Origin: a virus
Virus record (IMG/VR): IMGVR_UViG_3300021178_000001
Span: 1 to 64,000 of that record
Length of the DNA stretch: 64,000 nucleotides
Reading direction: 5' to 3' (one strand)
A model generated the notes under the pieces. That model had not been told where the DNA came from. It saw only the letters and a list, made by a program, of their open reading frames with translations, and did no database searches. The position numbers and the translations under genes are program-made. Below, piece after piece: positions 1-64,000 of the stretch (the first letter of the stretch is position 1; each line of letters begins with the position of its first letter).

Positions 1-148
1 AACGACACAATCTGCGGAAAATTCAGGATATAGCGCCGTCATCAAGGATTATTCTGACAAAATGTTTGGAAAAACTAAGGATGACCCTTATTCTATCTTA
101 TCGATATTAAAGAGCTATTACAAAGGTACACAGATGAATATAATTTAA
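1..148 (+). CDS. 3' end of a gene entering the window; probable head-tail adaptor/neck protein
   Basis: Frame starting at nt 2 is open: TTQSAENSGYSAVIKDYSDKMFG...KGTQMNII* (TAA 146-148). Function inferred from position and resemblance to neck-protein C-termini. Confidence 0.4.
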   Translation, partial: TTQSAENSGYSAVIKDYSDKMFGKTKDDPYSILSILKSYYKGTQMNII

Positions 149-186
149 CAGTGTGCTTATCTGTTAATCTCTGATACATTTAAACT

Positions 187-1116
187 ATGCAAACTCTTGA
201 TAAAATAAATAATTGGGTCATCTATGCTTTGACATTTCCTAACGGAAAAAAGTATATTGGCTTATCTTCCAACTTAGAACGCCGTTTGCGAGATCATAAA
301 AGCCGTGCCAAGACTTTGCAAATGAAAGTTGGCCGTGCTATTACAAAATATGGTTTTGATTCAATTAAAGTGTCTACTCTAGCATCTAGCTTAACGCATG
401 AAGCAGCTTGCGCTCTAGAAATCGCTTTAATAAAGGAGTTTGACACTTACAAGTCGGGATACAACTCTAGTTTAGGTGGTGAAGGGGTCACCGGAGTTCC
501 GGCATGGAATGTAGGTATACCAGTTACTCGCGAGCAGAAGCTCAAGTACGCAGAGTCGCGAGAGTGTAGAGAATTTAGAGCTATAAATCGTGAAACTGGT
601 AAAGAAGTCTGGCGAGGACTTTTGCAAACCGAATGTTTGACTGCACTTGGTTTTCCGCAATCTTATAAAGGCAACCTGAATACATGTTTGTCTGGTCAAC
701 GTAAAACCATAGCTGGCATTTACTTCGAATACTTAGATGAGCCAAAAAGTGCGCGCGACGTATCTAAACATCTATATTGGGAAGATCAGAAATACAGAAG
801 TAAGACAACTAAGGCCATGTCTAAAGCTACCAACAAGCGCCGTTCAGAGATGTCTAAAAATGCAAACACGCTGTGGGCAGATTCAACTTATTCTGACAAA
901 CTAATGACTCAGCGTGCGGATCCAGCGTACAGAGAACACATTGCAAAGACACGAGGAGCTAAATTATTCGAAGTCTCAGAGCGCGAAACTGGAAAAGTTA
1001 TATGGTCGGGGTACAATCAGTCTGAATGTTGCAGATTTCTCGGTACTACAACTCCGCCTAAAAGATATCTTTCTGGCAAGCTAACTCATGATTACTTAGT
1101 ATTTAGGTATACATAA
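187..1116 (+). CDS. GIY-YIG homing endonuclease with NUMOD-type C-terminal DNA-binding repeats
   Basis: VIYALTFPNGKKYIG...LERRLRDH...E...GYN motif set; repeated 'RETGKxxWxG..Q.EC' units; AT-richer than neighbours. Confidence 0.85.
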   Translation: MQTLDKINNWVIYALTFPNGKKYIGLSSNLERRLRDHKSRAKTLQMKVGRAITKYGFDSIKVSTLASSLTHEAACALEIALIKEFDTYKSGYNSSLGGEGVTGVPAWNVGIPVTREQKLKYAESRECREFRAINRETGKEVWRGLLQTECLTALGFPQSYKGNLNTCLSGQRKTIAGIYFEYLDEPKSARDVSKHLYWEDQKYRSKTTKAMSKATNKRRSEMSKNANTLWADSTYSDKLMTQRADPAYREHIAKTRGAKLFEVSERETGKVIWSGYNQSECCRFLGTTTPPKRYLSGKLTHDYLVFRYT

Positions 1117-4020
1117 ATGACCTACGACGAACTCACATCTAAACTCCTCAAAGCTCCCTCCGACCTAGGATGGGCGGACGCCGGCGCGTCGTTGGCGACC
1201 GAGAACACCGACTCTCTCCTCAACCGCGTGGAGGACAAGTACTTCGTGTCTAAGAAGCACTTGAACGAACTCGCCTCAGAACTCAAGAAGAACTTGAAGG
1301 ACGGAGAGAACGACACCCACGCTCGGTTCAATCGGAACCGCACGATTTACTTGGATACTCCCGACCTCGACTGCTTCAAGGACGCGGTCTCGGGCATCAA
1401 GCCTCGCTTCAAGATGCGCGTTCGCCAGTACGCTCCGAACGACAAGCCCTTCGAAGACGTGGCTTACTTGGAGCTCAAGATCAAGACCGAGACCGGACTC
1501 ACCAAGAAAACTCGCTTCCGCATTCCGGCTTGGATGGTCCACGACATCTCGAACGGCAAACCAATTCCGACCAACGACGAGTTGGTCAACCTCAACCGCG
1601 AGATCACTCCCGCGGCGCTGACTCACCGCATCGGAGTCATCAACTCAGTTTTGTCCAAGTATGGTTTCCGTCGCCAGGTCGTGGTCGAGTACCAGCGCCG
1701 GGCCTACTCCAACGACGACGTTCGTGTGACCGTAGACGACTACCTGATGTACAAGGACAACCGACCCGTCGTCGAAGAGATAGAGAACGTCTCGGGCTGG
1801 AAGAGTGTCTCAAAGGTATCCGACCGTCTCAAGAACAACAACATGCTGATTCTCGAAGTCAAGCACAAGTCCGCTCAACCCCCGTGGATTTCAGAGCTTC
1901 TCAAGAAAGTGGAAGCCGAGCCCGTAAAGTTCTCGAAGTACTGCGCCGCTATATACAGCATGGTCGAAGATCCCAAGAAGTCGGACTCGGGTTCGTTGAC
2001 TCGCAACACGGTGATAGACATCGCGCCCTTGATGACTCTGTTCGAAGACGCTTCTCCGATGCAAAAGTCAACGAAGAAAGACTTGGCCAACATAGCTTAC
2101 GTAGTTCTTCGCGACAAGAACTTCGTCTTGGTCGGCAAGCGAAAGAACAACGACAAGTGGGGTTTACCCGGAGGTCGTTTCGAAGACGGAGAAGACAAGG
2201 AAGAAGTCGCGCTTCGCGAACTTAAGGAAGAGACCGGGATTAAACTTAAGTCCGGAGACTTGACTTACGAAGGTAAAAAGGTAGTTGAGACGGACGACGA
2301 GATCAAGACCGTTTACATTTTTTCTGGAAAGCATCCCGGAGGAGAGCCTGAGACGAAGGACGACGAGTTCTCCAGCTGGGAGTGGATTCGCTGCGAGAAC
2401 GGGATGCTGCCGGCTAAGATCTTAGAAGACAAGATGAACGGCCCGACCGAAGCCGCGTTTGAGAAGATGGGCCTCACGAAAGCAGAACCGATGAATAAAG
2501 CCGTGTCAAAGAAGACTCTATTTTACGTGTGCGTCGTTCCTATCAACTCGATGGGCCAAGTGTTGCTCGGCGAGCGCAAACAAGACGGCATTTGGACTAC
2601 TCCAGCCGGTGGAGCAGATCCCGGAGAATCTCCGGAACAAGCCGCCGTGCGCGAGGCTTGGGAAGAAGCTGGACTAGCCGTCATTCCCTCGATGCTCGAG
2701 TCCATCGGCATCAAGGAAGCTCCGAACGGAAAACCAGTTCACTGCTTCATGGTCCGCACCGACCAAACAAATCTGTCGGTCCGCATGGATCCAGACAAAG
2801 AAGTTGCGGCTTGGAACTGGTACTCGCGAGAAGATCTTCCAGCCGGTTTGTCTCGTCAGAAAAACGCCAACCGCTTGACCACGATCACGAGGGCTCTCAT
2901 GAAGTTCTACGGTTTAACTAAGGCAGAATTAGAAATGGATTCTTTGACAGACAAGCTGAACAAAGGTGGTCCCGGATCGGGTCAAGCAGGTCATATGACA
3001 GCCAAGAAACCGGGACACCCCCAAGTCGGCGGATCTACTCCCGAAGCTCCGACCGTCAACAAAGTCAAGGCTCACTTAGAGCTTCTCCGCAACGGCAGTG
3101 TTCTCCCCGGAGTCCACACCGCGTCCGGTAAGCCTATAGTGACGAGCATGGACTCGGCGAAAGCTCAAGGGTACGACGAGCAAGACCACGTCGACGCCAT
3201 GAACGTGCACTACAACATGGCTCAAAAAGTCAACGCCACGATCGAGAAGATGAAGATGGCCGGTAAAGAAGTCCCCAAAGAAGCCCGTGAGATAGCTAAG
3301 TTTCACGAGAAGCAAATGAAGGCCAACATGGCCGCTCGCGACCACTTAGAGGACCAAAAGAACGTGATGGCTCAGCGCAAAAAGAAACCGATCGCCGCAG
3401 TAAAGAAGTCAACCACTCAGATGGGATCCGGACTCGGAGACCGCGACTTAGACGTCGGTCAGTACGCTCAGACTCGCGCCCACGCCGACCGAGAGTGGCT
3501 GGAGAAGCTGTACGTAGGCATGGAGAACTCCCACTTCGGTGACTCTCCCGAGCACTTCCATACCGACAAGGGCGTATTACACTTGTGCAAGGTGGACGAC
3601 GGCTTGTACTCCGGCTTCTTCACCAACCAAGAGCTGGTGGGCGACGGGATGCTCCAAGACAACGCCAAAGTCCGAATCGAGCGCATCACGATTCCAGAAC
3701 TAGTTCAGTTCATGACCGCCAAAGAGTGGATCAAACCGGCCTTTGAGGACATTCCAGTCGCGCCGCCCGAACCCGTTAAAAAAGAGTTCAACGAGGGCGG
3801 ACTTCCCGCCATGTTCTCCGAGACGGCCCCGAGCGCCGCTTCAGAACCGCTCCAGGGCATCAAAGAGCCCAACTCTGTGGCCGTAGTCAACAGCCCAATA
3901 ATGGAGTCGTTGACCGAAAAGTTAAGTTCTCCTCCCCCTTCCGTTCCCAACATAGTTCAATTCGAAGTCAACGAGCAAAAGATCCGGATGCTGGAGCTAG
4001 TCTCCAAATTGTTGAGTTGA
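1117..4020 (+). CDS. Multidomain protein: VTC/CYTH-like (polyphosphate polymerase-family) domain, two Nudix hydrolases and C-terminal unknown modules
   Basis: RVEDKY, IYLDT, KMRVRQY, YLELKIK, YQRRAY, RVTVD, ILEVK and FSKY are VTC-domain motifs. Two intact Nudix boxes: GGRFEDGEDKEEVALRELKEETGI and GGADPGESPEQAAVREAWEEAGL. Confidence 0.8.
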   Translation: MTYDELTSKLLKAPSDLGWADAGASLATENTDSLLNRVEDKYFVSKKHLNELASELKKNLKDGENDTHARFNRNRTIYLDTPDLDCFKDAVSGIKPRFKMRVRQYAPNDKPFEDVAYLELKIKTETGLTKKTRFRIPAWMVHDISNGKPIPTNDELVNLNREITPAALTHRIGVINSVLSKYGFRRQVVVEYQRRAYSNDDVRVTVDDYLMYKDNRPVVEEIENVSGWKSVSKVSDRLKNNNMLILEVKHKSAQPPWISELLKKVEAEPVKFSKYCAAIYSMVEDPKKSDSGSLTRNTVIDIAPLMTLFEDASPMQKSTKKDLANIAYVVLRDKNFVLVGKRKNNDKWGLPGGRFEDGEDKEEVALRELKEETGIKLKSGDLTYEGKKVVETDDEIKTVYIFSGKHPGGEPETKDDEFSSWEWIRCENGMLPAKILEDKMNGPTEAAFEKMGLTKAEPMNKAVSKKTLFYVCVVPINSMGQVLLGERKQDGIWTTPAGGADPGESPEQAAVREAWEEAGLAVIPSMLESIGIKEAPNGKPVHCFMVRTDQTNLSVRMDPDKEVAAWNWYSREDLPAGLSRQKNANRLTTITRALMKFYGLTKAELEMDSLTDKLNKGGPGSGQAGHMTAKKPGHPQVGGSTPEAPTVNKVKAHLELLRNGSVLPGVHTASGKPIVTSMDSAKAQGYDEQDHVDAMNVHYNMAQKVNATIEKMKMAGKEVPKEAREIAKFHEKQMKANMAARDHLEDQKNVMAQRKKKPIAAVKKSTTQMGSGLGDRDLDVGQYAQTRAHADREWLEKLYVGMENSHFGDSPEHFHTDKGVLHLCKVDDGLYSGFFTNQELVGDGMLQDNAKVRIERITIPELVQFMTAKEWIKPAFEDIPVAPPEPVKKEFNEGGLPAMFSETAPSAASEPLQGIKEPNSVAVVNSPIMESLTEKLSSPPPSVPNIVQFEVNEQKIRMLELVSKLLS

Positions 4021-4074
4021 CTTTTGATATAATTGATACAAGCCTTTTCAAAAGTTAAGTTTTAGGAGACTCTG

Positions 4075-5541
4075 ATGCCCGACATCGAACAAGAAATTCA
4101 GCAAGTTGCAGACGGTTTAGAGAAGTCCACTCAGACTCCCAAAGAACGGTTGTTCGAGACTATCAGACACTTGGGTCCCGCAGAACTCAGAGCTCGCATG
4201 GCTGGTCTCGAGAAGAGCGAGAAAGAGTTGCTCTTGGACGCCTTGACCGAGATGAAGAAAGCCGTCGAGATGGACAAAGAGTACGCCGCCGAGTACGTTC
4301 AGGGCAAGCTCAAGGCCACTAAGATTCAAGAAGACAAGGCAGACGACGACCAAGACGAAAAACTCGTGTTTAACTCTCCGGAAGCCGTCACCGTCAACCA
4401 CCAAGGCACTCCGACCAACGGTTGGGAAGGCCAAGTCATTAAAGGTAAAAAAGACATGTCTGATAAAAAAGAGCCGAAAGATTCCAAGATCAAAGAAGCA
4501 AAGAACCAACCCGAAGACGCCGAGGACCACCAACTTCGCAGCATGAAGAAGTCGGTCGAGATCCTCAAGAAGCACGGCGCCATGATGCTGGAGATGTACC
4601 CGGACGACATCGAGAAAGCTCACGTCGGTTTCGCTGCCGTAAGCGCCAACGCCGCCAAGCACGGAGCCGACGACCCAGACGCCGTCGCAGCCGCCGTGGG
4701 ACGCAAGAAGTACGGTAAAGAAGGAATGGCTAAGCTAGCCGAAGCGGGCAAGAAAAAAGAAATGAAGAAGGGCGAGGACATGGAAAAAGCTTACGGTGAG
4801 GGAATGTGCAAGAAGCAAGGTGTTCCAGAAGGCATAGACCCAGCCAAGCAAGAGCGCTGCGTGCGCAAGCTCAAGGGTGAGAAGGGCAAGAACGCCTACG
4901 CGATCTGCAACGCTTCCATGAAGAAGGGCCTCCCAGTAACGACTGAAGTTAAAGAAGCCCTCCTCGAGATCAAGAAGTCGATCGAAGAGCAGCTCCAAGG
5001 CTTCGGTCAAGAAGCTACCCCAGAACTGATCAAGGCTGAGATGAAGCGCCTCCTCAAAGAAGAAGACCAAGACGGTGACGCTCCCGAGATGAACGTCAAG
5101 ACTCGTGCCAACAAAGAAGACGTGGCAGCTCTCGACCTCGCCGAAGACAACAAGAAAGCTCAAAAGAAAGTGGACGACGAGAAGCAAGGTCAAAAGGGCG
5201 AAGTGAAGAAAGCGATTTGGGGCGGCGAGAACGACCTCCTGAAAGCCAACACGAACGGACGCAACTTTCACTTCTCGATGGAAGAGCACCTCGCTTGGCT
5301 GGAAGTCAGCAAAGCCGGTGTTAAAGTAGAAGACTTGAACAAGTCCAGCGAGAAAAAAGACGACTTGAACGACATCATCGCCAAGTCTCAGGACACGACC
5401 TGGGGTCACATCGAGTGCGAGACCTTGATCAAAGCCAACGACGCCAAGCGCGGTAAGGTATTCAAGTCCTTCGAGAACAAAGAGATTCAAGAAGCTTTGG
5501 GACTCACTGACGAAGAGGCCCGTAAGATATTAGGGGAATAG
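4075..5541 (+). CDS. Highly charged probable internal head/scaffold-like polyprotein
   Basis: K/E/D-rich; about 16 copies of hydrophobic-x-K-[S/A/G]; GATATAAT promoter-like box near 4026 and AGGAG RBS upstream. Confidence 0.55.
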   Translation: MPDIEQEIQQVADGLEKSTQTPKERLFETIRHLGPAELRARMAGLEKSEKELLLDALTEMKKAVEMDKEYAAEYVQGKLKATKIQEDKADDDQDEKLVFNSPEAVTVNHQGTPTNGWEGQVIKGKKDMSDKKEPKDSKIKEAKNQPEDAEDHQLRSMKKSVEILKKHGAMMLEMYPDDIEKAHVGFAAVSANAAKHGADDPDAVAAAVGRKKYGKEGMAKLAEAGKKKEMKKGEDMEKAYGEGMCKKQGVPEGIDPAKQERCVRKLKGEKGKNAYAICNASMKKGLPVTTEVKEALLEIKKSIEEQLQGFGQEATPELIKAEMKRLLKEEDQDGDAPEMNVKTRANKEDVAALDLAEDNKKAQKKVDDEKQGQKGEVKKAIWGGENDLLKANTNGRNFHFSMEEHLAWLEVSKAGVKVEDLNKSSEKKDDLNDIIAKSQDTTWGHIECETLIKANDAKRGKVFKSFENKEIQEALGLTDEEARKILGE

Positions 5542-5577
5542 TTCCTCCTCAACGATTTATAAAGAGTCACCACGAGA

Positions 5578-5624
5578 GCCGGGGAAAGGAGTTCAAACAG
5601 CTGACTTCCCCGGCTAGTTTATTT
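5578..5624 (+). terminator. Stem-loop followed by T-rich tract
   Basis: AGCCGGGGAA (5578-5587) pairs with TTCCCCGGCT (5606-5615), followed by AGTTTATTTT. Confidence 0.5.
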
Positions 5625-5636
5625 TAGGAGTCTAGG

Positions 5637-5942
5637 ATGGATCTGAACGACGCGAAAAGCAAGTGGAGTAAGTTCGTGTCTTCATTGAACGACCAAGGCG
5701 TACCAGTTCCGATGATCAGGGACCCAAAGACTGGCAAGGGATCAGTTTCTTTGACTTTGGTGTTTGTCAGCTTCAACGTGTGTCTGATCTCTTTCTTCGG
5801 TAGAGCCGCCGGGTTCTTTGGGGGAGTCAGTCAGACAGAGTCATTCAACATGTTTTTGGCCGCGTGTGGACTTTATTTCGGAAGAAAGTTTCAAAAAGAC
5901 GGTTCTAAAGTTGAAGTGTCAGAAGAGAAGAAGGACCGATGA
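5637..5942 (+). CDS. Small two-TM membrane protein, possible holin
   Basis: Two hydrophobic stretches and a charged C-terminus; AGGAG RBS. Confidence 0.45.
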   Translation: MDLNDAKSKWSKFVSSLNDQGVPVPMIRDPKTGKGSVSLTLVFVSFNVCLISFFGRAAGFFGGVSQTESFNMFLAACGLYFGRKFQKDGSKVEVSEEKKDR

Positions 5943-7102
5943 GCAAGTACGGACACAACAACGCGACTAAAAAAGCTCGAGGTTGGAACGTTCCCGAACC
6001 CGTCGTTTTGCCCGAAATCAATCCTCAAGGCCGCATCGACTTAGACCCATCTAAGTTTGACTTACTGATTCAGCAAAAAGGCATCGTTGCAAAAGTTTAC
6101 CGCACTTTGTATTGCCCAAACGTTAAGAGTTGCGATGGGGCCGAGCATGAAATCGACTGTACTTTTTGCAACGGTTCCGGTTTCTTGGACGTCGACCCGA
6201 TATGCGTCTATGTCTTCATTCAGACTCAAGAACTCGACAAGCTCCCGAACGTCGAGGGATTCGTGGACGGCAACACCGTGCTGATCACCTTCCCGATCGG
6301 CGTCGAGATGCAGTACTTCACCAAGATCGAGCTCCACGACTTCACTGAGGTTTATCCCCAGCGCGTCTTGAGGAAACCCGGAGCCTTGACGGATATCCTA
6401 AAGTACCCCGCGTGTCGAGTCAACGTGCTCATCGACCGCAACCAAATTCGATACTTCCAAGAGATGGACTTCACTTTGGACTTGAACGGCAACGTCAAGT
6501 GGCTGACTGCGGGAGACCAGCAAAAAGTAGCTTTCTCGGCGGTCCCAGACTCGGGTTCGTTCACTCTGACTTTCGGATCGTTTACCACCGCTCCAATTCC
6601 GTTCAACGCTTCGGCCGCTCAAGTGGAAGCGGCTTTAGAGTTGACCTCGGTTTTGGCCAACGTGACGGTGACGGGTGACTTCACGACTGGCTTCAAGGTG
6701 ACGTTCGTCGGAGTTGACTCTCCCGTCGCGCTGTTGACCTCGAGCTCGTCTCTGGCACACGGGGTCACTCCCGTGACGATCGCAGTGACCGACGTGGCGA
6801 TCGCGGCCCGCAAGCCGAACGACAACGAGCCGTACTCCATCCACTACGAGGCGAGGGTCCAGTACCGCGCCAAGATGGCGGTGCACTCCAACCGCTTCAC
6901 TCAGTTCGCCACGGGCAACCAGATCCAGCACGTGAAGATGAACGAGCAGTGGTACTGTGCCAAAGAGTTTTTGGTCAAGCTCACCGACAAGTTCACGGCC
7001 GTCGAGTTGCAGCAGGGACCTTACGACGCGCACAAAATTGTCATCGAAGACGGCGGAGACCCGGCGGGATCAGGTTCCGGCGGACCGGACGACAGTGATT
7101 AG
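5939..7102 (+). CDS. Neck/head-completion protein with an inserted beta-sandwich surface domain
   Basis: CP...C..CNGSG zinc-like motif seen in myovirus neck proteins; insert GSFTLTFG..TTAPIPFNASAAQVEAALE resembles a surface-protein repeat domain. Confidence 0.5.
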   Translation: MSKYGHNNATKKARGWNVPEPVVLPEINPQGRIDLDPSKFDLLIQQKGIVAKVYRTLYCPNVKSCDGAEHEIDCTFCNGSGFLDVDPICVYVFIQTQELDKLPNVEGFVDGNTVLITFPIGVEMQYFTKIELHDFTEVYPQRVLRKPGALTDILKYPACRVNVLIDRNQIRYFQEMDFTLDLNGNVKWLTAGDQQKVAFSAVPDSGSFTLTFGSFTTAPIPFNASAAQVEAALELTSVLANVTVTGDFTTGFKVTFVGVDSPVALLTSSSSLAHGVTPVTIAVTDVAIAARKPNDNEPYSIHYEARVQYRAKMAVHSNRFTQFATGNQIQHVKMNEQWYCAKEFLVKLTDKFTAVELQQGPYDAHKIVIEDGGDPAGSGSGGPDDSD

Positions 7103-9752
7103 TCTCCGTCTTCACAGTTCATCTTTGAACAAACAGTTAAATATGGAACGCTATCTTCTAAGTCTTGCAGTTCGTCTGGAACAATTCGTCCTTTTGACAC
7201 TAGCCTGAATCTTTTGATCGCCAGTTTCTCTCTCTTTTTTATCTGACTCATAGCACGACTTAGAAACTTTGTTAAATCATAGTTCAAGTTGGCTTCTAGG
7301 TTCATGGAGACTTTTTTGATCTCAATCGGTGTCTTACTCCACGCTTCTACAAAGTCTTTAGCCCAGTTCTCATACGGAATTTCGTCCAGCAATACGCGGT
7401 CACAGTTTAGAACTCTCCATCGGTCTTCTGCGTAAGAGTTATATGCGCTGTCGGATTTGTCGTTTTCTTGACATGCACCCCACGATCTTCTACGTTCTTG
7501 AATGCTGTATTTTTCAATTCGTAATTTCATTTTAAACTCCTTCAAGGACATTCTAGTGGATTGTGACCGTTTTTAGTTAGCACTCTTACACACCGTTCGT
7601 GAGCTTGCTTATAAGATGTGAAAGAACTCACCAAATTTTCTACACTGAAAATAAGCACGAACACTTGGAATAAGAACATAATACAAATGAATTTCACGCT
7701 ATCCCCTTGTTTCTCTCGACTCGTCTCCAACCCAAACTCTCTAGTTCTCTAACTTCACTCTCGACGGGACCCAGCAGCGCGTACAACGTGCCCAAGAACT
7801 TGAAGTTCCGGTCGTGCAGGTCGCACGTAGCGTCGATCTGGCAAAACCCTTGGTCGGTCTGATAACCCGACGCTTGGACGTGTATGACGTCCTCGCCCTT
7901 CCGCAGCCAGTAGTGTTTTGACTCGTTCTCGTGCATTTCAGTGACTCGCCTCCACTACCGTGTCATCCAAGAACGGGTGTCTGATTTTTCCTAAAATCAC
8001 TTCCGAGTTCCACTCTCCCATGTACGACAGTTCGACCTCGTCGTGGTGCCCCAGACAAAACACTAGGCGCACTTGGGACGTCAAGTCTTCGATGGTGTCA
8101 GTGACCAACCTCAACCGCCGGCACAAATAAAAGTCCATGGACTCGCTGTTGGCGGGGATGGCGACGTACTGGGCGTCGGTTCTGGTGTCTTTCTTGTACA
8201 AGAATCTCATGGGTGTTCCTCAATCGTTCGTTTTGTAATCATGGCTTTGTCAAAGTTACACTTAACTTTCGCGTTCCATTTTTCAGCTTCTTTCTTTGCG
8301 TGGTCTTCAGAAAAGAATAGTCCAATTTGAACGTCGCCGCCTGGACTCGATCGCCAAACTTCGTAGACTTCTACGCGGTCGTCTGTGCGCTTGTCCATAG
8401 GTCCATAGTAGAACACCGGATGAGAGTTGTCGTCCTCATACGTTTCTTGAGCGTCTGGACGATGCACTTGAAGATGTTGGTGAACTAAAGCCAAGACATC
8501 CCCCCATTGGAGATCATGTTGATCGACCATGCGATCTAGGACTTTCTCCAAGTCGAGCAAAATGTCACCCAGTCTCTCTCGTTTCTTCTTCATCATGTTA
8601 TTTCCTACAGTGGTGCGACATGTTGTTTATCCAGAGTGCCGTCATAGCTCCTATGACTTGGCCAGTGTTACTAAACCCAAAGTACCGCATACCGAATATA
8701 CATAAGATGATGGCAGGCACTTCTAAAGTAGCAAAACACAAACGCATAAGTAATCTCTTCATTTGATCTTCGCCTTTCCTGGATCGCCGGCGCCCCAGTA
8801 AGGCCTCGGCATGAATTCTTCGGGCTTCATGTCGTCCAGCAGCCACCTGGGCTTCGCCATGACGACGTCTACGTAAGCTTCTAACTTGAGAGCTTCCACG
8901 ACGGCTAGTGCCCACTCACAGCCAGACCCAGACCAAACTACGATGTAGTGTCCCTTGTGGTGGTGGGTCATCAGTGACTCCACGTTGTCGGAGTAGACTT
9001 GGTAAGTAGCTTTTACATCGTTGAAGTCAATTTCTATGACGCCACGAATATTGATGCATTCTGGAATATGCTCTAATTGAGACCAACTCACGAGAGTGTC
9101 GTCTACATCTACACAAACGACTAAGTCACTCTTTAAAATTTGCACCTAAAACCCCCAACCAAATGTAAATTGCCCGCCGTTTGATCTTACCGTAGTATTT
9201 ATCGAAGGCATCGCGCCGTTGTTTTTTATCAACAGCGTTGAAACTTCTCGGTCTTTGATCACTTTCGCCGTAAATAAAGTCACAGCCAGCACTTCGGGCC
9301 CGGTCACAGACACCGCTTTGGATTGAGCTATCTTTGTCGCCTTGTCCTCTACGTTCGCGGTGCTTTGCTTCACGTTGTACTGCAAAGACGCAGCTTCCAC
9401 CGCCTTAATGCAAGCGGCGTGTTGGTTGCCATACAACCCGACGCACGCTTGAGTGATCATGAACTCGATCAGCATTTGGCTTTCCTCAACTTACTCTTCT
9501 TCAACTTAGCTTCCTCGCGACATGCCTCAAACTTCTTGCCGTGACCTCGGGTTCTCTCTATGACGATCTCAGTCCGACCTCCGTGAGAGTGGAGCTCGTG
9601 TACGGCCCGAACGTTCTCGAACGTAGTGATCGTCATCCACTTTGACAGCCAAGTCATGGCGATGTGCCCGGTGTCGAAGATAACTCCCTCGGCTACGACT
9701 CCGAGACCGGAGTGCCCGTGGACATCTGAGTGTCTGAGTAAGTAAAAAGTTT

Positions 9753-9756
<4 letters not shown>
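7099..9756 (-). CDS. Cassette of about 9 small, tightly packed hypothetical genes
   Basis: Abutting or overlapping minus-strand ORFs such as 7099-7551, 7694-7936, 7938-8210, 8207-8596, 8759-9145, 9146-9475 and 9469-9756, several with ATGA-type overlaps. Confidence 0.65.
8759..9145 (-). CDS. HAD-superfamily phosphatase-like protein
   Basis: VCVDVDDTLV (DxD motif I), VVWSG (motif II), KP and LLDD motifs. Confidence 0.7.
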   Translation of the reverse strand: MQILKSDLVVCVDVDDTLVSWSQLEHIPECINIRGVIEIDFNDVKATYQVYSDNVESLMTHHHKGHYIVVWSGSGCEWALAVVEALKLEAYVDVVMAKPRWLLDDMKPEEFMPRPYWGAGDPGKAKIK

Positions 9757-10331
<575 letters not shown>

Positions 10332-10348
10332 TGTTTACTCCTAGATCA

Positions 10349-10377
10349 ATCGTAAATCAAATTAGTAAGTTTGTAAA
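10349..10377 (-). promoter_or_regulatory. Sigma70-type promoter driving the first minus-strand cassette
   Basis: TTTACA-N17-TACGAT on the minus strand, upstream of the AGGAG RBS of 10331. Confidence 0.7.
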
Positions 10378-10399
10378 CTGTGTCTTCTCAGACACAGCC

Positions 10400-11791
10400 T
10401 CACGACAGCTCGTCGTCTAACTCGTTCTTTTTCTTCATCTTGTCTAGTCCCTTGTTCTGCACTAAACGAACCCCCATCTTAGTCAAGCCTACAGACTCCG
10501 CTATTTGCTGGAGGGTCATCTCTTCGTGAGGCTCTCCGATGCCGAAACGCAACCGGATGATCTTCTCAGTGCGAGGCGGCAAGGTGCCCAATATTTGACG
10601 GATCTTCTCGCGCAGCAGTTTTTTAGCGGTCAAGTTGAACGGATTCTCGGTGCCGTCCGAAGGCAACACGTCCAGCATCGTCACGCCGGTAGACATCTCG
10701 TCCTCGATCCCGACCTTGTGCACCGCGATTTGATCTAGTCGCTCCAAGACTTCGACCGTAACCTTGGCCTTGACCGCGATCTCTTCTTTCGAGGGAGTTC
10801 GGCCGAGTTCGTTCGTAAGCTTAGTCACGATAGTCGAAAGTTGAGTCTGCAAGAACTCGATGTGAGTCGGGATGCGAACCGTTTTGGACTTGTTCGAGAT
10901 GGCGCGGCGAATGGTCTGGTCGATCCACCAAGTCGCATGGGTGCCGATCTTGGCGCCGCGAGTCGGATCGTGCTTGTTGATGGCTTTAATCAAGCCGATG
11001 TTACCCTCTTGGACCAAGTCGTCGAAGTCGAGTCCCCGGTTCGAGAACTTCTTGGCCCTCGAAATCACCAACCTCAAGTTGCGGCGAATCAGCTCGTCTT
11101 TAAACTTCTTCATCTCGGTTTCGGAGACCGTGATCGACGTGTACAGCTTCTTCACTTCGGCAAAGTTTTCCTTCGAGATGCCAGAGTTCTCTATGACCTT
11201 GAGTGACGCCGCGTGCTCGACGCACTCGTGGACTCGAGCCATCAGGCGCTGTTCCGTCGTCTCGAACTTGCGCACGAAGTAAGTCTTGGCCACGTCGCTG
11301 GTCTTGAGGTTTTCTACGAGTCCCAAGAGGTCCGAGTGAGTCGTCAGCTCAAAGTACCGCAGCAGCTCGACCAGCTTGCGCTCGTAGTCGTTGACGGCGG
11401 AGAACTTCTTCTTGATCTGAGAGACTAGAGCGTGGATGAGAGTGCTGGACAACGACACGGCGGCCAAGTGAGTGTCGATCTCGGACTGGACGAGGTCGTC
11501 TTCCAAGGAGTCGACCAACCGGCTGAAGGAGGACGAGACGGAAGCCACTTCGGTTTTGCTCGACTCGTCGTTCAAGCGCCTCGAAATCTTCACGATGTCC
11601 TCGAGACTCTGAGACTTCAATAGTTCCAAGAGTTCGTTCTTGAAGAACTGCGACGATGCGCACTCGTGCAAGATCTTGTTCTGCCGGGTCTCGATGTTGT
11701 TCAAGAGAACGTCTTCCTCATTTCTGGTGAGTAAGGGAGTCTCGTGGAGCTGCGACAAGTAAAACTTAAGGCTAGAGTCTTGATGGTCCAA
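10400..11791 (-). CDS. RpoD-like sigma70-family RNA polymerase sigma factor
   Basis: Region 1.2 (LKFYL...PLLT..EE), long non-conserved region, region 2 (NLRLVIS.AKK...RGL...DLVQEGNIGL...ATWWI), region 3 (TVRIP) and region 4 HTH. Confidence 0.92.
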   Translation of the reverse strand: MDHQDSSLKFYLSQLHETPLLTRNEEDVLLNNIETRQNKILHECASSQFFKNELLELLKSQSLEDIVKISRRLNDESSKTEVASVSSSFSRLVDSLEDDLVQSEIDTHLAAVSLSSTLIHALVSQIKKKFSAVNDYERKLVELLRYFELTTHSDLLGLVENLKTSDVAKTYFVRKFETTEQRLMARVHECVEHAASLKVIENSGISKENFAEVKKLYTSITVSETEMKKFKDELIRRNLRLVISRAKKFSNRGLDFDDLVQEGNIGLIKAINKHDPTRGAKIGTHATWWIDQTIRRAISNKSKTVRIPTHIEFLQTQLSTIVTKLTNELGRTPSKEEIAVKAKVTVEVLERLDQIAVHKVGIEDEMSTGVTMLDVLPSDGTENPFNLTAKKLLREKIRQILGTLPPRTEKIIRLRFGIGEPHEEMTLQQIAESVGLTKMGVRLVQNKGLDKMKKKNELDDELS

Positions 11792-11900
11792 ATTGGCCTC
11801 CGGCGACGTTGTGAGTACTTATAGATGGTACGTTGGACGTCGAACCGTGCACACGTTAAAATGAGTGTACTTGAAACTTTTATTTAGGTACGATTGACAG

Positions 11901-12338
11901 ATGAATCCAGAAAACAAGTGTGCTCATCTATATAACCAAGAAGTAGACGTCGACAAGATCACCATCGAAGAGATGTTTAAGATGCAACTGGCGCTCCAAG
12001 ACCACGTTTTGAAGACGAAGGGTCGAGGAATGGACTACCACTCGGCTTCGTTCGAAGAGCGGGTCGCTGACATAACCCGTCAGTGGCGCAACATCAACTG
12101 TGAGATGGCTGAGTTGATCGAGAGGCTCCCGTTCAAGGAGTGGAAAAACTATACTCCTGAACAAAAAGCAGGATTTACTTCCGAGGAACATCGACTTGAG
12201 GTACTGTATGAATACATCGACATTTGGCATTTTATAATGAACATTGGACTAGCACTAGGAGTAAACGGTGAAACATTCAAAAAGCTCTACGCGACTAAAA
12301 ACAAAGAAAATATCGACCGGCAAAACAGAGGGTATTAA
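11901..12338 (+). CDS. dCTPase/dUTPase of the dimeric all-alpha family (T4 gp56-like)
   Basis: N-terminal CAHL, MQ..LQ, E..EL, K.WK, EYIDIWHF and C-terminal KNKEN..RQ..GY. Confidence 0.8.
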   Translation: MNPENKCAHLYNQEVDVDKITIEEMFKMQLALQDHVLKTKGRGMDYHSASFEERVADITRQWRNINCEMAELIERLPFKEWKNYTPEQKAGFTSEEHRLEVLYEYIDIWHFIMNIGLALGVNGETFKKLYATKNKENIDRQNRGY

Positions 12339-12348
12339 GACGAAGCCA

Positions 12349-12834
12349 ATGGCTTTGCCGATCTACAACGGCGGAACAGGACGCACGGAATCCACAAATT
12401 TGTGGATTCCTATTCTTTGTATAATGAGTGTTGTAGGTATAGTAATTTTCAGTCTGTTAGTGTCTCATGGAACCCTTTATAGCAGCACTGGGGGAGTTGA
12501 AGTTGGAAACTGCTTCAAGCACGACTACTCCAGCGTGTTGGTTCACATAGACTCGATGCGCGGCGACGGCAACTACTACGTAGACTACACTTACGCAGAT
12601 TCCGGACAAAAAGAAGTGGGTACTAACACTCGCTCCAACACCAACCACACTAGCGACTACGACGAGTTCAACGGATTCAGGTCTGTGAACAAAACTCAAG
12701 TTAACTGCAGCGACTTCTATAGACTCAAGTACGACATTCAGATTAAGAATCTTCAAGACGGTCAAAAATTACTTCAAGGGCACTTAGACGACGCTCGTAC
12801 AGAAATCAACGTTTTGCAGAGGGAACATAAGTGA
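12349..12834 (+). CDS. Membrane-anchored hypothetical protein
   Basis: Probable ATG at 12349; one N-terminal TM segment and a C-terminal coiled coil. Confidence 0.55.
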   Translation: MALPIYNGGTGRTESTNLWIPILCIMSVVGIVIFSLLVSHGTLYSSTGGVEVGNCFKHDYSSVLVHIDSMRGDGNYYVDYTYADSGQKEVGTNTRSNTNHTSDYDEFNGFRSVNKTQVNCSDFYRLKYDIQIKNLQDGQKLLQGHLDDARTEINVLQREHK

Positions 12835-13388
12835 AGTCTTGGTACGAGATCTACTCCGAGAGGATGAACTCGAGGTACACTCAGCACGTCGCCGACAGAT
12901 ACGCGCCGTTCATTCAGGAGTTGTACGAAGTCAGAGCCACATCGGCGACTGAGATCGGCTGCGGCGCCGGAAACATCACTCGGATCTTGCGCGAGATGAA
13001 GGATTTGCCCGGATTTCATTACGGGTTGATCGATAGTTGTCCCAAGATGCTGAGTTTGGCCGTCGAAAACAACCAAGCTTTAAATTGTGCCTTCATGTGC
13101 GCCGATGTTAGAGAACTAATTCAGAGCGACGTAGACTTGATCCACTCTCACGGGTTGCTCGAACACTTCGACGATTCCGACATAAGACATATCGTGAAGA
13201 TGTGCCGAATGGCGAGTCCGATTCAGATCCACTACGTGCCCGGAATCAAGTACGAGAAGTCTTCTCGGGGTGACGAGCGGCTCATGGACGTAAGCGAGTG
13301 GGCTAACATCTTGCAGGGTTTAGGTAAGTTAACTGTTAAAACCTTCAACGACGGGTACGACTATATTTTAAGACTGGAGACGAGATGA
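12831..13388 (+). CDS. Class I SAM-dependent methyltransferase
   Basis: EIGCGAG motif I, acidic ID motif II, AD, and DLIHSHGLLEHF. Confidence 0.85.
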   Translation: MKSWYEIYSERMNSRYTQHVADRYAPFIQELYEVRATSATEIGCGAGNITRILREMKDLPGFHYGLIDSCPKMLSLAVENNQALNCAFMCADVRELIQSDVDLIHSHGLLEHFDDSDIRHIVKMCRMASPIQIHYVPGIKYEKSSRGDERLMDVSEWANILQGLGKLTVKTFNDGYDYILRLETR

Positions 13389-14170
13389 AAACTTACGAAA
13401 ATATCCATGATGCGTACGTCAACACTTTGGCAGACGTCTACGACAACCCGGACTATGTCGCCGAACCCCGCGGTCAGCGGACACGCGAAAAGCTCAACTA
13501 TCAGTTCTGTGTGACCGATCCAACTGTGGAGCCGATTCGCACCTTCGACTTGAAACGCAACGAAGTGATCAAAGACTATACTGCAAAAGAAATGGCGTTG
13601 TACGACTCGTGCACCGACGACGTCGAGGACTTCGCCGAAGCTTCTAAGTTCTGGCTGCGTTTGCAGAATCCCGACGGCACAGTGAACTCGGCTTATGGCG
13701 CTCTTATTTGGGAGAAGAAATCATACGGCAACCCGAATTTCGAGTTGGATAAAGAGATTAGAGAAGCAGCCGGACAGTATCCTGTAGAAGTTTGGCACGC
13801 AAAACGTACCCCGTGGCAGTGGTGCAAGGAATCTTTGCTCAAGGACAAAGACACTAGACAAGCCGTACTACACTTCAATTTACCAGAGCACGCTTGGGTT
13901 GGGGTGAAAGACTTTACTTGCACAATGTACGGAATTTTCTTAATACGCGATAACAAGATTAATCTAACAATATCAATGCGTTCAAACGATTTGACCCTTG
14001 GATTAGTTTATGATTTGAGCTGGTTTGTAAGTTTAATGTACAAGATGCGGGATGAACTTAAGGAAATGTATCCTGATTTAGGTATTGGAACTTACACACA
14101 TTTTGTGAATTCTCTCCATATTTACGACAGAGACCAAGAAAAGATCCTGAAGATGTTGGGGCGTGTCTGA
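13385..14170 (+). CDS. Thymidylate-synthase-fold enzyme of the dCMP hydroxymethylase type (T4 gp42-like)
   Basis: DTRQA, DFTCT, LIRD.KIN, MRSNDLTLGLVYD and SLHIY; Asp at the position that is Asn in dUMP-specific ThyA. Confidence 0.8.
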   Translation: MKTYENIHDAYVNTLADVYDNPDYVAEPRGQRTREKLNYQFCVTDPTVEPIRTFDLKRNEVIKDYTAKEMALYDSCTDDVEDFAEASKFWLRLQNPDGTVNSAYGALIWEKKSYGNPNFELDKEIREAAGQYPVEVWHAKRTPWQWCKESLLKDKDTRQAVLHFNLPEHAWVGVKDFTCTMYGIFLIRDNKINLTISMRSNDLTLGLVYDLSWFVSLMYKMRDELKEMYPDLGIGTYTHFVNSLHIYDRDQEKILKMLGRV

Positions 14171-14227
14171 AAAGATACAGTTTGCAATCTCTCTGATTCA
14201 ATTTAAAATAGATTTAAGAGGTGTCTC

Positions 14228-14443
14228 ATGGACTATCAAAAGAAAAATCTTAAGTTTGGTCAGAAAGTAAAGGTCATAAAGACAGCATCCAGTATGGATG
14301 ACCACGAAGGTACCATTAGCGGTTTAGCAATGATTCACATTTTTGACACATACATTGTGACTCTTGCATCGCCAAAAGATCTCGGTACTGGAGTGTTTCA
14401 ATCGTTCATAATGCCTGAAACATGTTTGGAGATTATAGAATGA
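14228..14443 (+). CDS. Small SH3-like hypothetical protein
   Basis: 71-aa ORF with GAGG RBS; LKFGQKVKV start. Confidence 0.55.
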   Translation: MDYQKKNLKFGQKVKVIKTASSMDDHEGTISGLAMIHIFDTYIVTLASPKDLGTGVFQSFIMPETCLEIIE

Positions 14444-14979
14444 GACCATCGACGCAATATTTGGTCGACGGAATAGATCGTTTGGGAAAATCGACTCTCA
14501 TTAAAAACTTGCAAGACGAGCTCGGGTATCATCTAGTAGTTCATTACGACAAACCAAAAAGACTTAAGGTGTACGAACACTTCGGTAGTGAAGCTTTATT
14601 CACTTATCAATATGAAGCGTATAAAACCATGTTCAACATGATCAATTGTGGCTTGCCTGTTATATTCGATCGAGCTCACTTGGGAGAAATGGTTTACGCT
14701 CCGATGTACCGCGGTTACGACGGTGACTATGTTCTAGACATAGAAAAAGAAGTCAACACTCGGGGAACTCGCCTCGTGCTTCTCACTACGTCAGACTTCT
14801 CGTTTCTCAAGGACGACGGTTTGTCCTTTGACTTCTCCAAGAAAGAAGCGGAACAAGCCTTGTTCATTCAAGCATTCCACAAGTCTTCGATCGCTGACAA
14901 ACTCATCGTGGACGTAAGCAACGGAAAAGGTTCGTATAAAACACCCGACCAGATTTTAGCCGAAGTCTTGAGAAAATAG
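14440..14979 (+). CDS. dNMP (thymidylate-kinase-like) kinase
   Basis: DGIDRLGKST P-loop and IFDRAHLGEMVY motif; ATG at 14440 overlaps the upstream stop. Confidence 0.85.
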   Translation: MRPSTQYLVDGIDRLGKSTLIKNLQDELGYHLVVHYDKPKRLKVYEHFGSEALFTYQYEAYKTMFNMINCGLPVIFDRAHLGEMVYAPMYRGYDGDYVLDIEKEVNTRGTRLVLLTTSDFSFLKDDGLSFDFSKKEAEQALFIQAFHKSSIADKLIVDVSNGKGSYKTPDQILAEVLRK

Positions 14980-15043
14980 TGTACGTTAGAGTTTGGTTGA
15001 GCTATAATGAATTAAGGTTACGAAACACATCCTTTAGGAGGGA

Positions 15044-15864
15044 TTGAAAATGGAAACAACTACACTTGTAGCAAGTCAAGAAACGAAGTCCAACGGAACG
15101 GGAACAGTTCCACAAACGGAGCAAAAGGACGCAGTTTTTGCTCTCGCACTCAGAGCTTTGGGTTCAAAACACGCGACGGGACAACCACTAAAGTCGCTCG
15201 TGACCAAAGAAGTCCGCAAGGCCATCCGCGTCGGATTGTACGAGGGCATCAAGGACGGCACGATCAAGTACTCGAAGGCCGGAAAGTCCGACGGACAACT
15301 CAAGAAGTACTGTTCTTCTTTGATCAACAACTGGCTCAAGAAAGATCCGCGCTTCAACTAGTATAATTTAACCATGAGCAAGAATCAAACTCAATCCGGT
15401 TTCTCTTACGAAGTCGGCGACAGAGTTCGAATTTGGACCATATTTAAACAGCCCGTTGGGTCGATACAAAAGATAACGGAAGAAGGATCGCTCAAAAAGT
15501 ACGAAGTGTACTACGTCTACCACGACGGAAGGTACTTCACGGACGTCTTTGACTTCGTTGATCTAACTCTAGTGGACCGACTGTACAACTGGGATCGCTG
15601 CACTTGCGGCAGCAATTCCGAGAAGCACTCGGACTACTGTTACAAGAAGACTAAGCTGAGAGGATGAAGATGGATACCTTAAAAAGATTGGGTCTAAAAG
15701 TGTTGGCGGCGATTGTTTCCGTGCTGTTCACCTCGTTCGTGACTTCTGTCACGGTCGGAGTGTTGAACCTACATGACTTCCGCTTAGTTGTGGCAGTGAT
15801 TATGGGAGCTCTAATGGTGACCCCATTTTATGAAATTTTGACGAGAGGCGAAGATTTAGAGTAG
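15044..15864 (+). CDS. Three small hypothetical genes (15044-15361; 15374-15667 with a CTCG...HSDYC motif; 15664-15864, two TM)
   Basis: ORF track; RBS, leaderless start or ATGA coupling. Confidence 0.6.
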
Positions 15865-15867
15865 AAT
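15838..15867 (+). promoter_or_regulatory. Sigma70-type promoter pointing into a non-coding region
   Basis: TTGACG (15838-15843), N18, TAGAAT (15862-15867). Confidence 0.65.
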
Positions 15868-15870
15868 TTG

Positions 15871-16160
15871 AGTGTCGCGGCGTTGATAATACTAGGCGGT
15901 CGGTGCGGTTGTACAGCTTCCCGACTTAGTAACAAGTTAATCCGACGCGACACTTAATCCCTGCACCTCTTCGGAGTTGTAGTCGGGAACGGTGATTCGA
16001 TCCGCTGGGGACTTGTTCTCGTTCGAGTCGAGCAATTGCCGTTCCTTACTAGGCACCTGTGCCCTTAACTGGGAATTAAAGTGCCGAAGAGCGCAACCTG
16101 CTCTGTGATTTCTAAGTTCGAACTTAGAGCGCCCAGTGGTTGGGTTGCTGCTAGCTTTTA
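15871..16160 (+). ncRNA. Candidate structured non-coding RNA of unknown family
   Basis: Many complementary segments, a C(UUCG)G tetraloop and T-loop-like hairpins; no credible + strand ORF; upstream promoter and downstream T/A-rich tract. Confidence 0.65.
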
Positions 16161-16307
16161 ATTTATTATCAAATACATGAGTGCGCACGCCTAATAATTT
16201 GAATGCCAAGTATTTAAATTTATTGAAACTCAACTTCGTAAATTTATATCAATTTCAAGAGTGTTCGCTCTTAATAATTCGACTTAACTTTCTGATACAA
16301 TTCCTAA

Positions 16308-17066
16308 ATGGACATCGAAGTTAAGTTAATAGCCGACGAGCTCGGAAAAGACCTGGAAAAAGCGGCTCCCCAAGTTCAAGCCGAGATCGAACGCGCCGTA
16401 GAAAACTTGGCGCACGCCGCTTACGCCGCCATCGTGGCTAAAATTCAGGGGATGTCCGCAGACCCCAAGAACCGCCAAGATTATCTAAAAGCTCTTAAGT
16501 TTCAAGATCTAGGCGACGCGACTTGGCTTATATACTTGGACGGAGAGTGGGCTTCTAAGCTCGAGGAAGGCTTCGGCCCGTACTCCATCAAGGACGTTCT
16601 CCTCAAGTCGACTAAGACTGTCCAAGTAGGCGCTAGAGCCGGGCTTCCTTGGGTTCGCAAGAACAAGCAAGGAAAAAAGTTCGCCAGCGTGCCGTTCGAG
16701 CACAAGCCGTTCTCGGGCGAGAAAATGTCGGGATCTTTAGCCGAAGACATCAAGAAGATTTTAGTCAAGAACCGAGCTGGTCAAGATCAGCCGATCACTA
16801 AGATCTTTCACGACTTGGGTGGGAAGCCGATCTCTGGTAAAGTCGCGACCGCCAACAACGTGGGCATAACTAATTTAGAGGGATTGACCAAGTACCAGTT
16901 CGTCCACGACTCGGGTAAAGTTTCGAGCGTTTACATGACTTACCGCACGGTTTCAGAAGACTCGACGGGATTTCAACACCCTGGACACAAAGGGTATCAG
17001 CTGTTCAAAGAAGCCGAACAATACGTTGAGTCCGAGATCAAGAACATACTCAATCAACTTCTCTAG
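16308..17066 (+). CDS. Virion morphogenesis (neck/tail-completion) protein
   Basis: Position before terminator and sheath genes; LEEG, VPFEH, YRTVS...HPG motifs typical of this gene class. Confidence 0.55.
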   Translation: MDIEVKLIADELGKDLEKAAPQVQAEIERAVENLAHAAYAAIVAKIQGMSADPKNRQDYLKALKFQDLGDATWLIYLDGEWASKLEEGFGPYSIKDVLLKSTKTVQVGARAGLPWVRKNKQGKKFASVPFEHKPFSGEKMSGSLAEDIKKILVKNRAGQDQPITKIFHDLGGKPISGKVATANNVGITNLEGLTKYQFVHDSGKVSSVYMTYRTVSEDSTGFQHPGHKGYQLFKEAEQYVESEIKNILNQLL

Positions 17067-17080
17067 GATATAATCTCAAA

Positions 17081-18016
17081 ATGGGCATTTCTTTACCTGA
17101 CTTAATCATAGAGTGCACGATTCGAGACGGCATAGAGTACTTGAAGGCTAACCCGTTAGTTCTTCAAGACATATTCTCGCCGTTGCTCAGCATGTACGCT
17201 TCCCGCAAGTACGGTCAAGCCGAAATCGACCGCATCAACTCTGTCTTACAGACCAAGACCATAGCGGTGGTTCACTCGTTTCACGAGGCGGAGGCTAAGT
17301 CCCCGTGCTACTCTATTCAACTAGGCTCTGAGGGCGAAGCCAAGGAACGAGCCAGAATCAACGACTTCGAGGCCGACGAGCAAGACACTCTGACGGGTTC
17401 TGCGCTACTCCCGTACGTCAAGATCAGCTCTTTGACTCCCACGGCTTACGACCCTCTGACGGGCAAAGTGTCGGTCTCCGACTCGGCCGACATGTCCATA
17501 GTCAACCATAAGTACATCTTCACGGACGGAGCCGACGTCGAGTTCGAGATCCAGCGCGGGTTCTCGAACGTTCCCGGCAACAAGTTCTTCTTCATCCTGA
17601 AACAACAGGTCGTGGACATAGTGCATCCCGGATCAATAAAGAGCTTCATAAACTACTCCCAGCACGAAGTTAAGAGCTACACTAGTCAAGTCAACATTTT
17701 GGTCGGAGTCCACTCCAAAGACGCGCTCTTGACCAAGTACTTGTACGTGATCCTTAAGTACATAATGGCCTCGCGGAAGCACGACTTAATTCAGCGCGGG
17801 ATGCTCAACTCGTCTTTTCAAGGGTCGGACTTCACCCGCGACTTGAGGTACGAGGGCGACATGGTCTTCACTAGGTTCTTCACCGTCTCGGGTCAGATAG
17901 ACGACTCTTGGCGCTCGGACAACGTGGACCTCGTCGACGCCGTTCAACTCAACTTACAGCCCGTAGATTTCGGGGAAGAGACCTCCGGGGACGACGAGAG
18001 CATTCCGGAGGACTAG
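17081..18016 (+). CDS. Probable tail terminator/neck protein
   Basis: Synteny immediately upstream of the sheath; 311 aa. Confidence 0.5.
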   Translation: MGISLPDLIIECTIRDGIEYLKANPLVLQDIFSPLLSMYASRKYGQAEIDRINSVLQTKTIAVVHSFHEAEAKSPCYSIQLGSEGEAKERARINDFEADEQDTLTGSALLPYVKISSLTPTAYDPLTGKVSVSDSADMSIVNHKYIFTDGADVEFEIQRGFSNVPGNKFFFILKQQVVDIVHPGSIKSFINYSQHEVKSYTSQVNILVGVHSKDALLTKYLYVILKYIMASRKHDLIQRGMLNSSFQGSDFTRDLRYEGDMVFTRFFTVSGQIDDSWRSDNVDLVDAVQLNLQPVDFGEETSGDDESIPED

Positions 18017-18054
18017 TCCAAGAGTTTATTGGCTAGTTTCGGTATAATTGAGCT

Positions 18055-18282
18055 ATGGAAAATAAGCGCCAAAAGAAATTACGCGCTCAGGTTTCCGAAG
18101 ATTCGAGTGAGAGCAAAAAGTTAAGTCAAGAGATTCCGTTCGAGCTCTTCTTCGCCAAGTGCGTGTTCGAGGGAAAACTCAAGTATTGGCAAAGAAAAGA
18201 GATCTTTGCGTTCTTCAAAGACATGAACTTGAGAGAAAAAGAAGACCTGACCACTTACGAAGCGACGCTCGAAAAGTTTTAA
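18055..18282 (+). CDS. Small hypothetical protein preceding the sheath
   Basis: ORF with TATAAT-N6-ATG start. Confidence 0.6.
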   Translation: MENKRQKKLRAQVSEDSSESKKLSQEIPFELFFAKCVFEGKLKYWQRKEIFAFFKDMNLREKEDLTTYEATLEKF

Positions 18283-18294
18283 TAGGAGAAACCA

Positions 18295-20151
18295 ATGGCC
18301 ATCGTAAAATCTTTCAACGGCAGAAGCATCAGAAAACCGGGCGCTTACTCTAAGTTCAGCGTAGACAACTCGGCTGGGTCTGACCTCGCCGCGAACGACG
18401 TTTTGTTTCTCGTGGGCGAGTCCGCCAACGGAGCTCCGGGATCTTCCGACGGCATTCAGTCCTTCGACGCCGCCAACTTGAGCGCGTTGATCGCCAAGTA
18501 CGGCACGGGTCCTCTAGTGGACTGCGCCGTCGCCTCGGTTCGTCCCTCGAAGTCTCCCGGAGTCGGCGGAGCTGGAAAAATTCTGGTGTTCAAGACCAAC
18601 GCCTCGGTGCAAGCTTCCGCGACTTTGCTCCAGAGCAGCAACCCTTACGCGAGCGTCTCGGGCAGCGCTTGGGGCAAGTCAGACAACTTTTACTCGGTGG
18701 TAGTTTCCGCCGGCGACTCCGCGAGTCAGAAAAACATCTCGGTCACGCAGCTCGGTGGAACGGTTGAGTCTCTCGGCGAGAACCTCGCTCAGAACGTGAT
18801 CAGCGTCCAGTACACCGGCAACGGTTCGGCCGCTACTTTGACGATCTCTGGGTTGACTCGCGCGGCTCTCACACTGACGACGGCTCTCACGGGTCAGTCC
18901 GACGGTTCCTTGAACTTGAGCGTTCCGCTCGCCAACAAGACGATCAAGCAACTCGTGGACTACGTCAACGCTCAACCGGGGTACGTAGCTTCCGTCGTGA
19001 CGGCTTCGCTGTCTTCGGGTCCAGCCAACCAGCTCGACCCCGTTTCGGCGGTAAACATCTTGGTCCTGAAAAACTTGCTCCAGCTCCAGCACGAGATCAT
19101 CACGCTCATCAACACTTCCGCCCGCGTTCAAGCCGTCGAACCTTCTCAACCCTTGGGATCAGTTCCGGACAACCAGACGAAAGCTTTGTCGGGTGGAGCT
19201 CAAGGCGCTTCGGCCAACTCTGACTTCTCGACCGCCTTCGCCAACTCCCTCGGCGAAGACTACAACGTGCTGTTGCCCTGCGTGTCTCGCGACGCTTCGG
19301 AAGACATCGCCGACGCTGTTTTAGGTTTCACTGACCCCTCTTCGAGCTACACCATCGCGGCCGTCATCGCGGCGGCTTCCTCTCACTTGACTCTTCGCGG
19401 CAACGTTCAGAACCGCAAAGAAGCTCAAGGAATGGGTGGAATCCGCAAGTCCACCAAGGCCGCAGCTTACGCCGCGATCAACAACGTGGCCGACTACAAC
19501 TTTCAGGTGGCCATGCAAGACGTCGTCTTCACTGACGCAGTCGGAGACATCGAAGTCGGTCACCCGCACGTCTTCGCCGCCATGTGCGCTGGAATTCGTC
19601 TCGGCACCGACGTCGGAACTCCGCTCACCCACAAGTTCTTGAACGTGCTCCAAGTGGGTCACTTCTTGAACCCAGCGACACTGCTTCCGACGGGAGACTT
19701 CAACCCCGGAGTGGACTACAACGACGCGATAACGAACGGCGTGCTCTTCTCCGAGAAGTTCGGTAACGGCAACCGCATCGTGGTGGACAACACGACTTAC
19801 GGCATCGACGGCTCCTTCGTGTTCAATCGTGGGTCAGTGATCGAAGCGAGCTACTTCGTGTTCAAGACTCTGCGAGACACTGCGGACTCGGTGTTCGTGG
19901 GCAACAAGACTTCCAAGGGTCTCGCCAAGTCGATCAAGAGCGCGATCCGCAACAAGTGTCGTGAACTCGCCGTTCCGGAAGTGAACATCATCACTCCGAG
20001 CGACGCGAACCCAGACGGAATCGTTGAGAAAACGTTCGTTGTCACGGTCGTAGGTAACACCGCGAGCGTGCAGCTAGAGTTCCAGCCTGTTCAAGGACTT
20101 GATTTCATCCTGTTGTCGTTCACCCTCGGCGACATCCAACAAACGGCTTAA
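18295..20151 (+). CDS. Contractile tail sheath protein
   Basis: N-terminal FNGRSIRKPGAYS, LVGES..G.P, LSGG..G, PLTHK and C-terminal PVQGLDFIL; 618 aa. Confidence 0.9.
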   Translation: MAIVKSFNGRSIRKPGAYSKFSVDNSAGSDLAANDVLFLVGESANGAPGSSDGIQSFDAANLSALIAKYGTGPLVDCAVASVRPSKSPGVGGAGKILVFKTNASVQASATLLQSSNPYASVSGSAWGKSDNFYSVVVSAGDSASQKNISVTQLGGTVESLGENLAQNVISVQYTGNGSAATLTISGLTRAALTLTTALTGQSDGSLNLSVPLANKTIKQLVDYVNAQPGYVASVVTASLSSGPANQLDPVSAVNILVLKNLLQLQHEIITLINTSARVQAVEPSQPLGSVPDNQTKALSGGAQGASANSDFSTAFANSLGEDYNVLLPCVSRDASEDIADAVLGFTDPSSSYTIAAVIAAASSHLTLRGNVQNRKEAQGMGGIRKSTKAAAYAAINNVADYNFQVAMQDVVFTDAVGDIEVGHPHVFAAMCAGIRLGTDVGTPLTHKFLNVLQVGHFLNPATLLPTGDFNPGVDYNDAITNGVLFSEKFGNGNRIVVDNTTYGIDGSFVFNRGSVIEASYFVFKTLRDTADSVFVGNKTSKGLAKSIKSAIRNKCRELAVPEVNIITPSDANPDGIVEKTFVVTVVGNTASVQLEFQPVQGLDFILLSFTLGDIQQTA

Positions 20152-20155
20152 GTCA

Positions 20156-21118
20156 TTATTTAGGCAGTTTGTTTCCTTTCTTTTGATTGTCGATGGCCCA
20201 CAACGGCTGCATGTTAGAAAAATGTACAGCCTTTTTTCGCTGCTCTAAGTCGGTGAGATCAAACTTCGAAATGGGCCATATGTGGTCCAAGTGCCAACCG
20301 TTAGCCCCGTAATTGTCCCAAGTCATTCCCGGTTGAAACTTAGATTCTATGTATTTTCTAAACTCCTGAATTGAACAACCCAGCAGTTCGACGACTTTTG
20401 CACCGCTCTTGTTCTTAACCATCGCTCTAGACATCGAGGTCCTAAGTCTGAGGGAAAGTCTATAATTCTCGTCAGACTCGCACCTCAACTTAGAGTGTTC
20501 GATGAAGCATTCGATGCACCAAGTTTTCACCCCTAGTTTATGCGAATTTGAAAATTCTGTCAAAGACTTGTCGACCTTACACCTAGAGCATACTTTTCGC
20601 TGCGTCTCAGCTATGCCGTCACGCAGTTTCTTAAACTTTTCTATTTTTGCCGAGTTGCTCTTTTCTCTCACTCCCGGAATATCTAGTATCGAAGTCGTGC
20701 CGTAGTTCTTAAACAGAGTCTCTTGAGCTTTGGCTCTGCACTCGGGAGTTCTAGCCGCCGAAATACCTTTCTCGTGGTTTTCTCTCAAACTCAAGACCGA
20801 TTCGACTCCGTACCTCTCTAAGTTCGTTTCCCTGATCTTCTCCTTCACTGCTTCCACTTGAAACGGGTTCAATCCGCCGTACTTCTCTTTGCAAGCTTTT
20901 CTGGCATCCACGATTTGAGCCGCATTTCTACACGTCGAGCACTCATATCTTCCCAGTTTCTTGATTTTGGTCTTGACGTGACCTACGCGCACGCAGTCTG
21001 TCCCCTTGCACTTCGGGCAATCGAACACGGCTTTGTCGGCGACTCTGTAAGAGTCTCGGTGGCCCTTGAAGTCTTCGGTCAAATACGTGTACCAGTCTAG
21101 GTCTAGTTCGTTGCTCAT
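20156..21118 (-). CDS. Free-standing HNH homing endonuclease
   Basis: Probable start MSNELD at 21118 (AGGAG RBS); CxxC pairs, KYG repeats, LGCSI...MTWDNYG..WHLDH..P...N.QP+...N.KKGN. Confidence 0.85.
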   Translation of the reverse strand: MSNELDLDWYTYLTEDFKGHRDSYRVADKAVFDCPKCKGTDCVRVGHVKTKIKKLGRYECSTCRNAAQIVDARKACKEKYGGLNPFQVEAVKEKIRETNLERYGVESVLSLRENHEKGISAARTPECRAKAQETLFKNYGTTSILDIPGVREKSNSAKIEKFKKLRDGIAETQRKVCSRCKVDKSLTEFSNSHKLGVKTWCIECFIEHSKLRCESDENYRLSLRLRTSMSRAMVKNKSGAKVVELLGCSIQEFRKYIESKFQPGMTWDNYGANGWHLDHIWPISKFDLTDLEQRKKAVHFSNMQPLWAIDNQKKGNKLPK

Positions 21119-21193
21119 GTCTACTCCTTGTATAGGTTTAATCGTACCAGATCTCAGAAGAAAAGGGAACTTAACTAGATAAAATGTGAGGGT

Positions 21194-21691
21194 ATGAAGA
21201 AAGTGATTTGGGGTGAAGGCAAGTACAGTTCGCAGGTTTCCGGTAACTACCGGTCGTACGGCGATTTTGCGGCCAAACACGACGCTCGGAGAGACGAGCA
21301 GCAAAAAGCCACGAGCTATTTGATCAAGGCGATGCCCGCGATGCTCAAAGCCCTCGAGATGCGAATCTCGAGCGGCCAACCGCTGTACGTGATGAGGCCG
21401 CTGAGGTACACGACTTCTTTGTTGAAGTCTCAGCTGGAAGACGATCTAGACAAGTCTTTCTACAACACGGACAAAAGTGGAGCCGGAGACAAGTTCGTGG
21501 ACGTAGTCAAGACCATCAATCCAGGAACTCAACTGGTGTTGAAGGGTTTGGACCCGAACTTGAAGGAGTTCATCTTCAACGACGGCGAGGGGAAAGAGCA
21601 CCCGATCTCGTACGACGACCGCAACGCTCTGATGACTCAGACCGATATTTTTGAGATGGTTAGCAAATTGTTCGAAGGTAAAGGAGAATAG
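21194..21691 (+). CDS. Hypothetical virion-module protein
   Basis: ORF abutting the tube gene; contains LIKA, MLKA, LLKS and LDKS. Confidence 0.6.
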   Translation: MKKVIWGEGKYSSQVSGNYRSYGDFAAKHDARRDEQQKATSYLIKAMPAMLKALEMRISSGQPLYVMRPLRYTTSLLKSQLEDDLDKSFYNTDKSGAGDKFVDVVKTINPGTQLVLKGLDPNLKEFIFNDGEGKEHPISYDDRNALMTQTDIFEMVSKLFEGKGE

Positions 21692-21693
21692 GT

Positions 21694-22101
21694 ATGTCTA
21701 AAGTCTTGTCGGGGTCGAAGGCGGCTCTAAAAATCAACGGTGTAAAGATAGGTTTCGTGGGATCTGTGACCATCAACGAGGACAACACGTTGACGGACAT
21801 CGACATCATCGACCAACTGGAAGTGGGCGAGCTCGCGGAGACAGCCCACAAGGTGTCCTTCAGCTGTAACTTGTTCAAAATAGACGGCAACTCGGTGTCT
21901 CAGCTCGGAATCAGACCGGATGCAATCAGAGACATCTTGACTCAGCCTGAGCTCACGATGGAGCTCTACAACTCAGTCGAAGATAGGGTTGAGTATACAA
22001 TTTCAGGGGTTAAGTGGCAGGGCGGGAGTGGCACCCTGGATGCACGGGGTGTCTGGCAAGGTTCATGGAATTTTAAAGGAAGAATTGGCACTGGAATGTA
22101 A
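21694..22101 (+). CDS. Tail tube protein
   Basis: 135 aa, beta-rich (LKINGVKIGF...VSFSC...YTISGVK...WNFKG), after the sheath and followed by a terminator. Confidence 0.8.
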   Translation: MSKVLSGSKAALKINGVKIGFVGSVTINEDNTLTDIDIIDQLEVGELAETAHKVSFSCNLFKIDGNSVSQLGIRPDAIRDILTQPELTMELYNSVEDRVEYTISGVKWQGGSGTLDARGVWQGSWNFKGRIGTGM

Positions 22102-22120
22102 TTACATTTCAAGTACTTAT

Positions 22121-22159
22121 AAAAGAGATCAGCAAGAGTTTGCTGATCTCTTTTTATTT
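22121..22159. terminator. Perfect 15-bp hairpin, probably a bidirectional terminator
   Basis: AAAAGAGATCAGCAA-gagt-TTGCTGATCTCTTTT. Confidence 0.85.
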
Positions 22160-22173
22160 GGTACAATGGGAGT

Positions 22174-23301
22174 ATGGAAAAGCTATGTAAGTCTTGTCTT
22201 TTGTTAAAAGATGAGTCGAAATTTCATAAAAGAAAGTCTTCACCCGACGGTTTAGCTCCAACTTGTAAAGAGTGTAGAAGTGCTGGTGAAGCTAAGTTTA
22301 GACTTAACAACGCAACTCGACTTCCAGAACTAAGAAAAGAATCTTATCGTAGAAACCGTAAAACTATATTAGCTCAAAAGAAAGAATACCACTCACTCAA
22401 CAAAGAAGCTATAAACACAAAGTCTAAGATTTGGGCTCAAGAAAATCGTGAGGAAAGCAACGCGAGACGCCGCGAAGATTATTCTAAGAATCCAGAGAAA
22501 TACAAAAAGAAGGTTAAGTCGTACGTCGACAGAAATAAAGAAAAGGTCACGAAGTATCGCACGAAATATTCGTGTGAAAGAAATCGTACGGACATTGAAT
22601 TTAAGCTTACTAGAAGTTTGCGATCTAGGATGCATCACGCCGTAGTCGGGAACCAAAAGGTTGGTTCCGCCGTCGACGACTTAGGATGCTCCATCGAAGA
22701 CTTTAAGACTTACATCAGCAAGCAGTTCAAGCCTGAAATGACTTGGGATAACTATGGTCCCGTGTGGCACCTAGACCACAAGAGGCCTTTGACTAAGTTT
22801 GCTCTCGAAGATCGCTTGCAGTTCTTAGAAGCCGCCCACTTCACTAACTACCAACCCATGTTTAAGTCCAACAACGTAAAGAAAGGCAACCGCCTCCCCA
22901 AAGTCTACTTTGTTTTTGGCTTGTTCGGCTCCGGCAAGACTACCTTAGTTAATTCCCTCAAGGATCGATTTCACGTCTTCTCGTACGACCAGTTCAGGTC
23001 ACACCCGATGGACGAGTTGACCAACCCTCCGGACTTCGACGTTCCTTCGTTGTACGAGACCCCGATGCTCGTGGGATCGTTCCTGAAGCGGTCCCGGGAG
23101 TTATTAGACGTGACCCCGATCTATCTCCGGGAACCCCTCGAAGTCATTCTGCAAAGGATCGAAGCTAGAAAGGGTGAAGTCGACGCCGAGCGGTTGGTCA
23201 AGCGAGCTCGGAGATTCGAGTCTTTGGCGCGGAAGTACGGCGCCTTCGTCGGGAACTACGCGGAAGTGGAAGAGTTCTTGAAGTCTAACCAAAAGAAATA
23301 A
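22174..23301 (+). CDS. HNH endonuclease fused to a C-terminal P-loop kinase-like domain
   Basis: CKSC...CKEC and MTWDNYG..WHLDH, then VYFVFGLFGSGKTT. Confidence 0.8.
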   Translation: MEKLCKSCLLLKDESKFHKRKSSPDGLAPTCKECRSAGEAKFRLNNATRLPELRKESYRRNRKTILAQKKEYHSLNKEAINTKSKIWAQENREESNARRREDYSKNPEKYKKKVKSYVDRNKEKVTKYRTKYSCERNRTDIEFKLTRSLRSRMHHAVVGNQKVGSAVDDLGCSIEDFKTYISKQFKPEMTWDNYGPVWHLDHKRPLTKFALEDRLQFLEAAHFTNYQPMFKSNNVKKGNRLPKVYFVFGLFGSGKTTLVNSLKDRFHVFSYDQFRSHPMDELTNPPDFDVPSLYETPMLVGSFLKRSRELLDVTPIYLREPLEVILQRIEARKGEVDAERLVKRARRFESLARKYGAFVGNYAEVEEFLKSNQKK

Positions 23302-26300
23302 ACTTTCGCTTCGTTACAGCAACCATCAGTGAGTCCCAGGGCCACTGCAGAATGATCCCTTCGACCAAGTGGTTGTTTAGGTCCAATATGACGTAGCGAA
23401 AGAATAAAAAATTCAAGTTGATTGCGACTGTCATTACAGATACTTTCATTTATTCTTCACTTTGACTCTTCTTTACTTCTGCATCCACCAATTCTTGTAA
23501 AATCTGTGTTCGCCCGTGCATGATGCCGGCATTGAAGTACATCTGATTTATGTCCTTTTCGGTCCAGTTCGGTGGCAAGATCTTACTCTTGTGGTGGTAG
23601 TCAAAGAACGCTTCTTCGTCAGTCTTTTTCATATTGATCCCTCATTTTTGGTCTCTGATAGAAACGTCCATGACGTAACCGTTCAAGCGCTTAGCTCTTC
23701 TGTAGGCCTTAACTCTATTATGATAAGCGCCGCCGCCGCGGAAAGAGAACCCCCTCTACTGCGTGGTCTACCACTACTACAAATAGCACAGTTTTCTTTT
23801 TCTTAATAATATTTTTCATTTCAACAGCCCAACCGCGTTTTGTAAACGGGACCTATATACAATGTCAGTTTCTAGTTGAAAATCTCCCACTTCGGAATCC
23901 AAAGATTTCTCCTTAGAACTGACGAAACTTGATTTTCTCTTGAACGCTTCGGTCTGACAATAATTATTTAGAGTCTGACCAATAAAATCCAGTTGATCTC
24001 CGTAAGCGCAGTCAATGATGTAAGATAAAAACATACTATGCCGCTCCGTTCGAAACCATCATGTATAAAACTCCTAAAGTCACTGCCGCGATTATCATCG
24101 TGACGTACGTTTCAGTCTCCACGGTTAGTCTCGCTTCCATCTGTCTATGCTGCGGTCCACCATGTCGAATAGCCCTTGCTCTCCGTGGATCAACCTAATC
24201 AGGTGGTACGTTACGAAGTCTAGACTGAGAGTTAAGGTTCCCGACCTTCCGTCGGCCATCTTGACGACTAACCTAGCTACGTAGAATAAACCCTCGCGCT
24301 TGTAAGGATTCATTTGTTCCATCCCTCGGTGTATTCCTTCTCAGTCATGGGTATGAAAACAAAACAGTGATTCTCGCATAGTTCCCGAGCGTTCTTCTCC
24401 AGTAAGTTGTTGACCATCCTGAATCTAAGAAGCAACCTTTTGTCCTCGAACTTCTCCGAGATCACCCACAGCTTGAGCACTTCGCCGTCGTCCAAAGACT
24501 CTACTCCGACGTAGCTCGGTTCTAACTCTTTCAGAGCTTTCTCAACGACGCGCTGAGTCTTGCCTTTTCTCATCATTTGATCATCCCTCGGTAAGTCGCC
24601 AAGGCGACGGGGTAAATACAAAGCAACGTGACTCCCATCCATGGGGCAACTCCCGGCGCGATCCAGAAGTTTAGAACGTTGGCTAAGATGCACGCTATCA
24701 CTAAGTGTTTCACTCACTTCCCCTTTATGCAAAAAGCGCGGGTTGGCGGACCTATATAACCCTGAAGCATCAGCTTCGTGTCGTCGAACACGTTCATCTT
24801 GACTTTGCAGGACGACTCCGACGCTACGGGAATCAACTGAGAGGTCATTCCTCCGGCTCCGGACACAAACACTAGCAGTAAGTACCAAGTCATCTTCGAT
24901 TCTCCTTCTCGTAAGTCTCGTAGTCAGAGTCCACGTCGGCGTATTCCATCGGAACCGTCTCGTTGTCGCACTCCGGACACAGCAAGTCGTCGGCTTGATG
25001 TACGCAGGTCTCACAAAACTTGCACCACTGGTCACTGACCACTTGTATACCTCTGAGATGGGCTAACGATCCAATGTACACCATCTGTAGATGTGTGCAT
25101 AATGCCATCTTTAGTCAAAGCAATCCAATCTATCGGGCTTCTTTCATAAAGAACTGTCCAATCGTTCTGAGATTCTTTTAAAACTACGTTTTTTTGTTCG
25201 TTATTTTTCTCAGTAACGACGTCGCACCAGTCGCTGTGTCTGTTAGATCCAACGCTGGAATTTCCGCACGTGCACTTCGCCATATTAACTCACCAAAGCT
25301 TCTAGCTCGTCGATCAGGCGCTTCGCTTCCGCCATGTCGTCTTCGAGCTGTTTGAGTCCGTCTTCGAAGCGCTTTCGAGCTTCGATAGCTGTAAGCTTCT
25401 CGCGGGGACCTTGGGGCACTGTAAAACCGCAGTTGTTGTTCGTCGCGCTCATGTTAGACTCCTTGATTATGCAGCCAAAGTTTTCCACTCTATTAATTGT
25501 TCTTGAAACTGCTCTCCGAAGAGCAGTTTCACCTGCGACCCAAGCATGACGGCGTGGCTGTACTGGGTCTTTCTGACTTTGCACCAGTCACGCTCTATTT
25601 CGTTCAACTTCATGTTCTTCTTGACTATGTTGCCGTGCTTGTCGTAAGTGCGGGCGGTCTCAACGTCTGTTTGGCCAGTTGCTTTTACTAGCTCCAATAG
25701 AGCAAACCCAACGAATTTCATAATTAGTTCCTCCGTACTTCTATATTCTCACGCTCGCGAACAAAAGCAAAGTTAAAACACATAGAACTCGCATTTAAGT
25801 GGCTCCTTTCGGAGTCACTCACTCAGGCTTGTTTCTTCAACTCTCGGTACTTGAACCTAGTTGACTGGGGATCGTTGGTGATCTCGCCCAACAGAGTCTC
25901 GCTGTTCGAGATCAGTCGCTTGACTTGATTCTGACGGCGCTCGTCGGTTGAGTGAAATCTGGCTTCTTTTCTTAAGGCTCTAGCTTTCTTGAGGTTCATA
26001 CTAACTCCTGTTGTTTTTCTTGACTTCTGTTATTACCGAATCTATCCGTCTTAAAATCTCTTTTTGGTTCGAGACGACGAAGCTGTGGGACTTTGCGATC
26101 ACATCCGCGGTCTGTTGCTGACGATCCATCAAGACGTTGTTGTTCCAAAGAACTACGACCATCAACATGAAAGTCAGTGGATCGAACGCCAACAAATGGA
26201 ATCGCATTCCAGCCACGACTAGCACTAGTAGTATCAAAGCTATTCCCCACTTCATGACTTAGCTCCTTGTTCTATCCACTTGCGAATCAGGTCTCGTTCT

Positions 26301-26805
26301 TTGTCGTCGATCTCGTTGCCTAAAGGCGGCATATTCTTGAACAAAATAACTCGCATCTTTATTTCAGCGGAATGCTCTTTTGCTATCGCGTAGTTAGTCC
26401 AATCGGTGGCGCCTACGTGACATTTAGAACACCTGGCACCGAATATGGGGCGCACCGCCGCGAACCCAACGTCGTCTGTGACCGAGTTATCTAACGCTCT
26501 TTCGTCGAAGTAGCAGTTGATGGCCCATGTCAGAAAGAGCAGTCCGAGCCCAGACACCAGCGCGACCGACTCTCTCACGCGACCTTCGCGTCGCGCACGG
26601 TGTACATGAAGTGACCGAAGACTCCGAACTCGGCGTAGTCGTCGTCCAAACGGTTGAGCTCCAACACGGCCACTTCAACTTGGTCGAACTTCAAACCCAA
26701 CCTCGTGCACTCTCTCACGATTGAAGTAAGAGATCCCTCGTACGCCGGACCGTTGTTCACGTGGATCTGGTACCTGCCGTTCTTTAAATCTCTAAGTCTG
26801 TACAT
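23285..26805 (-). CDS. Second cassette of small minus-strand hypothetical genes, several membrane-bound or Cys-rich
   Basis: Chain of coupled short ORFs, e.g. 23450-23632, 24125-24322, 24890-25035, 25032-25283, 25467-25721, 26001-26255, 26575-26805. Confidence 0.6.
24310..24576 (-). CDS. BolA-like protein
   Basis: ALKELEP..V.VE...LWVISEKFEDKRLLLRFRMVNNLL matches the BolA core (VVS..F.G...+.RHR.V...L). True start is probably ATG 24576. Confidence 0.65.
   Translation of the reverse strand: MMRKGKTQRVVEKALKELEPSYVGVESLDDGEVLKLWVISEKFEDKRLLLRFRMVNNLLEKNARELCENHCFVFIPMTEKEYTEGWNK
26252..26578 (-). CDS. Membrane-anchored monoheme c-type cytochrome
   Basis: N-terminal hydrophobic anchor, CSKCH heme motif, distal MPP and C-terminal LIRKWIEQGA helix. 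Confidence 0.75.
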   Translation of the reverse strand: MRESVALVSGLGLLFLTWAINCYFDERALDNSVTDDVGFAAVRPIFGARCSKCHVGATDWTNYAIAKEHSAEIKMRVILFKNMPPLGNEIDDKERDLIRKWIEQGAKS

Positions 26806-26836
26806 GTTATTTCCTCCGAGACTTTGTTACGTAGTC

Positions 26837-27793
26837 TTACTTTATCAAGCTAACTTTGGATCGCAAAGTCATTTTTTTAGCCGCTAGTAAAGCTCGATAA
26901 GCGTTGACTTTTCCACCGCTCGAAACTTTTCCCTTCAAGCTTGGCTTGCGGTCTACTGACTCCGATATGACTCTAATGACTTCTTTCGGCATTAGTCCCG
27001 GATACTTGGACAAGATCATGGCCGCGATTCCAGCGACGAATGGAGCGGCTTGACTGGTGCCGGAAAAGTATCCGTAACCGCCTCCCGGAACGGTCGAGTA
27101 TATGTTCTCGCCCGGAGCCGCAACTCGAACGCGCTCGACGCCCCAATCCGACATCGACCAAAGTTGCCCAGTTATCGTCGTTGCAGCAACCGACAAAATA
27201 TTGGGCAAGTCGTAAGAAGCGGGATAGTAAGTAAACGTGTCCAAACTCCAACTCTCGTTGCCGGCCGACGTCACGAACAAGATGCTCTTCTCGTTTGTTT
27301 CTTTCACGGCCTCGAGTTCGTCGGGCGAGAACTCAGACCCTCCTCCCGAGTAGTTTATGATCTCGGCGCCGCGACTTATACAATAGCGTATAGAACGCAC
27401 GAGGTTTGATAGATTCTCGGATCCGGAGTTAGCGTCCTTGAAGTACTTGACTGGAATCAAGCAAGCCGTGGGAGAGACCGCCCGGATGATTCCCGCGACG
27501 TGGGTGCCGTGGCCGTTGACGTCGATCGGGTTCTTTCTATCGGCGACGAAGTCCCAGCCGTACTCGCCCGTGTTCGGACAAATTCGATCTTTGAGGTCTG
27601 GGTGGGTCACGTCTATCCCAGTGTCTACGACGCACACCTTGACTACTCTACCGCCTCGGGCTAGTTTCCAAGCTCTCGGAGCGTCTACGTGAGAGCTCCA
27701 CTGAGCGTTGTACAAACCCCAGTTTTTAGTCAGCGGACCCGCCAAAGCTGTACTGTTAATAATCATTAACATTATTAAGATCTCGGTTCTCAT
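26837..27793 (-). CDS. Secreted subtilisin-like (S8) serine protease
   Basis: VVDTG, HGTHVAG and GTSQAAPFVAG catalytic motifs; signal peptide. Confidence 0.93.
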   Translation of the reverse strand: MRTEILIMLMIINSTALAGPLTKNWGLYNAQWSSHVDAPRAWKLARGGRVVKVCVVDTGIDVTHPDLKDRICPNTGEYGWDFVADRKNPIDVNGHGTHVAGIIRAVSPTACLIPVKYFKDANSGSENLSNLVRSIRYCISRGAEIINYSGGGSEFSPDELEAVKETNEKSILFVTSAGNESWSLDTFTYYPASYDLPNILSVAATTITGQLWSMSDWGVERVRVAAPGENIYSTVPGGGYGYFSGTSQAAPFVAGIAAMILSKYPGLMPKEVIRVISESVDRKPSLKGKVSSGGKVNAYRALLAAKKMTLRSKVSLIK

Positions 27794-27809
27794 CTTCCAC
27801 CTCGACTTA

Positions 27810-27837
27810 ACTATACCACTCGACGTCGCGGTTGCAA
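27810..27837 (-). promoter_or_regulatory. Sigma70-type promoter for the subtilase/cytochrome cassette
   Basis: TTGCAA-N16-TATAGT with extended -10 TGG. Confidence 0.6.
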
Positions 27838-27911
27838 ACCTAATGTTTCGCTCAACTGTATACTTGATATAATTGATGGTAAGAAGATAGGGCTACATTT
27901 AGGAGTAAAAG

Positions 27912-28352
27912 ATGAGCAAACTCAGCAACATTGGGAAAGACATCCCTGCGACTGAATCTGACTTCGTGGTGGAAGTCGAGGGCGAAGTGACCAAGAGACG
28001 TTTTATAGGAGATTTCAGCTGCAAGATTCCTCGCAAGAAAGAACAGTGCCTAATCGACAAGCACCGAGCTTTCTTGAACGGTCCTCAACCCGAGCAACTC
28101 TCTCCCGAGACTCTTCGGTTCCACCACATGATCTCGTACTTGAGGTACACGCTGGACGACAAAGGGTGTCCGAAGTGGTGGAAGGAGTCGGATCTGGGAT
28201 ACGAGCTGTACGACGAGAACGTAGTGAAGAGCGTCTACGACAAAGTTTTAGAGTTTGAAGTCGAGTGGTTGAAGGCCGTTTGGGGTGAAGAAGCCGTGAA
28301 CAAGTTGCAGACGGGTAAAGAAAATGACGAAGCCAAAGAAAAAGGAACCTGA
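27912..28352 (+). CDS. Tail assembly chaperone
   Basis: First of two overlapping small genes immediately before the tape measure; GATATAAT box and AGGAG RBS upstream. Confidence 0.65.
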   Translation: MSKLSNIGKDIPATESDFVVEVEGEVTKRRFIGDFSCKIPRKKEQCLIDKHRAFLNGPQPEQLSPETLRFHHMISYLRYTLDDKGCPKWWKESDLGYELYDENVVKSVYDKVLEFEVEWLKAVWGEEAVNKLQTGKENDEAKEKGT

Positions 28353-28737
28353 CCCATTCGAGAGCTTGAAGTATCGGGGATACTGCTGGGCTTTCACGGA
28401 ACCGGGAGAAAGGTACACTCTCGAAGAGTTCATCAACTTCGCCAAGTTCTTCTTGTGCAAGCAAACGAAGACGCTGTGGAAGGATCCGATTTGGGACCGC
28501 TACACGGACGAAGAGATTTTAGTGGAGTACTTCGCGCATTTGTTCTCGATGGACAAGAACGCTAAACTGGATTTTGAGGTCTACGCTTTTTCGGGTTCAG
28601 ACGTGTACGGTGAGGATATTTACAGTTGGTTGGATCGTAAGATAGAAGAGAATCAAGCCGAAACTGCTAAGAAAATGGAAGAGATGCCCGACAAGGTGTC
28701 GTTTTCACCAGAAAAGAACAGAGATCGAGAGGAATAA
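28324..28737 (+). CDS. Second tail assembly chaperone-like ORF
   Basis: Overlaps the previous ORF by 29 nt in the +1 frame and ends 3 nt before the tape measure gene. Confidence 0.55.
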   Translation: MTKPKKKEPDPFESLKYRGYCWAFTEPGERYTLEEFINFAKFFLCKQTKTLWKDPIWDRYTDEEILVEYFAHLFSMDKNAKLDFEVYAFSGSDVYGEDIYSWLDRKIEENQAETAKKMEEMPDKVSFSPEKNRDREE

Positions 28738-28740
28738 CCA

Positions 28741-30684
28741 GTGTCAGCTTCACTCCGAATATCGGCCAACACCAGCGAGGTAAAAAAATCTCTTTTAGAT
28801 CTTTCTCGCGACGTCAAGTCTTTGGGCAAGACTAAGATTTCTATCTTCTCGGAAAGCGACCGCAAGTTCGTTAAGGAAGAGCTCAACAAAGAACTCTCGG
28901 TGATGAAGACTAAACTCGTGGAGAATCGTACCGAAATCGGTAAGATGGTGGTCGAACAGACCAAACTAGAAAAGGGTTCCAAAGAGGAACTAGAACATCG
29001 CAAGAAAATCATCGACGCTTACCGCACTCAGACTAAACTAGCGAGTCAAGCCAACCAAATTGAGAAGCAGTCGAAGTCCATGGGTGGGTTCGGCGGCATC
29101 GGCGGAGCCAGCGCGACTTCTGGATTGCCGGGAATGTTAGCCAAAGTTGGGTCTCTCTTAGGTGGAGCCGCCGTAGCGATCGGAGCTTTGGCTCTGATGA
29201 AGGGCATGCAAGCCTCCAGTCAGTTCGCCGAAGGTGCCGGCAACCGTGTCAGACTTCGCGGCCTCGGCATGCAGTCTATGAACGTCGGGAGTCCGAGAGA
29301 ACTCGCCGAAGCCGGAATGACCGAACAAGACTTCATTCGTCGTCAGACTAGCGCTGTCTCGCGTTTGGGACGAGCGGGCGGCTCGACCCAGTCCATCATG
29401 CAGCAAGCTAAGTTCGAGCGCTCTTTCGGCCTCGAAGAAGGTTCGATGATGAACGTCTCGGGAGCTCTGAGAGGTCAGATGGGCGGCAAGGGAGCCGACC
29501 AAGCTCAGATGAAGCTTCAAGCTTCGGTGTTCGCTTCCGGCATCGAGGAAGCCATCGGTCCTTACCTAGAGTCCGCTACAGAACTTTTGTCCGAGATCAA
29601 CAAGAACGGACTCACCAACACCGACGAGATGATCAACGTGATGTCTCAGCTGGTGAAGGACGGAAAACAAACTCCCGAGCAAATAGCCGAGTCGTTCAAG
29701 TCGCTCGACTCAGCCGTCAAGAACGCCAGCGGCGAGTCAAACGCATTCTTACAAACCGCGTTCGCTCGCGGCGGAATCGGAGGCGGCAAAATCGGAGCCA
29801 CACGTCTGGCAATGTCTTCGGGCGGAGTTTTCGGGTTGAACGAAGACGAACTCGCCAAGCGCGGCTACAACCCCGACTTGATTCAGAACATGAAGGGCGC
29901 CGGATTCACTCAAGGATTGCAGAACCGATCGGGTTCTATACTCAACCAGTTCAAGCAGTCCGCCGGAATGGGCAAGGGACAAAAGATCGGCGACGTGACC
30001 GACTTGAACACAATGGTCGGTCTCAGTCAGATGTCTAACTCAGTTCTAGGAACTCAAGGAATGGAAGGCTTCGACACTCTCCGAATGATGGAGCAAGTTC
30101 AGAACAAGCAGATGACTCAAAAGCAGTTCGACCAAAAAGTCAAGGACATGCGTGAGGGCAAGGACCCACAGATCGAAAGGTTGAACAAGATCAACGCTTC
30201 GCTCGAGGGTCAAACCGAGATCTTGCGCACGATCAACACAAACTTGATGGAGAACTTGGGCAAAACTGCTGTTAAAGCCGGCAACGTCGTCGTGGACGCC
30301 GACAACGTACTAACTGGAGGCATAGGAGAAGTAGCCAAAGCCGTGGACAACCCAGACACTCAGATCTCGGCGATGAAGGGCATCAAGAAGCTCAACCGAT
30401 CTTTCTTGAAGTCTCGCGTCGGAGAAGATCCGGGCGGCGACTTCGACGAGTTCATGCAGGACCAAGAAGACCAAAAAATGCTCAAGCAAGGCAACATGCC
30501 GACGTCGGAGACGGACAAGGCGGTGCCCAGCACCAACAATCCAGAAGACTTGGCCAAAGCCGTCGAGACTGGAATGACCAAGGCGCTGCAAGCTCAAAAA
30601 ACTCCAGTGATTCAGAACAACAACAAGACCAACGTGCGGGTGCAGAGCTCGGACGGATACGTCAGCGACAAGACCCACAAGTGA
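28741..30684 (+). CDS. Tape measure protein
   Basis: Helical and G/A/M/Q-rich with an N-terminal coiled coil; synteny. Confidence 0.75.
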   Translation: MSASLRISANTSEVKKSLLDLSRDVKSLGKTKISIFSESDRKFVKEELNKELSVMKTKLVENRTEIGKMVVEQTKLEKGSKEELEHRKKIIDAYRTQTKLASQANQIEKQSKSMGGFGGIGGASATSGLPGMLAKVGSLLGGAAVAIGALALMKGMQASSQFAEGAGNRVRLRGLGMQSMNVGSPRELAEAGMTEQDFIRRQTSAVSRLGRAGGSTQSIMQQAKFERSFGLEEGSMMNVSGALRGQMGGKGADQAQMKLQASVFASGIEEAIGPYLESATELLSEINKNGLTNTDEMINVMSQLVKDGKQTPEQIAESFKSLDSAVKNASGESNAFLQTAFARGGIGGGKIGATRLAMSSGGVFGLNEDELAKRGYNPDLIQNMKGAGFTQGLQNRSGSILNQFKQSAGMGKGQKIGDVTDLNTMVGLSQMSNSVLGTQGMEGFDTLRMMEQVQNKQMTQKQFDQKVKDMREGKDPQIERLNKINASLEGQTEILRTINTNLMENLGKTAVKAGNVVVDADNVLTGGIGEVAKAVDNPDTQISAMKGIKKLNRSFLKSRVGEDPGGDFDEFMQDQEDQKMLKQGNMPTSETDKAVPSTNNPEDLAKAVETGMTKALQAQKTPVIQNNNKTNVRVQSSDGYVSDKTHK

Positions 30685-30692
30685 GGTGACCG

Positions 30693-32345
30693 ATGGCTAC
30701 ACCGTTGTCGTTCTTATTGCCCGGTACCACAATCCCCTCGGCTCCCACGCTGAGCAACGACACTCAAGACATCGTCTCGCAGTGTAAGGTAGTTATTTAC
30801 GACTGGACTACTCGAGGCTTGACCTTGAACTCCGGCCGCGACTCAGACTTGACCAAGACCTCGGCGCTCGACGTCAGTTCTCAGATCTTGTCCTTCAATT
30901 ATTCGAAGTCGATGGGCGGACCGACGGGAACGTTCAGTTTCACTTTAAGCAACTCTCCAGACTATGGCTCGGGCGACTGGAAGGACATCATAAAGCGCGG
31001 CACTTGGTGCGTGATCTACATGTCCCGTGAGGGTGAGTTAGTCCTCAATCCGAAAGTTGGAGTTCCCGACCCCAACTCAAAGAAGCTTCAAGAAGCCAAG
31101 AAGATTAGATGCATAGGATTCATAGACCGCGTGGCCGTCAAGGCCGAGATGAGCGAGCGCGGAGCCTTCGACGTCACTTACGAAGTGAGCGGGCGCGACT
31201 TCGGAGTCGTGTACGAGGACACTTCCATCTGGCACAACGTGTTTCGCTTCGAGCGAATCATGCTCGACGCCATCGCCACCTCGCAGCTGAACATCACTGG
31301 AACTGTCACGGTGGACAAAGCCGTTTCCTTGATCCACGACTTGTTCTTCAACCCAAAGTCGGTTCCTGGCGCCAAGGTGAACTCCGAGCACTCTTTGGTG
31401 TCGACCGCGCTTCAGTGGCTGATGCCGAGGCAGATGCTGAACGACATCGGCCTCAACGTCGGAACTTCTCCGTTTTGGGGCGAGATTCCGCACGTGAAGA
31501 ACTTCTCCAAGACCGAGGCCAACTTAGCCATAGAGAAGCCGACCGACTATTTGTCCGGCAACGCTTGGGAAATGCTGAAGAAGCTCTCGGTTCCCCAGTT
31601 CCACGAATTGTTCACCGAGACCGACGACTCAACGGGACTTCCGAGTCTGACATTCAGGCCCATTCCTTGGGCTTTGAACAAGGCGAAGTATCCCACGGTC
31701 GGAAAGCGAATCAAGCTGTACAAAGACTTGCCTACGGTAACTTTAAGCGCCATAGACGTCGTGGACTTTCACTTGGGCGAGGACAACCACGCGAGGTACA
31801 ACTCGTTCTTGGCTACGGTCTCGACTTCTTTGATCAACGTCGAGGACAACATATCTTTGCTCGACGGGTCTGGGTTTCCCAAGAACGTTCAGGACTCGAT
31901 CAAGAGGTACGGTTTCCGTCCCATGCACGTCACCGTAGACGCGATCGTGAAGAACGCGGAGAAGTCGAACGGTAAGTCTAACTCCAAGATCTTGATCGAG
32001 TTCAACGAAGTGCTTTACGACTACTGGAACAACGCCGTGTTCGCCGAGTCGGGCGAGATCTCGGCGGTCGGTCAAAACGCAGTCAAGATAGGCAAGTGTC
32101 TGGTGTTCGACGAGAAGACTCCCTACGCGTTCGGCAAAAGGTACTACATCGAGGGGTACACTGATTCGTACTCGGTCGACGAAAAGGGCGCGGGTTACTG
32201 GGGTCAAACTATCTCCGTGACTCGCGGGTTCCAAGAGTCTTCTTTGGCTTCGGGCACCGACTTCGGCGAACGGGACGACGCCTTCACCCACGAGGGAGAG
32301 TTTACTCCCTCGGGAATGGCTTCCGGAAAGCAGAATAAAAAATGA
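30693..32345 (+). CDS. Baseplate hub protein
   Basis: GTFSFTL, GFIDRV, VSGRDFG, ELF...RPIP, KRYG and YYIEG..TRG pattern; follows the tape measure. Confidence 0.7.
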   Translation: MATPLSFLLPGTTIPSAPTLSNDTQDIVSQCKVVIYDWTTRGLTLNSGRDSDLTKTSALDVSSQILSFNYSKSMGGPTGTFSFTLSNSPDYGSGDWKDIIKRGTWCVIYMSREGELVLNPKVGVPDPNSKKLQEAKKIRCIGFIDRVAVKAEMSERGAFDVTYEVSGRDFGVVYEDTSIWHNVFRFERIMLDAIATSQLNITGTVTVDKAVSLIHDLFFNPKSVPGAKVNSEHSLVSTALQWLMPRQMLNDIGLNVGTSPFWGEIPHVKNFSKTEANLAIEKPTDYLSGNAWEMLKKLSVPQFHELFTETDDSTGLPSLTFRPIPWALNKAKYPTVGKRIKLYKDLPTVTLSAIDVVDFHLGEDNHARYNSFLATVSTSLINVEDNISLLDGSGFPKNVQDSIKRYGFRPMHVTVDAIVKNAEKSNGKSNSKILIEFNEVLYDYWNNAVFAESGEISAVGQNAVKIGKCLVFDEKTPYAFGKRYYIEGYTDSYSVDEKGAGYWGQTISVTRGFQESSLASGTDFGERDDAFTHEGEFTPSGMASGKQNKK

Positions 32346-33544
32346 GAATCCGAAGAGACGGCTCGACTCAGTCCAACAACGTTCCTACTCCCTCCAACTC
32401 CAGTCGGTCGGACGACTTCGCTCTGTATCGCTGCGTCGTGACGAGAGTCGTTTACGTGGACAACGCGGCCAACGTCACCACGAACTCCTCGAACCCGAGG
32501 ATCTTGTACGACGTCGTCGTGTTGGGAGGATTCAAGTCCGGTCAAATCTTGTCCAACTGCAGGCTGGCGTCCGACCTGGGTGGAGAGTCAGGCTTTTACG
32601 AGAGAGTGCTGAGAGCTTGCACCAACGAACTGAGCACGACGAGGCTCAGCGACGCCGACGGAGACGTCGTTTTTGTGCAGTTCGTGCAGGGTCACAGTGC
32701 TTATCCGGTTATCATAGGGCTCGACAACGGTATCCACACGGTCACTTTAATCGGGGCTAACTTGGCGGATGGGCCAAGATTGTTGAGAGAATACAACGGC
32801 GTTCGCGAGACGATCAACAATTTCGGAGAGTGGAAGCAAGAAGTTAAGTCAGGCTCCGCGAACCCCGAAAAGGGGGCGTTTTTCGCCGCGGCAGTTCCGT
32901 TGGTCACTACTTTCATTTCGAAGGACGAGAAGGTCACTAGGACGTTCAAGAGCGGTCTAACGATAACAGAAGAAGGTCCAGCGGACAAAGTGACCAGCGC
33001 TTTTAAGACTGGCTTGCTCGAAGTCAGCGACGGACTCAACGACAGAGTAACGGCGACGTTCAAGAACGGCTTGAACATAGTCGAAGACGGAGTCGCGGAC
33101 AAGATCACGGCAACCTTCAAGAACGGTCTAACGGTCACGCAAGACGGAGCTGCGGACAAAGTCACGATGTCTTTTTCCCACGGCCTACAAGTCGTGGAGG
33201 ACGGCTCGGCCGACAAAGTCACGGTGACGACGGCTGGAGGAGCCACAGTAACGATCGACGGAGCGGGAGACAACATCAAGCTGAAAACCGCGGGAGGAGC
33301 CGAGCTTAACTTGAGTACCGGTAAAGTTGCGTTGGGACAAGGATCGGTTGAGATCTTGGACAAGCTTTCCAAGGTAGCGGATCTGATATCTCAGTGGGCC
33401 ACGACTGTGGGAGCGGTGCACACGCACCTCGGTAACCTCGGCTACCCTTCTGATATTCCAGACAATTTTCTAGGTTACCTGCAACTTGGCTCGGACGAAG
33501 CCGCTCAAAAAGCCTTAGTTGACTCTATCAAGGGAACTCTGTAA
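32342..33544 (+). CDS. Central baseplate spike (OB fold plus beta-helix)
   Basis: GDVVFVQFV.G...PVIIG OB-fold motif; about seven 19-aa repeats (ADKVT.TFK.GL.+.EDG); C-terminal HTH (HxH) metal motif. Confidence 0.8.
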   Translation: MRIRRDGSTQSNNVPTPSNSSRSDDFALYRCVVTRVVYVDNAANVTTNSSNPRILYDVVVLGGFKSGQILSNCRLASDLGGESGFYERVLRACTNELSTTRLSDADGDVVFVQFVQGHSAYPVIIGLDNGIHTVTLIGANLADGPRLLREYNGVRETINNFGEWKQEVKSGSANPEKGAFFAAAVPLVTTFISKDEKVTRTFKSGLTITEEGPADKVTSAFKTGLLEVSDGLNDRVTATFKNGLNIVEDGVADKITATFKNGLTVTQDGAADKVTMSFSHGLQVVEDGSADKVTVTTAGGATVTIDGAGDNIKLKTAGGAELNLSTGKVALGQGSVEILDKLSKVADLISQWATTVGAVHTHLGNLGYPSDIPDNFLGYLQLGSDEAAQKALVDSIKGTL

Positions 33545-34185
33545 TGTCGATGAGCGGACCCGCTTTAGGAGACTTCGTTCGCTCCTCGATGGGCTTTCCC
33601 TTGCCTTTGTCCACTCAGCTCAACGGTTGGGGAACCGCCGTCGTTACCCACATTCAAACTTCGGCGATAGTCACTCACGCTCCTGGAACCGTCACTGGAA
33701 CTGCCCCGCCGAACGGAGGCGCTCTTTCTAACGGAGCCGCGGACAACGGCACGATTTCGGGACTCAGCGGCTCAGTGCTAGCCAGTTTAGTGGCTTCGGA
33801 CGCCGGATACGGCTACGTCACAGGTCGGTTGCAGACCTTTTGTGACGACATCGTGGCCCACATTCAGACTTACGGAAGAGTTCAGTTCGCGACCGGAAAC
33901 ATCGTTGGAAGTTGCTCGAACACTACGGGAACTGACGGAACCTTGACTGGAACCGGCCACGACGGGTTCGTCAAGAACTTGAACGGGTCGATATTGGCTA
34001 GCACCATTCACGCGGACGTGGGGTACCCAGGGTCGGTTTCAGGTCGCTTGAACGAGTTCTGCACGGCTTTCGTCACGTACATCATGGCCAACGCGGTCGT
34101 AACTCACACTAACGTAACGGCTATTTGTCCCGCGGGCGGCGGAGACATCATCGATGGGCAAGCTACCAATGGTACCGTAGCGTAG
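33544..34185 (+). CDS. Spike-associated protein with three internal repeats
   Basis: Repeats begin MSGPAL, LSGSVL and LNGSIL and end THIQT, AHIQT and TYIMA. Confidence 0.6.
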   Translation: MSMSGPALGDFVRSSMGFPLPLSTQLNGWGTAVVTHIQTSAIVTHAPGTVTGTAPPNGGALSNGAADNGTISGLSGSVLASLVASDAGYGYVTGRLQTFCDDIVAHIQTYGRVQFATGNIVGSCSNTTGTDGTLTGTGHDGFVKNLNGSILASTIHADVGYPGSVSGRLNEFCTAFVTYIMANAVVTHTNVTAICPAGGGDIIDGQATNGTVA

Positions 34186-34224
34186 ACTTGATAAAATTAA
34201 AGGCAAGGTCGGGAGCGTTCAATC

Positions 34225-36309
34225 GTGGCTGATTCAGTAAGTCCCTTAAATCAACTGGTAGACAACATCTCTGGCTCGGTCCTGAATTTACTGGGACTGA
34301 GCAACGATTCCTACCCCAAGCAAGCCAACTCCAAGGAAGTCATGGCCGTGCTGAGTACGGTCGACGGTTCTAACTGGCTGAAACTCAGTTTTCCCTACAC
34401 TTTCTCGGTGGTGAACATCGGCGGCACGGGAAATAACCCCTTCACCGACTTTTCTTTGCCCCTCGCTCCCACTTCTTTGAAACAGACCGAAGAGTTCGCC
34501 ATCTCGATTCGCCCGACTCAGGGCGGCACGACGACCACTCACTCTGGAAATAGATACAAAACCTTAAATATAAAGGGGACTACTGGAGTGGCTCCTTTTA
34601 AGGGATCCGGAGGCGCGAGAGCCAAGACGGGCGTCGCCATATTCCAGCCGAAACAGCTCAAGTACCTCTCGGGGTACGAGGTGTTCATTCGACTGCGCAA
34701 CTGGTTCCGGGCGTACTACGAGTACAAGAAGACACAAGGGAAGCACGCCGTAGGTCTTCGTCTGGTGTTCAAGAACTACAAGGACGGAGAGTTTCTCATA
34801 GTCGAGTTGGTCAAGTTCGACATGGAGCGCCAAGGTTCGAGGTCGTTTCTTTACGACTACGACCTCGAGTTCAAGGTGATCTCGCACTTGTCCTTCACGG
34901 CGCTGAACAACCGCACCACGGGTTTCGAGGAAGCTCTGGAGACCGTGAACGACGTTCTAGACACTTCCCGCGGCGTGATGCTGCGCTCGCAAGACATCCT
35001 TCGTCAAGTTGAGTCCACGTACGAGTCGATCGTGGTCGAGCCGCTCCGCAAGATCTCCTTGACCGTCAAGGCGGCCATCGGTGTGGTTACCGTAGCCGGA
35101 GACATGGGCAACAAGGCGATCAAGAACACCGTCTCGTCTTTCTCGGCTCTGACCATACTCTTGGGACTCAAAGCTCAGCAAGACGCGAACAAAGTGACGG
35201 GTGGACTCGACCACAGAATAGCGGCCGTCGTGCTGCCCAAAGACTTGACCAACGCGGCCAAGACTCAGGGCGCCAACTCGATCATCAACTTGAACGAAGC
35301 GCTGATGGCGATGGACCCTTCCGTGTTCCCGGAACAAACCAGAAACGCCCTCGCGCTGGACCAATCCGCTTCTCAAAAGTTGCCAAAGTCTTTTTACTCC
35401 AACACTCTGACCGGGTTAATTCGAGTCAAGAACAACTTGGAAGACTTCTTGAACTTGGGGTCTCCTCAGTACGACTCCATATTCGAGCGCACCGCCACGC
35501 TCAAGGCGTCTTTCACGAAGGTCCCCACTTCCGCAGAACTCGACTTGTTGGCGGCCTTCAACGACGCCATTTCGGCGCTCCAACTTCTTCTTTCGACCGA
35601 GTCTTTGTTCAAATCGAGCTACGACGCTAGGATAGCCGACATGATCTCTCGGTTCAACGGCAACATCGAGCTGTTCGCCGAGTCTGCGGTGCTGCAGCAA
35701 AAGTACGTGGCTGGACAAACTTTAGAGAGAATAGCTCAGCAAGAACTCGGCGACTCCACTAGGTGGGGGGAACTGGTCGAAGTGAACGGTCTAAAAGCTC
35801 CCTACGTGACCGACGACAAGTCCTCGACCTTAGAAGGAGTACTGAGACCCGGAGACACCTTCTTGATTCCGACCGCCGCGGTCAGCGGCTTCAGTCAAGT
35901 TCCTTCGGCCAAGGACATCAAGACTACGGTCGGATTGTCCGAGTTAGAGAAGTCTCTCGGGACTGACTTGAAGGTTACCAGTAACTTCGACTTGTCTTTG
36001 TCGAACTCGGGCGACTTGGAAGTGGTCTCGGGCGCCCAGAACATGGCTCAAGCCGTGATCCTGAAGCTGTCTTACACCAAGGGCGAGATCATGAGGTATC
36101 CGGAACTCGGCACCGGGTTGATTCCGGGAGTCAAGTTTCCACCGATCGAGACCATCAAAGAAGGGCTGACGAACACGCTGTTGCAAGACAACCGCATCGA
36201 TAATATTTTTGATTTAAGTATAATCAGAGATGGCAGTGCGGCGTACATATCCTTCAACTTAAAGATCAAGTCGATCGACATTCCCGTACCGATCAAGATT
36301 CCGCTGTAA
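34225..36309 (+). CDS. Baseplate protein: tube-initiator-like N-terminus, LysM-like segment and gp25-like C-terminus
   Basis: GQTLERIAQQELGD..RW.EL...NGL (LysM/tail-X-like); DL..VSG..N+.QA+..KL...GE+..YPE.G and LLQDNRI (gp25/W-like). Confidence 0.7.
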   Translation: MADSVSPLNQLVDNISGSVLNLLGLSNDSYPKQANSKEVMAVLSTVDGSNWLKLSFPYTFSVVNIGGTGNNPFTDFSLPLAPTSLKQTEEFAISIRPTQGGTTTTHSGNRYKTLNIKGTTGVAPFKGSGGARAKTGVAIFQPKQLKYLSGYEVFIRLRNWFRAYYEYKKTQGKHAVGLRLVFKNYKDGEFLIVELVKFDMERQGSRSFLYDYDLEFKVISHLSFTALNNRTTGFEEALETVNDVLDTSRGVMLRSQDILRQVESTYESIVVEPLRKISLTVKAAIGVVTVAGDMGNKAIKNTVSSFSALTILLGLKAQQDANKVTGGLDHRIAAVVLPKDLTNAAKTQGANSIINLNEALMAMDPSVFPEQTRNALALDQSASQKLPKSFYSNTLTGLIRVKNNLEDFLNLGSPQYDSIFERTATLKASFTKVPTSAELDLLAAFNDAISALQLLLSTESLFKSSYDARIADMISRFNGNIELFAESAVLQQKYVAGQTLERIAQQELGDSTRWGELVEVNGLKAPYVTDDKSSTLEGVLRPGDTFLIPTAAVSGFSQVPSAKDIKTTVGLSELEKSLGTDLKVTSNFDLSLSNSGDLEVVSGAQNMAQAVILKLSYTKGEIMRYPELGTGLIPGVKFPPIETIKEGLTNTLLQDNRIDNIFDLSIIRDGSAAYISFNLKIKSIDIPVPIKIPL

Positions 36310-36326
36310 ATCAGAGAAAGCTATAA

Positions 36327-39300
36327 ATGCCAAATCTAGTTTTAAAAAGTGAGCGCCAGATTCAGACCAGCATGCTGGCCGTGCTGATCGCTCAACTCGG
36401 CTTAAACGACATCAATCCGGCGTCCGTCATAGACATCCTCACGCAAGCCGCGGCACAGTCGGACTTCGCCCAGTACTACCAAATTGCGCAAGTCTCGAGG
36501 TTGGCCGACATCGAGTCTTTGTCGGGCACGGACCTCGAGCTCAAGGCTTTCGAGTACGGCATCTTCCGGTTGACGGCTCAAAAAGCCAGTGGATCGATCT
36601 CCATCTTGAGACCGACGGGATTCGTCAAGGTGTCCACGACTTTTTACGCCGGTTTTCCCGCCCCGATCGTGGGCGACTCGACCATCAACGTGAACGATGC
36701 CTCGAACGTGCTGATCGGGTCTTCGGGAACTCTGATTTTGGGTCGCGGCACCAACAACGAGGAGCAAGTCACTTACTCGGTCGCTCCCGTTAATAATATA
36801 AATTACTTCACTTACACTCTCAACGCTCCGGTGACCAAGAACCACTCGACTTCAGAGACAATCATTCTCAGACAAGGAACCGACGAGTTCGTTTTGGCCG
36901 GAACTATAGTCGTGGTTCCAGCTACGGGAACCAGCAACGAGATTCAGTTCGCCACCGTGAACGACGAGACTCTACTAGCTGGCGAAGCCGAAGTGGACAA
37001 CGTGGAAGTCATTGCGGTAGTTCCGGGATCTGACGGAAACATCGCGGCGGGTTCCATATTCGGTACGGCAGCTTTTCCGAGTCCCCCGTTCATCGGAGCT
37101 CGAGCCACCAACGCGGCCAAGTACACTACCGGTCAAGACTTGGAGCAAGACGACGACCTTCGGGACCGCATCAAGAACGCTGTTCAAGCCCTCACCAAGG
37201 GCATCAAGCAAGCCATCCAGACCGCCATCGTGGGTCTCGTAGACCCGATCTCAGCCAAGCGAGTCGTTTCGGCCTCGATCGTTTTACCCATAGCCGACGT
37301 GGACGCCGTGAAGATCTACATAGACGACGGCACGGGTTTTGAGCCTTCCTTCAACTCTCAGGGATTCGAGACCGTCAGAGCCAACTCGACCGGGGGCGAA
37401 CAGCGCCTTCAACTCGACCAATTTCCAGTCGTGAAGGCGCAAGTCGAGAACAACTTGTTTCAACCCTACGACATGTCCTCGGGTCCCTTGACTCTGACTT
37501 ATCAAGTTGGAACGCTGATCGAGACCGTGACTTTCCAGACCTCCGACTTCGACTTCCCGAGCATCGCTCAAGCCGAAGAAGTCGTGGTGGCTATAAATGC
37601 CCGATCGAATCTGATCGAAGCTAGAACTTCCGAAGCGGGACAAAAAATAGTCATCACCGCCAAAGCGGACGTGAACGAGAACATTCAGATTTTGTCCGGG
37701 ACCGCCAACTCGATACTATTCTTTCCGACCGACCGACGCGATACCCTGAACTTGTACATGGACGACGTGAAGCTGTCGAAAGACGGAGCCACGGCGATTC
37801 TGGACTCCGGGAACCAAGCTCCGTACAACTTGCTCGCGATCGGAGCTTACCCTCATTTTTTGACCTTCGTGGTGGACGGAAAGACGGCCAACCCTCAGAC
37901 CGCCACGATCAACTTGGCCGACGTCGCGATTCCCGCAGCCGTCACGGCGATAGAGGTCGCAGCCATGATCAACCGAGACATCTCGGGACTGACCGCTACG
38001 CCGATCAACACGAACACAAAAGTTAGGTTAGAGTCCAACACCAAGCTGACGGCTGCTTCTAAGATTCACGTCACGGGCGGAGACGCCAATAATTCTCTGA
38101 ACGGACTGAACTTTTCCACCACTGAAGTCGCGGGCATCAACGGAGACTACACCTTCAACCGAGAGCTCGGACTCATTCAGCTAGTCGTTCCGATGGGAGT
38201 CAACCAGACTGCGACCTCAGGATCTTTGTTCACCCGAGCCAAGCTGAGAGCCGGCAACTCTGAGGTTTACTCTCCCTCCAACGGACAAACCTTGGTAATC
38301 AGCGTCGACGGCGGGAGCAACCAGACCGTCACCTTCGACGCCTCGTTCGCGGGAGGTCAGACCGCTCAGTACTCCGCCGCCTTCATCAACGCTCGGCTTC
38401 TCGGAGCCACTGCGGTTGTTAGACAAGTCGGGTTCTTGAACTTCCTCGAGATCCGCACCAACACCTTCGACGTGTCGGGCTCGATCGTGATTCGGGGATC
38501 TTCGACGGGTAACTCCACCTTCGCGTTTCCGTTGGACTTAACCAAGACCTCGGACGTTCCGAACAAGGCTTACAAAGTTTCCGAAGACGCGGGACCTTAC
38601 GCCTTCGCCGAAGGTAATTCTCTCGTAGTAGTGATCGACAACGACATCGTCAACAACACTTTCTCGGTTCCATTGATTCAAGTCAGGTCAGTGTCCGGTG
38701 CCACTTCTGGATCAGTCTTCGCGGCTTCGACCCTCAACAACGTGTTCACACTCCAGAACCAAATCGTCGGGTACGCGGCGGCTTTCCAGAACGGTCCCAA
38801 CACGACGTCCGGAACCGTAGTCACCGTTTCGGTCTTGGGCGGCGGAATAGCCAGGTACACTTTCTCGGCGGCTCCTCCCAGCTTCGTGAACTTCGTGGTC
38901 GGCGACTTCGCCAAGCTGACCGGGTTCACGAACGTGGAGAACAACGTAAACGCCATAATAGTCAACAAGGGTGTCAACTACGTGGACGTGGCGAACTCGA
39001 TCGCCATAAACGCCAGTTCTCAAGCTGGGACGGGACTCTTGAGCGAGAAGCGGATCGTCGCGGCTTACAACCAGCTCACGGGTCAAGTCACCGTCGGCGT
39101 CGCCTTCACCAGTACTCCCGGAGTCGGCAACTCTCTGATGGTTATCCCCAGCACCACTCAGAACGTGGTGGACTACTTGAACAACACTCGCATAACTTCG
39201 ATTTCTTTGAAGGCTGACATCGAGGGAGTCTCGAACGACACCTTGGTGCAAATAGCTTCGCAGTCCGAGGGTTCGGACGGCTACGTTCAAGTCACGGGCG

Positions 39301-39743
39301 GCAACGCCAACGACGTCCTCGAGTTCGACACGTCTTTGTTTCGCGGGTTGGCGGGATACGAGTACTGGACCGGACTCACTAAGCTGGTGCACTCGACAGT
39401 TTACGGAGACGACTCAGACTTGACTTCGTTCGCCGGAGTCGGCGCCGCCGGAATCATATTCCGAATCTTGGCTCCCACCACGATCGACTTCCCAGTGTCC
39501 CTGCAAGTCGCTCTCAAAGAGGGATTCACGATCTCTGCCTTGGAGAACGAGATTCGCTCGGCCGTGACGGGTTACGTCAACTCGCTCGGCGTCGGAGAAG
39601 AAGTCGTGATCGAGGAGATCAGAGCTTCGGTCATCGCCATCGCGGGCATCGTGGACGTAGTTATTTTAGATCCCGTGGCCAACATCCCGACCGCGGACAA
39701 CGAGCTGGCTCGCGTAGCTGACTCAGCCATTCTGATAGGCTAA
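36327..39743 (+). CDS. Baseplate J-like wedge protein with large insertions
   Basis: G..L...A..YG+.R..A..ASG, PGSDGN+.AG, G.D.E.DD.LR.RI and C-terminal YVNSLGVGE.V. Confidence 0.88.
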   Translation: MPNLVLKSERQIQTSMLAVLIAQLGLNDINPASVIDILTQAAAQSDFAQYYQIAQVSRLADIESLSGTDLELKAFEYGIFRLTAQKASGSISILRPTGFVKVSTTFYAGFPAPIVGDSTINVNDASNVLIGSSGTLILGRGTNNEEQVTYSVAPVNNINYFTYTLNAPVTKNHSTSETIILRQGTDEFVLAGTIVVVPATGTSNEIQFATVNDETLLAGEAEVDNVEVIAVVPGSDGNIAAGSIFGTAAFPSPPFIGARATNAAKYTTGQDLEQDDDLRDRIKNAVQALTKGIKQAIQTAIVGLVDPISAKRVVSASIVLPIADVDAVKIYIDDGTGFEPSFNSQGFETVRANSTGGEQRLQLDQFPVVKAQVENNLFQPYDMSSGPLTLTYQVGTLIETVTFQTSDFDFPSIAQAEEVVVAINARSNLIEARTSEAGQKIVITAKADVNENIQILSGTANSILFFPTDRRDTLNLYMDDVKLSKDGATAILDSGNQAPYNLLAIGAYPHFLTFVVDGKTANPQTATINLADVAIPAAVTAIEVAAMINRDISGLTATPINTNTKVRLESNTKLTAASKIHVTGGDANNSLNGLNFSTTEVAGINGDYTFNRELGLIQLVVPMGVNQTATSGSLFTRAKLRAGNSEVYSPSNGQTLVISVDGGSNQTVTFDASFAGGQTAQYSAAFINARLLGATAVVRQVGFLNFLEIRTNTFDVSGSIVIRGSSTGNSTFAFPLDLTKTSDVPNKAYKVSEDAGPYAFAEGNSLVVVIDNDIVNNTFSVPLIQVRSVSGATSGSVFAASTLNNVFTLQNQIVGYAAAFQNGPNTTSGTVVTVSVLGGGIARYTFSAAPPSFVNFVVGDFAKLTGFTNVENNVNAIIVNKGVNYVDVANSIAINASSQAGTGLLSEKRIVAAYNQLTGQVTVGVAFTSTPGVGNSLMVIPSTTQNVVDYLNNTRITSISLKADIEGVSNDTLVQIASQSEGSDGYVQVTGGNANDVLEFDTSLFRGLAGYEYWTGLTKLVHSTVYGDDSDLTSFAGVGAAGIIFRILAPTTIDFPVSLQVALKEGFTISALENEIRSAVTGYVNSLGVGEEVVIEEIRASVIAIAGIVDVVILDPVANIPTADNELARVADSAILIG

Positions 39744-39753
39744 AAGGAGCTCC

Positions 39754-41082
39754 ATGGCTGACTCACTCAAGAAGATGCTCGACACGATTCCGCGCGTTTA
39801 CAACCCGGAATTCAACCCCGTCATCAACGCGTTCATAACCGCCATCGCGCAAGAAGACGACTTGATCTCGACTCAGATCGACAACGGCAAGGATCAAATA
39901 TTTATACGAACGGCTACGGGCCAGTACTTAAACAAGGCGGCTAACTCGCTCGGAGTGTCTCGTCCTCCGGCTCTCGGACTCGACGACCCCAACTTTCAAG
40001 AACTGGTTCCGAACTTGTCCCTGAAGCCCAAGCAAATCAAGAAGGCGTTCTACGACACCGCGGACGTCTTTTGGGGACCACTCTTCTCTAGAGCCAACGC
40101 CACGACTGCGAACTTTGCTCCCTACGACGTCTTGACCGGAGACGTTTTGTCCGTGATCGTGGACAACGGACCCGTGCAGAACATAAAGGCTCTGACGGGC
40201 GACATAGCGATCAACGGAGCGGCAACGGCCGAAGAGATCGTGAACGTGTTGAGTCGAGTCAAGGGAGCGACCGCTTCGGTCGTCGCCAACTCAGTCTCTG
40301 GGACCGAGCAAGTCAACCTTCGAACGAACACTCCCGGATCCGTCGGAACTGTGGAGTTCTTGACTTCTTCGATGGTGGGTCCGTCGAAGCTCGACTTCAT
40401 GATTCATTCCTACGACATCTTGGACTTACCTCAAAGAGTGTCGGTCTACAACTTGACCTCGCACGAGCTGGTCATCGAGATCCCGGCAATCGTTCCGGCG
40501 CTGAGACGCACTCTCAAGGGTTCGCACCACTTTCACGCCGACGGAACTCTGGAACCTCCAGAACCCACTTCCAACGGAATTTGGCAAGGCTCGTTCTTCT
40601 TTGATCCAACGGGGTCGCAGGGAGCGTTTACTCTGACGTCACAAAAGGCGACGCTGGAACAAACGCTGGATCGCGGTTCTGTGTACACCTCGATGACGGT
40701 GGACAGCTCGGCTTTGGTCGCCAACCCTTCCGGGATCTTCATGCTCAACTTTGGCTTTCAGAACCAAGAGGGACCGATCAGATATCGAGGAGTTCCGAAC
40801 TCAAACACGATTCTGATCGATCCCAGCTACGTCTTCAAGAACACTCACTTGTCGGGCGAGTCGTTCAACGTGCTGGCCAACCAGATCCCCTACACTCCGA
40901 GACGCAACGGACAAGACTTGGCTATATACCTAACGTCTCCGTCGAGCGCGAGGACGATCGTTCAGGGGATCTTGGACTCTTTGAAGGCAGCCGGAATCAT
41001 CATTCATTTCATAGTGTTGGCACCAAAATATAGGTACGTTTTAGACAATCCCTATTTGCCCGAGATCGAGCCTAGTCTTTAG
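39754..41082 (+). CDS. Baseplate wedge (I-like) protein
   Basis: FIRTATGQYL...A...GV.R N-terminal motif and LKAAGI C-terminal motif; follows J. Confidence 0.75.
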   Translation: MADSLKKMLDTIPRVYNPEFNPVINAFITAIAQEDDLISTQIDNGKDQIFIRTATGQYLNKAANSLGVSRPPALGLDDPNFQELVPNLSLKPKQIKKAFYDTADVFWGPLFSRANATTANFAPYDVLTGDVLSVIVDNGPVQNIKALTGDIAINGAATAEEIVNVLSRVKGATASVVANSVSGTEQVNLRTNTPGSVGTVEFLTSSMVGPSKLDFMIHSYDILDLPQRVSVYNLTSHELVIEIPAIVPALRRTLKGSHHFHADGTLEPPEPTSNGIWQGSFFFDPTGSQGAFTLTSQKATLEQTLDRGSVYTSMTVDSSALVANPSGIFMLNFGFQNQEGPIRYRGVPNSNTILIDPSYVFKNTHLSGESFNVLANQIPYTPRRNGQDLAIYLTSPSSARTIVQGILDSLKAAGIIIHFIVLAPKYRYVLDNPYLPEIEPSL

Positions 41083-41305
41083 CCCTCTCTTCTATTAACT
41101 TTATGTAGTTCTCATCTACGTAATCCGCAATCATATAATGGTCACGTTCGGGCCATAACTCTGTACCTTCAGACATACAGATCCCAGGTAGACAATAACG
41201 TACCCTGTATGCAGGTGTTCCGTTAGGAAACTGATGATGTCCCAGAATTACAATGGGGTCATTTGATCCAGGTATACAAACTATGTCCTTGGATTTAAAT
41301 TTCAT
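41072..41305 (-). CDS. Small hypothetical protein inserted at the baseplate gene end
   Basis: 77-aa ORF lying between two copies of the NPYLPEIEPS-coding sequence. Confidence 0.55.
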   Translation of the reverse strand: MKFKSKDIVCIPGSNDPIVILGHHQFPNGTPAYRVRYCLPGICMSEGTELWPERDHYMIADYVDENYIKLIEERAKD

Positions 41306-41307
41306 AC

Positions 41308-41343
41308 AACCCGTATCTCCCAGAGATCGAACCGAGCATTTAA
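41308..41343 (+). repeat. Orphan synonymous copy of the last 12 codons of gene 39754-41082
   Basis: AAC CCG TAT CTC CCA GAG ATC GAA CCG AGC ATT TAA (NPYLPEIEPSI*) versus 41047-41082 (NPYLPEIEPSL*). Confidence 0.9.
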
Positions 41344-41980
41344 GATTTTCGTGTCAGTTTCGTCAACATTGAATGAATCTCGTTGACTTGATTCTCAATG
41401 TGCTCTAACCGTAAACGTGTGTTGTCAACGGGATCATGGACAAATGATGGTAGTCTTTTCCATTCTTTGTCTTGTTTCACCACTGCGTGTCCTACAGACA
41501 TCACTAAAACTACGCTATTTTCTTTAAAATCACTGGTTAAATTTTCAAAAGTATGAACGGCTGGAAACCAAGTGAAATCGCCTTCGGAATTATTAGCTAA
41601 CTTCAATGAAAAATAATGATCATATTCAGTGTTCTTAATCATTTGTCTCCCTTCTTGTCTTTGCAATCTTCTACGCACTGGTTGTAAGCGACGGTGAATA
41701 TCAAGGCGCTCGCTATGAAAAGAAGTCCCGGAAATGGGCTCTCGAACAAATAAAAACTGAACATTATTATTCCAACCAAAGTTAAAAATAAAAACGAGAG
41801 CACTACTGTGGAAAGTACAGTAAAAATCGCCGCTTCAATCAAACATTCTTTCTTCATTTTGCTTTCCTCACGCTCGGGATCTCTCGGATCTCGTTCACGG
41901 TGTCTTTAGCAATCTCCACGATAACGAAGAACGCTATGAAACAAATCAGGGTAGCTATAAGTGCTTTAATTTGATACATT

Positions 41981-42478
41981 TTACCTCATTCCTTGCATCT
42001 GGTTGATGTAATAACTGCGTTCCATCTCATAAACTTGAGCTTGCGAGTCGTTGAACGAAGTCGGGTTCATTATGCTCTCCGGCCACTGACTCGACGCGAA
42101 GACGTTGGCGAAAGAGATCATGTTCGGGTCGTGGTTCAGGTTCAGCGAGCAGTGTCCTAGCTCATGGTACACCAGTTGCTCACGCCTCGACACGCTTATT
42201 TGCTGAAAGTACGCGGGATCGATCTGAACGTACCTCTCCCCGTTGTTCCACTTGACGCACTGCCCCGCCTCGGATTTCTGCAGCAGCGGAACGAAGTAGA
42301 CGGTGTAGTAGACCGAGACGTTGAACTCTTCCTCAAACTTGCTCACTAAGGACTCCATCGCCGGATCCACGTTTCGAACCATGGGCAAGTTGAGGTAGTC
42401 CGACGGGTACTGGATGTCGTCGACTTTCTTGGCGCAGCCGAACAACACCGACACGACTATTAGTGTAATGAACTTCAT
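41981..42478 (-). CDS. Lipoprotein zinc metallopeptidase
   Basis: Lipobox LFGC; HELGH....H and SIM Met-turn. Confidence 0.75.
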   Translation of the reverse strand: MKFITLIVVSVLFGCAKKVDDIQYPSDYLNLPMVRNVDPAMESLVSKFEEEFNVSVYYTVYFVPLLQKSEAGQCVKWNNGERYVQIDPAYFQQISVSRREQLVYHELGHCSLNLNHDPNMISFANVFASSQWPESIMNPTSFNDSQAQVYEMERSYYINQMQGMR

Positions 42479-43023
42479 GGCTTATGCTCGATCGTTCCGC
42501 CGCACGGACATATGTAGCGTCCAGAATCTTTGGTGGCTATCGAGTGCTGCTGTTTCTTGTGTCTAATCATGCTCAACTTAAAGTTGCGGTCGCAAGAGAC
42601 ACACTCGTAGTCGAATCGGCGTTGAACGGCTCTGAACGCCGAGACATCCATTTTGTGGTAAGTGTCGTCTGGAGCACCAAAGATCTTCATAATCGCTTTC
42701 CACTCAGGTCCGTGACCGCACTGCTTCTCGTACAACTGATTTGCCACGACGTGAGCCAACTCGTGAAGATATGTAGGAATCAACTCGTCGGGATTCACGG
42801 CCAAAAGTCGTGCATTTAAGTGAATTTTGGCGATCTTTGACCAAGCTTTGCCCGCGCAAGTTCTCAAACGTTCGGATAACTCCACTTGAACTCGGTCAAC
42901 TTTAGTGAAAACGGCGAGCGACTCATCGCAAGGAAAAGCTCTTCGAAGTCTCAGCATAGCACCTAAATGCGCCGCCTCGAGTTGAGGGATCAATTTTTTG
43001 CGTTTCAAAGTGATGACTTTCAT
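42475..43023 (-). CDS. sprT: SprT-family metalloprotease
   Basis: RLRTCAGKA, HELAH, HGPEWK and a C-terminal Cys knuckle. Confidence 0.85.
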   Translation of the reverse strand: MKVITLKRKKLIPQLEAAHLGAMLRLRRAFPCDESLAVFTKVDRVQVELSERLRTCAGKAWSKIAKIHLNARLLAVNPDELIPTYLHELAHVVANQLYEKQCGHGPEWKAIMKIFGAPDDTYHKMDVSAFRAVQRRFDYECVSCDRNFKLSMIRHKKQQHSIATKDSGRYICPCGGTIEHKP

Positions 43024-43490
43024 GGGAACCTCAAAGTTTTTTAATAAGTTTCAATGCGCCGATCTTCTTGGCGCATCCGCTGCCCAAAACGATCTCACAA
43101 GTGGCGGCGGGATCTTCCTTGATCTCTTCTACTGAAGAAGCCGCCGAGATGTAGATCGGATTGGCTGGGAAATGCTCTCGTTCGCAAACCTCGCACTGAA
43201 AGTTGGTGTTACCCATCTCCCAGCGACGAAGCGTGAGGCCTAGGCTCAGCATGTACTTGATTCGATATTCAATTTCGATTGCTTTGTTCACATAGTCCTC
43301 GTCCATTTGCCGTTTATTTTTTCAAACAGTTGTCCTTGGAATATCTTACATTCAGGTGGTGGTGTATAACCAAGTTGTATAATGGGAGCACCCAACTTTT
43401 GGCGTGCAACACAAAGAAAGTGAGCTGTAATTCTAGGGTCGGGTTCTAAGTTACCGTCGCAAATTGTACATCTCTTTTGGTTGCTCATAA

Positions 43491-43565
43491 TCACCTCAAA
43501 ATAAGTTTAAGAACGATTTTGATGGCTCGGTACCAAGTGTTTCGGTTCAAGTTAATGTTGCTCAT
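43491..43565 (-). CDS. 24-aa leaderless micro-ORF heading the third minus cassette (MSNINLNRNTWYRAIKIVLKLILR)
   Basis: TGG-TAAGAT-N6-ATG; its end supplies the GAGGT RBS of the next gene. Confidence 0.5.
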   Translation of the reverse strand: MSNINLNRNTWYRAIKIVLKLILR

Positions 43566-43770
43566 AGATCTATCTTACCATTGCTGGCTTAAAAGTACAG
43601 TTATTTGTTCTTCAATAAAATCCGTTAGTTATCTAATCAACCGAGGGAACTCTAGACGGTATATTCTCACATTTTGATCTATTACTGAGGAATATACCCC
43701 GTTAGAAGAGTTCGGGAACCAGGTGGATATAATTGGGTGTAGGTCTAAGACTCACTTCGGAGACTCCCCA

Positions 43771-46414
43771 ATTGATCCTCTCACGCTCAAAGCTTAATCC
43801 CCAGCAGCGCTTTGACCTCGAAGCCTACGTCGCCGAACAAGCCGCTTGCCGAGTCGACTCCAAGCTGTACGTTCAAAAGTTCCTCAGTTCTCAGAACCAC
43901 ATCTTGAACGGCTTCGCCGTCTCCGGCATAGGGCTCACCTCAGCCGTCGTGGGGATGGCGAACGCCGCCTTGATCGCACCGCAAAACTCGGTTGACTTCT
44001 CTTACTTCGTCTCGGCTCCCTCAGACCCAGACGTCACGATCGCCGCTTCGTCGCTCACGGTCAGTTCCCGCAACTATTTAGAAGCGAGTCTAGCCACTTT
44101 GGACGGAACCCCGATCGTCTCAGCGTTTTGGGACCCAGAAGCCAACGCTGGAAATGGCGCAGAGTTCAACCAAATCGTCAACACGATCACTGACCTAGAA
44201 GTTAAGTTCGTCGTTTTGACGGGTGGGTTCTCCGGAAGTCCCGACCGACTTCCCGTGGCGATCGTAGACGTGGACGGATCGGGAGTAATCAAACTCATCC
44301 TCGACCGCCGCGAGTTGTACGGCCGCCTCTCTAAGCCAGAGAACTTGGACAATTCCTACGCTTGGGGATCTAAAGTAGAGCCGGTTTACTCGCTCAACCT
44401 GACTTCAGAGTCTGGCACCTTCGTCTCGGGCGAGACTTTGACCATCGGCGGCGAGACCGCTACGGTCGTTTCAGGCGGCACGACCAACATCACCTTCAAC
44501 GCTCCCACGGGAATCAATTACTTCAACGGAAGTTCGGTTACGGGCGGAACTTCGGGAGCTACGGGCACAGTAAACACCGTCCTCGAGAGCTTTACCGGAG
44601 TAGACAAGAATCTCTACGCTCAAAAGGATATCAACGACGCTCTGGCGACCGAGCTCAAGACGATCAAGGACGTTCGTTTTTGGTGGCAAGACGTCGACTA
44701 CTCCTCGGACGTTCGAGGCGTTGAAAACGACCCCCTCGCTCGCCGAGTCGGAGTTCTGACCGACGCCGTCGGAGACGAGCAAGAAGATCGGTCGGGATAC
44801 CTCAGGTCCGACGACCCCGTCGCTTGGGACGGCAACTCGCTTTCCTTCACCGCCAACTTAGTTTTAGAGTTCGTCAACACCAAGAGCGGAACTCTCACTC
44901 AACACACCGTCCTTTTGGCCGGAAGTCCCATAGTTCTCAACAATTTAGAGTCCGCCTACGTCCTGATCAATCGATCTTCGACTTCTGAGAACGTCTCGGT
45001 CATTCGCTCCGGCACGACTCCTATTCCCGCTCAGTCTCAAAGCGAAAAAGACGTCTTCGTATTGTTCCGACGCCAAGACGCGGCGGCTGGCCACTTCCTC
45101 CACATCCCTTTCCACAAACAACTCTTGACTCCGGGATCTACGGTGCGTTTGGGCGCGACTGGAACGGGTGGAGGCGGAGGAGGTGGAGGCGGAACTTCAC
45201 CGTTGTTCGAGCAAGAAGTACCTTCTGGAACCGTAAACGGAGTCAACAACTCGTTCGCGCTGTCCCACACTCTGAAGACTAGTTCTGCGGCTGTAGTCTT
45301 GTTAGATACCTTGAAAGTGCCGGCTAGTCAAGTTTCGGTGACTGGAACTTCCGTAACTTTTTCTGGTTCGTCAACTCCTCAATTCGGTCAACGAGTCGAA
45401 GTTTTTTACATAGCCGACACCATAAACACACTCACCAGTTCGCAAGAAGTCCCCTCGGGAACTATCAACGGGTCCAACGCCACGTTTACTTTGGCTGGAA
45501 CTCCCCCCAACGCCGCGTCGATCTTGGTGTTCGTAGACGGCAAGAAAGCCAACGTCTCTGAGTGGAACTTGGTCGGAACGAACCAAATCGTCTTCACGGC
45601 TGGAAACATTCCGCAAGTCGGTCAGAGTTTGGAAGCGTTCTTCGTCCAAAGTTTAGGGACCACTTCGGTAGTTCAAGAAATTCCCTCCGGAACCGTAGAT
45701 GGCTCTAACGACACTTTCTCACTTTCGGTAAGTGCTCCCTACAAGAACGCTGCGGCAGTGTTCGTGGACGGGCGCAAGTCCGCTTTGGGCGACTGGAGTC
45801 TAATCTCCAGCGGCTCTGAAGTTAGGTTCGGGTCCGGATTCATTCCTCAACCCGGCCAGCGCGTAGAACTCTACTACTTCGTCGTCACGGGCGGAGGAGG
45901 CGGAAGCTCTGAGTCCCTCAACGACGCTTACCTCGTAGGCGCGACTATCACTACCACCTCGGGTGTTCCCTTCACGGTCGGCGGCGCGGCTTCCAAAGTA
46001 GCGGTCTTCAACGGCGACATCACGGTTACCGGCGTCATAGACCCCAAGGGACTAACTTTTGATCCCCAAGGTTCCACTCCGTTGACTGGATCTCAGAACG
46101 GGATTTGGGCGACTTCGGCCGGCGACTTGATCCATTCTCGTCCCAGCATGCCGGACGTGAACCTCACGCAAACGGCAGTTTCTAGCTACAAAGTCAACCG
46201 ATTCACGTTGTCTCCCACTGATATCACTAACGGATTCGTGACGCTGAGCGGAAATCCAGTTACAGTTTCCAGTACAATCTTAAATGTAATAGGCCTCGTT
46301 ACTCAAAGTTACGGGGACGATTTTACAGTCAGCGGCGCAACGCTGAGCTGGACCGGTTTAGGACTGGATGGAATTCTAAGTTCTGGAGACAAGTTAGTAG
46401 TTCAGTTTAGCTAA
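43771..46414 (+). CDS. Baseplate-attached tail fibre/adaptor protein
   Basis: Probable TTG start at 43771 after GGAG; QQRFDL N-terminus, Gly linkers and three ~78-aa repeats (QE+PSGT+.G.N..F.L). Confidence 0.75.
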
Positions 46415-46434
46415 TTAAAAAAAAAGAGTAAAAC

Positions 46435-48234
46435 ATGTCGCAACTCGTAACCAAAGGTATAACTAATCTCGCCGTCACAAACGCGAAGATCGCCAACGCA
46501 ACCATTGACTTGACTTCTAAAGTCACGAACCAACTCCCCATCGCCAACGGCGGTACCGGGCAGTCGACTGCAAACGCCGCTTTCGCCGCTCTCTCCCCAA
46601 TGACGACGGCCGGCGACATCATTTACGAGAACGCCACTCCGGCGCCGGCTCGTCTCCCGATCGGGTCCAACGGCCAAGTGCTCACGGTTTCTTCTGGACT
46701 CCCAGTTTGGTCCTCGGTCGCAGCCAGCGCCAACCAGCAGCTGAGCAACCTCTCCGGAACCGTAGCAGTAAACCTCAGCCTCAATCCGGGCGCCGACAAC
46801 AGCATCAACCTCGGTTCCAGCTCCTTCTCTTGGGCCGCAGCCAACATCCACGTGTTGAACGACTCCGCGGGCGGTTCTTCGGTAGACGTCTACAACCGCG
46901 TCTTGAAAGATTCTGCGGGCGCGACTCAACTTCAGTGGTCCACCTCGGGCGTCGAGATCAACTCGGCTAACCTGAACATGAACTCGCACCTCATCAACAA
47001 CCTCGCCAACGGCGTGGTGAGAAGCGACGCCATCAACTTGGGTCAACTCCAAGACATGGTCAACGGCCTCTCCTGGAAGACCGTGGTTCGGTCCGCCACT
47101 ACGGCGGCTCTTCCGGCCAACACTTACGCCAACGGTTCCTCGGGCGTCGGCGCTACCCTCACTGGAAACTCCAACGGAGCTCTCTCGGCTCAAGACGGCG
47201 TGACTCTGGTCCTCAACGACCGCTTGCTCGTCAAGAACGAAGCGGCAACCGCCAACAACGGCATCTACTACGTTTCTCAAGTCGGTTCCGGTGGAACTCC
47301 CTACATCTTGACTCGCGCCACGGACTCCGACACGTCGGCTAAACTGGTGTTCGAGGCCGTTCAAGTCGGAAGCGAAGCTTCCACTCAAGCCGGTTACTCT
47401 TACCGCGAGAGTGACCCGGCTCCGATTACCATCGGTACGACCAGCATCGACTACGTCAACTGGGCTACTGGAGTCGCCTACAACTTTAGGAACGGTCTCA
47501 GCGTCAGCGGAGCCAACGTGGACGTTGCTCCCGGCGACAACTCGCTGACCTCGACGGCTGGTTCCCTGATCGTTAAGGAAGATCCCGCGGGCGCGATCAT
47601 CACGGGCGCTTCCGGTATCAAAGTTCAGCTCGAGTCTTCGAACCCGTCGCTGCAAATTTCGAGCAACAAGCTCGGAGTCAAGTTCGACCCAGCTGGAGCT
47701 CTAGCTTCTGGAGCTGCTGGCGTAGCAGTTCAAGTGGACAACTCCACGATCGAGATCTCGTCCGACGCTCTCCGAGTCAAGGACGCCGGGATTACGCTCG
47801 CTAAACTCGCTTCGAACTCCGTGGACGAGAACAAGATCGTCTCGACGGCGCTCAGTTCGACCGGTGCCTTGAGCGGCGGTTCTGGAACCAAACTCGCGGT
47901 TAAAGTCGACGCCGCTACAGTCAAGATCAACGGTTCCGACAACCTCGAAGGTCTCAAGGGCAACGAGGAACACCCGACTCTTTCTTCAACCGACATCACG
48001 AACCAGTACTTCGACCTCGCTCACGCGGCTTACGGCGCCAGTGCTTCGGTGAACAGCATCTCGCTGAGCGCCGTCGGACTCTTGGAGCAGTCAAAGACTG
48101 TGGACTACACCGTGTCGCTCACGGGCGGTTCTGGCGGAGTCACGAGGATCACTTTCGCGGGCGACTTGGCGACGGGCGGCAACGCTGCTCTAGTCTCGGG
48201 AGACATTCTTCAGATCAAGTACGATTACCTCTAA
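46435..48234 (+). CDS. Tail fibre protein
   Basis: A/S/G/T-rich; LPIANGGTG and RLLVKNE....NGIY...LTRA.D fibre modules. Confidence 0.8.
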   Translation: MSQLVTKGITNLAVTNAKIANATIDLTSKVTNQLPIANGGTGQSTANAAFAALSPMTTAGDIIYENATPAPARLPIGSNGQVLTVSSGLPVWSSVAASANQQLSNLSGTVAVNLSLNPGADNSINLGSSSFSWAAANIHVLNDSAGGSSVDVYNRVLKDSAGATQLQWSTSGVEINSANLNMNSHLINNLANGVVRSDAINLGQLQDMVNGLSWKTVVRSATTAALPANTYANGSSGVGATLTGNSNGALSAQDGVTLVLNDRLLVKNEAATANNGIYYVSQVGSGGTPYILTRATDSDTSAKLVFEAVQVGSEASTQAGYSYRESDPAPITIGTTSIDYVNWATGVAYNFRNGLSVSGANVDVAPGDNSLTSTAGSLIVKEDPAGAIITGASGIKVQLESSNPSLQISSNKLGVKFDPAGALASGAAGVAVQVDNSTIEISSDALRVKDAGITLAKLASNSVDENKIVSTALSSTGALSGGSGTKLAVKVDAATVKINGSDNLEGLKGNEEHPTLSSTDITNQYFDLAHAAYGASASVNSISLSAVGLLEQSKTVDYTVSLTGGSGGVTRITFAGDLATGGNAALVSGDILQIKYDYL

Positions 48235-48342
48235 GAAACTAACAGTGGGGTGGGGAAGTAATTCTCCGCCCTTATAGACCGGCTGAAATGCCGAAGCTGC
48301 TCCGGATGGGGTGGTCTCGTGAGAGATCAAAAAGGAAAGTAA

Positions 48343-50412
48343 ATGAGTCAAATTAAGACAAAAGGCATAACTGACAAGAACGTCACTGCCGCTAAGTTGG
48401 GCTCGGGTGCGGCAACCACTGGGCAAGTAGTCATAGCAGACGGTTCTGGCGGAGCTAGTTATTCCTCGACTCCCACACTTTCTGGTCCGGTGGTCGGTAC
48501 TCAGAGTTCTTCCGACAACAGCACTAAAGCGGCCTCGACTGCTTTCGTGGCGACGGCAATCACCAATGCTTTGGCTGCGTTTCAACCTCTCGAAGCAACC
48601 TACGCCGCTTCAACTACCAACATCGTCGGCACCTATGTGAACGGAGTCTCTGGAGTCGGAGCTACTTTCACCGTTACAGCGACCGGAGCATTCTCGATAG
48701 ACGGAGTTTCTCCACCGTCGGGATCCCGCGTCTTGTTGAAGGATCAGAGTTCTGGTTTTCAGAACGGAGTGTACGATCTAACTACTGTAGGTACTACAGG
48801 TATCTCTCCCGTTCTAACTAGATCTGCCGACTTCAACACTACTACTGCTATGAACGCCGGTGACTTAATTCCAGTCGTCAACGGTACCGCAAATGCCTTA
48901 ACTTCTTGGCTTCAAACCGCTACAATAACTACGATCGGGACAGACAGTTTAGTTTTTGCAGAGTACTCAAAGAACCCCTCTTCCTACGTGTCCAGCACTC
49001 TGACTAGCGCCCATATTTTGGTGGGCAACGGATCCAACGTTGCCACTGATGTTGCCGCTTCTGGTGATTTAACTTTAGCAAACACTGGTGCATTCACTAT
49101 AGCGAACAACGCGGTTACTAACACCAAGTTAGCTCAGATGGTAGCCAATACAGTAAAAGCCAACAACACGGGCAGTACGGCTAATGCGTCTGACGTAACT
49201 TTAACGGCGAATGCCACGGCATCTTCGGTTATGTCTCGCGATACCAACGCCAATACAACTGCGAACAGTTTCATAGAGGGTTATACCACTACCGCTAGTG
49301 CCGCTGGAACCACTACGCTTACTGTTGGTAGCACCGAACAACAGTACTTTACCGGGACGACCACTCAAACTGTCGTGTTGCCGGTAGTCAGTACTTTGGT
49401 CCTTGGTCAAAAGTTTCAAGTAGTCAATAACAGCACCGGAGTCGTGACAGTTCAGTCCAGTGGGGCAAACACAGTTCAAGCCATGGCTGCGAGTACCTCG
49501 GCTTGGTTCACTGTAATCCTAGTTACTGGAACCACGGCCGCTTCGTGGAGTACAGTCTACATCGCGGGCTCTATAAGTACGCCAGTAAGCGTCGCTAACG
49601 GAGGAACCGGAGATACGACGCTTACTGCCCACGGCGTGCTGATCGGCAACGGCACTAGCGCGGTGAGCGTGACCGGCACTGGTACAACTGGGCAAGTTCT
49701 AACATCTAACGGGTCGAGTGCTGATCCCACTTTCCAGACAGCTAGTGGTGGTTCTTCAACTGCGCCGACAGTTCAAACGTTCACTTCTGGATCAGGTACT
49801 TATACTAGACCAACCTCTCCTACTCCACTTTATCTACGAGTGAGAATGGTCGGAGGCGGAGGCGGAGGCGGGGGTGACGGCACTGGAAGCGGAGCAAACG
49901 GAACTAGTGGAACTGCGAGTACGTTTGGAACTTCTTTGCTAAGCGCCAACGGTGGTATTAGAGGTATTACGGGTCAGAGTAGTGGACAAGGAGGAAGACA
50001 AGCTACCCAAATTCCCACCATAAACAGTCCAGCAATCGGTACGGGAGTACCCGGAGGATCTGGAAATTCCGGAGGTACTGCCACGTCGTCGGCGAACGGT
50101 CTCGGCGGAACTGGCGGATGCTCCGGTATACTAGGAAGCGGCAGTGGAGAGGGTGGCGGAGGCGGTGGTGCTGGTGGAAACGCTGCTACTAATTCTGGTG
50201 GCGGAGGCGGTGGTGCTGGGTCTAATACTACCACTAACGGGGTTACGGGCGGAGGTGGTGGTGCTGGAGCTTCTGGTATAGACGCGATCATTCCAAGTCC
50301 AAGCGCAACGTACTCGTACACTGTCGGTACCGGTGGTACTGGTGGCGCCGGAGGCGTCACCGGCGGCAACGGCGCCGCGGGATATATTATAGTGGAAGAA
50401 CATTATCAATAA
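48343..50412 (+). CDS. Tail fibre protein with a Gly-rich C-terminal domain
   Basis: N-terminus similar to 46435; VANGGTG; MVGGGGGGG...G.IIVEE glycine-rich domain. Confidence 0.8.
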   Translation: MSQIKTKGITDKNVTAAKLGSGAATTGQVVIADGSGGASYSSTPTLSGPVVGTQSSSDNSTKAASTAFVATAITNALAAFQPLEATYAASTTNIVGTYVNGVSGVGATFTVTATGAFSIDGVSPPSGSRVLLKDQSSGFQNGVYDLTTVGTTGISPVLTRSADFNTTTAMNAGDLIPVVNGTANALTSWLQTATITTIGTDSLVFAEYSKNPSSYVSSTLTSAHILVGNGSNVATDVAASGDLTLANTGAFTIANNAVTNTKLAQMVANTVKANNTGSTANASDVTLTANATASSVMSRDTNANTTANSFIEGYTTTASAAGTTTLTVGSTEQQYFTGTTTQTVVLPVVSTLVLGQKFQVVNNSTGVVTVQSSGANTVQAMAASTSAWFTVILVTGTTAASWSTVYIAGSISTPVSVANGGTGDTTLTAHGVLIGNGTSAVSVTGTGTTGQVLTSNGSSADPTFQTASGGSSTAPTVQTFTSGSGTYTRPTSPTPLYLRVRMVGGGGGGGGDGTGSGANGTSGTASTFGTSLLSANGGIRGITGQSSGQGGRQATQIPTINSPAIGTGVPGGSGNSGGTATSSANGLGGTGGCSGILGSGSGEGGGGGGAGGNAATNSGGGGGGAGSNTTTNGVTGGGGGAGASGIDAIIPSPSATYSYTVGTGGTGGAGGVTGGNGAAGYIIVEEHYQ

Positions 50413-50462
50413 TATCAATCAAATAGAAGAACTAACTTCGGTGATATAATCTATACGAGGAC

Positions 50463-50963
50463 TTGAAATTTATGAGCGGTAAAATACAGAACGAAGACAT
50501 CAAGAGCTCGGCCGAGATCGTTACAGCCGGTGGAACTGTAGCTCAGTTGCCCAACGACTCCAAGATCTACGTGACGGGTAATGGCTTGAACGAACTCTTG
50601 TCTTCAGCTATATCCAACGGCGACTTATCTAGATCACTGAGAACGCTAAATTCTCAGACTGGAACTTCTTACACTTTCGTTCTCAGCGACGGTTCCTTGA
50701 ACGGAACTCAGCCCCTAGTGCTGGGCTCCAACGCAGCGCCTCAAGCTTTTACAGTTCCAACTAACGCTTCGGTAGCTTTTCCAGTAGGCACTCAGATCGA
50801 TGTGAGTCAAGGCGGAGCCGGTAAATTAACCTTAGTCGCTGCGGGCGGCGTGACGATCAATTCTAAGGCGGGCAACTTGTCTGCCAGCGCCCAGTATGTG
50901 GCTATGACCCTAATAAAGACGGCGACCGACGTTTGGCTCTTAATCGGAGATCTGGGAGCTTAA
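50463..50963 (+). CDS. Fibre adaptor protein
   Basis: NSQTGTSYT.VLSD...FPVGTQI...GAG...W++.GDL module common at phage fibre ends. Confidence 0.6.
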   Translation: MKFMSGKIQNEDIKSSAEIVTAGGTVAQLPNDSKIYVTGNGLNELLSSAISNGDLSRSLRTLNSQTGTSYTFVLSDGSLNGTQPLVLGSNAAPQAFTVPTNASVAFPVGTQIDVSQGGAGKLTLVAAGGVTINSKAGNLSASAQYVAMTLIKTATDVWLLIGDLGA

Positions 50964-50964
50964 T

Positions 50965-52014
50965 ATGTTCTCTGTAGGACTCCTCAGCGGATCTGGTTCT
51001 GGTTCTGGAACAAAGTTCGTCTACACGGCGAATGGTAACGCCGTCGGAGCTTTCACCATTAATCCCTCGACGGGAGCACTGACTTTAGTGGCTGGTGAAC
51101 CTTTCCCGACCACTGGGACTCCTCGCGGCTTAGCCGTCAACTTCAACGGAAAATTTCTTTACGCGGCTACGTCTAGCAACAACGTCAACGCGTTTCTGAT
51201 CAATCAGTCTACTGGTTCCTTGAGCGGGATCTCTGGGTCTCCTTTTTCTTCTGGCAGCGGTACTACCGCGTCGATAGCTTTGTCTCCCAACGGTAAATTC
51301 GCCTACAAGACCAACGTTAGCGGCGGCACGGTGTCTTGTTACTCTATCAACCAATCGACCGGAGCGCTGAGTTCTGTCTCGGCAGACGTAGCGGTGGGAT
51401 CAAGTCCGTGGGACGCGGTCGTCACTCCCAATTCCGCTTTCTTACTCGTGGCTAACAGCGGCGATAATACTATCTCTGTATTATCCATCAACCCGTCCAC
51501 CGGCGTTCTCACTCCGGTCTCTGGCTCTCCATTCAGCGGCTCACTGAGTGGTCCAACTGGTGTTACAGTTTCTCCCAACGGAAATTTCGTGTATGTAGCT
51601 AGTCCTGGAACTGGCAGAGTCAACGCGTTTACGATCAACGAGTCCACCGGTTTTCTGACTTTCGTGAACTTCTTCTCGGACGGAAGCAGCGGCGTCGGGA
51701 ACGTCGCCGTTTCCGTAGACAACAAGTTTTTATTCACTAATAACAACGACGGAACCTCGTCAGTTTACAGCATCAACCCGTCCACTGGAGCTTTGACCTC
51801 CGTTTCTGGTTCTCCATTTACTACGTCGGGAACTAACCCAGTGTCTGTAGCGGTATCCTCCAACGGAAAATTCGTCTTGGTCGCCAACAGCGGCAGCGGC
51901 AACACTACTGTATTCTCGATAGACCCGTCCACCGGCGCACTGACCCAGGTCTCCGGTTCTCCGTTCACTACGGGAGCTAACGCGCAGTCGCCCCACGCCG
52001 TAGTCGTGTTCTAA
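50965..52014 (+). CDS. Lactonase-like beta-propeller, probable receptor-binding/decoration protein
   Basis: About seven repeats of NGKF+Y....V..+.INPSTG.LT.VSGSPF. Confidence 0.75.
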   Translation: MFSVGLLSGSGSGSGTKFVYTANGNAVGAFTINPSTGALTLVAGEPFPTTGTPRGLAVNFNGKFLYAATSSNNVNAFLINQSTGSLSGISGSPFSSGSGTTASIALSPNGKFAYKTNVSGGTVSCYSINQSTGALSSVSADVAVGSSPWDAVVTPNSAFLLVANSGDNTISVLSINPSTGVLTPVSGSPFSGSLSGPTGVTVSPNGNFVYVASPGTGRVNAFTINESTGFLTFVNFFSDGSSGVGNVAVSVDNKFLFTNNNDGTSSVYSINPSTGALTSVSGSPFTTSGTNPVSVAVSSNGKFVLVANSGSGNTTVFSIDPSTGALTQVSGSPFTTGANAQSPHAVVVF

Positions 52015-52027
52015 TGGAAACCTACCC

Positions 52028-52270
52028 GTGATCTACACTCCGAGCAACTCCAAAGGTCTGATTCTCGTGGACAACACGGGGACTCGCATTCCGGCAGTCT
52101 ACGAGTTCAACGACGAGACCTGTGAGGTCAAGTTCTACCTGATAGGCGACGGTCCAAGAAAACCACACTTCGCTCGCTCCGGTAACTCGTACCAAGAGGG
52201 TTACGACATCGTCAGAGCTTCCGCTGTAATCAAAGGCGCTAAAATGATTCAGAGAGAGGAGTCTCCATGA
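52028..52270 (+). CDS. Hypothetical protein
   Basis: 80-aa ORF coupled to the endolysin. Confidence 0.5.
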   Translation: MIYTPSNSKGLILVDNTGTRIPAVYEFNDETCEVKFYLIGDGPRKPHFARSGNSYQEGYDIVRASAVIKGAKMIQREESP

Positions 52271-52668
52271 TCTCGATGCCCGAACTCATTCACGCCCCGA
52301 TCCCGCTAGAGAGTCTTCCCCGAGACCAGCGGGACAACTTGGCCGTTCTATTGGAGCGCGTCAATCAGATCCGAGCGCTTTGGGGCAAGCCCATGACCGT
52401 CACTTCCGGGTACCGCACTATGGCGGACCACCTCAGAATCTACGCCGAGAAGGGGATAACCGATCCAGCCAAGATCCCGATGCAGTCCAAGCACTTGTAC
52501 GGCCAAGCGGTGGACATTTCGGACCCAGACTTGGCCATTACGGCTTGGTTGAAGGCGAACCCACAGATCTTAGAGGACGCTGGGTTGTGGTGCGAGGACG
52601 GGAATTCAAATTGGTTACATCTGCAAAATCAACCACCTAGATCAGGTAACCGTTGGTTCTTACCTTGA
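52267..52668 (+). CDS. Peptidase M15-family endolysin
   Basis: VTSGYR, SKHLYGQAVD and WLH zinc-ligand motifs. Confidence 0.85.
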   Translation: MISMPELIHAPIPLESLPRDQRDNLAVLLERVNQIRALWGKPMTVTSGYRTMADHLRIYAEKGITDPAKIPMQSKHLYGQAVDISDPDLAITAWLKANPQILEDAGLWCEDGNSNWLHLQNQPPRSGNRWFLP

Positions 52669-53039
52669 GAACTTGCAAAAAATGTAATCAAGAGAAAGAT
52701 CTAACTAAGTTTGATCCTCACCGCCACACCTGCAGAAAGTGCAGATGCGACTGGCGCACAGGAGACAAACAACGTTCTAAAGCCTTGAAATATTACTACG
52801 GAATTTCCCTAGAGCAATATGACAAGATGCTTGCAAGTCAAAATGGTGTCTGTAAGATATGCAAAGGACCAGACAACGGTCCTTGGAACCGTTTAGCCGT
52901 TGATCACTGTCACGAGACTGGTAAAGTTAGAGGTTTACTCTGCGCCAAGTGTAATAAAGGCTTAGGTCAGTTCAACGACAACTCAGAGCTCATCAAAAGT
53001 GCAGCTGAATACTTGGTACAATCTAGGGTGAGGACTTAA
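52653..53039 (+). CDS. Endonuclease VII-family HNH nuclease
   Basis: YGIS...Y...Q.GVCKIC and LAVDHCH.TGKVRGLLC..CN..LG. Confidence 0.9.
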   Translation: MVLTLRTCKKCNQEKDLTKFDPHRHTCRKCRCDWRTGDKQRSKALKYYYGISLEQYDKMLASQNGVCKICKGPDNGPWNRLAVDHCHETGKVRGLLCAKCNKGLGQFNDNSELIKSAAEYLVQSRVRT

Positions 53040-53041
53040 CT

Positions 53042-53359
53042 ATGAGCATGAAAATCGACGGCTACTCCAAGACTATCGCTCTGGCCGCTACTCCAGAGAA
53101 TCTCGTCGCTGACTCCGGTGACAAGCCTCTCTACGCGAAGAGCGTCCGAATCGCTTGTCCAGCGTCCAACGCGTCAGACCTAATGATAGGTTCAGTCTCT
53201 CGCCAGCAGTTCACCATTCCTAAAGGTACCTCGATAGACCTCGAGCAAATAAACCGCGCGGGGCAAGCCGGCAAGTTCTCTCTCAAGGACATCTGGGTCA
53301 AGGCTGGAACCAACGGCGACGCCGTTCAAGTCTTGGTGTCCGACCCGAGCGCGGATTGA
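53042..53359 (+). CDS. Hypothetical small beta-sandwich virion protein
   Basis: Own TGG-TACAAT box and GAGG RBS. Confidence 0.5.
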   Translation: MSMKIDGYSKTIALAATPENLVADSGDKPLYAKSVRIACPASNASDLMIGSVSRQQFTIPKGTSIDLEQINRAGQAGKFSLKDIWVKAGTNGDAVQVLVSDPSAD

Positions 53360-53396
53360 TTATTCTCTTAAGTAAACAATTGATTTAAGAGAATAA
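53360..53396. terminator. Hairpin between convergent genes
   Basis: TTATTCTCTTAAGT...ATTTAAGAGAATAA. Confidence 0.65.
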
Positions 53397-53402
53397 CTTC
53401 CT

Positions 53403-53699
53403 TCAATCTGGGTTGAACCACCCACATCGCATTTTAAGTAACGTCGATCCTATACTTGGAAGTTTTTCAACTGGGGATCCGTCAGAGTAGCACGGAGCAC
53501 ATTGTTGCTCGTCTAATCCTTCTGGTATCTTTTGGTCCGCTCCAACGGAGGTCGTCGATGGTTCCTCGGGAGGTCTTCCGCTCACTTCGTTGATGATTCG
53601 CTTTCCTCGACACGTGGGACACTCTTGAGTTCCAGAGACGCTCATAGGATGCGGAACTTGTCCCGTGCCGTCACAGACTGGGCATCTTTGCCAACTCAT
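53403..53699 (-). CDS. DnaJ-type zinc-finger protein
   Basis: CPVCDGTG...CPTCRGKR; probable start MSWQRC at 53699. Confidence 0.6.
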   Translation of the reverse strand: MSWQRCPVCDGTGQVPHPMSVSGTQECPTCRGKRIINEVSGRPPEEPSTTSVGADQKIPEGLDEQQCAPCYSDGSPVEKLPSIGSTLLKMRCGWFNPD

Positions 53700-53853
53700 T
53701 GTTAGTGTTTCTCCGGTTTCACTTCGCGCGGCTCTTTGGGTTCTACGGTGTCGCAGTAAGTCTTTTGGTTGATCTTCACGCACTCTTTTTTAGAGATGGG
53801 AGCGCTGGCACACCCGGTCAACGACGCGACAAACACTAGATAAATCAACGACT

Positions 53854-54709
53854 TCATTTTGTCTCCTTCGGTTCTGATCTAGACTCTTTTCTCAAGCTCT
53901 TGTCGTAGCACTCGAGGATCAGTTTGCCGTTCTCTCGGCGCTCCAGGACCTTGCACTCTCGACCCTCGTACACGAACACAGTCGCGCACCCGCTGACCAG
54001 CAAACTGACTAAAAGTAGTGACGCTTTGACACTTCCTTGCATCTCATTCTCCTAAGATTCTCGGCATTCTGAATCATGCCTTTCTTGCTCTTAAAAGATA
54101 CTACTCCGTTCTCGGTCAGGTATAAACTGACTTGTTTCGTGGAGAAGACGTTGAGTGTGAAGCACGTCGACCACCAGTAATAGAAGAAGAGAGCCTTGAG
54201 ACGAGACTGAGTTTGGACTTGATTAGTAACTAACCCGTTGTAGACGTCGATTCTTGAGTAGCTTATGGTCCACATCGAGAGTCTCTATTCCTCACAACAT
54301 ATCTCAAAGGTCATCCCCATAGTGTAGTCTACGCGGAATCCTTCCGATTTATAGTGATCTCTGCAAGAGGCTTCTCGCACGGTTTGCTGATAGCAGACTC
54401 TAGTATGCTCGATGGAAGACGAAGAGCATCCCGACAACAAAATGCCGGTCATTAAAAGTAAAGTCTTCACTCGTCCTCCCACTCATTTACCTGATATTCA
54501 AAAGAATCTCCGGGAAAGTGTCCCGGATCCGCGATCGTAGTTTCCGGCGGTCGCATGCCTTCGCTGACTTGAAACGCCAACAACTTAGTCGCCAGGACCT
54601 GGTTGAACTCCCGCACCGTCATCATTGAGTAGTTGGGGTACTCCTCGATTTCCCGCGTGAACTCGAAGATCTTCAGAGCCATCTTGTCGACCATCTCGGA
54701 GCGTTTCAT
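53854..54709 (-). CDS. Four small hypothetical genes, two with lipoboxes (VSGC, LSGC)
   Basis: ORFs 53854-54042, 54009-54275, 54285-54482 and 54467-54709. Confidence 0.55.
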
Positions 54710-54733
54710 TTTGGTCTCCCAGAGTGCACTGTA

Positions 54734-55270
54734 TTAGTGAATAGACTCACACATGTGATCCAACACGTACTGAGCTTGACCGACCGCGTCGTCTAGAGCG
54801 TTGTGGGCAGTTCCAGGAATGACGATCTTGGCACCTTTACCCTGAAAGCGACGGAAGGTCCTCAAGTCCATGACTTTTGAGTAGCTCCATGGACTCTCGA
54901 GACCGTACATCTTGAAGAGGTGATCCATGATGGATACGTCGAACGTCGACCCGTTGCCCCAGACGTGGGCTTTGGAGTTGTTGGCTTTCATCCACAAAGC
55001 GAAGGTCTGAAGCACTTCCGCGGTCGGTTTGGCCTTCTCGTTGAATACTCGCTTGGCGGCGTCGGCTTGACTCAACCACCACTTGATCGTGGAACCCGTG
55101 GGCTTTCGACCTCGCTTGATCTGTTCGTCGACGTCTAGAGCCATGTAGAACGTGGGTCCCAAAAGCTTCTTCTCTACGTCGAAGAATACAGCACCGATAG
55201 AGATCACGGGAGTATCTACATCCACACCCAGAGTCTCAATGTCCACCATACAGTCATTAAAATTGCTCAT
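54734..55270 (-). CDS. DEDDh 3'-5' exonuclease/exoribonuclease
   Basis: MVDIETLG, WGNGSTFD, DLRT and HNALDDA. Confidence 0.88.
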   Translation of the reverse strand: MSNFNDCMVDIETLGVDVDTPVISIGAVFFDVEKKLLGPTFYMALDVDEQIKRGRKPTGSTIKWWLSQADAAKRVFNEKAKPTAEVLQTFALWMKANNSKAHVWGNGSTFDVSIMDHLFKMYGLESPWSYSKVMDLRTFRRFQGKGAKIVIPGTAHNALDDAVGQAQYVLDHMCESIH

Positions 55271-55738
55271 CTTTATTCCTTCCAGTTGACGTGAAATTCT
55301 AAGACGGGAACTACTTTACTGTTCTCTAAAGTGCAAGTTCCGGTCTTCTTTAGACTTGACTTGTTGGGTGCTCTCGGCGTGTAGTTGAACGCGAAGTAGT
55401 CGACGTGGTACTTGTGACTCTTGCGATCGTCCGCAGTCCTGTAAGCCACCGAGGTATGCGCCCAAGTCAACTTGTCCGACAAGATCCAACCGATTTGGGA
55501 GTCGTCTTTCTGATGTGCAGTTAGAAACAAGAGCAGCGCAGATAGACAAGTCATTCTTTATCCTTTTTTAGAATCTCGTTCTTGGTCTTCACGTACAGCT
55601 GAGCGATCTCCACCGACTGCTCTATTGCAGAACGAAACCCCTTCTCATTTTCTCCAGCCAGAAACGTAGTGGGCATCTTCTTCAAGAAGATCTCGAACGC
55701 ATACTCTTCAACTTCTGTCTTTTCCATTCTATCACTCC

Positions 55739-56251
55739 CTAGTGCTCAATGTCACTCTTTTGTTTGACCAACTTCTTAAAGTGATCTAAAGCCACTCTGT
55801 AATCCAAGTAAGTTTTTAGAGGACTCGGTTTGGGTTCTGAAACTTTCTGATTTATGATCTCCTCGGGATCTTTGTTGCCTTGAATGAACATCGACATCAG
55901 GTCTTGTTCGACCATGTATAGTCTGAGTACATGAGCGTCGTCGCCCACGTAAGACGTCCCGTTCGAGTCCCTCAAGTAACACGCCGTGACCCGCAAGTTG
56001 GGGTCCAAAGTGCGGATCCTAGAGAACCACTGAATGGCGACTGCTGCTTCCACTTCGATGTGGAAGGAGACCATGACGAATCCGGGTCCCTCGTCGTTCG
56101 GAGCCACGAGGATCAGCTTGAACATCGGAAGCAGTCCCTCGAAGAACTCGTGGATGAACTCGTGTTCCGACTCCGACGCGAGGCCGTACAAGTTCTTGAC
56201 CTGTTTTACTACTTCCGAATAAATCACAGTTTGTAACTCACTTTGGTCCAT
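55739..56251 (-). CDS. Hypothetical protein
   Basis: Probable start MDQSELQ at 56251, overlapping the thyX end. Confidence 0.6.
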   Translation of the reverse strand: MDQSELQTVIYSEVVKQVKNLYGLASESEHEFIHEFFEGLLPMFKLILVAPNDEGPGFVMVSFHIEVEAAVAIQWFSRIRTLDPNLRVTACYLRDSNGTSYVGDDAHVLRLYMVEQDLMSMFIQGNKDPEEIINQKVSEPKPSPLKTYLDYRVALDHFKKLVKQKSDIEH

Positions 56252-57125
56252 CGAACATTCCGGGAGTGAACTTGGTGATGTTCTCGTCCTGCAACATTTT
56301 ACGATACTGAGCCCAACTCTTAAAGTTGCTGGTGTAGTAGGACGCGGCGGTCGACTGCGCTTGGTGTTCGGCGGGAGAAGAATGTTTCGGAATACCTCCC
56401 AAAAGACGGTCGTAGAGTTTGAGGTCGTCATCAATAGAAGTTTTAATGCCGTCGTGGTTTAAGTACGAGACTCTCGCACATCTAGCCACCGAACATTTGA
56501 TGGCGATCGTGATGGCCTCTGCTTCTTCTTGAAGACATGTGATGTCAAAAAGATCTGTAATTTCTTGTCGAGCGCTCTCGTCTATGAACGGGAGGTGCCA
56601 TCGACCATACTTTAAAAGTTGGGGTTTACTAGCTTCTCGAACGGCATACATCTCGTCCGCCAGAGCGTGAATTTCGGGTTGAGCCATTGGATGACACCTG
56701 AGAGCAAAGAAGTTGTCCCAGTCCGTCGCAGTAGCCACAACGGTGATGTGGGAGAATGGCTCGAGGAGACGATTCGCATACTGCTTATGCACTTCGAGGT
56801 TCACGAGAACTTGCGCTTGCATCACTGCCGCGTCTCTGGCGTCAATCCAGGCGTTGTAAGCTTGCTCTAGTGCTAGACCGTCTAAAGCTTCGCCGCCTTG
56901 CATCCCCTTTTGATTCTTGGTGAATGCCAGTGGAATGACTGGGTCATCCAGAACCATTTGAATCTGCTTCTTTACTGGAATAGCTCTGGAAGACGAAGCG
57001 TTGCGGGAGATCATTCGATGTGTTAAAAATTCGCTGTGAATCAACCGTGGGTAAGTCAAGACGAACGTAGTGATGCGAACGCCGTCTGGATTAATAGAGT
57101 CGGCGATAATTTTTGCTGAGATCAT
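56238..57125 (-). CDS. thyX: FAD-dependent thymidylate synthase
   Basis: EFLTHRMISRNASSSRAIP, HKQYANRLLEP and NFFALR....AQPEI. Confidence 0.88.
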   Translation of the reverse strand: MISAKIIADSINPDGVRITTFVLTYPRLIHSEFLTHRMISRNASSSRAIPVKKQIQMVLDDPVIPLAFTKNQKGMQGGEALDGLALEQAYNAWIDARDAAVMQAQVLVNLEVHKQYANRLLEPFSHITVVATATDWDNFFALRCHPMAQPEIHALADEMYAVREASKPQLLKYGRWHLPFIDESARQEITDLFDITCLQEEAEAITIAIKCSVARCARVSYLNHDGIKTSIDDDLKLYDRLLGGIPKHSSPAEHQAQSTAASYYTSNFKSWAQYRKMLQDENITKFTPGMFDGPK

Positions 57126-57293
57126 ACTTCCACCGGACCATAGGTTATTTGATCAAACTCTTCTTTAACTACGTCGTCTTCAATCAGACCAGAAAGACCC
57201 TCCATCATTTCTTCTGCTTCTTCCAAAGTTTCGGCATGAACTCGAACGTCGACCCAAACTATCTTAGCGACTTGTCCTTCAAAAATTTTCATA

Positions 57294-57557
57294 CTATTTC
57301 CCCAACACGGCAACGCGACGGTAAAATTCTTTCAACTCGTTAGAGCGACCCAAGCAGTGGTAGACCATTTGAGTCAAGAGTTGACTGCGGTTCAGACCAG
57401 ACTTTTCGCACAAGTCTTCGAAATCGATCGCGGCTTTGCCTCGGATGGTCGTAGTGCAAGTGAGTTTGTTGTCGTCGCGAACGTGCGGACTCACTTTGGG
57501 AAGTTCGAACGGAGCGAACTTGCCTTTGGGGTCATCTTTTTCTTGCTCTTTACTCAT
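57294..57557 (-). CDS. Ribbon-helix-helix-like DNA-binding protein
   Basis: TTTI....F..LC...GLNRSQLL pattern. Confidence 0.5.
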   Translation of the reverse strand: MSKEQEKDDPKGKFAPFELPKVSPHVRDDNKLTCTTTIRGKAAIDFEDLCEKSGLNRSQLLTQMVYHCLGRSNELKEFYRRVAVLGK

Positions 57558-58155
57558 TTTCGATCTCCTTTAAAACTCTCTCAAATTCTTTCATGAACAT
57601 TCGTTTAGCAGTCATCGGACTAACCGGAAACAACGGGTGCACTAAGTACTTTTTAGACTCGTAAGACTTTATGATATCCCACTGGCTGATGTCTTCAAAC
57701 AACAATTTAGCTTCAGTAGAAAGAGCTATCAAATCCGCGGTCTTTACTCTCGCTAACGTTCTCTCGTCCCATCGGATCTTGAACTTCTTCGCTATCTTGA
57801 CGGCCAGTTGTTCCTCCAACTCTTTGAACTGCGGGAGCAAGTCTTTTAAAGGCGTCGTTATGTCACCCACGTATGCCTCGGTCGCGTCGTGCAGCAGTCC
57901 CGCCCAGATAGCGTTGGTGTCTTGCGGATATGCGTCTCGGATGATCCTAGACACTAGGACAGAGTGTTCGGCCACTGAATAAAAACTCCGACAGTGCCCA
58001 GAAAATCGGCACAAGTTTGACAAAGCGTGGGCTATGTCGTCTACGACTACGGCGCTCAGTTTACCCACTTTGGGGTCGAAGTGCTCTCCGTTTCTAGTCT
58101 GGACACAGAATCCCCGGTTTAACTTAACTTTTGTCGTCTTCTTTCGATTTGTCAC
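57550..58155 (-). CDS. HD-domain 5'-deoxynucleotidase (YfbR-like)
   Basis: DIAHALS..CRF.GH, YSVAEHS, LLHDATEAY.GD and VK.AD; probable GTG start at 58155. Confidence 0.85.
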   Translation of the reverse strand: MTNRKKTTKVKLNRGFCVQTRNGEHFDPKVGKLSAVVVDDIAHALSNLCRFSGHCRSFYSVAEHSVLVSRIIRDAYPQDTNAIWAGLLHDATEAYVGDITTPLKDLLPQFKELEEQLAVKIAKKFKIRWDERTLARVKTADLIALSTEAKLLFEDISQWDIIKSYESKKYLVHPLFPVSPMTAKRMFMKEFERVLKEIENE

Positions 58156-58417
58156 AGTCGAACTCCTCGAGACGCTTTTCAAGTCCCGGTCTAAAATGTT
58201 TTATGAAGTCCAGGCGCCACTCGTCTTGCGTCATCATCTTTGAACTCTTCTCCTCGACGTGCTCCCTCCGCGGGCGCTCCGGCTTCATGATGTTGTCCAA
58301 CTCTTGGCGCAAAGCTCTATTTTCTTTGCGCAGCTGGTTCAACATCGACTTTAAGTCCTTTACAGTCTCTCTCAACCTACGTTCACCGTTCTTCGGGTAA
58401 GTCACGCTGCGCCTCAC
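58124..58417 (-). CDS. Coiled-coil hypothetical protein
   Basis: ORF track; TATAAT and RBS upstream. Confidence 0.55.
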   Translation of the reverse strand: MRRSVTYPKNGERRLRETVKDLKSMLNQLRKENRALRQELDNIMKPERPRREHVEEKSSKMMTQDEWRLDFIKHFRPGLEKRLEEFDCDKSKEDDKS

Positions 58418-58458
58418 TTAGATCCCTCTTTCAACTTATTATAGAGTATCACGCCTCT

Positions 58459-59922
58459 TCAGTCACAGGAAATTCTATTTATCGGACACTCAAAGTTTCG
58501 ACCATAAATGTCAATTCTTTGTACAGTGTGCTTTTTCATGTATTTGGTTCTTAAAAAGTCGAAATCGTGAATTTTAGCTATATTTTTACCCTCAAAGAGT
58601 CGTACAGCTCTACCTACGGCTTGGACTATGACGATCTCGGACTTGCCACCCTGGCACATAATCAAAACATCGGTAGATTTTATATCGATCCCCTCTCCAA
58701 TTACTGAGGACCCAATGAGAATCCGAAATCGCTTGTCGTTGAAAGCCTTTATAGTGTTGTTGACGACTTCTTTCTTGTCATCACCCGAGATGTACATGTT
58801 GTCGAACCCGTGCATCTTCAAGAACTCATGGAAGATGAGACCAGCTTTGTCTTTATTCTTGACTAGAATCAAAATCTGCTCGTTGTCTCCCGACTGGTTG
58901 CAGATCTCGAGAACTTTGTTGAGGATGACTTGAGACCCGCAGTAGTTGTTGTCATATTCCTTCGGGTAAGACCTATTAGGTTTTCCTTGCAACTCATGAA
59001 TGTTGACCTCGATCGGTGTGAGGTACCCTTCCTCGATTGCTCTGTGCGCGGGATAGCGAAAGAGGACATTCGAGAGAAACCCCCACATGTCTAAAGACTT
59101 GGAGTCGTTGCGAAGGAACGTGCCCGTGAACCCGAAGCGATAGTAGATATGGTCTAACTCATTGAGAAGGTTAGTGTAACTGGCACTTCCGGCGTGGTGA
59201 ATTTCGTCGACGAACAGTGCCTCGACGTCTTTCAAGACACTCTGGATCTCTCCACTCTTTTGCAGCGAAGCGAGAGTTTGAACGGTAGCGATGCGGATCG
59301 GAGCCAGTTTCTTTCCAGACCTGACTCTCTTAGAATCTACCGTCTCCACGGCGTGACGACCGAACCAACTGACAAAGTCATTTTCAAGCTGAAGTCCTAG
59401 TCCCACGGACGGCACGATCACTAGGGAAACCATGCTGAGCTCTTTTATAAGGTATCCGGCAACCAGCGATTTTCCGCTGCCTACAGCCGCTTCAAAGACT
59501 CCCCGTCCTTCTTTTAACCCCAACTCTATCATCTCTCTTTGGTAGTACCGCATCTCGTGCGGCTTGTTGTTCCACTTCAAGACGAGCGAGTTAGTCGGTA
59601 CCTTGCGGTGGTCGATCTCTCGGCACTTAGTGCTCAAAGTTTTGACAACTTCGCGGACTATGTTGAGGTGTCCGGTCGGAAACACGTCGTCGTGGAACCA
59701 GCATACCCACTCGCTCTTCTTGAGAGCACTGATTCTTCCGAGAGTCATGTGGTACATCTTAGTGTTGTTGAACCGCTTCGCTTGGTTGAGTTGGAAGAAG
59801 AGTTGTCCAAGTTCAGCGTCGATGTCGTTGCGATAAGTCAAGACCTCTTTTACGAGTTCTCGCACGTTCGCGGGAACGTCTCCAGTCAACTTACAAAAAG
59901 AGTTGCGAATTTCGAGGTTCAT
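58459..59922 (-). CDS. SF2 (UvsW-like) DNA helicase
   Basis: RYYQ, GSGKS, VDEIHH, GFTGT, GEGID and QAVGRAVR. Confidence 0.9.
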   Translation of the reverse strand: MNLEIRNSFCKLTGDVPANVRELVKEVLTYRNDIDAELGQLFFQLNQAKRFNNTKMYHMTLGRISALKKSEWVCWFHDDVFPTGHLNIVREVVKTLSTKCREIDHRKVPTNSLVLKWNNKPHEMRYYQREMIELGLKEGRGVFEAAVGSGKSLVAGYLIKELSMVSLVIVPSVGLGLQLENDFVSWFGRHAVETVDSKRVRSGKKLAPIRIATVQTLASLQKSGEIQSVLKDVEALFVDEIHHAGSASYTNLLNELDHIYYRFGFTGTFLRNDSKSLDMWGFLSNVLFRYPAHRAIEEGYLTPIEVNIHELQGKPNRSYPKEYDNNYCGSQVILNKVLEICNQSGDNEQILILVKNKDKAGLIFHEFLKMHGFDNMYISGDDKKEVVNNTIKAFNDKRFRILIGSSVIGEGIDIKSTDVLIMCQGGKSEIVIVQAVGRAVRLFEGKNIAKIHDFDFLRTKYMKKHTVQRIDIYGRNFECPINRISCD

Positions 59923-60255
59923 CTCCACCATTCTACTGTGCTTTTGGTGAAGTCAAAGTTTATTTTCAAAAAAGTCAAATTTTGGTGTATTTTTCTCTCT
60001 TCAAAAGATATAATAAACTATGTATAACATGCTAATGAGTAACTAAGCAGCGATTTAGCAAACATGAATTACTTGTATCTAGTAATTCATTATTCCTTTT
60101 TATCTAAAGAAATAAGAGTTAAACTGATTTTAAAGTGAAATCAGAACCGCTTCCTTTTGTCTCGTGTGGTAAGTTGAGTCGAAGTAATTCCGCGCGGCGC
60201 AGTATACGACTTGACTAACAGTGGGTTAAGATTGGTGTAACACGGAGACTCTTCA

Positions 60256-61878
60256 ATGCAAAAACAGATCATAAACGCCAAAGACTTCCTTCAGTCCAAG
60301 ATGGACGGCATGGCTGAACTAGCCGACATCGTGAAGAAGACCTTGGGTCCCGGAGGTCTTCCCATAATTTTAGAACGAGTCGGGCAAGCGCTCGACGGTT
60401 CACCCTTGGGTCCAAAGATCACCAAGGACGGCGTCTCGGTAGCCGAGGAGTGCGCTTCTGAAGACAAGGCCAAAGACGTCGTGATTCAAGCCGTAAAGGC
60501 TATTTGCAGAAAAACTAACTCCGACGCCGGAGACGGCACGACTACGGCCATAGTTTTGGGCCAAGCCATTCTTCAAGAAACTCAAAAGATCTTGCAAGAC
60601 GATCCTTCACTCAACCCACAACTAGTCAAGGAAGACATAGAACTGGTGGCTGCGAGAGTCATAGAGAAACTAAAGAGTTTAGCCGTTAAAGTGTCCGACA
60701 TGAAGGCCATCGAGGAAGTTGCGACTATCTCAGCCAACGGCGACCGATCGATAGGTCAAGTCATTCGCATGGCCTTCGAGCACGTCGGAGCCGAGGGTGT
60801 CGTCACCGTGGACGAGGGTTCTGGATCAGAAGTTACTCTAGACGTAGTCGAGGGATACCGCTTCAACCGTGGAGCTCAGTCTAGATCCGACTTCTTCAAC
60901 AACAAGGACCGAACTCACTTCGAAGCTGAGAAAGCCGCGATCGTCTTTTTTGACGGCAAACTACTCAACTTCACCGACATTATCCCGACCATTCAGTTGT
61001 TGGCCGGAGTCGACAAGGAAACTGGACAAGCTTCCAAGAAGTTGCCGCCAGTCATATTTGTGGCCAACGAGTTCAGTCGCGACGTGATTCAGTTCATGCT
61101 GATCCAGAAGATGGAGCGCGGAATGCAGCTGTGCGCCATCGAGGGTCCTCACATGAGTCACGTGAGAACTGGATACTACGACGACATGGCGGCTTACACC
61201 GGTGGAAGTCGGTTGGGTAACGGAGCTAGGTCACTCTCGGCCATCATAGAAGAGGACATCGGGTACATAGACAAGATCGTTTCGGACCAGTACAAAACGA
61301 CTATGTACGAGGGCAACGGTTCGGAAGAGTCAGTCTTAGAGCGAGTAGATCAGTTGAAAGCTTTGAAGGCGAAAGCCGAGAGTCCGTACGACGCTCAAGT
61401 CGTGAACGACCGCATCGCCGCGCTCACTAACGGAATCGCGAAGATCGGCGTAGGCGGAGCCACAGAACTAGAGATCAAAGAGAAGTACGACCGCATCGAG
61501 GATGCTCTCAACGCCTCGCGAGCCGCGATTCAAGAAGGAGTGGTAGTCGGAGGCGGAGTAACCCTCCTAAGAATAGCCGTCGAGATGTCTCCCGATTCCG
61601 TCGGAGCTAAGATCATGCAAAAAGCTCTGCAGTCGCCGTTTCGTCAGATCTTGGACAACATCGGTCTCAAAGAAGATGCAGTCAACGACATCGCGCTGTT
61701 AGTTTTAGAAGAAGAAGGAACCATCTACGACGCGCGGGATAAAAGAATTAAGAACGCCTCGGAAGCTGGTATCATAGACCCAGTTAAGGTTACTCGAACG
61801 GCGTTGGAGAATGCTGTCAGTATCGCAGGTTTGCTGAGCACCGCGGGTGGTGCGATTGTCTACAAAAAAGATAAGTAA
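60256..61878 (+). CDS. groEL: Phage-encoded GroEL-like chaperonin
   Basis: TLGPGG, ITKDGVSVA, AGDGTTTA, ISANGD, VGGATE.E.KEK.DR.EDAL and GIIDP.KV; no GGM tail. Confidence 0.95.
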   Translation: MQKQIINAKDFLQSKMDGMAELADIVKKTLGPGGLPIILERVGQALDGSPLGPKITKDGVSVAEECASEDKAKDVVIQAVKAICRKTNSDAGDGTTTAIVLGQAILQETQKILQDDPSLNPQLVKEDIELVAARVIEKLKSLAVKVSDMKAIEEVATISANGDRSIGQVIRMAFEHVGAEGVVTVDEGSGSEVTLDVVEGYRFNRGAQSRSDFFNNKDRTHFEAEKAAIVFFDGKLLNFTDIIPTIQLLAGVDKETGQASKKLPPVIFVANEFSRDVIQFMLIQKMERGMQLCAIEGPHMSHVRTGYYDDMAAYTGGSRLGNGARSLSAIIEEDIGYIDKIVSDQYKTTMYEGNGSEESVLERVDQLKALKAKAESPYDAQVVNDRIAALTNGIAKIGVGGATELEIKEKYDRIEDALNASRAAIQEGVVVGGGVTLLRIAVEMSPDSVGAKIMQKALQSPFRQILDNIGLKEDAVNDIALLVLEEEGTIYDARDKRIKNASEAGIIDPVKVTRTALENAVSIAGLLSTAGGAIVYKKDK

Positions 61879-61897
61879 CTAGGATGGTTTTCGGCAG

Positions 61898-61970
61898 GTC
61901 CCTTAGGTCAGCAGTTCTAAGCACTTCTCCCCCCCTCCAAAGTGCAACTGGTCTAAGGGATTTTTTATTT
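61898..61970 (+). terminator. Long stem-loop with T tract after groEL
   Basis: TCCCTTAGGTCAG pairs with CTGGTCTAAGGGA, inner GCACTT/AAGTGC, then TTTTTTATTT. Confidence 0.6.
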
Positions 61971-62038
61971 CTAAAGTCCAATGATTCACCCAACTTTTTG
62001 ATAAAATTTAGTATCTCGGTACATTACAGAGGACCTCA

Positions 62039-63814
62039 ATGTTCAAGCCAGTTGGATTTTCTGAAGTAATTTTTAAAGACAGATACGGTTTTACTAGTGA
62101 AGAAAGTTGGACCCAAGCTTGTCGCAGAGTTGCCAAACAAGCGGCCATAGCTGAGAAACCTCTAAAAGTAGAAGTCTACGAAGATAAATTCTACGACGAC
62201 TTAGTCAACAACTATTTCGTACCAGGCGGTCGCATTTGGTACAACTCTGGTCGTCCTAATCCTCAATTGCTAAATTGTTTCGTGTTGAACGAAGACCTCG
62301 ACTCCAAGGAAGGCTGGGGTCGTCTGTTGTACGAGAACGTCGTGACCGGAATGACTGGTGGTGGGTGCGGACAAGACTTCAGCGAGATCCGTCCCAACGG
62401 CGCCGAGATCAATGGTCACCGTGGAGTCTGTCCTGGACCTTTAGGTCTGATGCGCGGAGTGAATGCCGGTTCCCACATGGTGCGAGCTGGAGGCGGTCGT
62501 CGCGCCGCCAACATGTTTTCTGTAGATTCTACGCATCCGGACGTTTTAGAAATCATCGACGCCAAGCTCGTCAAGGGCGAGCTCGACATGGCTAACGTTT
62601 CCATACGATTCAAGAACGTCACCGGCTTCGTTAAAGCAGTCATAGAAGACGGATCGTGGGAACTTAGTTGGAAGGGTAAGTACAAGCGAGTTATTAAAGC
62701 TAGAGATCTATGGGACAAGATAGTGAGCAACGCCTGGAACAACGCCGAACCAGGCATCCTCAACATGGAACTAGCACTGTCTGAGAGCACTATTTACTAC
62801 ATAGAAGAGCTAATCACCACCAACCCATGTGGTGAGATCTTCTTGACTAAGTACGGAAACTGCTGTCTCGGACACTTAGTGCTAACACGTTTCATCAATA
62901 ATGGAAAAGTTAACTGGCAGTTATTAGGCGAAGTGATTCGCAACAGCGTTCGTTTCTTAGACAATATTCTGGACGTTAACTCATACCCGTTGCCTGAAAT
63001 GAAAGCAGCTTCGCAGAAACTTCGAAGAATTGGTCTAGGCACTACTGGACTCGCCGACATGCTAGCTATGCTTGGTATCAAGTACGGTTCGAAAGAAGGC
63101 AACGAGTTTAAGGACAAACTCTTCCGATTCATATCTAAAGCGTCCTACGAAGCCTCGGTGATGCTCGCCGTAGAAAAAGGAGCTTTCCCGGCTTGTAAGC
63201 CAGAGATGCATGTCAACTCCGGTTACGTAAAGCGCATGACCGATAAGATCCGTTCTCTCATCCGCGAACACGGTATCAGAAATTGTGCCTTGCTCACTCA
63301 GGCGCCGACGGGTACCGTATCGATCTTGTCGGGCAACTGCTCGTCCGGCATCGAACCCATGTTCGCGTTCGCTTACTGGAGAACTTACTGGGACGGAGAA
63401 GTACGCAAGTCTGAGCTGTGTTTTCACCCGTTGTTCGTAGAGTTCATGAATCAAGGCAAGTCGGTGGAACACTTCGTGGCTTCCCACGAGCTCTCAGTGC
63501 GAGACCACATGGAAGTTCAGAAAGTTATTCAGTACCACATCGACAACGCGTGCAGCAAGACTATAAACATGCCGGAGTGCTACCCAATAGAAGACATGGC
63601 CAAGCTATGGCTCGAGTACTTGCCGTTCCTCAAAGGCACGACTTTTTATCGAGAAAACTCTAGAAAGTTCATCAACGCCAAGGGTGAAGAGGAAGCGCCA
63701 CCGTTGACGCCGATTCCACTCGAAGAAGCGGTCCGACTGTACAAAGAGAAGTTAACCGCAAAAACTGAAGTGGCTGAAACTAATGATTGTCCAAATGGAA
63801 GTTGTAGTATATAA
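62039..63814 (+). CDS. nrdJ: Class II (B12-dependent) ribonucleotide reductase
   Basis: PGGRI, LLNCFV, RRAANM, TNPCGE, APTGT, SSGIEP, SKTIN, KGTTFYR (no class I YY pair) and a C-terminal Cys pair; no ATP cone. Confidence 0.88.
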   Translation: MFKPVGFSEVIFKDRYGFTSEESWTQACRRVAKQAAIAEKPLKVEVYEDKFYDDLVNNYFVPGGRIWYNSGRPNPQLLNCFVLNEDLDSKEGWGRLLYENVVTGMTGGGCGQDFSEIRPNGAEINGHRGVCPGPLGLMRGVNAGSHMVRAGGGRRAANMFSVDSTHPDVLEIIDAKLVKGELDMANVSIRFKNVTGFVKAVIEDGSWELSWKGKYKRVIKARDLWDKIVSNAWNNAEPGILNMELALSESTIYYIEELITTNPCGEIFLTKYGNCCLGHLVLTRFINNGKVNWQLLGEVIRNSVRFLDNILDVNSYPLPEMKAASQKLRRIGLGTTGLADMLAMLGIKYGSKEGNEFKDKLFRFISKASYEASVMLAVEKGAFPACKPEMHVNSGYVKRMTDKIRSLIREHGIRNCALLTQAPTGTVSILSGNCSSGIEPMFAFAYWRTYWDGEVRKSELCFHPLFVEFMNQGKSVEHFVASHELSVRDHMEVQKVIQYHIDNACSKTINMPECYPIEDMAKLWLEYLPFLKGTTFYRENSRKFINAKGEEEAPPLTPIPLEEAVRLYKEKLTAKTEVAETNDCPNGSCSI

Positions 63815-63821
63815 TTAATCT

Positions 63822-64000
63822 ATGCATGATTCTAGAACTAAAGGATTTAAATCTCAAGAATTAATTTCTAAGGAAGAGTTAGAACTTTATGATGGCTCAA
63901 CTAATAAAGAAATATCGGTGAAAACGGGAAGATCTATTTATATAGTTAAGAGATCTCTAATCCATCATGGACTTTACGTAGGAAAAGTTTATTTTACAAA
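63822..64000 (+). CDS. 5' end of an AT-rich ORF running off the window (possibly another homing endonuclease)
   Basis: TATAAT-N6-ATG; frame open to the window end (MHDSRTKGFKSQELISKEEL...). Confidence 0.5.
   Translation, partial: MHDSRTKGFKSQELISKEELELYDGSTNKEISVKTGRSIYIVKRSLIHHGLYVGKVYFT

Follow-up and report, generated by a model that had tools for sequence, protein, structure and literature searches.

Phages are most exposed to the defences of their host before the first of their own genes has been expressed, and one answer to this exposure is to carry pre-loaded enzymes. To our knowledge only a few such cases have been worked out, namely IPI and Alt of T4, Dar of P1 and the virion RNA polymerase (vRNAP) of N4. 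The internal proteins IPI-III and Alt of T4 are non-essential and are built into the prohead core with the help of a short core-targeting leader; the gp21 protease trims the capsid protein, degrades the scaffold and trims IPI-III and Alt, which are then injected with the DNA (PMC9958956). A second theme is found with the polyvalent proteins, where several unrelated effector domains are combined in one phage polypeptide that is predicted to be delivered with the DNA (Iyer et al. 2017, PMC5512222). Finally, in phiKZ and SPN3US the prohead protease (gp175 and gp245, respectively) recognises one motif in a large number of head proteins, and after cutting these are ejected into the cell (PMC10052503, PMC7411985).

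How does the present locus compare with these systems? The window, that is the whole stretch of DNA analysed, consists of 64,000 nucleotides of a virus (positions 1 to 64,000 of IMG/VR record IMGVR_UViG_3300021178_000001). A preliminary description had read positions 1117-4020 as a VTC-Nudix-Nudix polyprotein that is cut at its domain borders by the prohead protease and whose products are ejected with the DNA, an interpretation that as a whole is partly supported, with those checks that could be run in silico all favourable. The joints of the polyprotein carry the same lysine signal as the trimming place of the capsid protein, so that these soil-phage enzymes would probably be packaged in the head, where cleavage at those joints would separate them. 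On balance, and on sequence evidence, the 967-aa protein is probably a head-internal cargo polyprotein that is cut by the prohead protease and whose products are ejected with the DNA. The features of the locus are as follows, where a slash marks a candidate cut.

187..1116, + strand: GIY-YIG homing endonuclease gene, abutting ORF 1117-4020
1117..4020, + strand: whole ORF, 967 aa, comprising leader, VTC, Nudix 1, Nudix 2, junction and carrier module
1117..1152, + strand: leader, 12 aa, ending LLK/A, with the first candidate cut after K12
1153..2067, + strand: VTC module, aa 13-317, with C-terminal end MQK/S; Pfam VTC core aa 36-282 (nt 1222-1962)
2068..2481, + strand: Nudix 1, aa 318-455, intact Nudix box at aa 353, C-terminal end GLTK/AE
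2482..2499, + strand: spacer, 6 aa, flanked by candidate cuts after K455 and after K461
2500..2922, + strand: Nudix 2, aa 462-602, intact Nudix box at aa 498, C-terminal end GLTK/AE
2923..2964, + strand: junction peptide, 14 aa, ending LNK/G and holding the helix motif L-[TV]-x-K-L
2965..3000, + strand: delimiter GGPGSGxxGHxT, doubling as the start of the carrier module
2965..3408, + strand: carrier sub-module 1, aa 617-764, with a disordered start, a small beta hairpin and a long helical hairpin, ending VKK/S
3409..4017, + strand: carrier sub-module 2, aa 765-967, with two helices and a small beta domain, a Pro-rich tail and a C-terminal helix
3952-4014, + strand: conserved C-terminal helix of the carrier, aa 946-966, with L965 invariant and L961 and K964 nearly invariant (57 sequences)
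1144-1155, 2059-2070, 2473-2484, 2491-2502, 2914-2925, 2956-2967 and 3400-3411, + strand: [LIVM]-x-K-[SAG] sites from a regex scan
4075..5541, + strand: 488-aa Lys/Glu-rich neighbour protein, with 18 motif copies

The architecture originally proposed holds: the reading frame is open for 967 aa, Pfam matches all three enzyme domains, and the annotated start is confirmed by homologues that have the N-terminus M-x-Y-x-x-L-x-x-K-L-L in common. The leader contains the first copy of the helix motif L-[TV]-x-K-L. The VTC family (PF09359) matches aa 36-282 with E 4.5e-36 over profile positions 1-234 of 235, scoring 125 bits against a curated cut-off of 23. With Foldseek the top matches of the VTC module are the yeast Vtc4/Vtc2 tunnel domains (E 3e-13 to 1e-10, TM(target) ~0.6), followed more weakly by E. 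coli YgiF (E 2.7e-8), and phmmer returned zero matches among PDB sequences at E <= 0.01. In the alignment consensus the homologues retain the charged residues that alternate along the tunnel strands.

The consensus of the Nudix box is G-x5-E-x7-R-E-U-x-E-E-x-G-U, and strict matches to it occur twice in the protein, at aa 353 and aa 498, within the two stretches covered by PF00293 (E 2.3e-39). Against PDB sequences Nudix 1 gives generic MutT/Nudix matches (best E 3.4e-10) and Nudix 2 is closest to Ndx1 (E 1e-8), the matches of the two domains being spread over MutT, NUDX1, Ndx1, NUDT18, RppH, Ap4A and ADP-ribose enzymes with E values of 1e-8 to 1e-10. As had been noticed, both domains end in GLTKAE, with copies at aa 452 and aa 599. 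Polyvalent-associated domains (LPD, ART-PolyVal, MuF, etc.) gave no Pfam match in the 967-aa protein at E <= 0.01.

The case for processing relates to where the motif is placed rather than to how often it occurs. The regex finds exactly the seven [LIVM]-x-K-[SAG] sites first picked out by eye, a total at chance for a protein of this composition (7 against 4.46 +/- 2.0 expected, P = 0.15, 2000 shuffles). Such a count favours the rather unlikely view that the protein is a cytoplasmic multi-domain enzyme of auxiliary nucleotide or polyphosphate metabolism, neither packaged nor cut, whose lysine-containing linkers resemble the capsid cut site by chance. Against this stands the confinement of the motif to linkers and its depletion within domains. 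With linkers defined, by proxy, as 10-residue blocks of the AlphaFold2 model having a mean pLDDT < 70, linker blocks contain every one of the 7 motif lysines compared with 26/94 of all lysines (hypergeometric P = 6.4e-5); linker blocks hold 7 motifs where 1.46 are expected (P = 4e-4), folded blocks hold none where 2.9 are expected (P = 0.043), and five control motifs show no bias toward linker blocks.

The same placement is found across the family, as the preliminary description had anticipated for the domain borders. In an alignment of 28 of the 34 proteins from the homologue search (P0027 and P0030-P0034, without Nudix or carrier parts, being omitted), 85 of the 105 motif matches in the 27 homologues that align to the 967-aa protein land in its linker blocks (81%), compared with 29% for all lysines and 18-42% for control motifs, although the homologues are kin and family-wide counts are not independent. 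At the K317 column h-x-K-[SAG] is kept in 24 of the 27 sequences having a residue there, a column that in VTC-less homologues forms the leader ahead of the first Nudix domain. The site after Nudix 2 is conserved in 17/26 aligned sequences, a further site in 14/17 and the VKK/S site within the carrier in 14/18. That 14-24 sequences keep the four-residue context at a given joint also argues against a cytoplasmic enzyme.

Would the enzymes nonetheless stay joined? As a virion protein it might be trimmed at the leader or inside the carrier and nowhere else, with the enzymes remaining fused, or acting in the head or in assembly rather than being ejected; N4 vRNAP is described as packaged unprocessed in the part of PMC5512222 that treats it, and K602 lies between two predicted helices in a block of middling confidence (mean pLDDT 55). 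This reading too is given little weight. The inter-enzyme sites are conserved as well as those of the leader and carrier, they lie in segments with pLDDT below 50, such as the spacer region at aa 456-465, and the double cuts that would free the 6-aa and 14-aa spacers resemble processing of the scaffold type.

Separation by the prohead protease, the preferred reading, gains from the capsid protein itself. This 472-aa protein, which matched 109 phage records (the best being Bacillus myoviruses at ~31% identity), was expected to carry the motif and does so in a single copy, ALQK/A at aa 28-31, at the N-terminal trimming place. Here it aligns with DALK/S at the start of the mature peptide of A511 Cps, residue 24 according to the mat_peptide line of NC_009811, and with ELRK/A of the Mx1 capsid protein. 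The first 100 aa of the capsid protein share ~27% identity with A511 Cps, and the catalytic domain of the prohead protease (phrog_1028-type, genome 94792-95880) shares 37% with that of the A511 enzyme (E 5e-31). The claim that A511 Cps is cut in the same context stands in so far as there is a Lys/Ser bond at the aligned place; A-L-K/S has its hydrophobic residue at P2 and not at P3, and because of this the regex misses it. The A511 site is a near match to h-x-K-[SAG] in place and chemistry, not an identical motif.

Other head proteins are rich in the signal. Motif enrichment was calculated over the 104 proteins of at least 100 aa among 147 ORFs of the genome, which come from a greedy caller and are not an annotation. 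The 488-aa neighbour has 18 copies against 3.12 +/- 1.67 expected, a number reached by 0 of 3000 shuffles, the scaffold protein 8 against 1.6 (P = 3e-4) and the prohead protease 6 against 2.0 (P = 0.014), the last value being matched by two small proteins of no relation to the head (P = 0.014 and 0.016); once the 104 tests are corrected for, enrichment holds for the neighbour and the scaffold alone. Five control motifs are flat in the genome-wide comparison, and in A511 there is no enrichment in either scaffold (2 against 1.3) or protease (2 against 0.96). The 488-aa neighbour is a candidate for a second core or scaffold protein that would be cut into small peptides, and having an adjacent gene so saturated with the motif is not what is expected of a cytoplasmic enzyme. 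PMC3601020 and PMC6409932 hold nothing on cut sites.

The C-terminal module of about 350 aa defines a carrier family, with 153 representatives at E <= 1e-3 that range from ~300 to >1200 aa in length. The carrier alignment contains 57 sequences, made up of 48 of the 150 listed representatives (all 45 at E <= 1e-30 together with P0075, P0079 and P0086) and 9 closer relatives. The domain swapping between relatives that had been suggested is indeed found, as varied cargo on a common carrier: among the 57 proteins scanned NUDIX occurs in 42, DUF5661 in 8, VTC in 6, LPD1 in 4 and an ADP-ribosyltransferase in 1. Some members are cargo-less 330-aa forms that consist of the carrier behind a leader of 6-28 aa ending h-x-K/GG.

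At the module joints of this family h-x-K is followed by GG[PEA]GSGxxGHxT. There are 61 copies of this delimiter in the 57 members, the preceding residue is K in 61/61 and the third residue before the cut is hydrophobic in 60/61. The four-residue motif had been put forward as the domain delimiter, and its placement at the joints bears this out, whereas its whole-protein count is not enriched and the bare motif is not the strongest delimiter; in the family, that is h-x-K together with GG[PEA]GSGxxGHxT. The invariant lysine, and the short leaders of the cargo-less forms ending in the same signal, are further points against a cytoplasmic enzyme.

The carrier module shows no tie to any known structural family, a point in favour of a cytoplasmic enzyme, and none of the searches connects it directly with capsids. 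It matched no family in PHROG or Pfam, nothing in the PDB or in BFVD at E <= 0.001 with Foldseek, and gave neither a usable match nor a cluster in the ESM Atlas. VIA-align found only helical hairpins, with a best Z of 8.0, within the range that the tool calls common; among these matches is 2r9i, a 72-aa 'putative phage capsid protein domain' with Z 7.6, to which no weight is given. Rank 2 in BFVD, an uncharacterised protein from an uncultured phage that bears the name 'Nudix_Hydrolase domain containing protein', is probably a family member. A tblastn search with the whole 967-aa protein matched 8 records of the phage collection, all through the Nudix part and none covering 80%, and the carrier module is absent from A511 and from every other record searched in that collection. 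A literature search for 'GGPGSG' gave no phage paper among the matches listed.

The placing of the gene 'among neck/head genes' is correct only in part. Three genes further on, 5939-7102 has a match to phrog_1004 ('virion structural protein'), but the capsid gene is ~15 kb upstream across the contig ends, the sheath gene is 14 kb downstream and a homing endonuclease gene abuts the ORF. The ORF lies outside the portal-protease-scaffold-capsid block, which includes two ClpP-fold genes, and this position beside homing endonucleases is again what a cytoplasmic enzyme might show. The GIY-YIG gene is considered to be outside the system and is missing from L006, a locus where the order of polyprotein, 488-aa neighbour and virion structural gene is syntenic, a conservation that counts against that reading. 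L006 was the 1 locus among 433 pattern matches of a viral-contig scan with the homologue alignment; the same scan with the single protein gave no locus and a metagenome-contig scan gave 0 loci among 170 pattern matches, so that the synteny rests on one 9.7-kb contig. In L006 an 85-aa cassette is inserted exactly at one candidate cut site of the neighbour's counterpart. A promoter and terminator scan of 1-7400 gave nothing relevant to the cargo question.

The weakest reading, and a very improbable one, is that the junctions are mainly recombination joints for cassettes, or docking peptides, with a lysine signal that is incidental or meant for some other protease (a ClpP-fold head-block protein or a host enzyme), as the 12 residues conserved after the lysine in the delimiter, beyond the needs of a cut site, the bounding of the L006 cassette by the delimiter and the two ClpP-fold genes within the head block might suggest, but it is compatible with cleavage, it leaves unexplained the capsid's single copy at the trimming place and the enrichment in the scaffold, and A511 has both the Lys/Ser capsid cut and a homologous protease with no ClpP-type gene annotated in the two stretches covered (record 36000-100000).

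How, then, would a head-internal cargo polyprotein operate? It is proposed that the carrier, with its helical hairpin, small beta domain and C-terminal amphipathic helix, brings the polyprotein into the assembling prohead. The statistics of the motif suggest that a prohead protease of the A511 type cuts after the lysine of hydrophobic-x-K/[S/A/G] when it trims the capsid protein, and that it would then do so at each joint of the polyprotein as well. Cutting in this way is predicted to yield a VTC-family tunnel enzyme of 35 kDa, two Nudix hydrolases of 15.5 kDa and two carrier fragments. By analogy with Alt and IPI of T4 the enzymes may remain in the head, enter the cell with the DNA and act before phage gene expression.

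The most likely targets would be polyphosphorylated nucleotides or nucleotide-based immune signals, which are favoured because relatives set the VTC domain beside an Acb1-like 2H phosphoesterase, an RNase T-type exonuclease and GNAT domains. For instance, homologue P0033 combines VTC with RNase_T and Acb1/2H phosphoesterase. The preliminary description had put forward alarmones, defence signals or polyP as possible substrates. The VTC-Nudix pair is also found on a second, unrelated carrier, for which a C-terminal lytic transglycosylase (SLT) domain is a tentative guess; among four proteins in one Pfam scan, P0020 of this group has the sole SLT match (E 0.0014, 18.7 bits, under the cut-off of 21.3), with no SLT in three further proteins of the group, P0015, P0024 and P0034, at E <= 0.001. 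In the cultured Myxococcus phage Mx1 a homologue of the Nudix part, a 1479-aa GNAT + ART-PolyVal + NUDIX protein, is encoded between the capsid and sheath genes. A literature search for an Mx1 virion proteome found none among the matches listed.

A bolder and more tentative extension is that of a plug-in system, in which an enzyme of whatever kind, if it stands on the N-terminal side of the 350-aa carrier and is flanked by h-x-K/GG[PEA]GSGxxGHxT joints, would be loaded into the prohead, freed by the capsid protease and injected with the DNA. The delimiter and the L-[TV]-x-K-L helix would form the loading and release code, and in this phage the VTC enzyme would work with the Nudix pair to destroy polyphosphorylated nucleotides or immune second messengers within seconds of the start of infection, ahead of phage gene expression. 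A family of uncultured phages seems to load changing sets of enzymes through one carrier and one cut-site code. If that code holds, packaged effectors could be sought in metagenomes by a sequence rule, every mature N-terminus becomes a testable prediction, and the packaging of foreign proteins might be achieved with its help. The VTC-Nudix pair, present also on the second carrier, hints at a nucleotide or polyphosphate target, as yet unexplored, at the time of DNA entry. A literature search found no link to phages for the VTC domain, or for a triphosphate-tunnel enzyme with Nudix, and the polyprotein, if its proposed role is true, would be the first pre-loaded case with a VTC-family domain.

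With respect to the systems outlined at the outset, T4 cuts after Glu and only at a leader, whereas here the putative h-x-K/[SAG] cuts fall between several enzymes of one chain and targeting is proposed to be through a C-terminal carrier, there being no sequence similarity between the two. In keeping with the IP/Alt type, and at the level of sequence, the 967-aa protein has the capsid-type signal at all 7 joints, with scaffold and neighbour rich in it. The prohead proteases of phiKZ and SPN3US belong to a different clade with a Glu-type motif, and those are jumbo phages whose cargo is mostly not enzyme polyproteins. The likeness to A511, with its SPO1-type, Herelleviridae-like head, lies in the homologous capsid protein and protease and in the annotated start of mature Cps after Lys23 at the aligned place; A511 differs in having no scaffold enrichment, no carrier module and the cut A-L-K/S. 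Identity to yeast Vtc4/Vtc2, a polyphosphate polymerase, is only 22-24%, and the phage protein has neither SPX nor membrane domains. To the Acb1-type destroyers of immune signals the link is through the domain neighbour in P0033, the 967-aa protein itself being without an Acb1 domain.

In organisation there is a likeness to the polyvalent proteins: a VTC and two Nudix domains are unrelated effectors in one phage polypeptide, LPD1 occurs in 4/57 and ART in 1/57 of the carrier proteins, and ART-PolyVal is present in the Mx1 homologue. For release, the sections of PMC5512222 that deal with it propose embedded zincin peptidases and not a prohead protease acting at a capsid-type site; its main text, beside which the supplement may list further architectures, has no VTC or CYTH and mentions NUDIX once in passing. 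The best reading is of a variation on the theme of T4 Alt and the internal proteins and of the polyvalent proteins, within which the carrier family and its cargo swapping are new here.

The protein considered here is a 967-aa polyprotein encoded on a single phage contig of 114,255 bp, the first 64 kb of which form the window. Its gene and the genes with which it is compared are as follows, with window coordinates for the first two and whole-contig coordinates for the others (those in brackets refer to L002 and L003, stretches of the same genome).

1117-4020, + strand: candidate cargo polyprotein ORF, 967 aa
187-1116: GIY-YIG homing endonuclease gene, directly upstream of the cargo gene
112743-113315 (L003 8743-9315): HNH homing endonuclease gene, directly upstream of the cargo gene
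85890-87941: portal gene, head block
head block: two ClpP-fold genes
94792-95880 (L002 10792-11880): prohead protease gene, phrog_1028, head block
96266-97129: scaffold candidate, head block
99040-100458: capsid protein gene, phrog_752, head block

The polyprotein contains a VTC domain (aa 36-282, a full-length Pfam match with E 4.5e-36), NUDIX in two stretches (Pfam, E 2.3e-39), both with their Nudix boxes intact, and a C-terminal 350 aa for which no Pfam or PHROG family was matched. AlphaFold2, given 28 homologues, models the chain (mean pLDDT 77) as five folded units, with separators of pLDDT <50 at aa 13-31, 299-321, 456-465, 614-645 and 758-776, the last of which is followed further on by a disordered tail (877-946) and then a terminal helix. 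In Foldseek, the nearest structures to the first folded unit are the yeast Vtc4/Vtc2 tunnel domains (E 3e-13 to 1e-10); those to the Nudix units are found among NudC/NUDT12, MutT1 and RppH. Sequence searches of the PDB gave no match to the VTC part and no assignable substrate for the Nudix parts.

What, then, delimits these domains? The preliminary description had proposed hydrophobic-x-K-[S/A/G], a putative prohead-protease site with the cut after Lys, and seven [LIVM]-x-K-[SAG] sites lie exactly at the positions it gave, with the same GLTKAE closing both Nudix domains. The total is at chance (7 vs 4.5 expected, P = 0.15), but the placement is not, since all seven motif lysines fall in 10-residue blocks with a mean pLDDT <70, as against 26 of all 94 lysines (P = 6.4e-5); a low-pLDDT block is a proxy for a linker here, the block of K602 having a mean of 55. 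In shuffles confined to each region, the linkers hold 7 motifs where 1.46 are expected (P = 4e-4) and the folded parts none where 2.9 are expected (P = 0.043), a split that is absent from five control motifs, the reversed motif and an Arg-for-Lys version included. A word-indexed search recovered 34 homologues, all metagenomic. In a 28-sequence alignment the joint sites are kept in 24/27, 17/26, 14/17 and 14/18 of the aligned sequences, and 85 of the 105 homologue motif matches that align to the polyprotein fall in its linker blocks, compared with 29% for all lysines, although the homologues are related and neither set of counts is independent.

The signal at the joints is longer than the bare motif, consisting of h-x-K (h, hydrophobic) and then the delimiter GG[PEA]GSGxxGHx[TS]. 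There are 61 copies of this delimiter in 57 proteins that share the C-terminal module, or carrier, with Lys preceding it in 61/61 and a hydrophobic residue at P3 in 60/61. With a profile of the carrier, 153 representatives are recovered at E <= 1e-3, of which 45 reach E <= 1e-30, and the module is mostly C-terminal in proteins of ~300 to >1200 aa. Among the 57 members scanned with Pfam, one and the same carrier is combined with NUDIX (42), DUF5661 (8), VTC (6), LPD1 (4) or an ADP-ribosyltransferase (1), so that the swapping of cargo between relatives raised in the preliminary description is indeed seen; other members hold modules of ~100 aa of unknown type. Members that have no cargo are ~330 aa long and begin with a leader of 6-28 aa ending in the joint signal, and the delimiter therefore marks the start of the carrier, with cargo lying between its repeats. 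Two proteins, P0003 and P0010, have in common a delimiter-bounded module of ~115 aa, of unknown function, which recurs in different carrier proteins. The polyprotein also has four copies of a helix motif, L-[TV]-x-K-L, in the leader, the junction, the tail and at the extreme C-terminus; it occurs in 0/146 other ORFs of the genome, and its C-terminal copy is the best-conserved feature of the carrier family.

The head block carries the same type of site. The capsid protein, which matches 109 phage records, mostly SPO1-like Bacillus and Staphylococcus myoviruses (best ~31% identity), has just one copy of the motif, ALQK/A at aa 28-31, aligning with the residue that starts the mature peptide of A511 Cps (after DALK, record NC_009811) and with ELRK/A of Myxococcus phage Mx1. 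The protease is 37% identical to that of A511 over the catalytic domain. The likeness to A511 that had been suggested stands for the aligned Lys site and the homologous protease, but A511 has its hydrophobic residue at P2 of the Cps site, making it a near match rather than the same motif, and the motif is not enriched in A511's own scaffold and protease. In the non-catalytic tail of the phage protease (aa 246-260) a cut-type site precedes a Leu/Lys helix resembling the junction helix of the polyprotein, and the two may be a shared docking peptide. A 183-aa protein (genome 111507-112058, L003 7507-8058), lying amid unassigned structural-looking genes and with a weak PHROG match to 'enoyl-CoA hydratase/carnithine racemase-like' (E 1.4e-9), was set aside as head protease, the phrog_1028 gene being the better candidate.

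When the 104 proteins of this genome with a length of 100 aa or more are compared, with control motifs flat, the top enrichments belong to the scaffold (8 vs 1.6 expected, P = 3e-4) and to the 488-aa neighbour at 4075-5541 (18 vs 3.1, reached by 0/3000 shuffles). This Lys/Glu-rich neighbour, with its 18 cut-type sites, would be chopped into peptides of ~10-60 aa. In the protease 6 copies are seen where 2.0 are expected (P = 0.014), an excess that is lost after correction for 104 tests and is comparable to those of two unrelated small proteins (P = 0.014 and 0.016). At the 40 sites of the polyprotein, neighbour, scaffold, protease and capsid protein, Glu/Asp is favoured at positions P5 and P4, and P1' is preferentially Ala or Ser rather than Gly.

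On one syntenic contig, L006, the gene order is the same: the carrier gene is followed by the Lys/Glu-rich gene, then by genes for a small membrane protein and a phrog_1004-like structural protein. In its Lys/Glu-rich protein (L006 3789-5315), 85 aa are inserted precisely at the TEMKK/A site of the window neighbour, the insert having the delimiter at its start and another h-x-K/A at its end. Both homing endonuclease genes are absent from L006, which instead has two genes (128 and 295 aa) that match none of the ORFs called in the phage genome. In the phage genome itself, the region upstream of the cargo locus encodes a 1044-aa Thr/Ser/Gly/Asn-rich protein (107695-110829, L003 3695-6829), internally duplicated and without a Pfam or PHROG match, perhaps a fibre or decoration protein.

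VTC, with or without Nudix, is also found with other C-termini, for instance in P0033, an 821-aa metagenomic protein that combines VTC, RNase_T and an Acb1/2H phosphoesterase without the carrier module; further examples have GNAT and DUF5661, and these proteins have conserved h-x-K/[SAG] sites of their own. A transglycosylase end on a second VTC carrier is weakly hinted at. Among phages, the Nudix part is best matched in the cultured phage Mx1 (L007), within a 1479-aa GNAT + ART-PolyVal + NUDIX polyprotein (L007 9220-13659) annotated 'NUDIX hydrolase' and located between the capsid and sheath genes. The motif is over-represented in two Mx1 proteins, one of them a pre-capsid protein (5 vs 1.5) and the other 312 aa long (7 vs 1.6). 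The Mx1 protein annotated as 'putative prohead protease' has 1239 aa.

The observed architecture, sites and their conservation, carrier family and cargo swapping suggest how the system might work. The carrier, perhaps via its helical hairpin and terminal helix, would take the chain into the prohead core, where an A511-type protease would cut after Lys at every joint, as on capsid protein and scaffold, freeing a VTC enzyme of 35 kDa and two Nudix enzymes of 15.5 kDa, which would then accompany the DNA into the cell; the two carrier fragments would be of about 16 and 22.5 kDa. Given the domains that occur alongside (Acb1-like, RNase T, GNAT, ART), the cargo may comprise anti-defence or takeover enzymes with nucleotides as their targets. 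The reading of the polyprotein as capsid cargo is partly supported: it gains from the capsid site, the border sites of homologues and the cargo swapping, but loses from a motif that is not the A511 one. Judged from sequence, head targeting and protease processing are slightly favoured, and ejection with an anti-defence role is held with less assurance; overall the protein would be a head cargo processed by the prohead protease, in which carrier, delimiter and cargo are all new.

The literature searched held no link between a VTC domain and phage and no triphosphate tunnel with Nudix in a bacteriophage, and the best literature matches, each covering part of the query, included nothing on Nudix packaged in virions. 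The polyprotein fits the idea of polyvalent proteins as described in PMC5512222, where processing is proposed to be by embedded zincin peptidases; it differs in having no LPD domain, and VTC and CYTH do not appear in the text of that paper. The model for the proposed loading, cutting and entry is the core cargo of T4, for which PMC9958956 describes a core containing IPI-III and Alt, all trimmed by gp21, with IPI injected.

What the first reader, a model, noticed from the sequence alone, without database searches (positions are those of the whole stretch)
15838..16170. Unassigned ~290-nt structured RNA with its own promoter, alternative/pseudoknot pairings and T-loop-like hairpins
Seen: this is the largest gap without a credible ORF in the window, headed by TTGACG-N18-TAGAAT (predicted +1 near 15874). 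Pairings: AGTGTCGCG 15871-79 with CGCGACACT 15946-54, enclosing a rod (ACTA/TAGT, GGTCGG/CCGACT). Competing or pseudoknot pairs: TTCCCGACT 15918-26 with AGTCGGGAA 15981-89, and AACAAGT 15931-37 with ACTTGTT 16011-17. Hairpins: CTC-TTCG-GAG, CTCG-TTCGAGT-CGAG (tRNA T-arm-like), GGCAC...GTGCC, AGAGC...GCTCT, TCTAAG-TTCGAA-CTTAGA and GCCCA...TGGGT, then a T/A-rich tract. G-U pairs favour the + strand. I find no tRNA cloverleaf and no tmRNA, RNase P or SRP signature. Inference: a new phage ncRNA, such as a tRNA-mimic decoy, a switch, or a virion-assembly RNA given its position before the neck genes.
Basis: partly seen in the sequence, partly recalled or inferred. Interest (0 to 1): 0.74.

Follow-up and report, generated by a model that had tools for sequence, protein, structure and literature searches.

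The report
Orphan hairpin-rich spacer in soil phage
A 443-base gene-free stretch in a 114-kb soil phage does fold into unusually stable RNA hairpins, but it is a young, lineage-specific insert at a recombination hot spot, with no relatives and no convincing promoter of its own, so it is more likely a structured tail of the upstream transcript than a new RNA gene.

Summary
The + strand of 15868-16160 folds better than shuffles (z -3.5 to -3.9; - strand -2.0). The 161-nt part at 15990-16150 reaches z -4.4. No Rfam, tRNA or tmRNA match was found, and the antisense ORF has no homologue among 1.84 billion proteins.

The block is an orphan. Eight related phages with the same flanking genes carry unrelated DNA at this spot: nothing, other hairpins, small ORFs, or a GIY-YIG nuclease gene. 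No copy turned up in any collection.

One roughly 93-96% identical soil variant keeps 15865-16160 but lacks the AT-rich 16161-16281. It carries nine indels. Two of them lengthen the UUCG hairpin; the others disturb the four-way junction.

The "own promoter" is no better than chance for this genome, and its predicted start would cut the 5' helix. The phage's real promoters are leaderless, TGnTAYAAT-N6-ATG.

Best reading (0.4): a lineage-specific structured 3' trailer of the upstream two-gene transcript, lying in a promoter-flanked plastic spacer. Rivals are a free-standing ncRNA (0.2) and a functionless remnant (0.3). A virion-assembly role and tRNA mimicry are not supported. Covariation and expression could not be tested.

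The parts
15362..15373 (+). Leaderless-type promoter (TATAAT + 6 nt) of the upstream two-gene unit (97-aa gene 15374-15667, 66-aa membrane-protein gene 15664-15864). This is the likely source of transcripts that enter the block.
   Evidence: TATAAT-N6-ATG, conserved upstream of the homologous gene in L002, L003, L007 and L015.
15838..15867 (+). Sigma-70-like match TTGACG-N18-TAGAAT, lying inside the 3' end of the 66-aa gene. TAG is that gene's stop codon.
   Evidence: The genome-wide count of such matches is not above shuffles. TAGAAT is also present in L002 and L007 as Leu-Glu-stop.
15868..15957 (+). Domain 1: a 90-nt irregular rod hairpin closed by a 12-bp helix (15868-79 / 15946-57). It starts 4 nt after the stop codon.
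   Evidence: helix probability 0.96; z -2.9 on +, -2.3 on -. The X2 variant has no indels here.
15958..15989 (+). Domain 2: a hairpin capped by a C(UUCG)G tetraloop, with a 3-nt bulge GUC.
   Evidence: The two X2 indels (+C after 15958, -C15984) add a C-G pair and shrink the bulge. MFE goes from -10.8 to -16.1 kcal/mol.
15990..16150 (+). Domain 3: a four-way junction closed by an 11+8-bp G-U-rich helix. Its arms are 16010-29, 16030-16103 and 16110-29; the last is an 18-bp perfect palindrome.
   Evidence: (-64.2 kcal/mol, z -4.43, MFE equals centroid) against (- strand z -1.88). Helix probabilities are above 0.9. Seven X2 indels lie in its 5' half with none on the partner strands.
16151..16172 (+). 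U/A-rich tract after domain 3 (CUAGCUUUUAAUUUAUUAUCAA). It is not a canonical terminator tail.
   Evidence: For contrast, a canonical terminator sits in the same genome at about 100,487-100,526.
16159..16282 (.). AT-rich (28% GC) tail made of an imperfect 80-nt tandem duplication. 16161-16281 is absent from the X2 variant.
   Evidence: D1: 16159-16202 and 16239-16282, 73%; joint 16160 to 16282; composition.
16281..16307 (+). Conserved leaderless promoter of the 252-aa gene: GACTTAAC-N4-TGATACAAT-N6-ATG. It is the only part of the gap shared with relatives.
15937..16233 (-). Antisense 98-aa ORF (TTG start), rejected as a gene.
   Evidence: No homologue (0 of 1.84 billion). No Pfam or PHROG match. 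Codon score 1.7. In X2 the start and first 24 codons are deleted and the net indel is -7 nt.

Best explanation
The 296-nt block (15865-16160) is a young, lineage-specific, non-coding insert. It sits in a plastic spacer immediately upstream of the conserved leaderless promoter of the 252-aa structural-module gene.

It is most likely transcribed by read-through from the upstream leaderless two-gene unit (promoter at 15362-67; 97-aa and 66-aa genes). On that reading it is a long structured 3' trailer made of a 90-nt rod, a UUCG-capped hairpin and a four-way junction.

Inferred function: it acts in cis as a 3'-end barrier. That would protect the upstream mRNA from 3' exonucleases, and would pause or leakily terminate RNA polymerase before it runs over the next promoter.

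Shown: it is non-coding, it has + strand structure above chance, it is absent from relatives, and it is kept in one close variant. Inferred: how it is transcribed and what it does in cis.
For: 1. Domain 1's closing helix starts at 15868, 4 nt after the stop codon. It uses bases that a transcript started from the sigma-70-like site (about 15873-75) would lack. The complete fold therefore exists only in read-through RNA.
2. No terminator-like site lies between the 15374 gene start and the block.
3. Sigma-70-type matches are not enriched in this genome: 15 against 13-26 in shuffles. The promoters conserved across relatives are TGnTAYAAT-N6-ATG, and none of them precedes the block.
4. The position is a hot spot. 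Eight relatives carry a 51-bp gap (L007), an unrelated 279-bp spacer of three perfect hairpins with z -4.6 (L002), a small ORF plus a canonical terminator (L011), a GIY-YIG gene (L009), other ORFs (L010, L004), or direct abutment of the genes (L003, L015).
5. A hairpin or terminator just before this promoter recurs in non-homologous form in L002, L007 and L011.
6. The close variant X2 keeps 15865-16160. Its two indels in domain 2 together stabilise that hairpin.
Against: There are no transcript data of any kind. No canonical stem-plus-U-tract terminator lies in the block, although this phage has one elsewhere. In L003 and L015 the upstream and downstream genes abut with no spacer at all, so no barrier is needed at this junction in general. 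A well-defined 161-nt four-way junction with strong strand asymmetry is more elaborate than a barrier needs. The block diverges at least as fast as its coding flanks in X2: 27 substitutions plus 13 gapped letters in 374 nt, against 3-6% in the flanks. That also fits no function at all.
Confidence: 0.4

Rival explanations
1. A free-standing or 3'-UTR-processed trans-acting phage ncRNA of about 290 nt (rod + UUCG hairpin + four-way junction) with an unknown target. This is essentially the first reader's idea, without the tRNA-mimic and virion-assembly specifics.
For: The + strand z-score is -3.5 to -3.9. Domain 3 reaches z -4.4 with MFE equal to centroid, against -1.9 on the - strand. A 10-of-12 sigma-70 match sits exactly at the 5' edge, and a U/A-rich tract follows the fold. 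The block is retained in the X2 variant while the adjacent 121 nt are lost. The two indels in domain 2 behave as structure-improving. This phage has already captured one RNA gene, a tmRNA at 104850-105258.
Against: No homologue was found in any collection, so there is no covariation evidence. The promoter match is at chance level and would truncate the 5' helix. There is no canonical terminator. Seven unmatched indels in the 5' half of domain 3 change its predicted fold in the nearest variant: -64.2 to -53.5 kcal/mol, with the closing helix lost. All more distant relatives lack it.
Confidence: 0.2
2. A functionless remnant: DNA left by a recent insertion or illegitimate recombination at the hot spot. 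Possible sources are the relic of a mobile-element cassette or a captured fragment of a structured RNA gene. It would be transcribed passively and be decaying.
For: It is an orphan sequence at a site where relatives hold a homing-endonuclease gene and other unrelated inserts. Its substitution rate is at least that of the flanks, and it has nine indels against a 93-96% identical strain. The adjacent tail is a sloppy tandem duplication that the variant lacks. Its GC content (51%) differs from the upstream genes (44%).
Against: Random or decayed DNA should not fold with z near -4 on one strand only. The block persists in at least three further soil runs from different studies: identical pieces in X3 and X4, and a variant in X2. 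Phage genomes rarely keep 300 nt of useless DNA.
Confidence: 0.3
3. A DNA-level element, such as an operator or binding-site cluster, an origin, or a recombination site, that uses the perfect palindromes (for example TCTAAGTTCGAACTTAGA).
For: An 18-bp perfect palindrome, palindromic through its centre, lies at 16111-16128. There are also four TCGA cores and several 9-bp inverted repeats.
Against: The main helices depend on G-U pairs and are much weaker on the - strand. No motif from the block is repeated elsewhere in the genome. Relatives lack it.
Confidence: 0.07
4. The antisense ORF 15937-16233 encodes a 98-aa protein.
For: An open frame of 98 codons is somewhat unlikely by chance in 443 nt.
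Against: There are no homologues in 5.8 billion clustered proteins or 1.84 billion representatives, and no Pfam or PHROG match. It has a TTG start and a poor codon score. The X2 variant deletes its start and shifts its frame.
Confidence: 0.01

Closest known systems
PeSL cassettes (promoter-early stem-loop; composite terminator/promoter motifs) of T4-like phages (PMC2839356, PMC4122927)
   Same: Promoter-plus-hairpin sequence lies at a hyperplastic point where close relatives differ by insertions, deletions and replacements. In L002 a similar ~25-nt promoter motif flanks the variable segment on both sides.
   Different: PeSLs are described as small motifs that recur within a genome. The 296-nt block here is unique in its genome, far larger, and not itself the repeated unit. 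The phage is not T4-like: its tail sheath is about 25% identical to SPO1-type sheaths.
Structured 3' UTRs, terminator clusters and 3'-UTR-derived sRNAs of bacterial operons (general knowledge)
   Same: It sits directly after a stop codon, co-directional with the operon, and carries stable hairpins including a C(UUCG)G tetraloop.
   Different: It has no canonical stem-plus-U-tract end. Processing and stability are untested.
tRNA-like or T-loop RNAs (tRNA, the tmRNA tRNA-like domain, bacterial Y RNA YrlA)
   Same: Domain 3 has a four-way-junction (cloverleaf-like) topology, and TTCGA occurs three times in or near hairpin loops.
   Different: No match to Rfam tRNA, tmRNA or any other model, even at E<=10. 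ARAGORN finds nothing down to 90% thresholds. The arm lengths are unlike a tRNA, and the T-arm-like hairpin is not in the thermodynamic ensemble.
phi29 prohead RNA (pRNA), the known virion-assembly RNA (general knowledge)
   Different: pRNA is conserved across its phage group together with the packaging motor. This block is absent from every relative that carries the same structural genes.

Membership tests
Any Rfam 15 family (4227 covariance models) | Score at or above the family's gathering threshold | tested here: not met
   0 matches in the whole window; at E<=10 on 15700-16400 the only match is a spurious SCARNA7 hit (8.5 bits against 65) on the - strand of the AT-rich tail.
tRNA / tRNA-like | Cloverleaf with a 7-nt T-loop on a 5-bp stem, an anticodon arm and an acceptor stem, as scored by ARAGORN or Rfam RF00005 | tested here: not met
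   (none at default or 90% thresholds; only a two-base-anticodon artefact at 80%). (no tRNA match at E<=10).
tmRNA (standard or permuted) | tRNA-like domain plus a tag reading frame | tested here: not met
   ARAGORN does find the phage's real tmRNA at 104850-105258 with the same program, so the method works on this genome.
Intrinsic (Rho-independent) terminator | G+C-rich stem-loop followed within 0-2 nt by a U-tract | tested here: not met
   the only + strand candidate in the block is AGAGC..GCUCU followed by GUGAUUUCUA, which is weak. After domain 3 the U run starts 5 nt downstream. A textbook example exists elsewhere in the genome.
Independent RNA gene | Own promoter whose start site is compatible with the fold | tested here: inconclusive
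   A 10/12 match is present, but such matches are not above shuffles genome-wide. The predicted +1 would remove 15868-73 from the 12-bp closing helix.
Independent RNA gene | Conservation with compensatory base changes in homologues | not testable with these tools
   No homologue was retrievable. 
PeSL-type mobile regulatory cassette | Lies at an indel or replacement point between related genomes | tested here: met
   every relative differs at this exact spot.
PeSL-type mobile regulatory cassette | Small composite promoter/terminator motif that recurs within the genome | tested here: not met
   The 296-nt block has no second copy in the genome. Only the downstream promoter motif recurs.
Protein-coding gene (antisense ORF) | Homologues, or a frame preserved in close variants | tested here: not met

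The most novel reading that the evidence does not exclude
The block is a real, orphan phage ncRNA of about 290 nt. It would be released from the 3' end of the upstream transcript or made from the sigma-70-like early promoter. Its four-way junction and UUCG hairpin would act in trans, for example as a decoy or sponge for a host RNA-binding or RNA-cleaving factor. It would have been acquired recently, like this phage's tmRNA.
Probability: 0.15. Interest if true: 0.6.

Novelty: new member of a known kind. Interest (0 to 1): 0.25.

Why it matters
If the block were a trans-acting RNA, it would be a new phage ncRNA class from an uncultured soil myophage that also carries a tmRNA and its own RpoD-like sigma factor. 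As the evidence stands, its value is mainly as an example of turnover. The spacer in front of a conserved leaderless promoter is a hot spot where unrelated hairpin-rich DNA, small genes and a homing-endonuclease gene come and go between related phages. It is also a caution: fold z-scores near -4 and a good-looking promoter do not by themselves make an RNA gene.

Tried and rejected
- **Rfam.** Searches at gathering thresholds and at E<=10 found nothing. ARAGORN at default and relaxed thresholds gave only artefacts at 80% or lower.
- **DNA similarity.** blastn against phages, twice, and against plasmids gave no match.
- **Exact or gapped pattern scans.** Five patterns from the block were run on IMG/VR and one on GTDB genomes. 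The only hit was the 20-mer palindrome in an unrelated contig (L013 8328-8347), at the stop codon of an unrelated gene with no flanking similarity. I treat it as chance: about 0.1-0.2 such hits are expected, by my rough estimate of collection size.
- **Whole-record search of three relatives.** Nothing found.
- **Protein-anchored locus searches.** In viral contigs, metagenome contigs and genome contigs these gave eight distinct relatives, none with the block.
- **Closest relatives.** The closest relatives seen at protein level (P0002-P0008, 81-83%) could not be fetched.
- **Sequencing runs.** No RNA holder was listed. Only soil DNA runs kept as contigs were available, so nothing can be said about expression.
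- **X2 variant.** Read laying listed the variant's indels but cut its substitutions in the block from the table. Covariation could not be counted.
- **Gene remnant.** Six-frame comparison with all pieces of the related loci gave only noise.
- **MITE-like reading of domain 1** (15-nt inverted ends). No other copy was found anywhere.
- **Stop-codon read-through or TAG recoding into the in-frame 30-codon extension.** Not conserved in relatives, and later TAA stops remain. Dropped.
- **Small leaderless peptide from TTG 15868** (29 aa). Too short and only weakly hydrophobic. Dropped.
- **Not built.** No covariance model was made from the single sequence, because no searchable set of close genomes was left.

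Full report
**Setting.** The window is the first 64 kb of a complete 114,255-bp IMG/VR virus record with direct terminal repeats. Public runs that hold it are soil metagenomes. The finding lies in a 443-bp gap (15865-16307). Upstream is a 66-aa membrane-protein gene (15664-15864, +). Downstream is a conserved 252-aa gene (16308-17066, +; phrog_16819, function unknown). Then come a 311-aa protein with weak, sub-threshold similarity to the Pfam SP10_terminator (phage termination protein) family, and the tail sheath at 18295. Further upstream are a ThyA-like gene, a dNMP-kinase-like gene and two small genes.

- The + strand of 15865-16175 folds at -110.7 kcal/mol (z -3.83; 0 of 100 dinucleotide shuffles as good). 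The - strand gives -86.7 (z -2.04). For 15868-16160 the + strand z is -3.5.
- The fold has three parts:
  - a 90-nt rod closed by a 12-bp helix (15868-79 / 15946-57);
  - a C(UUCG)G-capped hairpin (15958-89);
  - a 161-nt four-way junction (15990-16150) closed by an 11+8-bp helix with seven G-U pairs.
- The junction alone has z -4.43 on the + strand, with MFE equal to centroid, against -1.88 on the - strand.
- In a genome-wide scan of 1520 windows of 300 nt, the windows covering the region rank 14th and 17th on the + strand. Several higher-ranked windows are low-complexity coding sequence: a poly-Ala/Tyr protein and a Gly-rich fibre end.
- So the structure is above chance at roughly the 1% level, and it is specific to the + strand.
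They compete with stronger nested helices and have about zero probability in the ensemble.

**Known families.** Rfam 15 gives nothing at gathering thresholds over the window, and nothing credible at E<=10 over the gap. ARAGORN finds no tRNA or tmRNA at default or 90% thresholds. The same program does find the phage's real tmRNA at 104850-105258.

**Coding potential.**
- The antisense 98-aa ORF has no homologue in the 5.8-billion-cluster collection.
- It has none among 1.84 billion representatives read by HMMER.
- It has no Pfam or PHROG match.
- Its codon score is poor.
- All other frames are broken by stops.

**Relatives.** Searches anchored on the 252-aa protein recovered eight distinct related loci at 51-77% protein identity. 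None contains the block. Only the last ~28 nt before the ATG are shared. At the same position the relatives have:
- a 51-bp gap (L007);
- an unrelated 279-bp spacer of three perfect hairpins that is itself strongly structured, z -4.6 and -4.8 on the two strands (L002);
- an 86-aa ORF, a canonical terminator and a promoter followed by a 110-nt leader (L011);
- a GIY-YIG endonuclease-like gene (L009);
- other ORFs (L010 and L004);
- no spacer at all, the upstream gene's stop overlapping the start (L003 and L015).

The site is therefore a hot spot of insertion and replacement, and the block is an orphan. Pattern scans, blastn and whole-record searches found no other copy anywhere.

**The one close variant.** Contigs of a second soil run (X2) cover the area at about 93-97% identity.
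- A 491-nt contig spans 15787-16160 with 27 substitutions and 13 gapped letters, then joins directly to 16282. So the structured block is kept, while the AT-rich 16161-16281 is absent. That AT-rich stretch is an imperfect 80-nt tandem duplication.
- The deletion and a net -7-nt indel balance destroy the antisense ORF.
- There are nine indels in all, and none lies in domain 1.
- Two lie on opposite strands of domain 2 (+C after 15958, -C15984). Applying only the reported indels in a script, without printing the sequence, stabilises domain 2 from -10.8 to -16.1 kcal/mol by adding a C-G pair and shrinking the bulge. This is a hint of selection for that hairpin.
- The other seven lie in the 5' half of domain 3, with no partner indels on the 3' strands. 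With indels alone, domain 3 refolds differently (-64.2 to -53.5 kcal/mol, closing helix lost). The whole block nevertheless stays strongly structured (z -3.3).
- The substitutions in the block were not listed, so covariation could not be counted.
- Third-codon-position differences dominate in the neighbouring gene: 32 of the 36 listed differences between 16676 and 17033 (my count). The two phages are therefore well diverged at silent sites. The block's 7% substitutions lie between constrained and neutral.

**Transcription.**
- The TTGACG-N18-TAGAAT match is real. However, matches of that quality number 15 in the genome against 13-26 in block shuffles.
- Its TAGAAT is the Leu-Glu-stop context that L002 and L007 also have without the block.
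- A start 6-8 nt after it would remove 15868-73 from the 12-bp helix that closes domain 1.
- The promoters actually conserved in this phage group are TGnTAYAAT followed by 6 nt and the ATG, which gives leaderless mRNAs. Some carry an upstream ACTTAACTTT element. Such promoters precede genes at 15374, 16308, 17081, 18055, 22174, 63822, 80822 and 100561 and their homologues.
- The 252-aa gene therefore has its own promoter at 16293-16301, so the block is not its leader.
- The upstream unit starts at the leaderless promoter at 15362-67 and has no terminator before the block. The block is thus most simply the 3' trailer of that transcript.

**Interpretation.**
- I commit, at 0.4, to a lineage-specific structured 3' trailer in a promoter-flanked plastic spacer. 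It would act in cis as a 3'-end barrier or leaky terminator ahead of the next promoter.
- A hairpin or terminator just before this promoter recurs in non-homologous form in L002, L007 and L011. This supports a positional, replaceable function.
- The arrangement resembles the promoter/terminator cassettes (PeSLs) that mark indel points in T4-like phages (PMC2839356, PMC4122927). The block is not itself a repeated cassette.
- The rivals are a free-standing or processed trans-acting ncRNA (0.2), a functionless remnant of a recent insertion (0.3), a DNA-level element (0.07) and the antisense protein (0.01).
- The virion-assembly idea is rejected, because relatives with the same neck and tail genes lack the block.
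- The tRNA-mimic idea has no support from any tRNA model.

**Limits.**
- No RNA run was available.
- The host is unknown.
- The verdict could move substantially once the X2 contig or those relatives are aligned.

Noticed in passing
window 15362-15376, 16293-16310, 17069-17083, 18043-18057, 22162-22176, 63810-63824; also L002, L003, L004, L007, L010, L015: Many genes of this phage and its relatives start 6 nt after a (TG)nTAYAAT element with no Shine-Dalgarno sequence, which implies leaderless mRNAs. A subset also has an ACTTAACTTT element 3-5 nt upstream of the extended -10. In L011 the same promoter is instead followed by a 110-nt leader.
   Followed up: partly
whole genome (G000); e.g. window 16281, 18127(-), 27804, 32850(-), 53033: The 8-mers GACTTAAC (20 occurrences) and ACTTAACT (27) are 6-8 times over-represented against about 3.5 expected. 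Most copies lie inside coding regions and on both strands, so this is not simply the promoter element. The cause is unknown.
   Followed up: partly
window 16159-16282: The AT-rich (28% GC) tail is an imperfect tandem duplication: 44-nt copies at 16159 and 16239 (73% identical) plus a 24-nt pair at 16199 and 16223. 16161-16281 is cleanly absent from a 93-97% identical variant in another soil run.
   Followed up: yes
L009 3364-4002: In one relative a 212-aa ORF occupies the hot spot and overlaps the start of the 252-aa gene homologue. By eye it has a GIY-YIG-type N-terminus (FYVYLH...YIGKGRG). It was not run against Pfam.
   Followed up: no
L002 3594-3850: The unrelated spacer at the same position in a 77% relative consists of three perfect hairpins (10-, 9- and 16-bp stems). 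It folds with z -4.6 and -4.8 on the two strands, so the structure there is strand-symmetric, unlike in the window.
   Followed up: partly
L013 8328-8347: The 20-mer TCTAAGTTCGAACTTAGAGC (the palindromic hairpin at window 16111-16130) occurs exactly once in IMG/VR. It overlaps the stop codon of an unrelated 414-aa gene in an unrelated contig. This is probably chance.
   Followed up: partly
window 9753-10331 (-) and 49900-50412 (+): The strongest fold-energy and strand-asymmetry outliers in the genome are low-complexity coding sequence. One is a protein with a ~70-residue Ala/Tyr run (AAAYAAY...) at 70-75% GC. The other is a Gly/Ser/Thr-rich C-terminus of a 689-aa protein. Both are composition artefacts for RNA-structure scans.
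   Followed up: partly
genome coordinates ~100,487-100,526 (outside the window): A textbook bidirectional intrinsic terminator (A-run, 12-bp GC-rich stem, T-run) follows a 472-aa gene and precedes a leaderless promoter at 100,546. It shows that the host uses canonical terminators.
   Followed up: no
window 15865-15957, frame of the 66-aa gene: The frame of the 66-aa membrane-protein gene stays open for 30 codons beyond its TAG stop (NLSVAALIILGG...). A stable hairpin starts 4 nt after the stop. This read-through-like layout is not conserved in relatives.
   Followed up: partly
L003 3401-4010 and L015 2687-3010, versus window 15374-16310: Gene order around the hot spot differs between lineages. 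In L003 the small membrane-protein gene precedes the 101-aa gene. In L003 and L015 the 101-aa gene abuts the 252-aa gene homologue directly (TAAATG in L015).
   Followed up: partly
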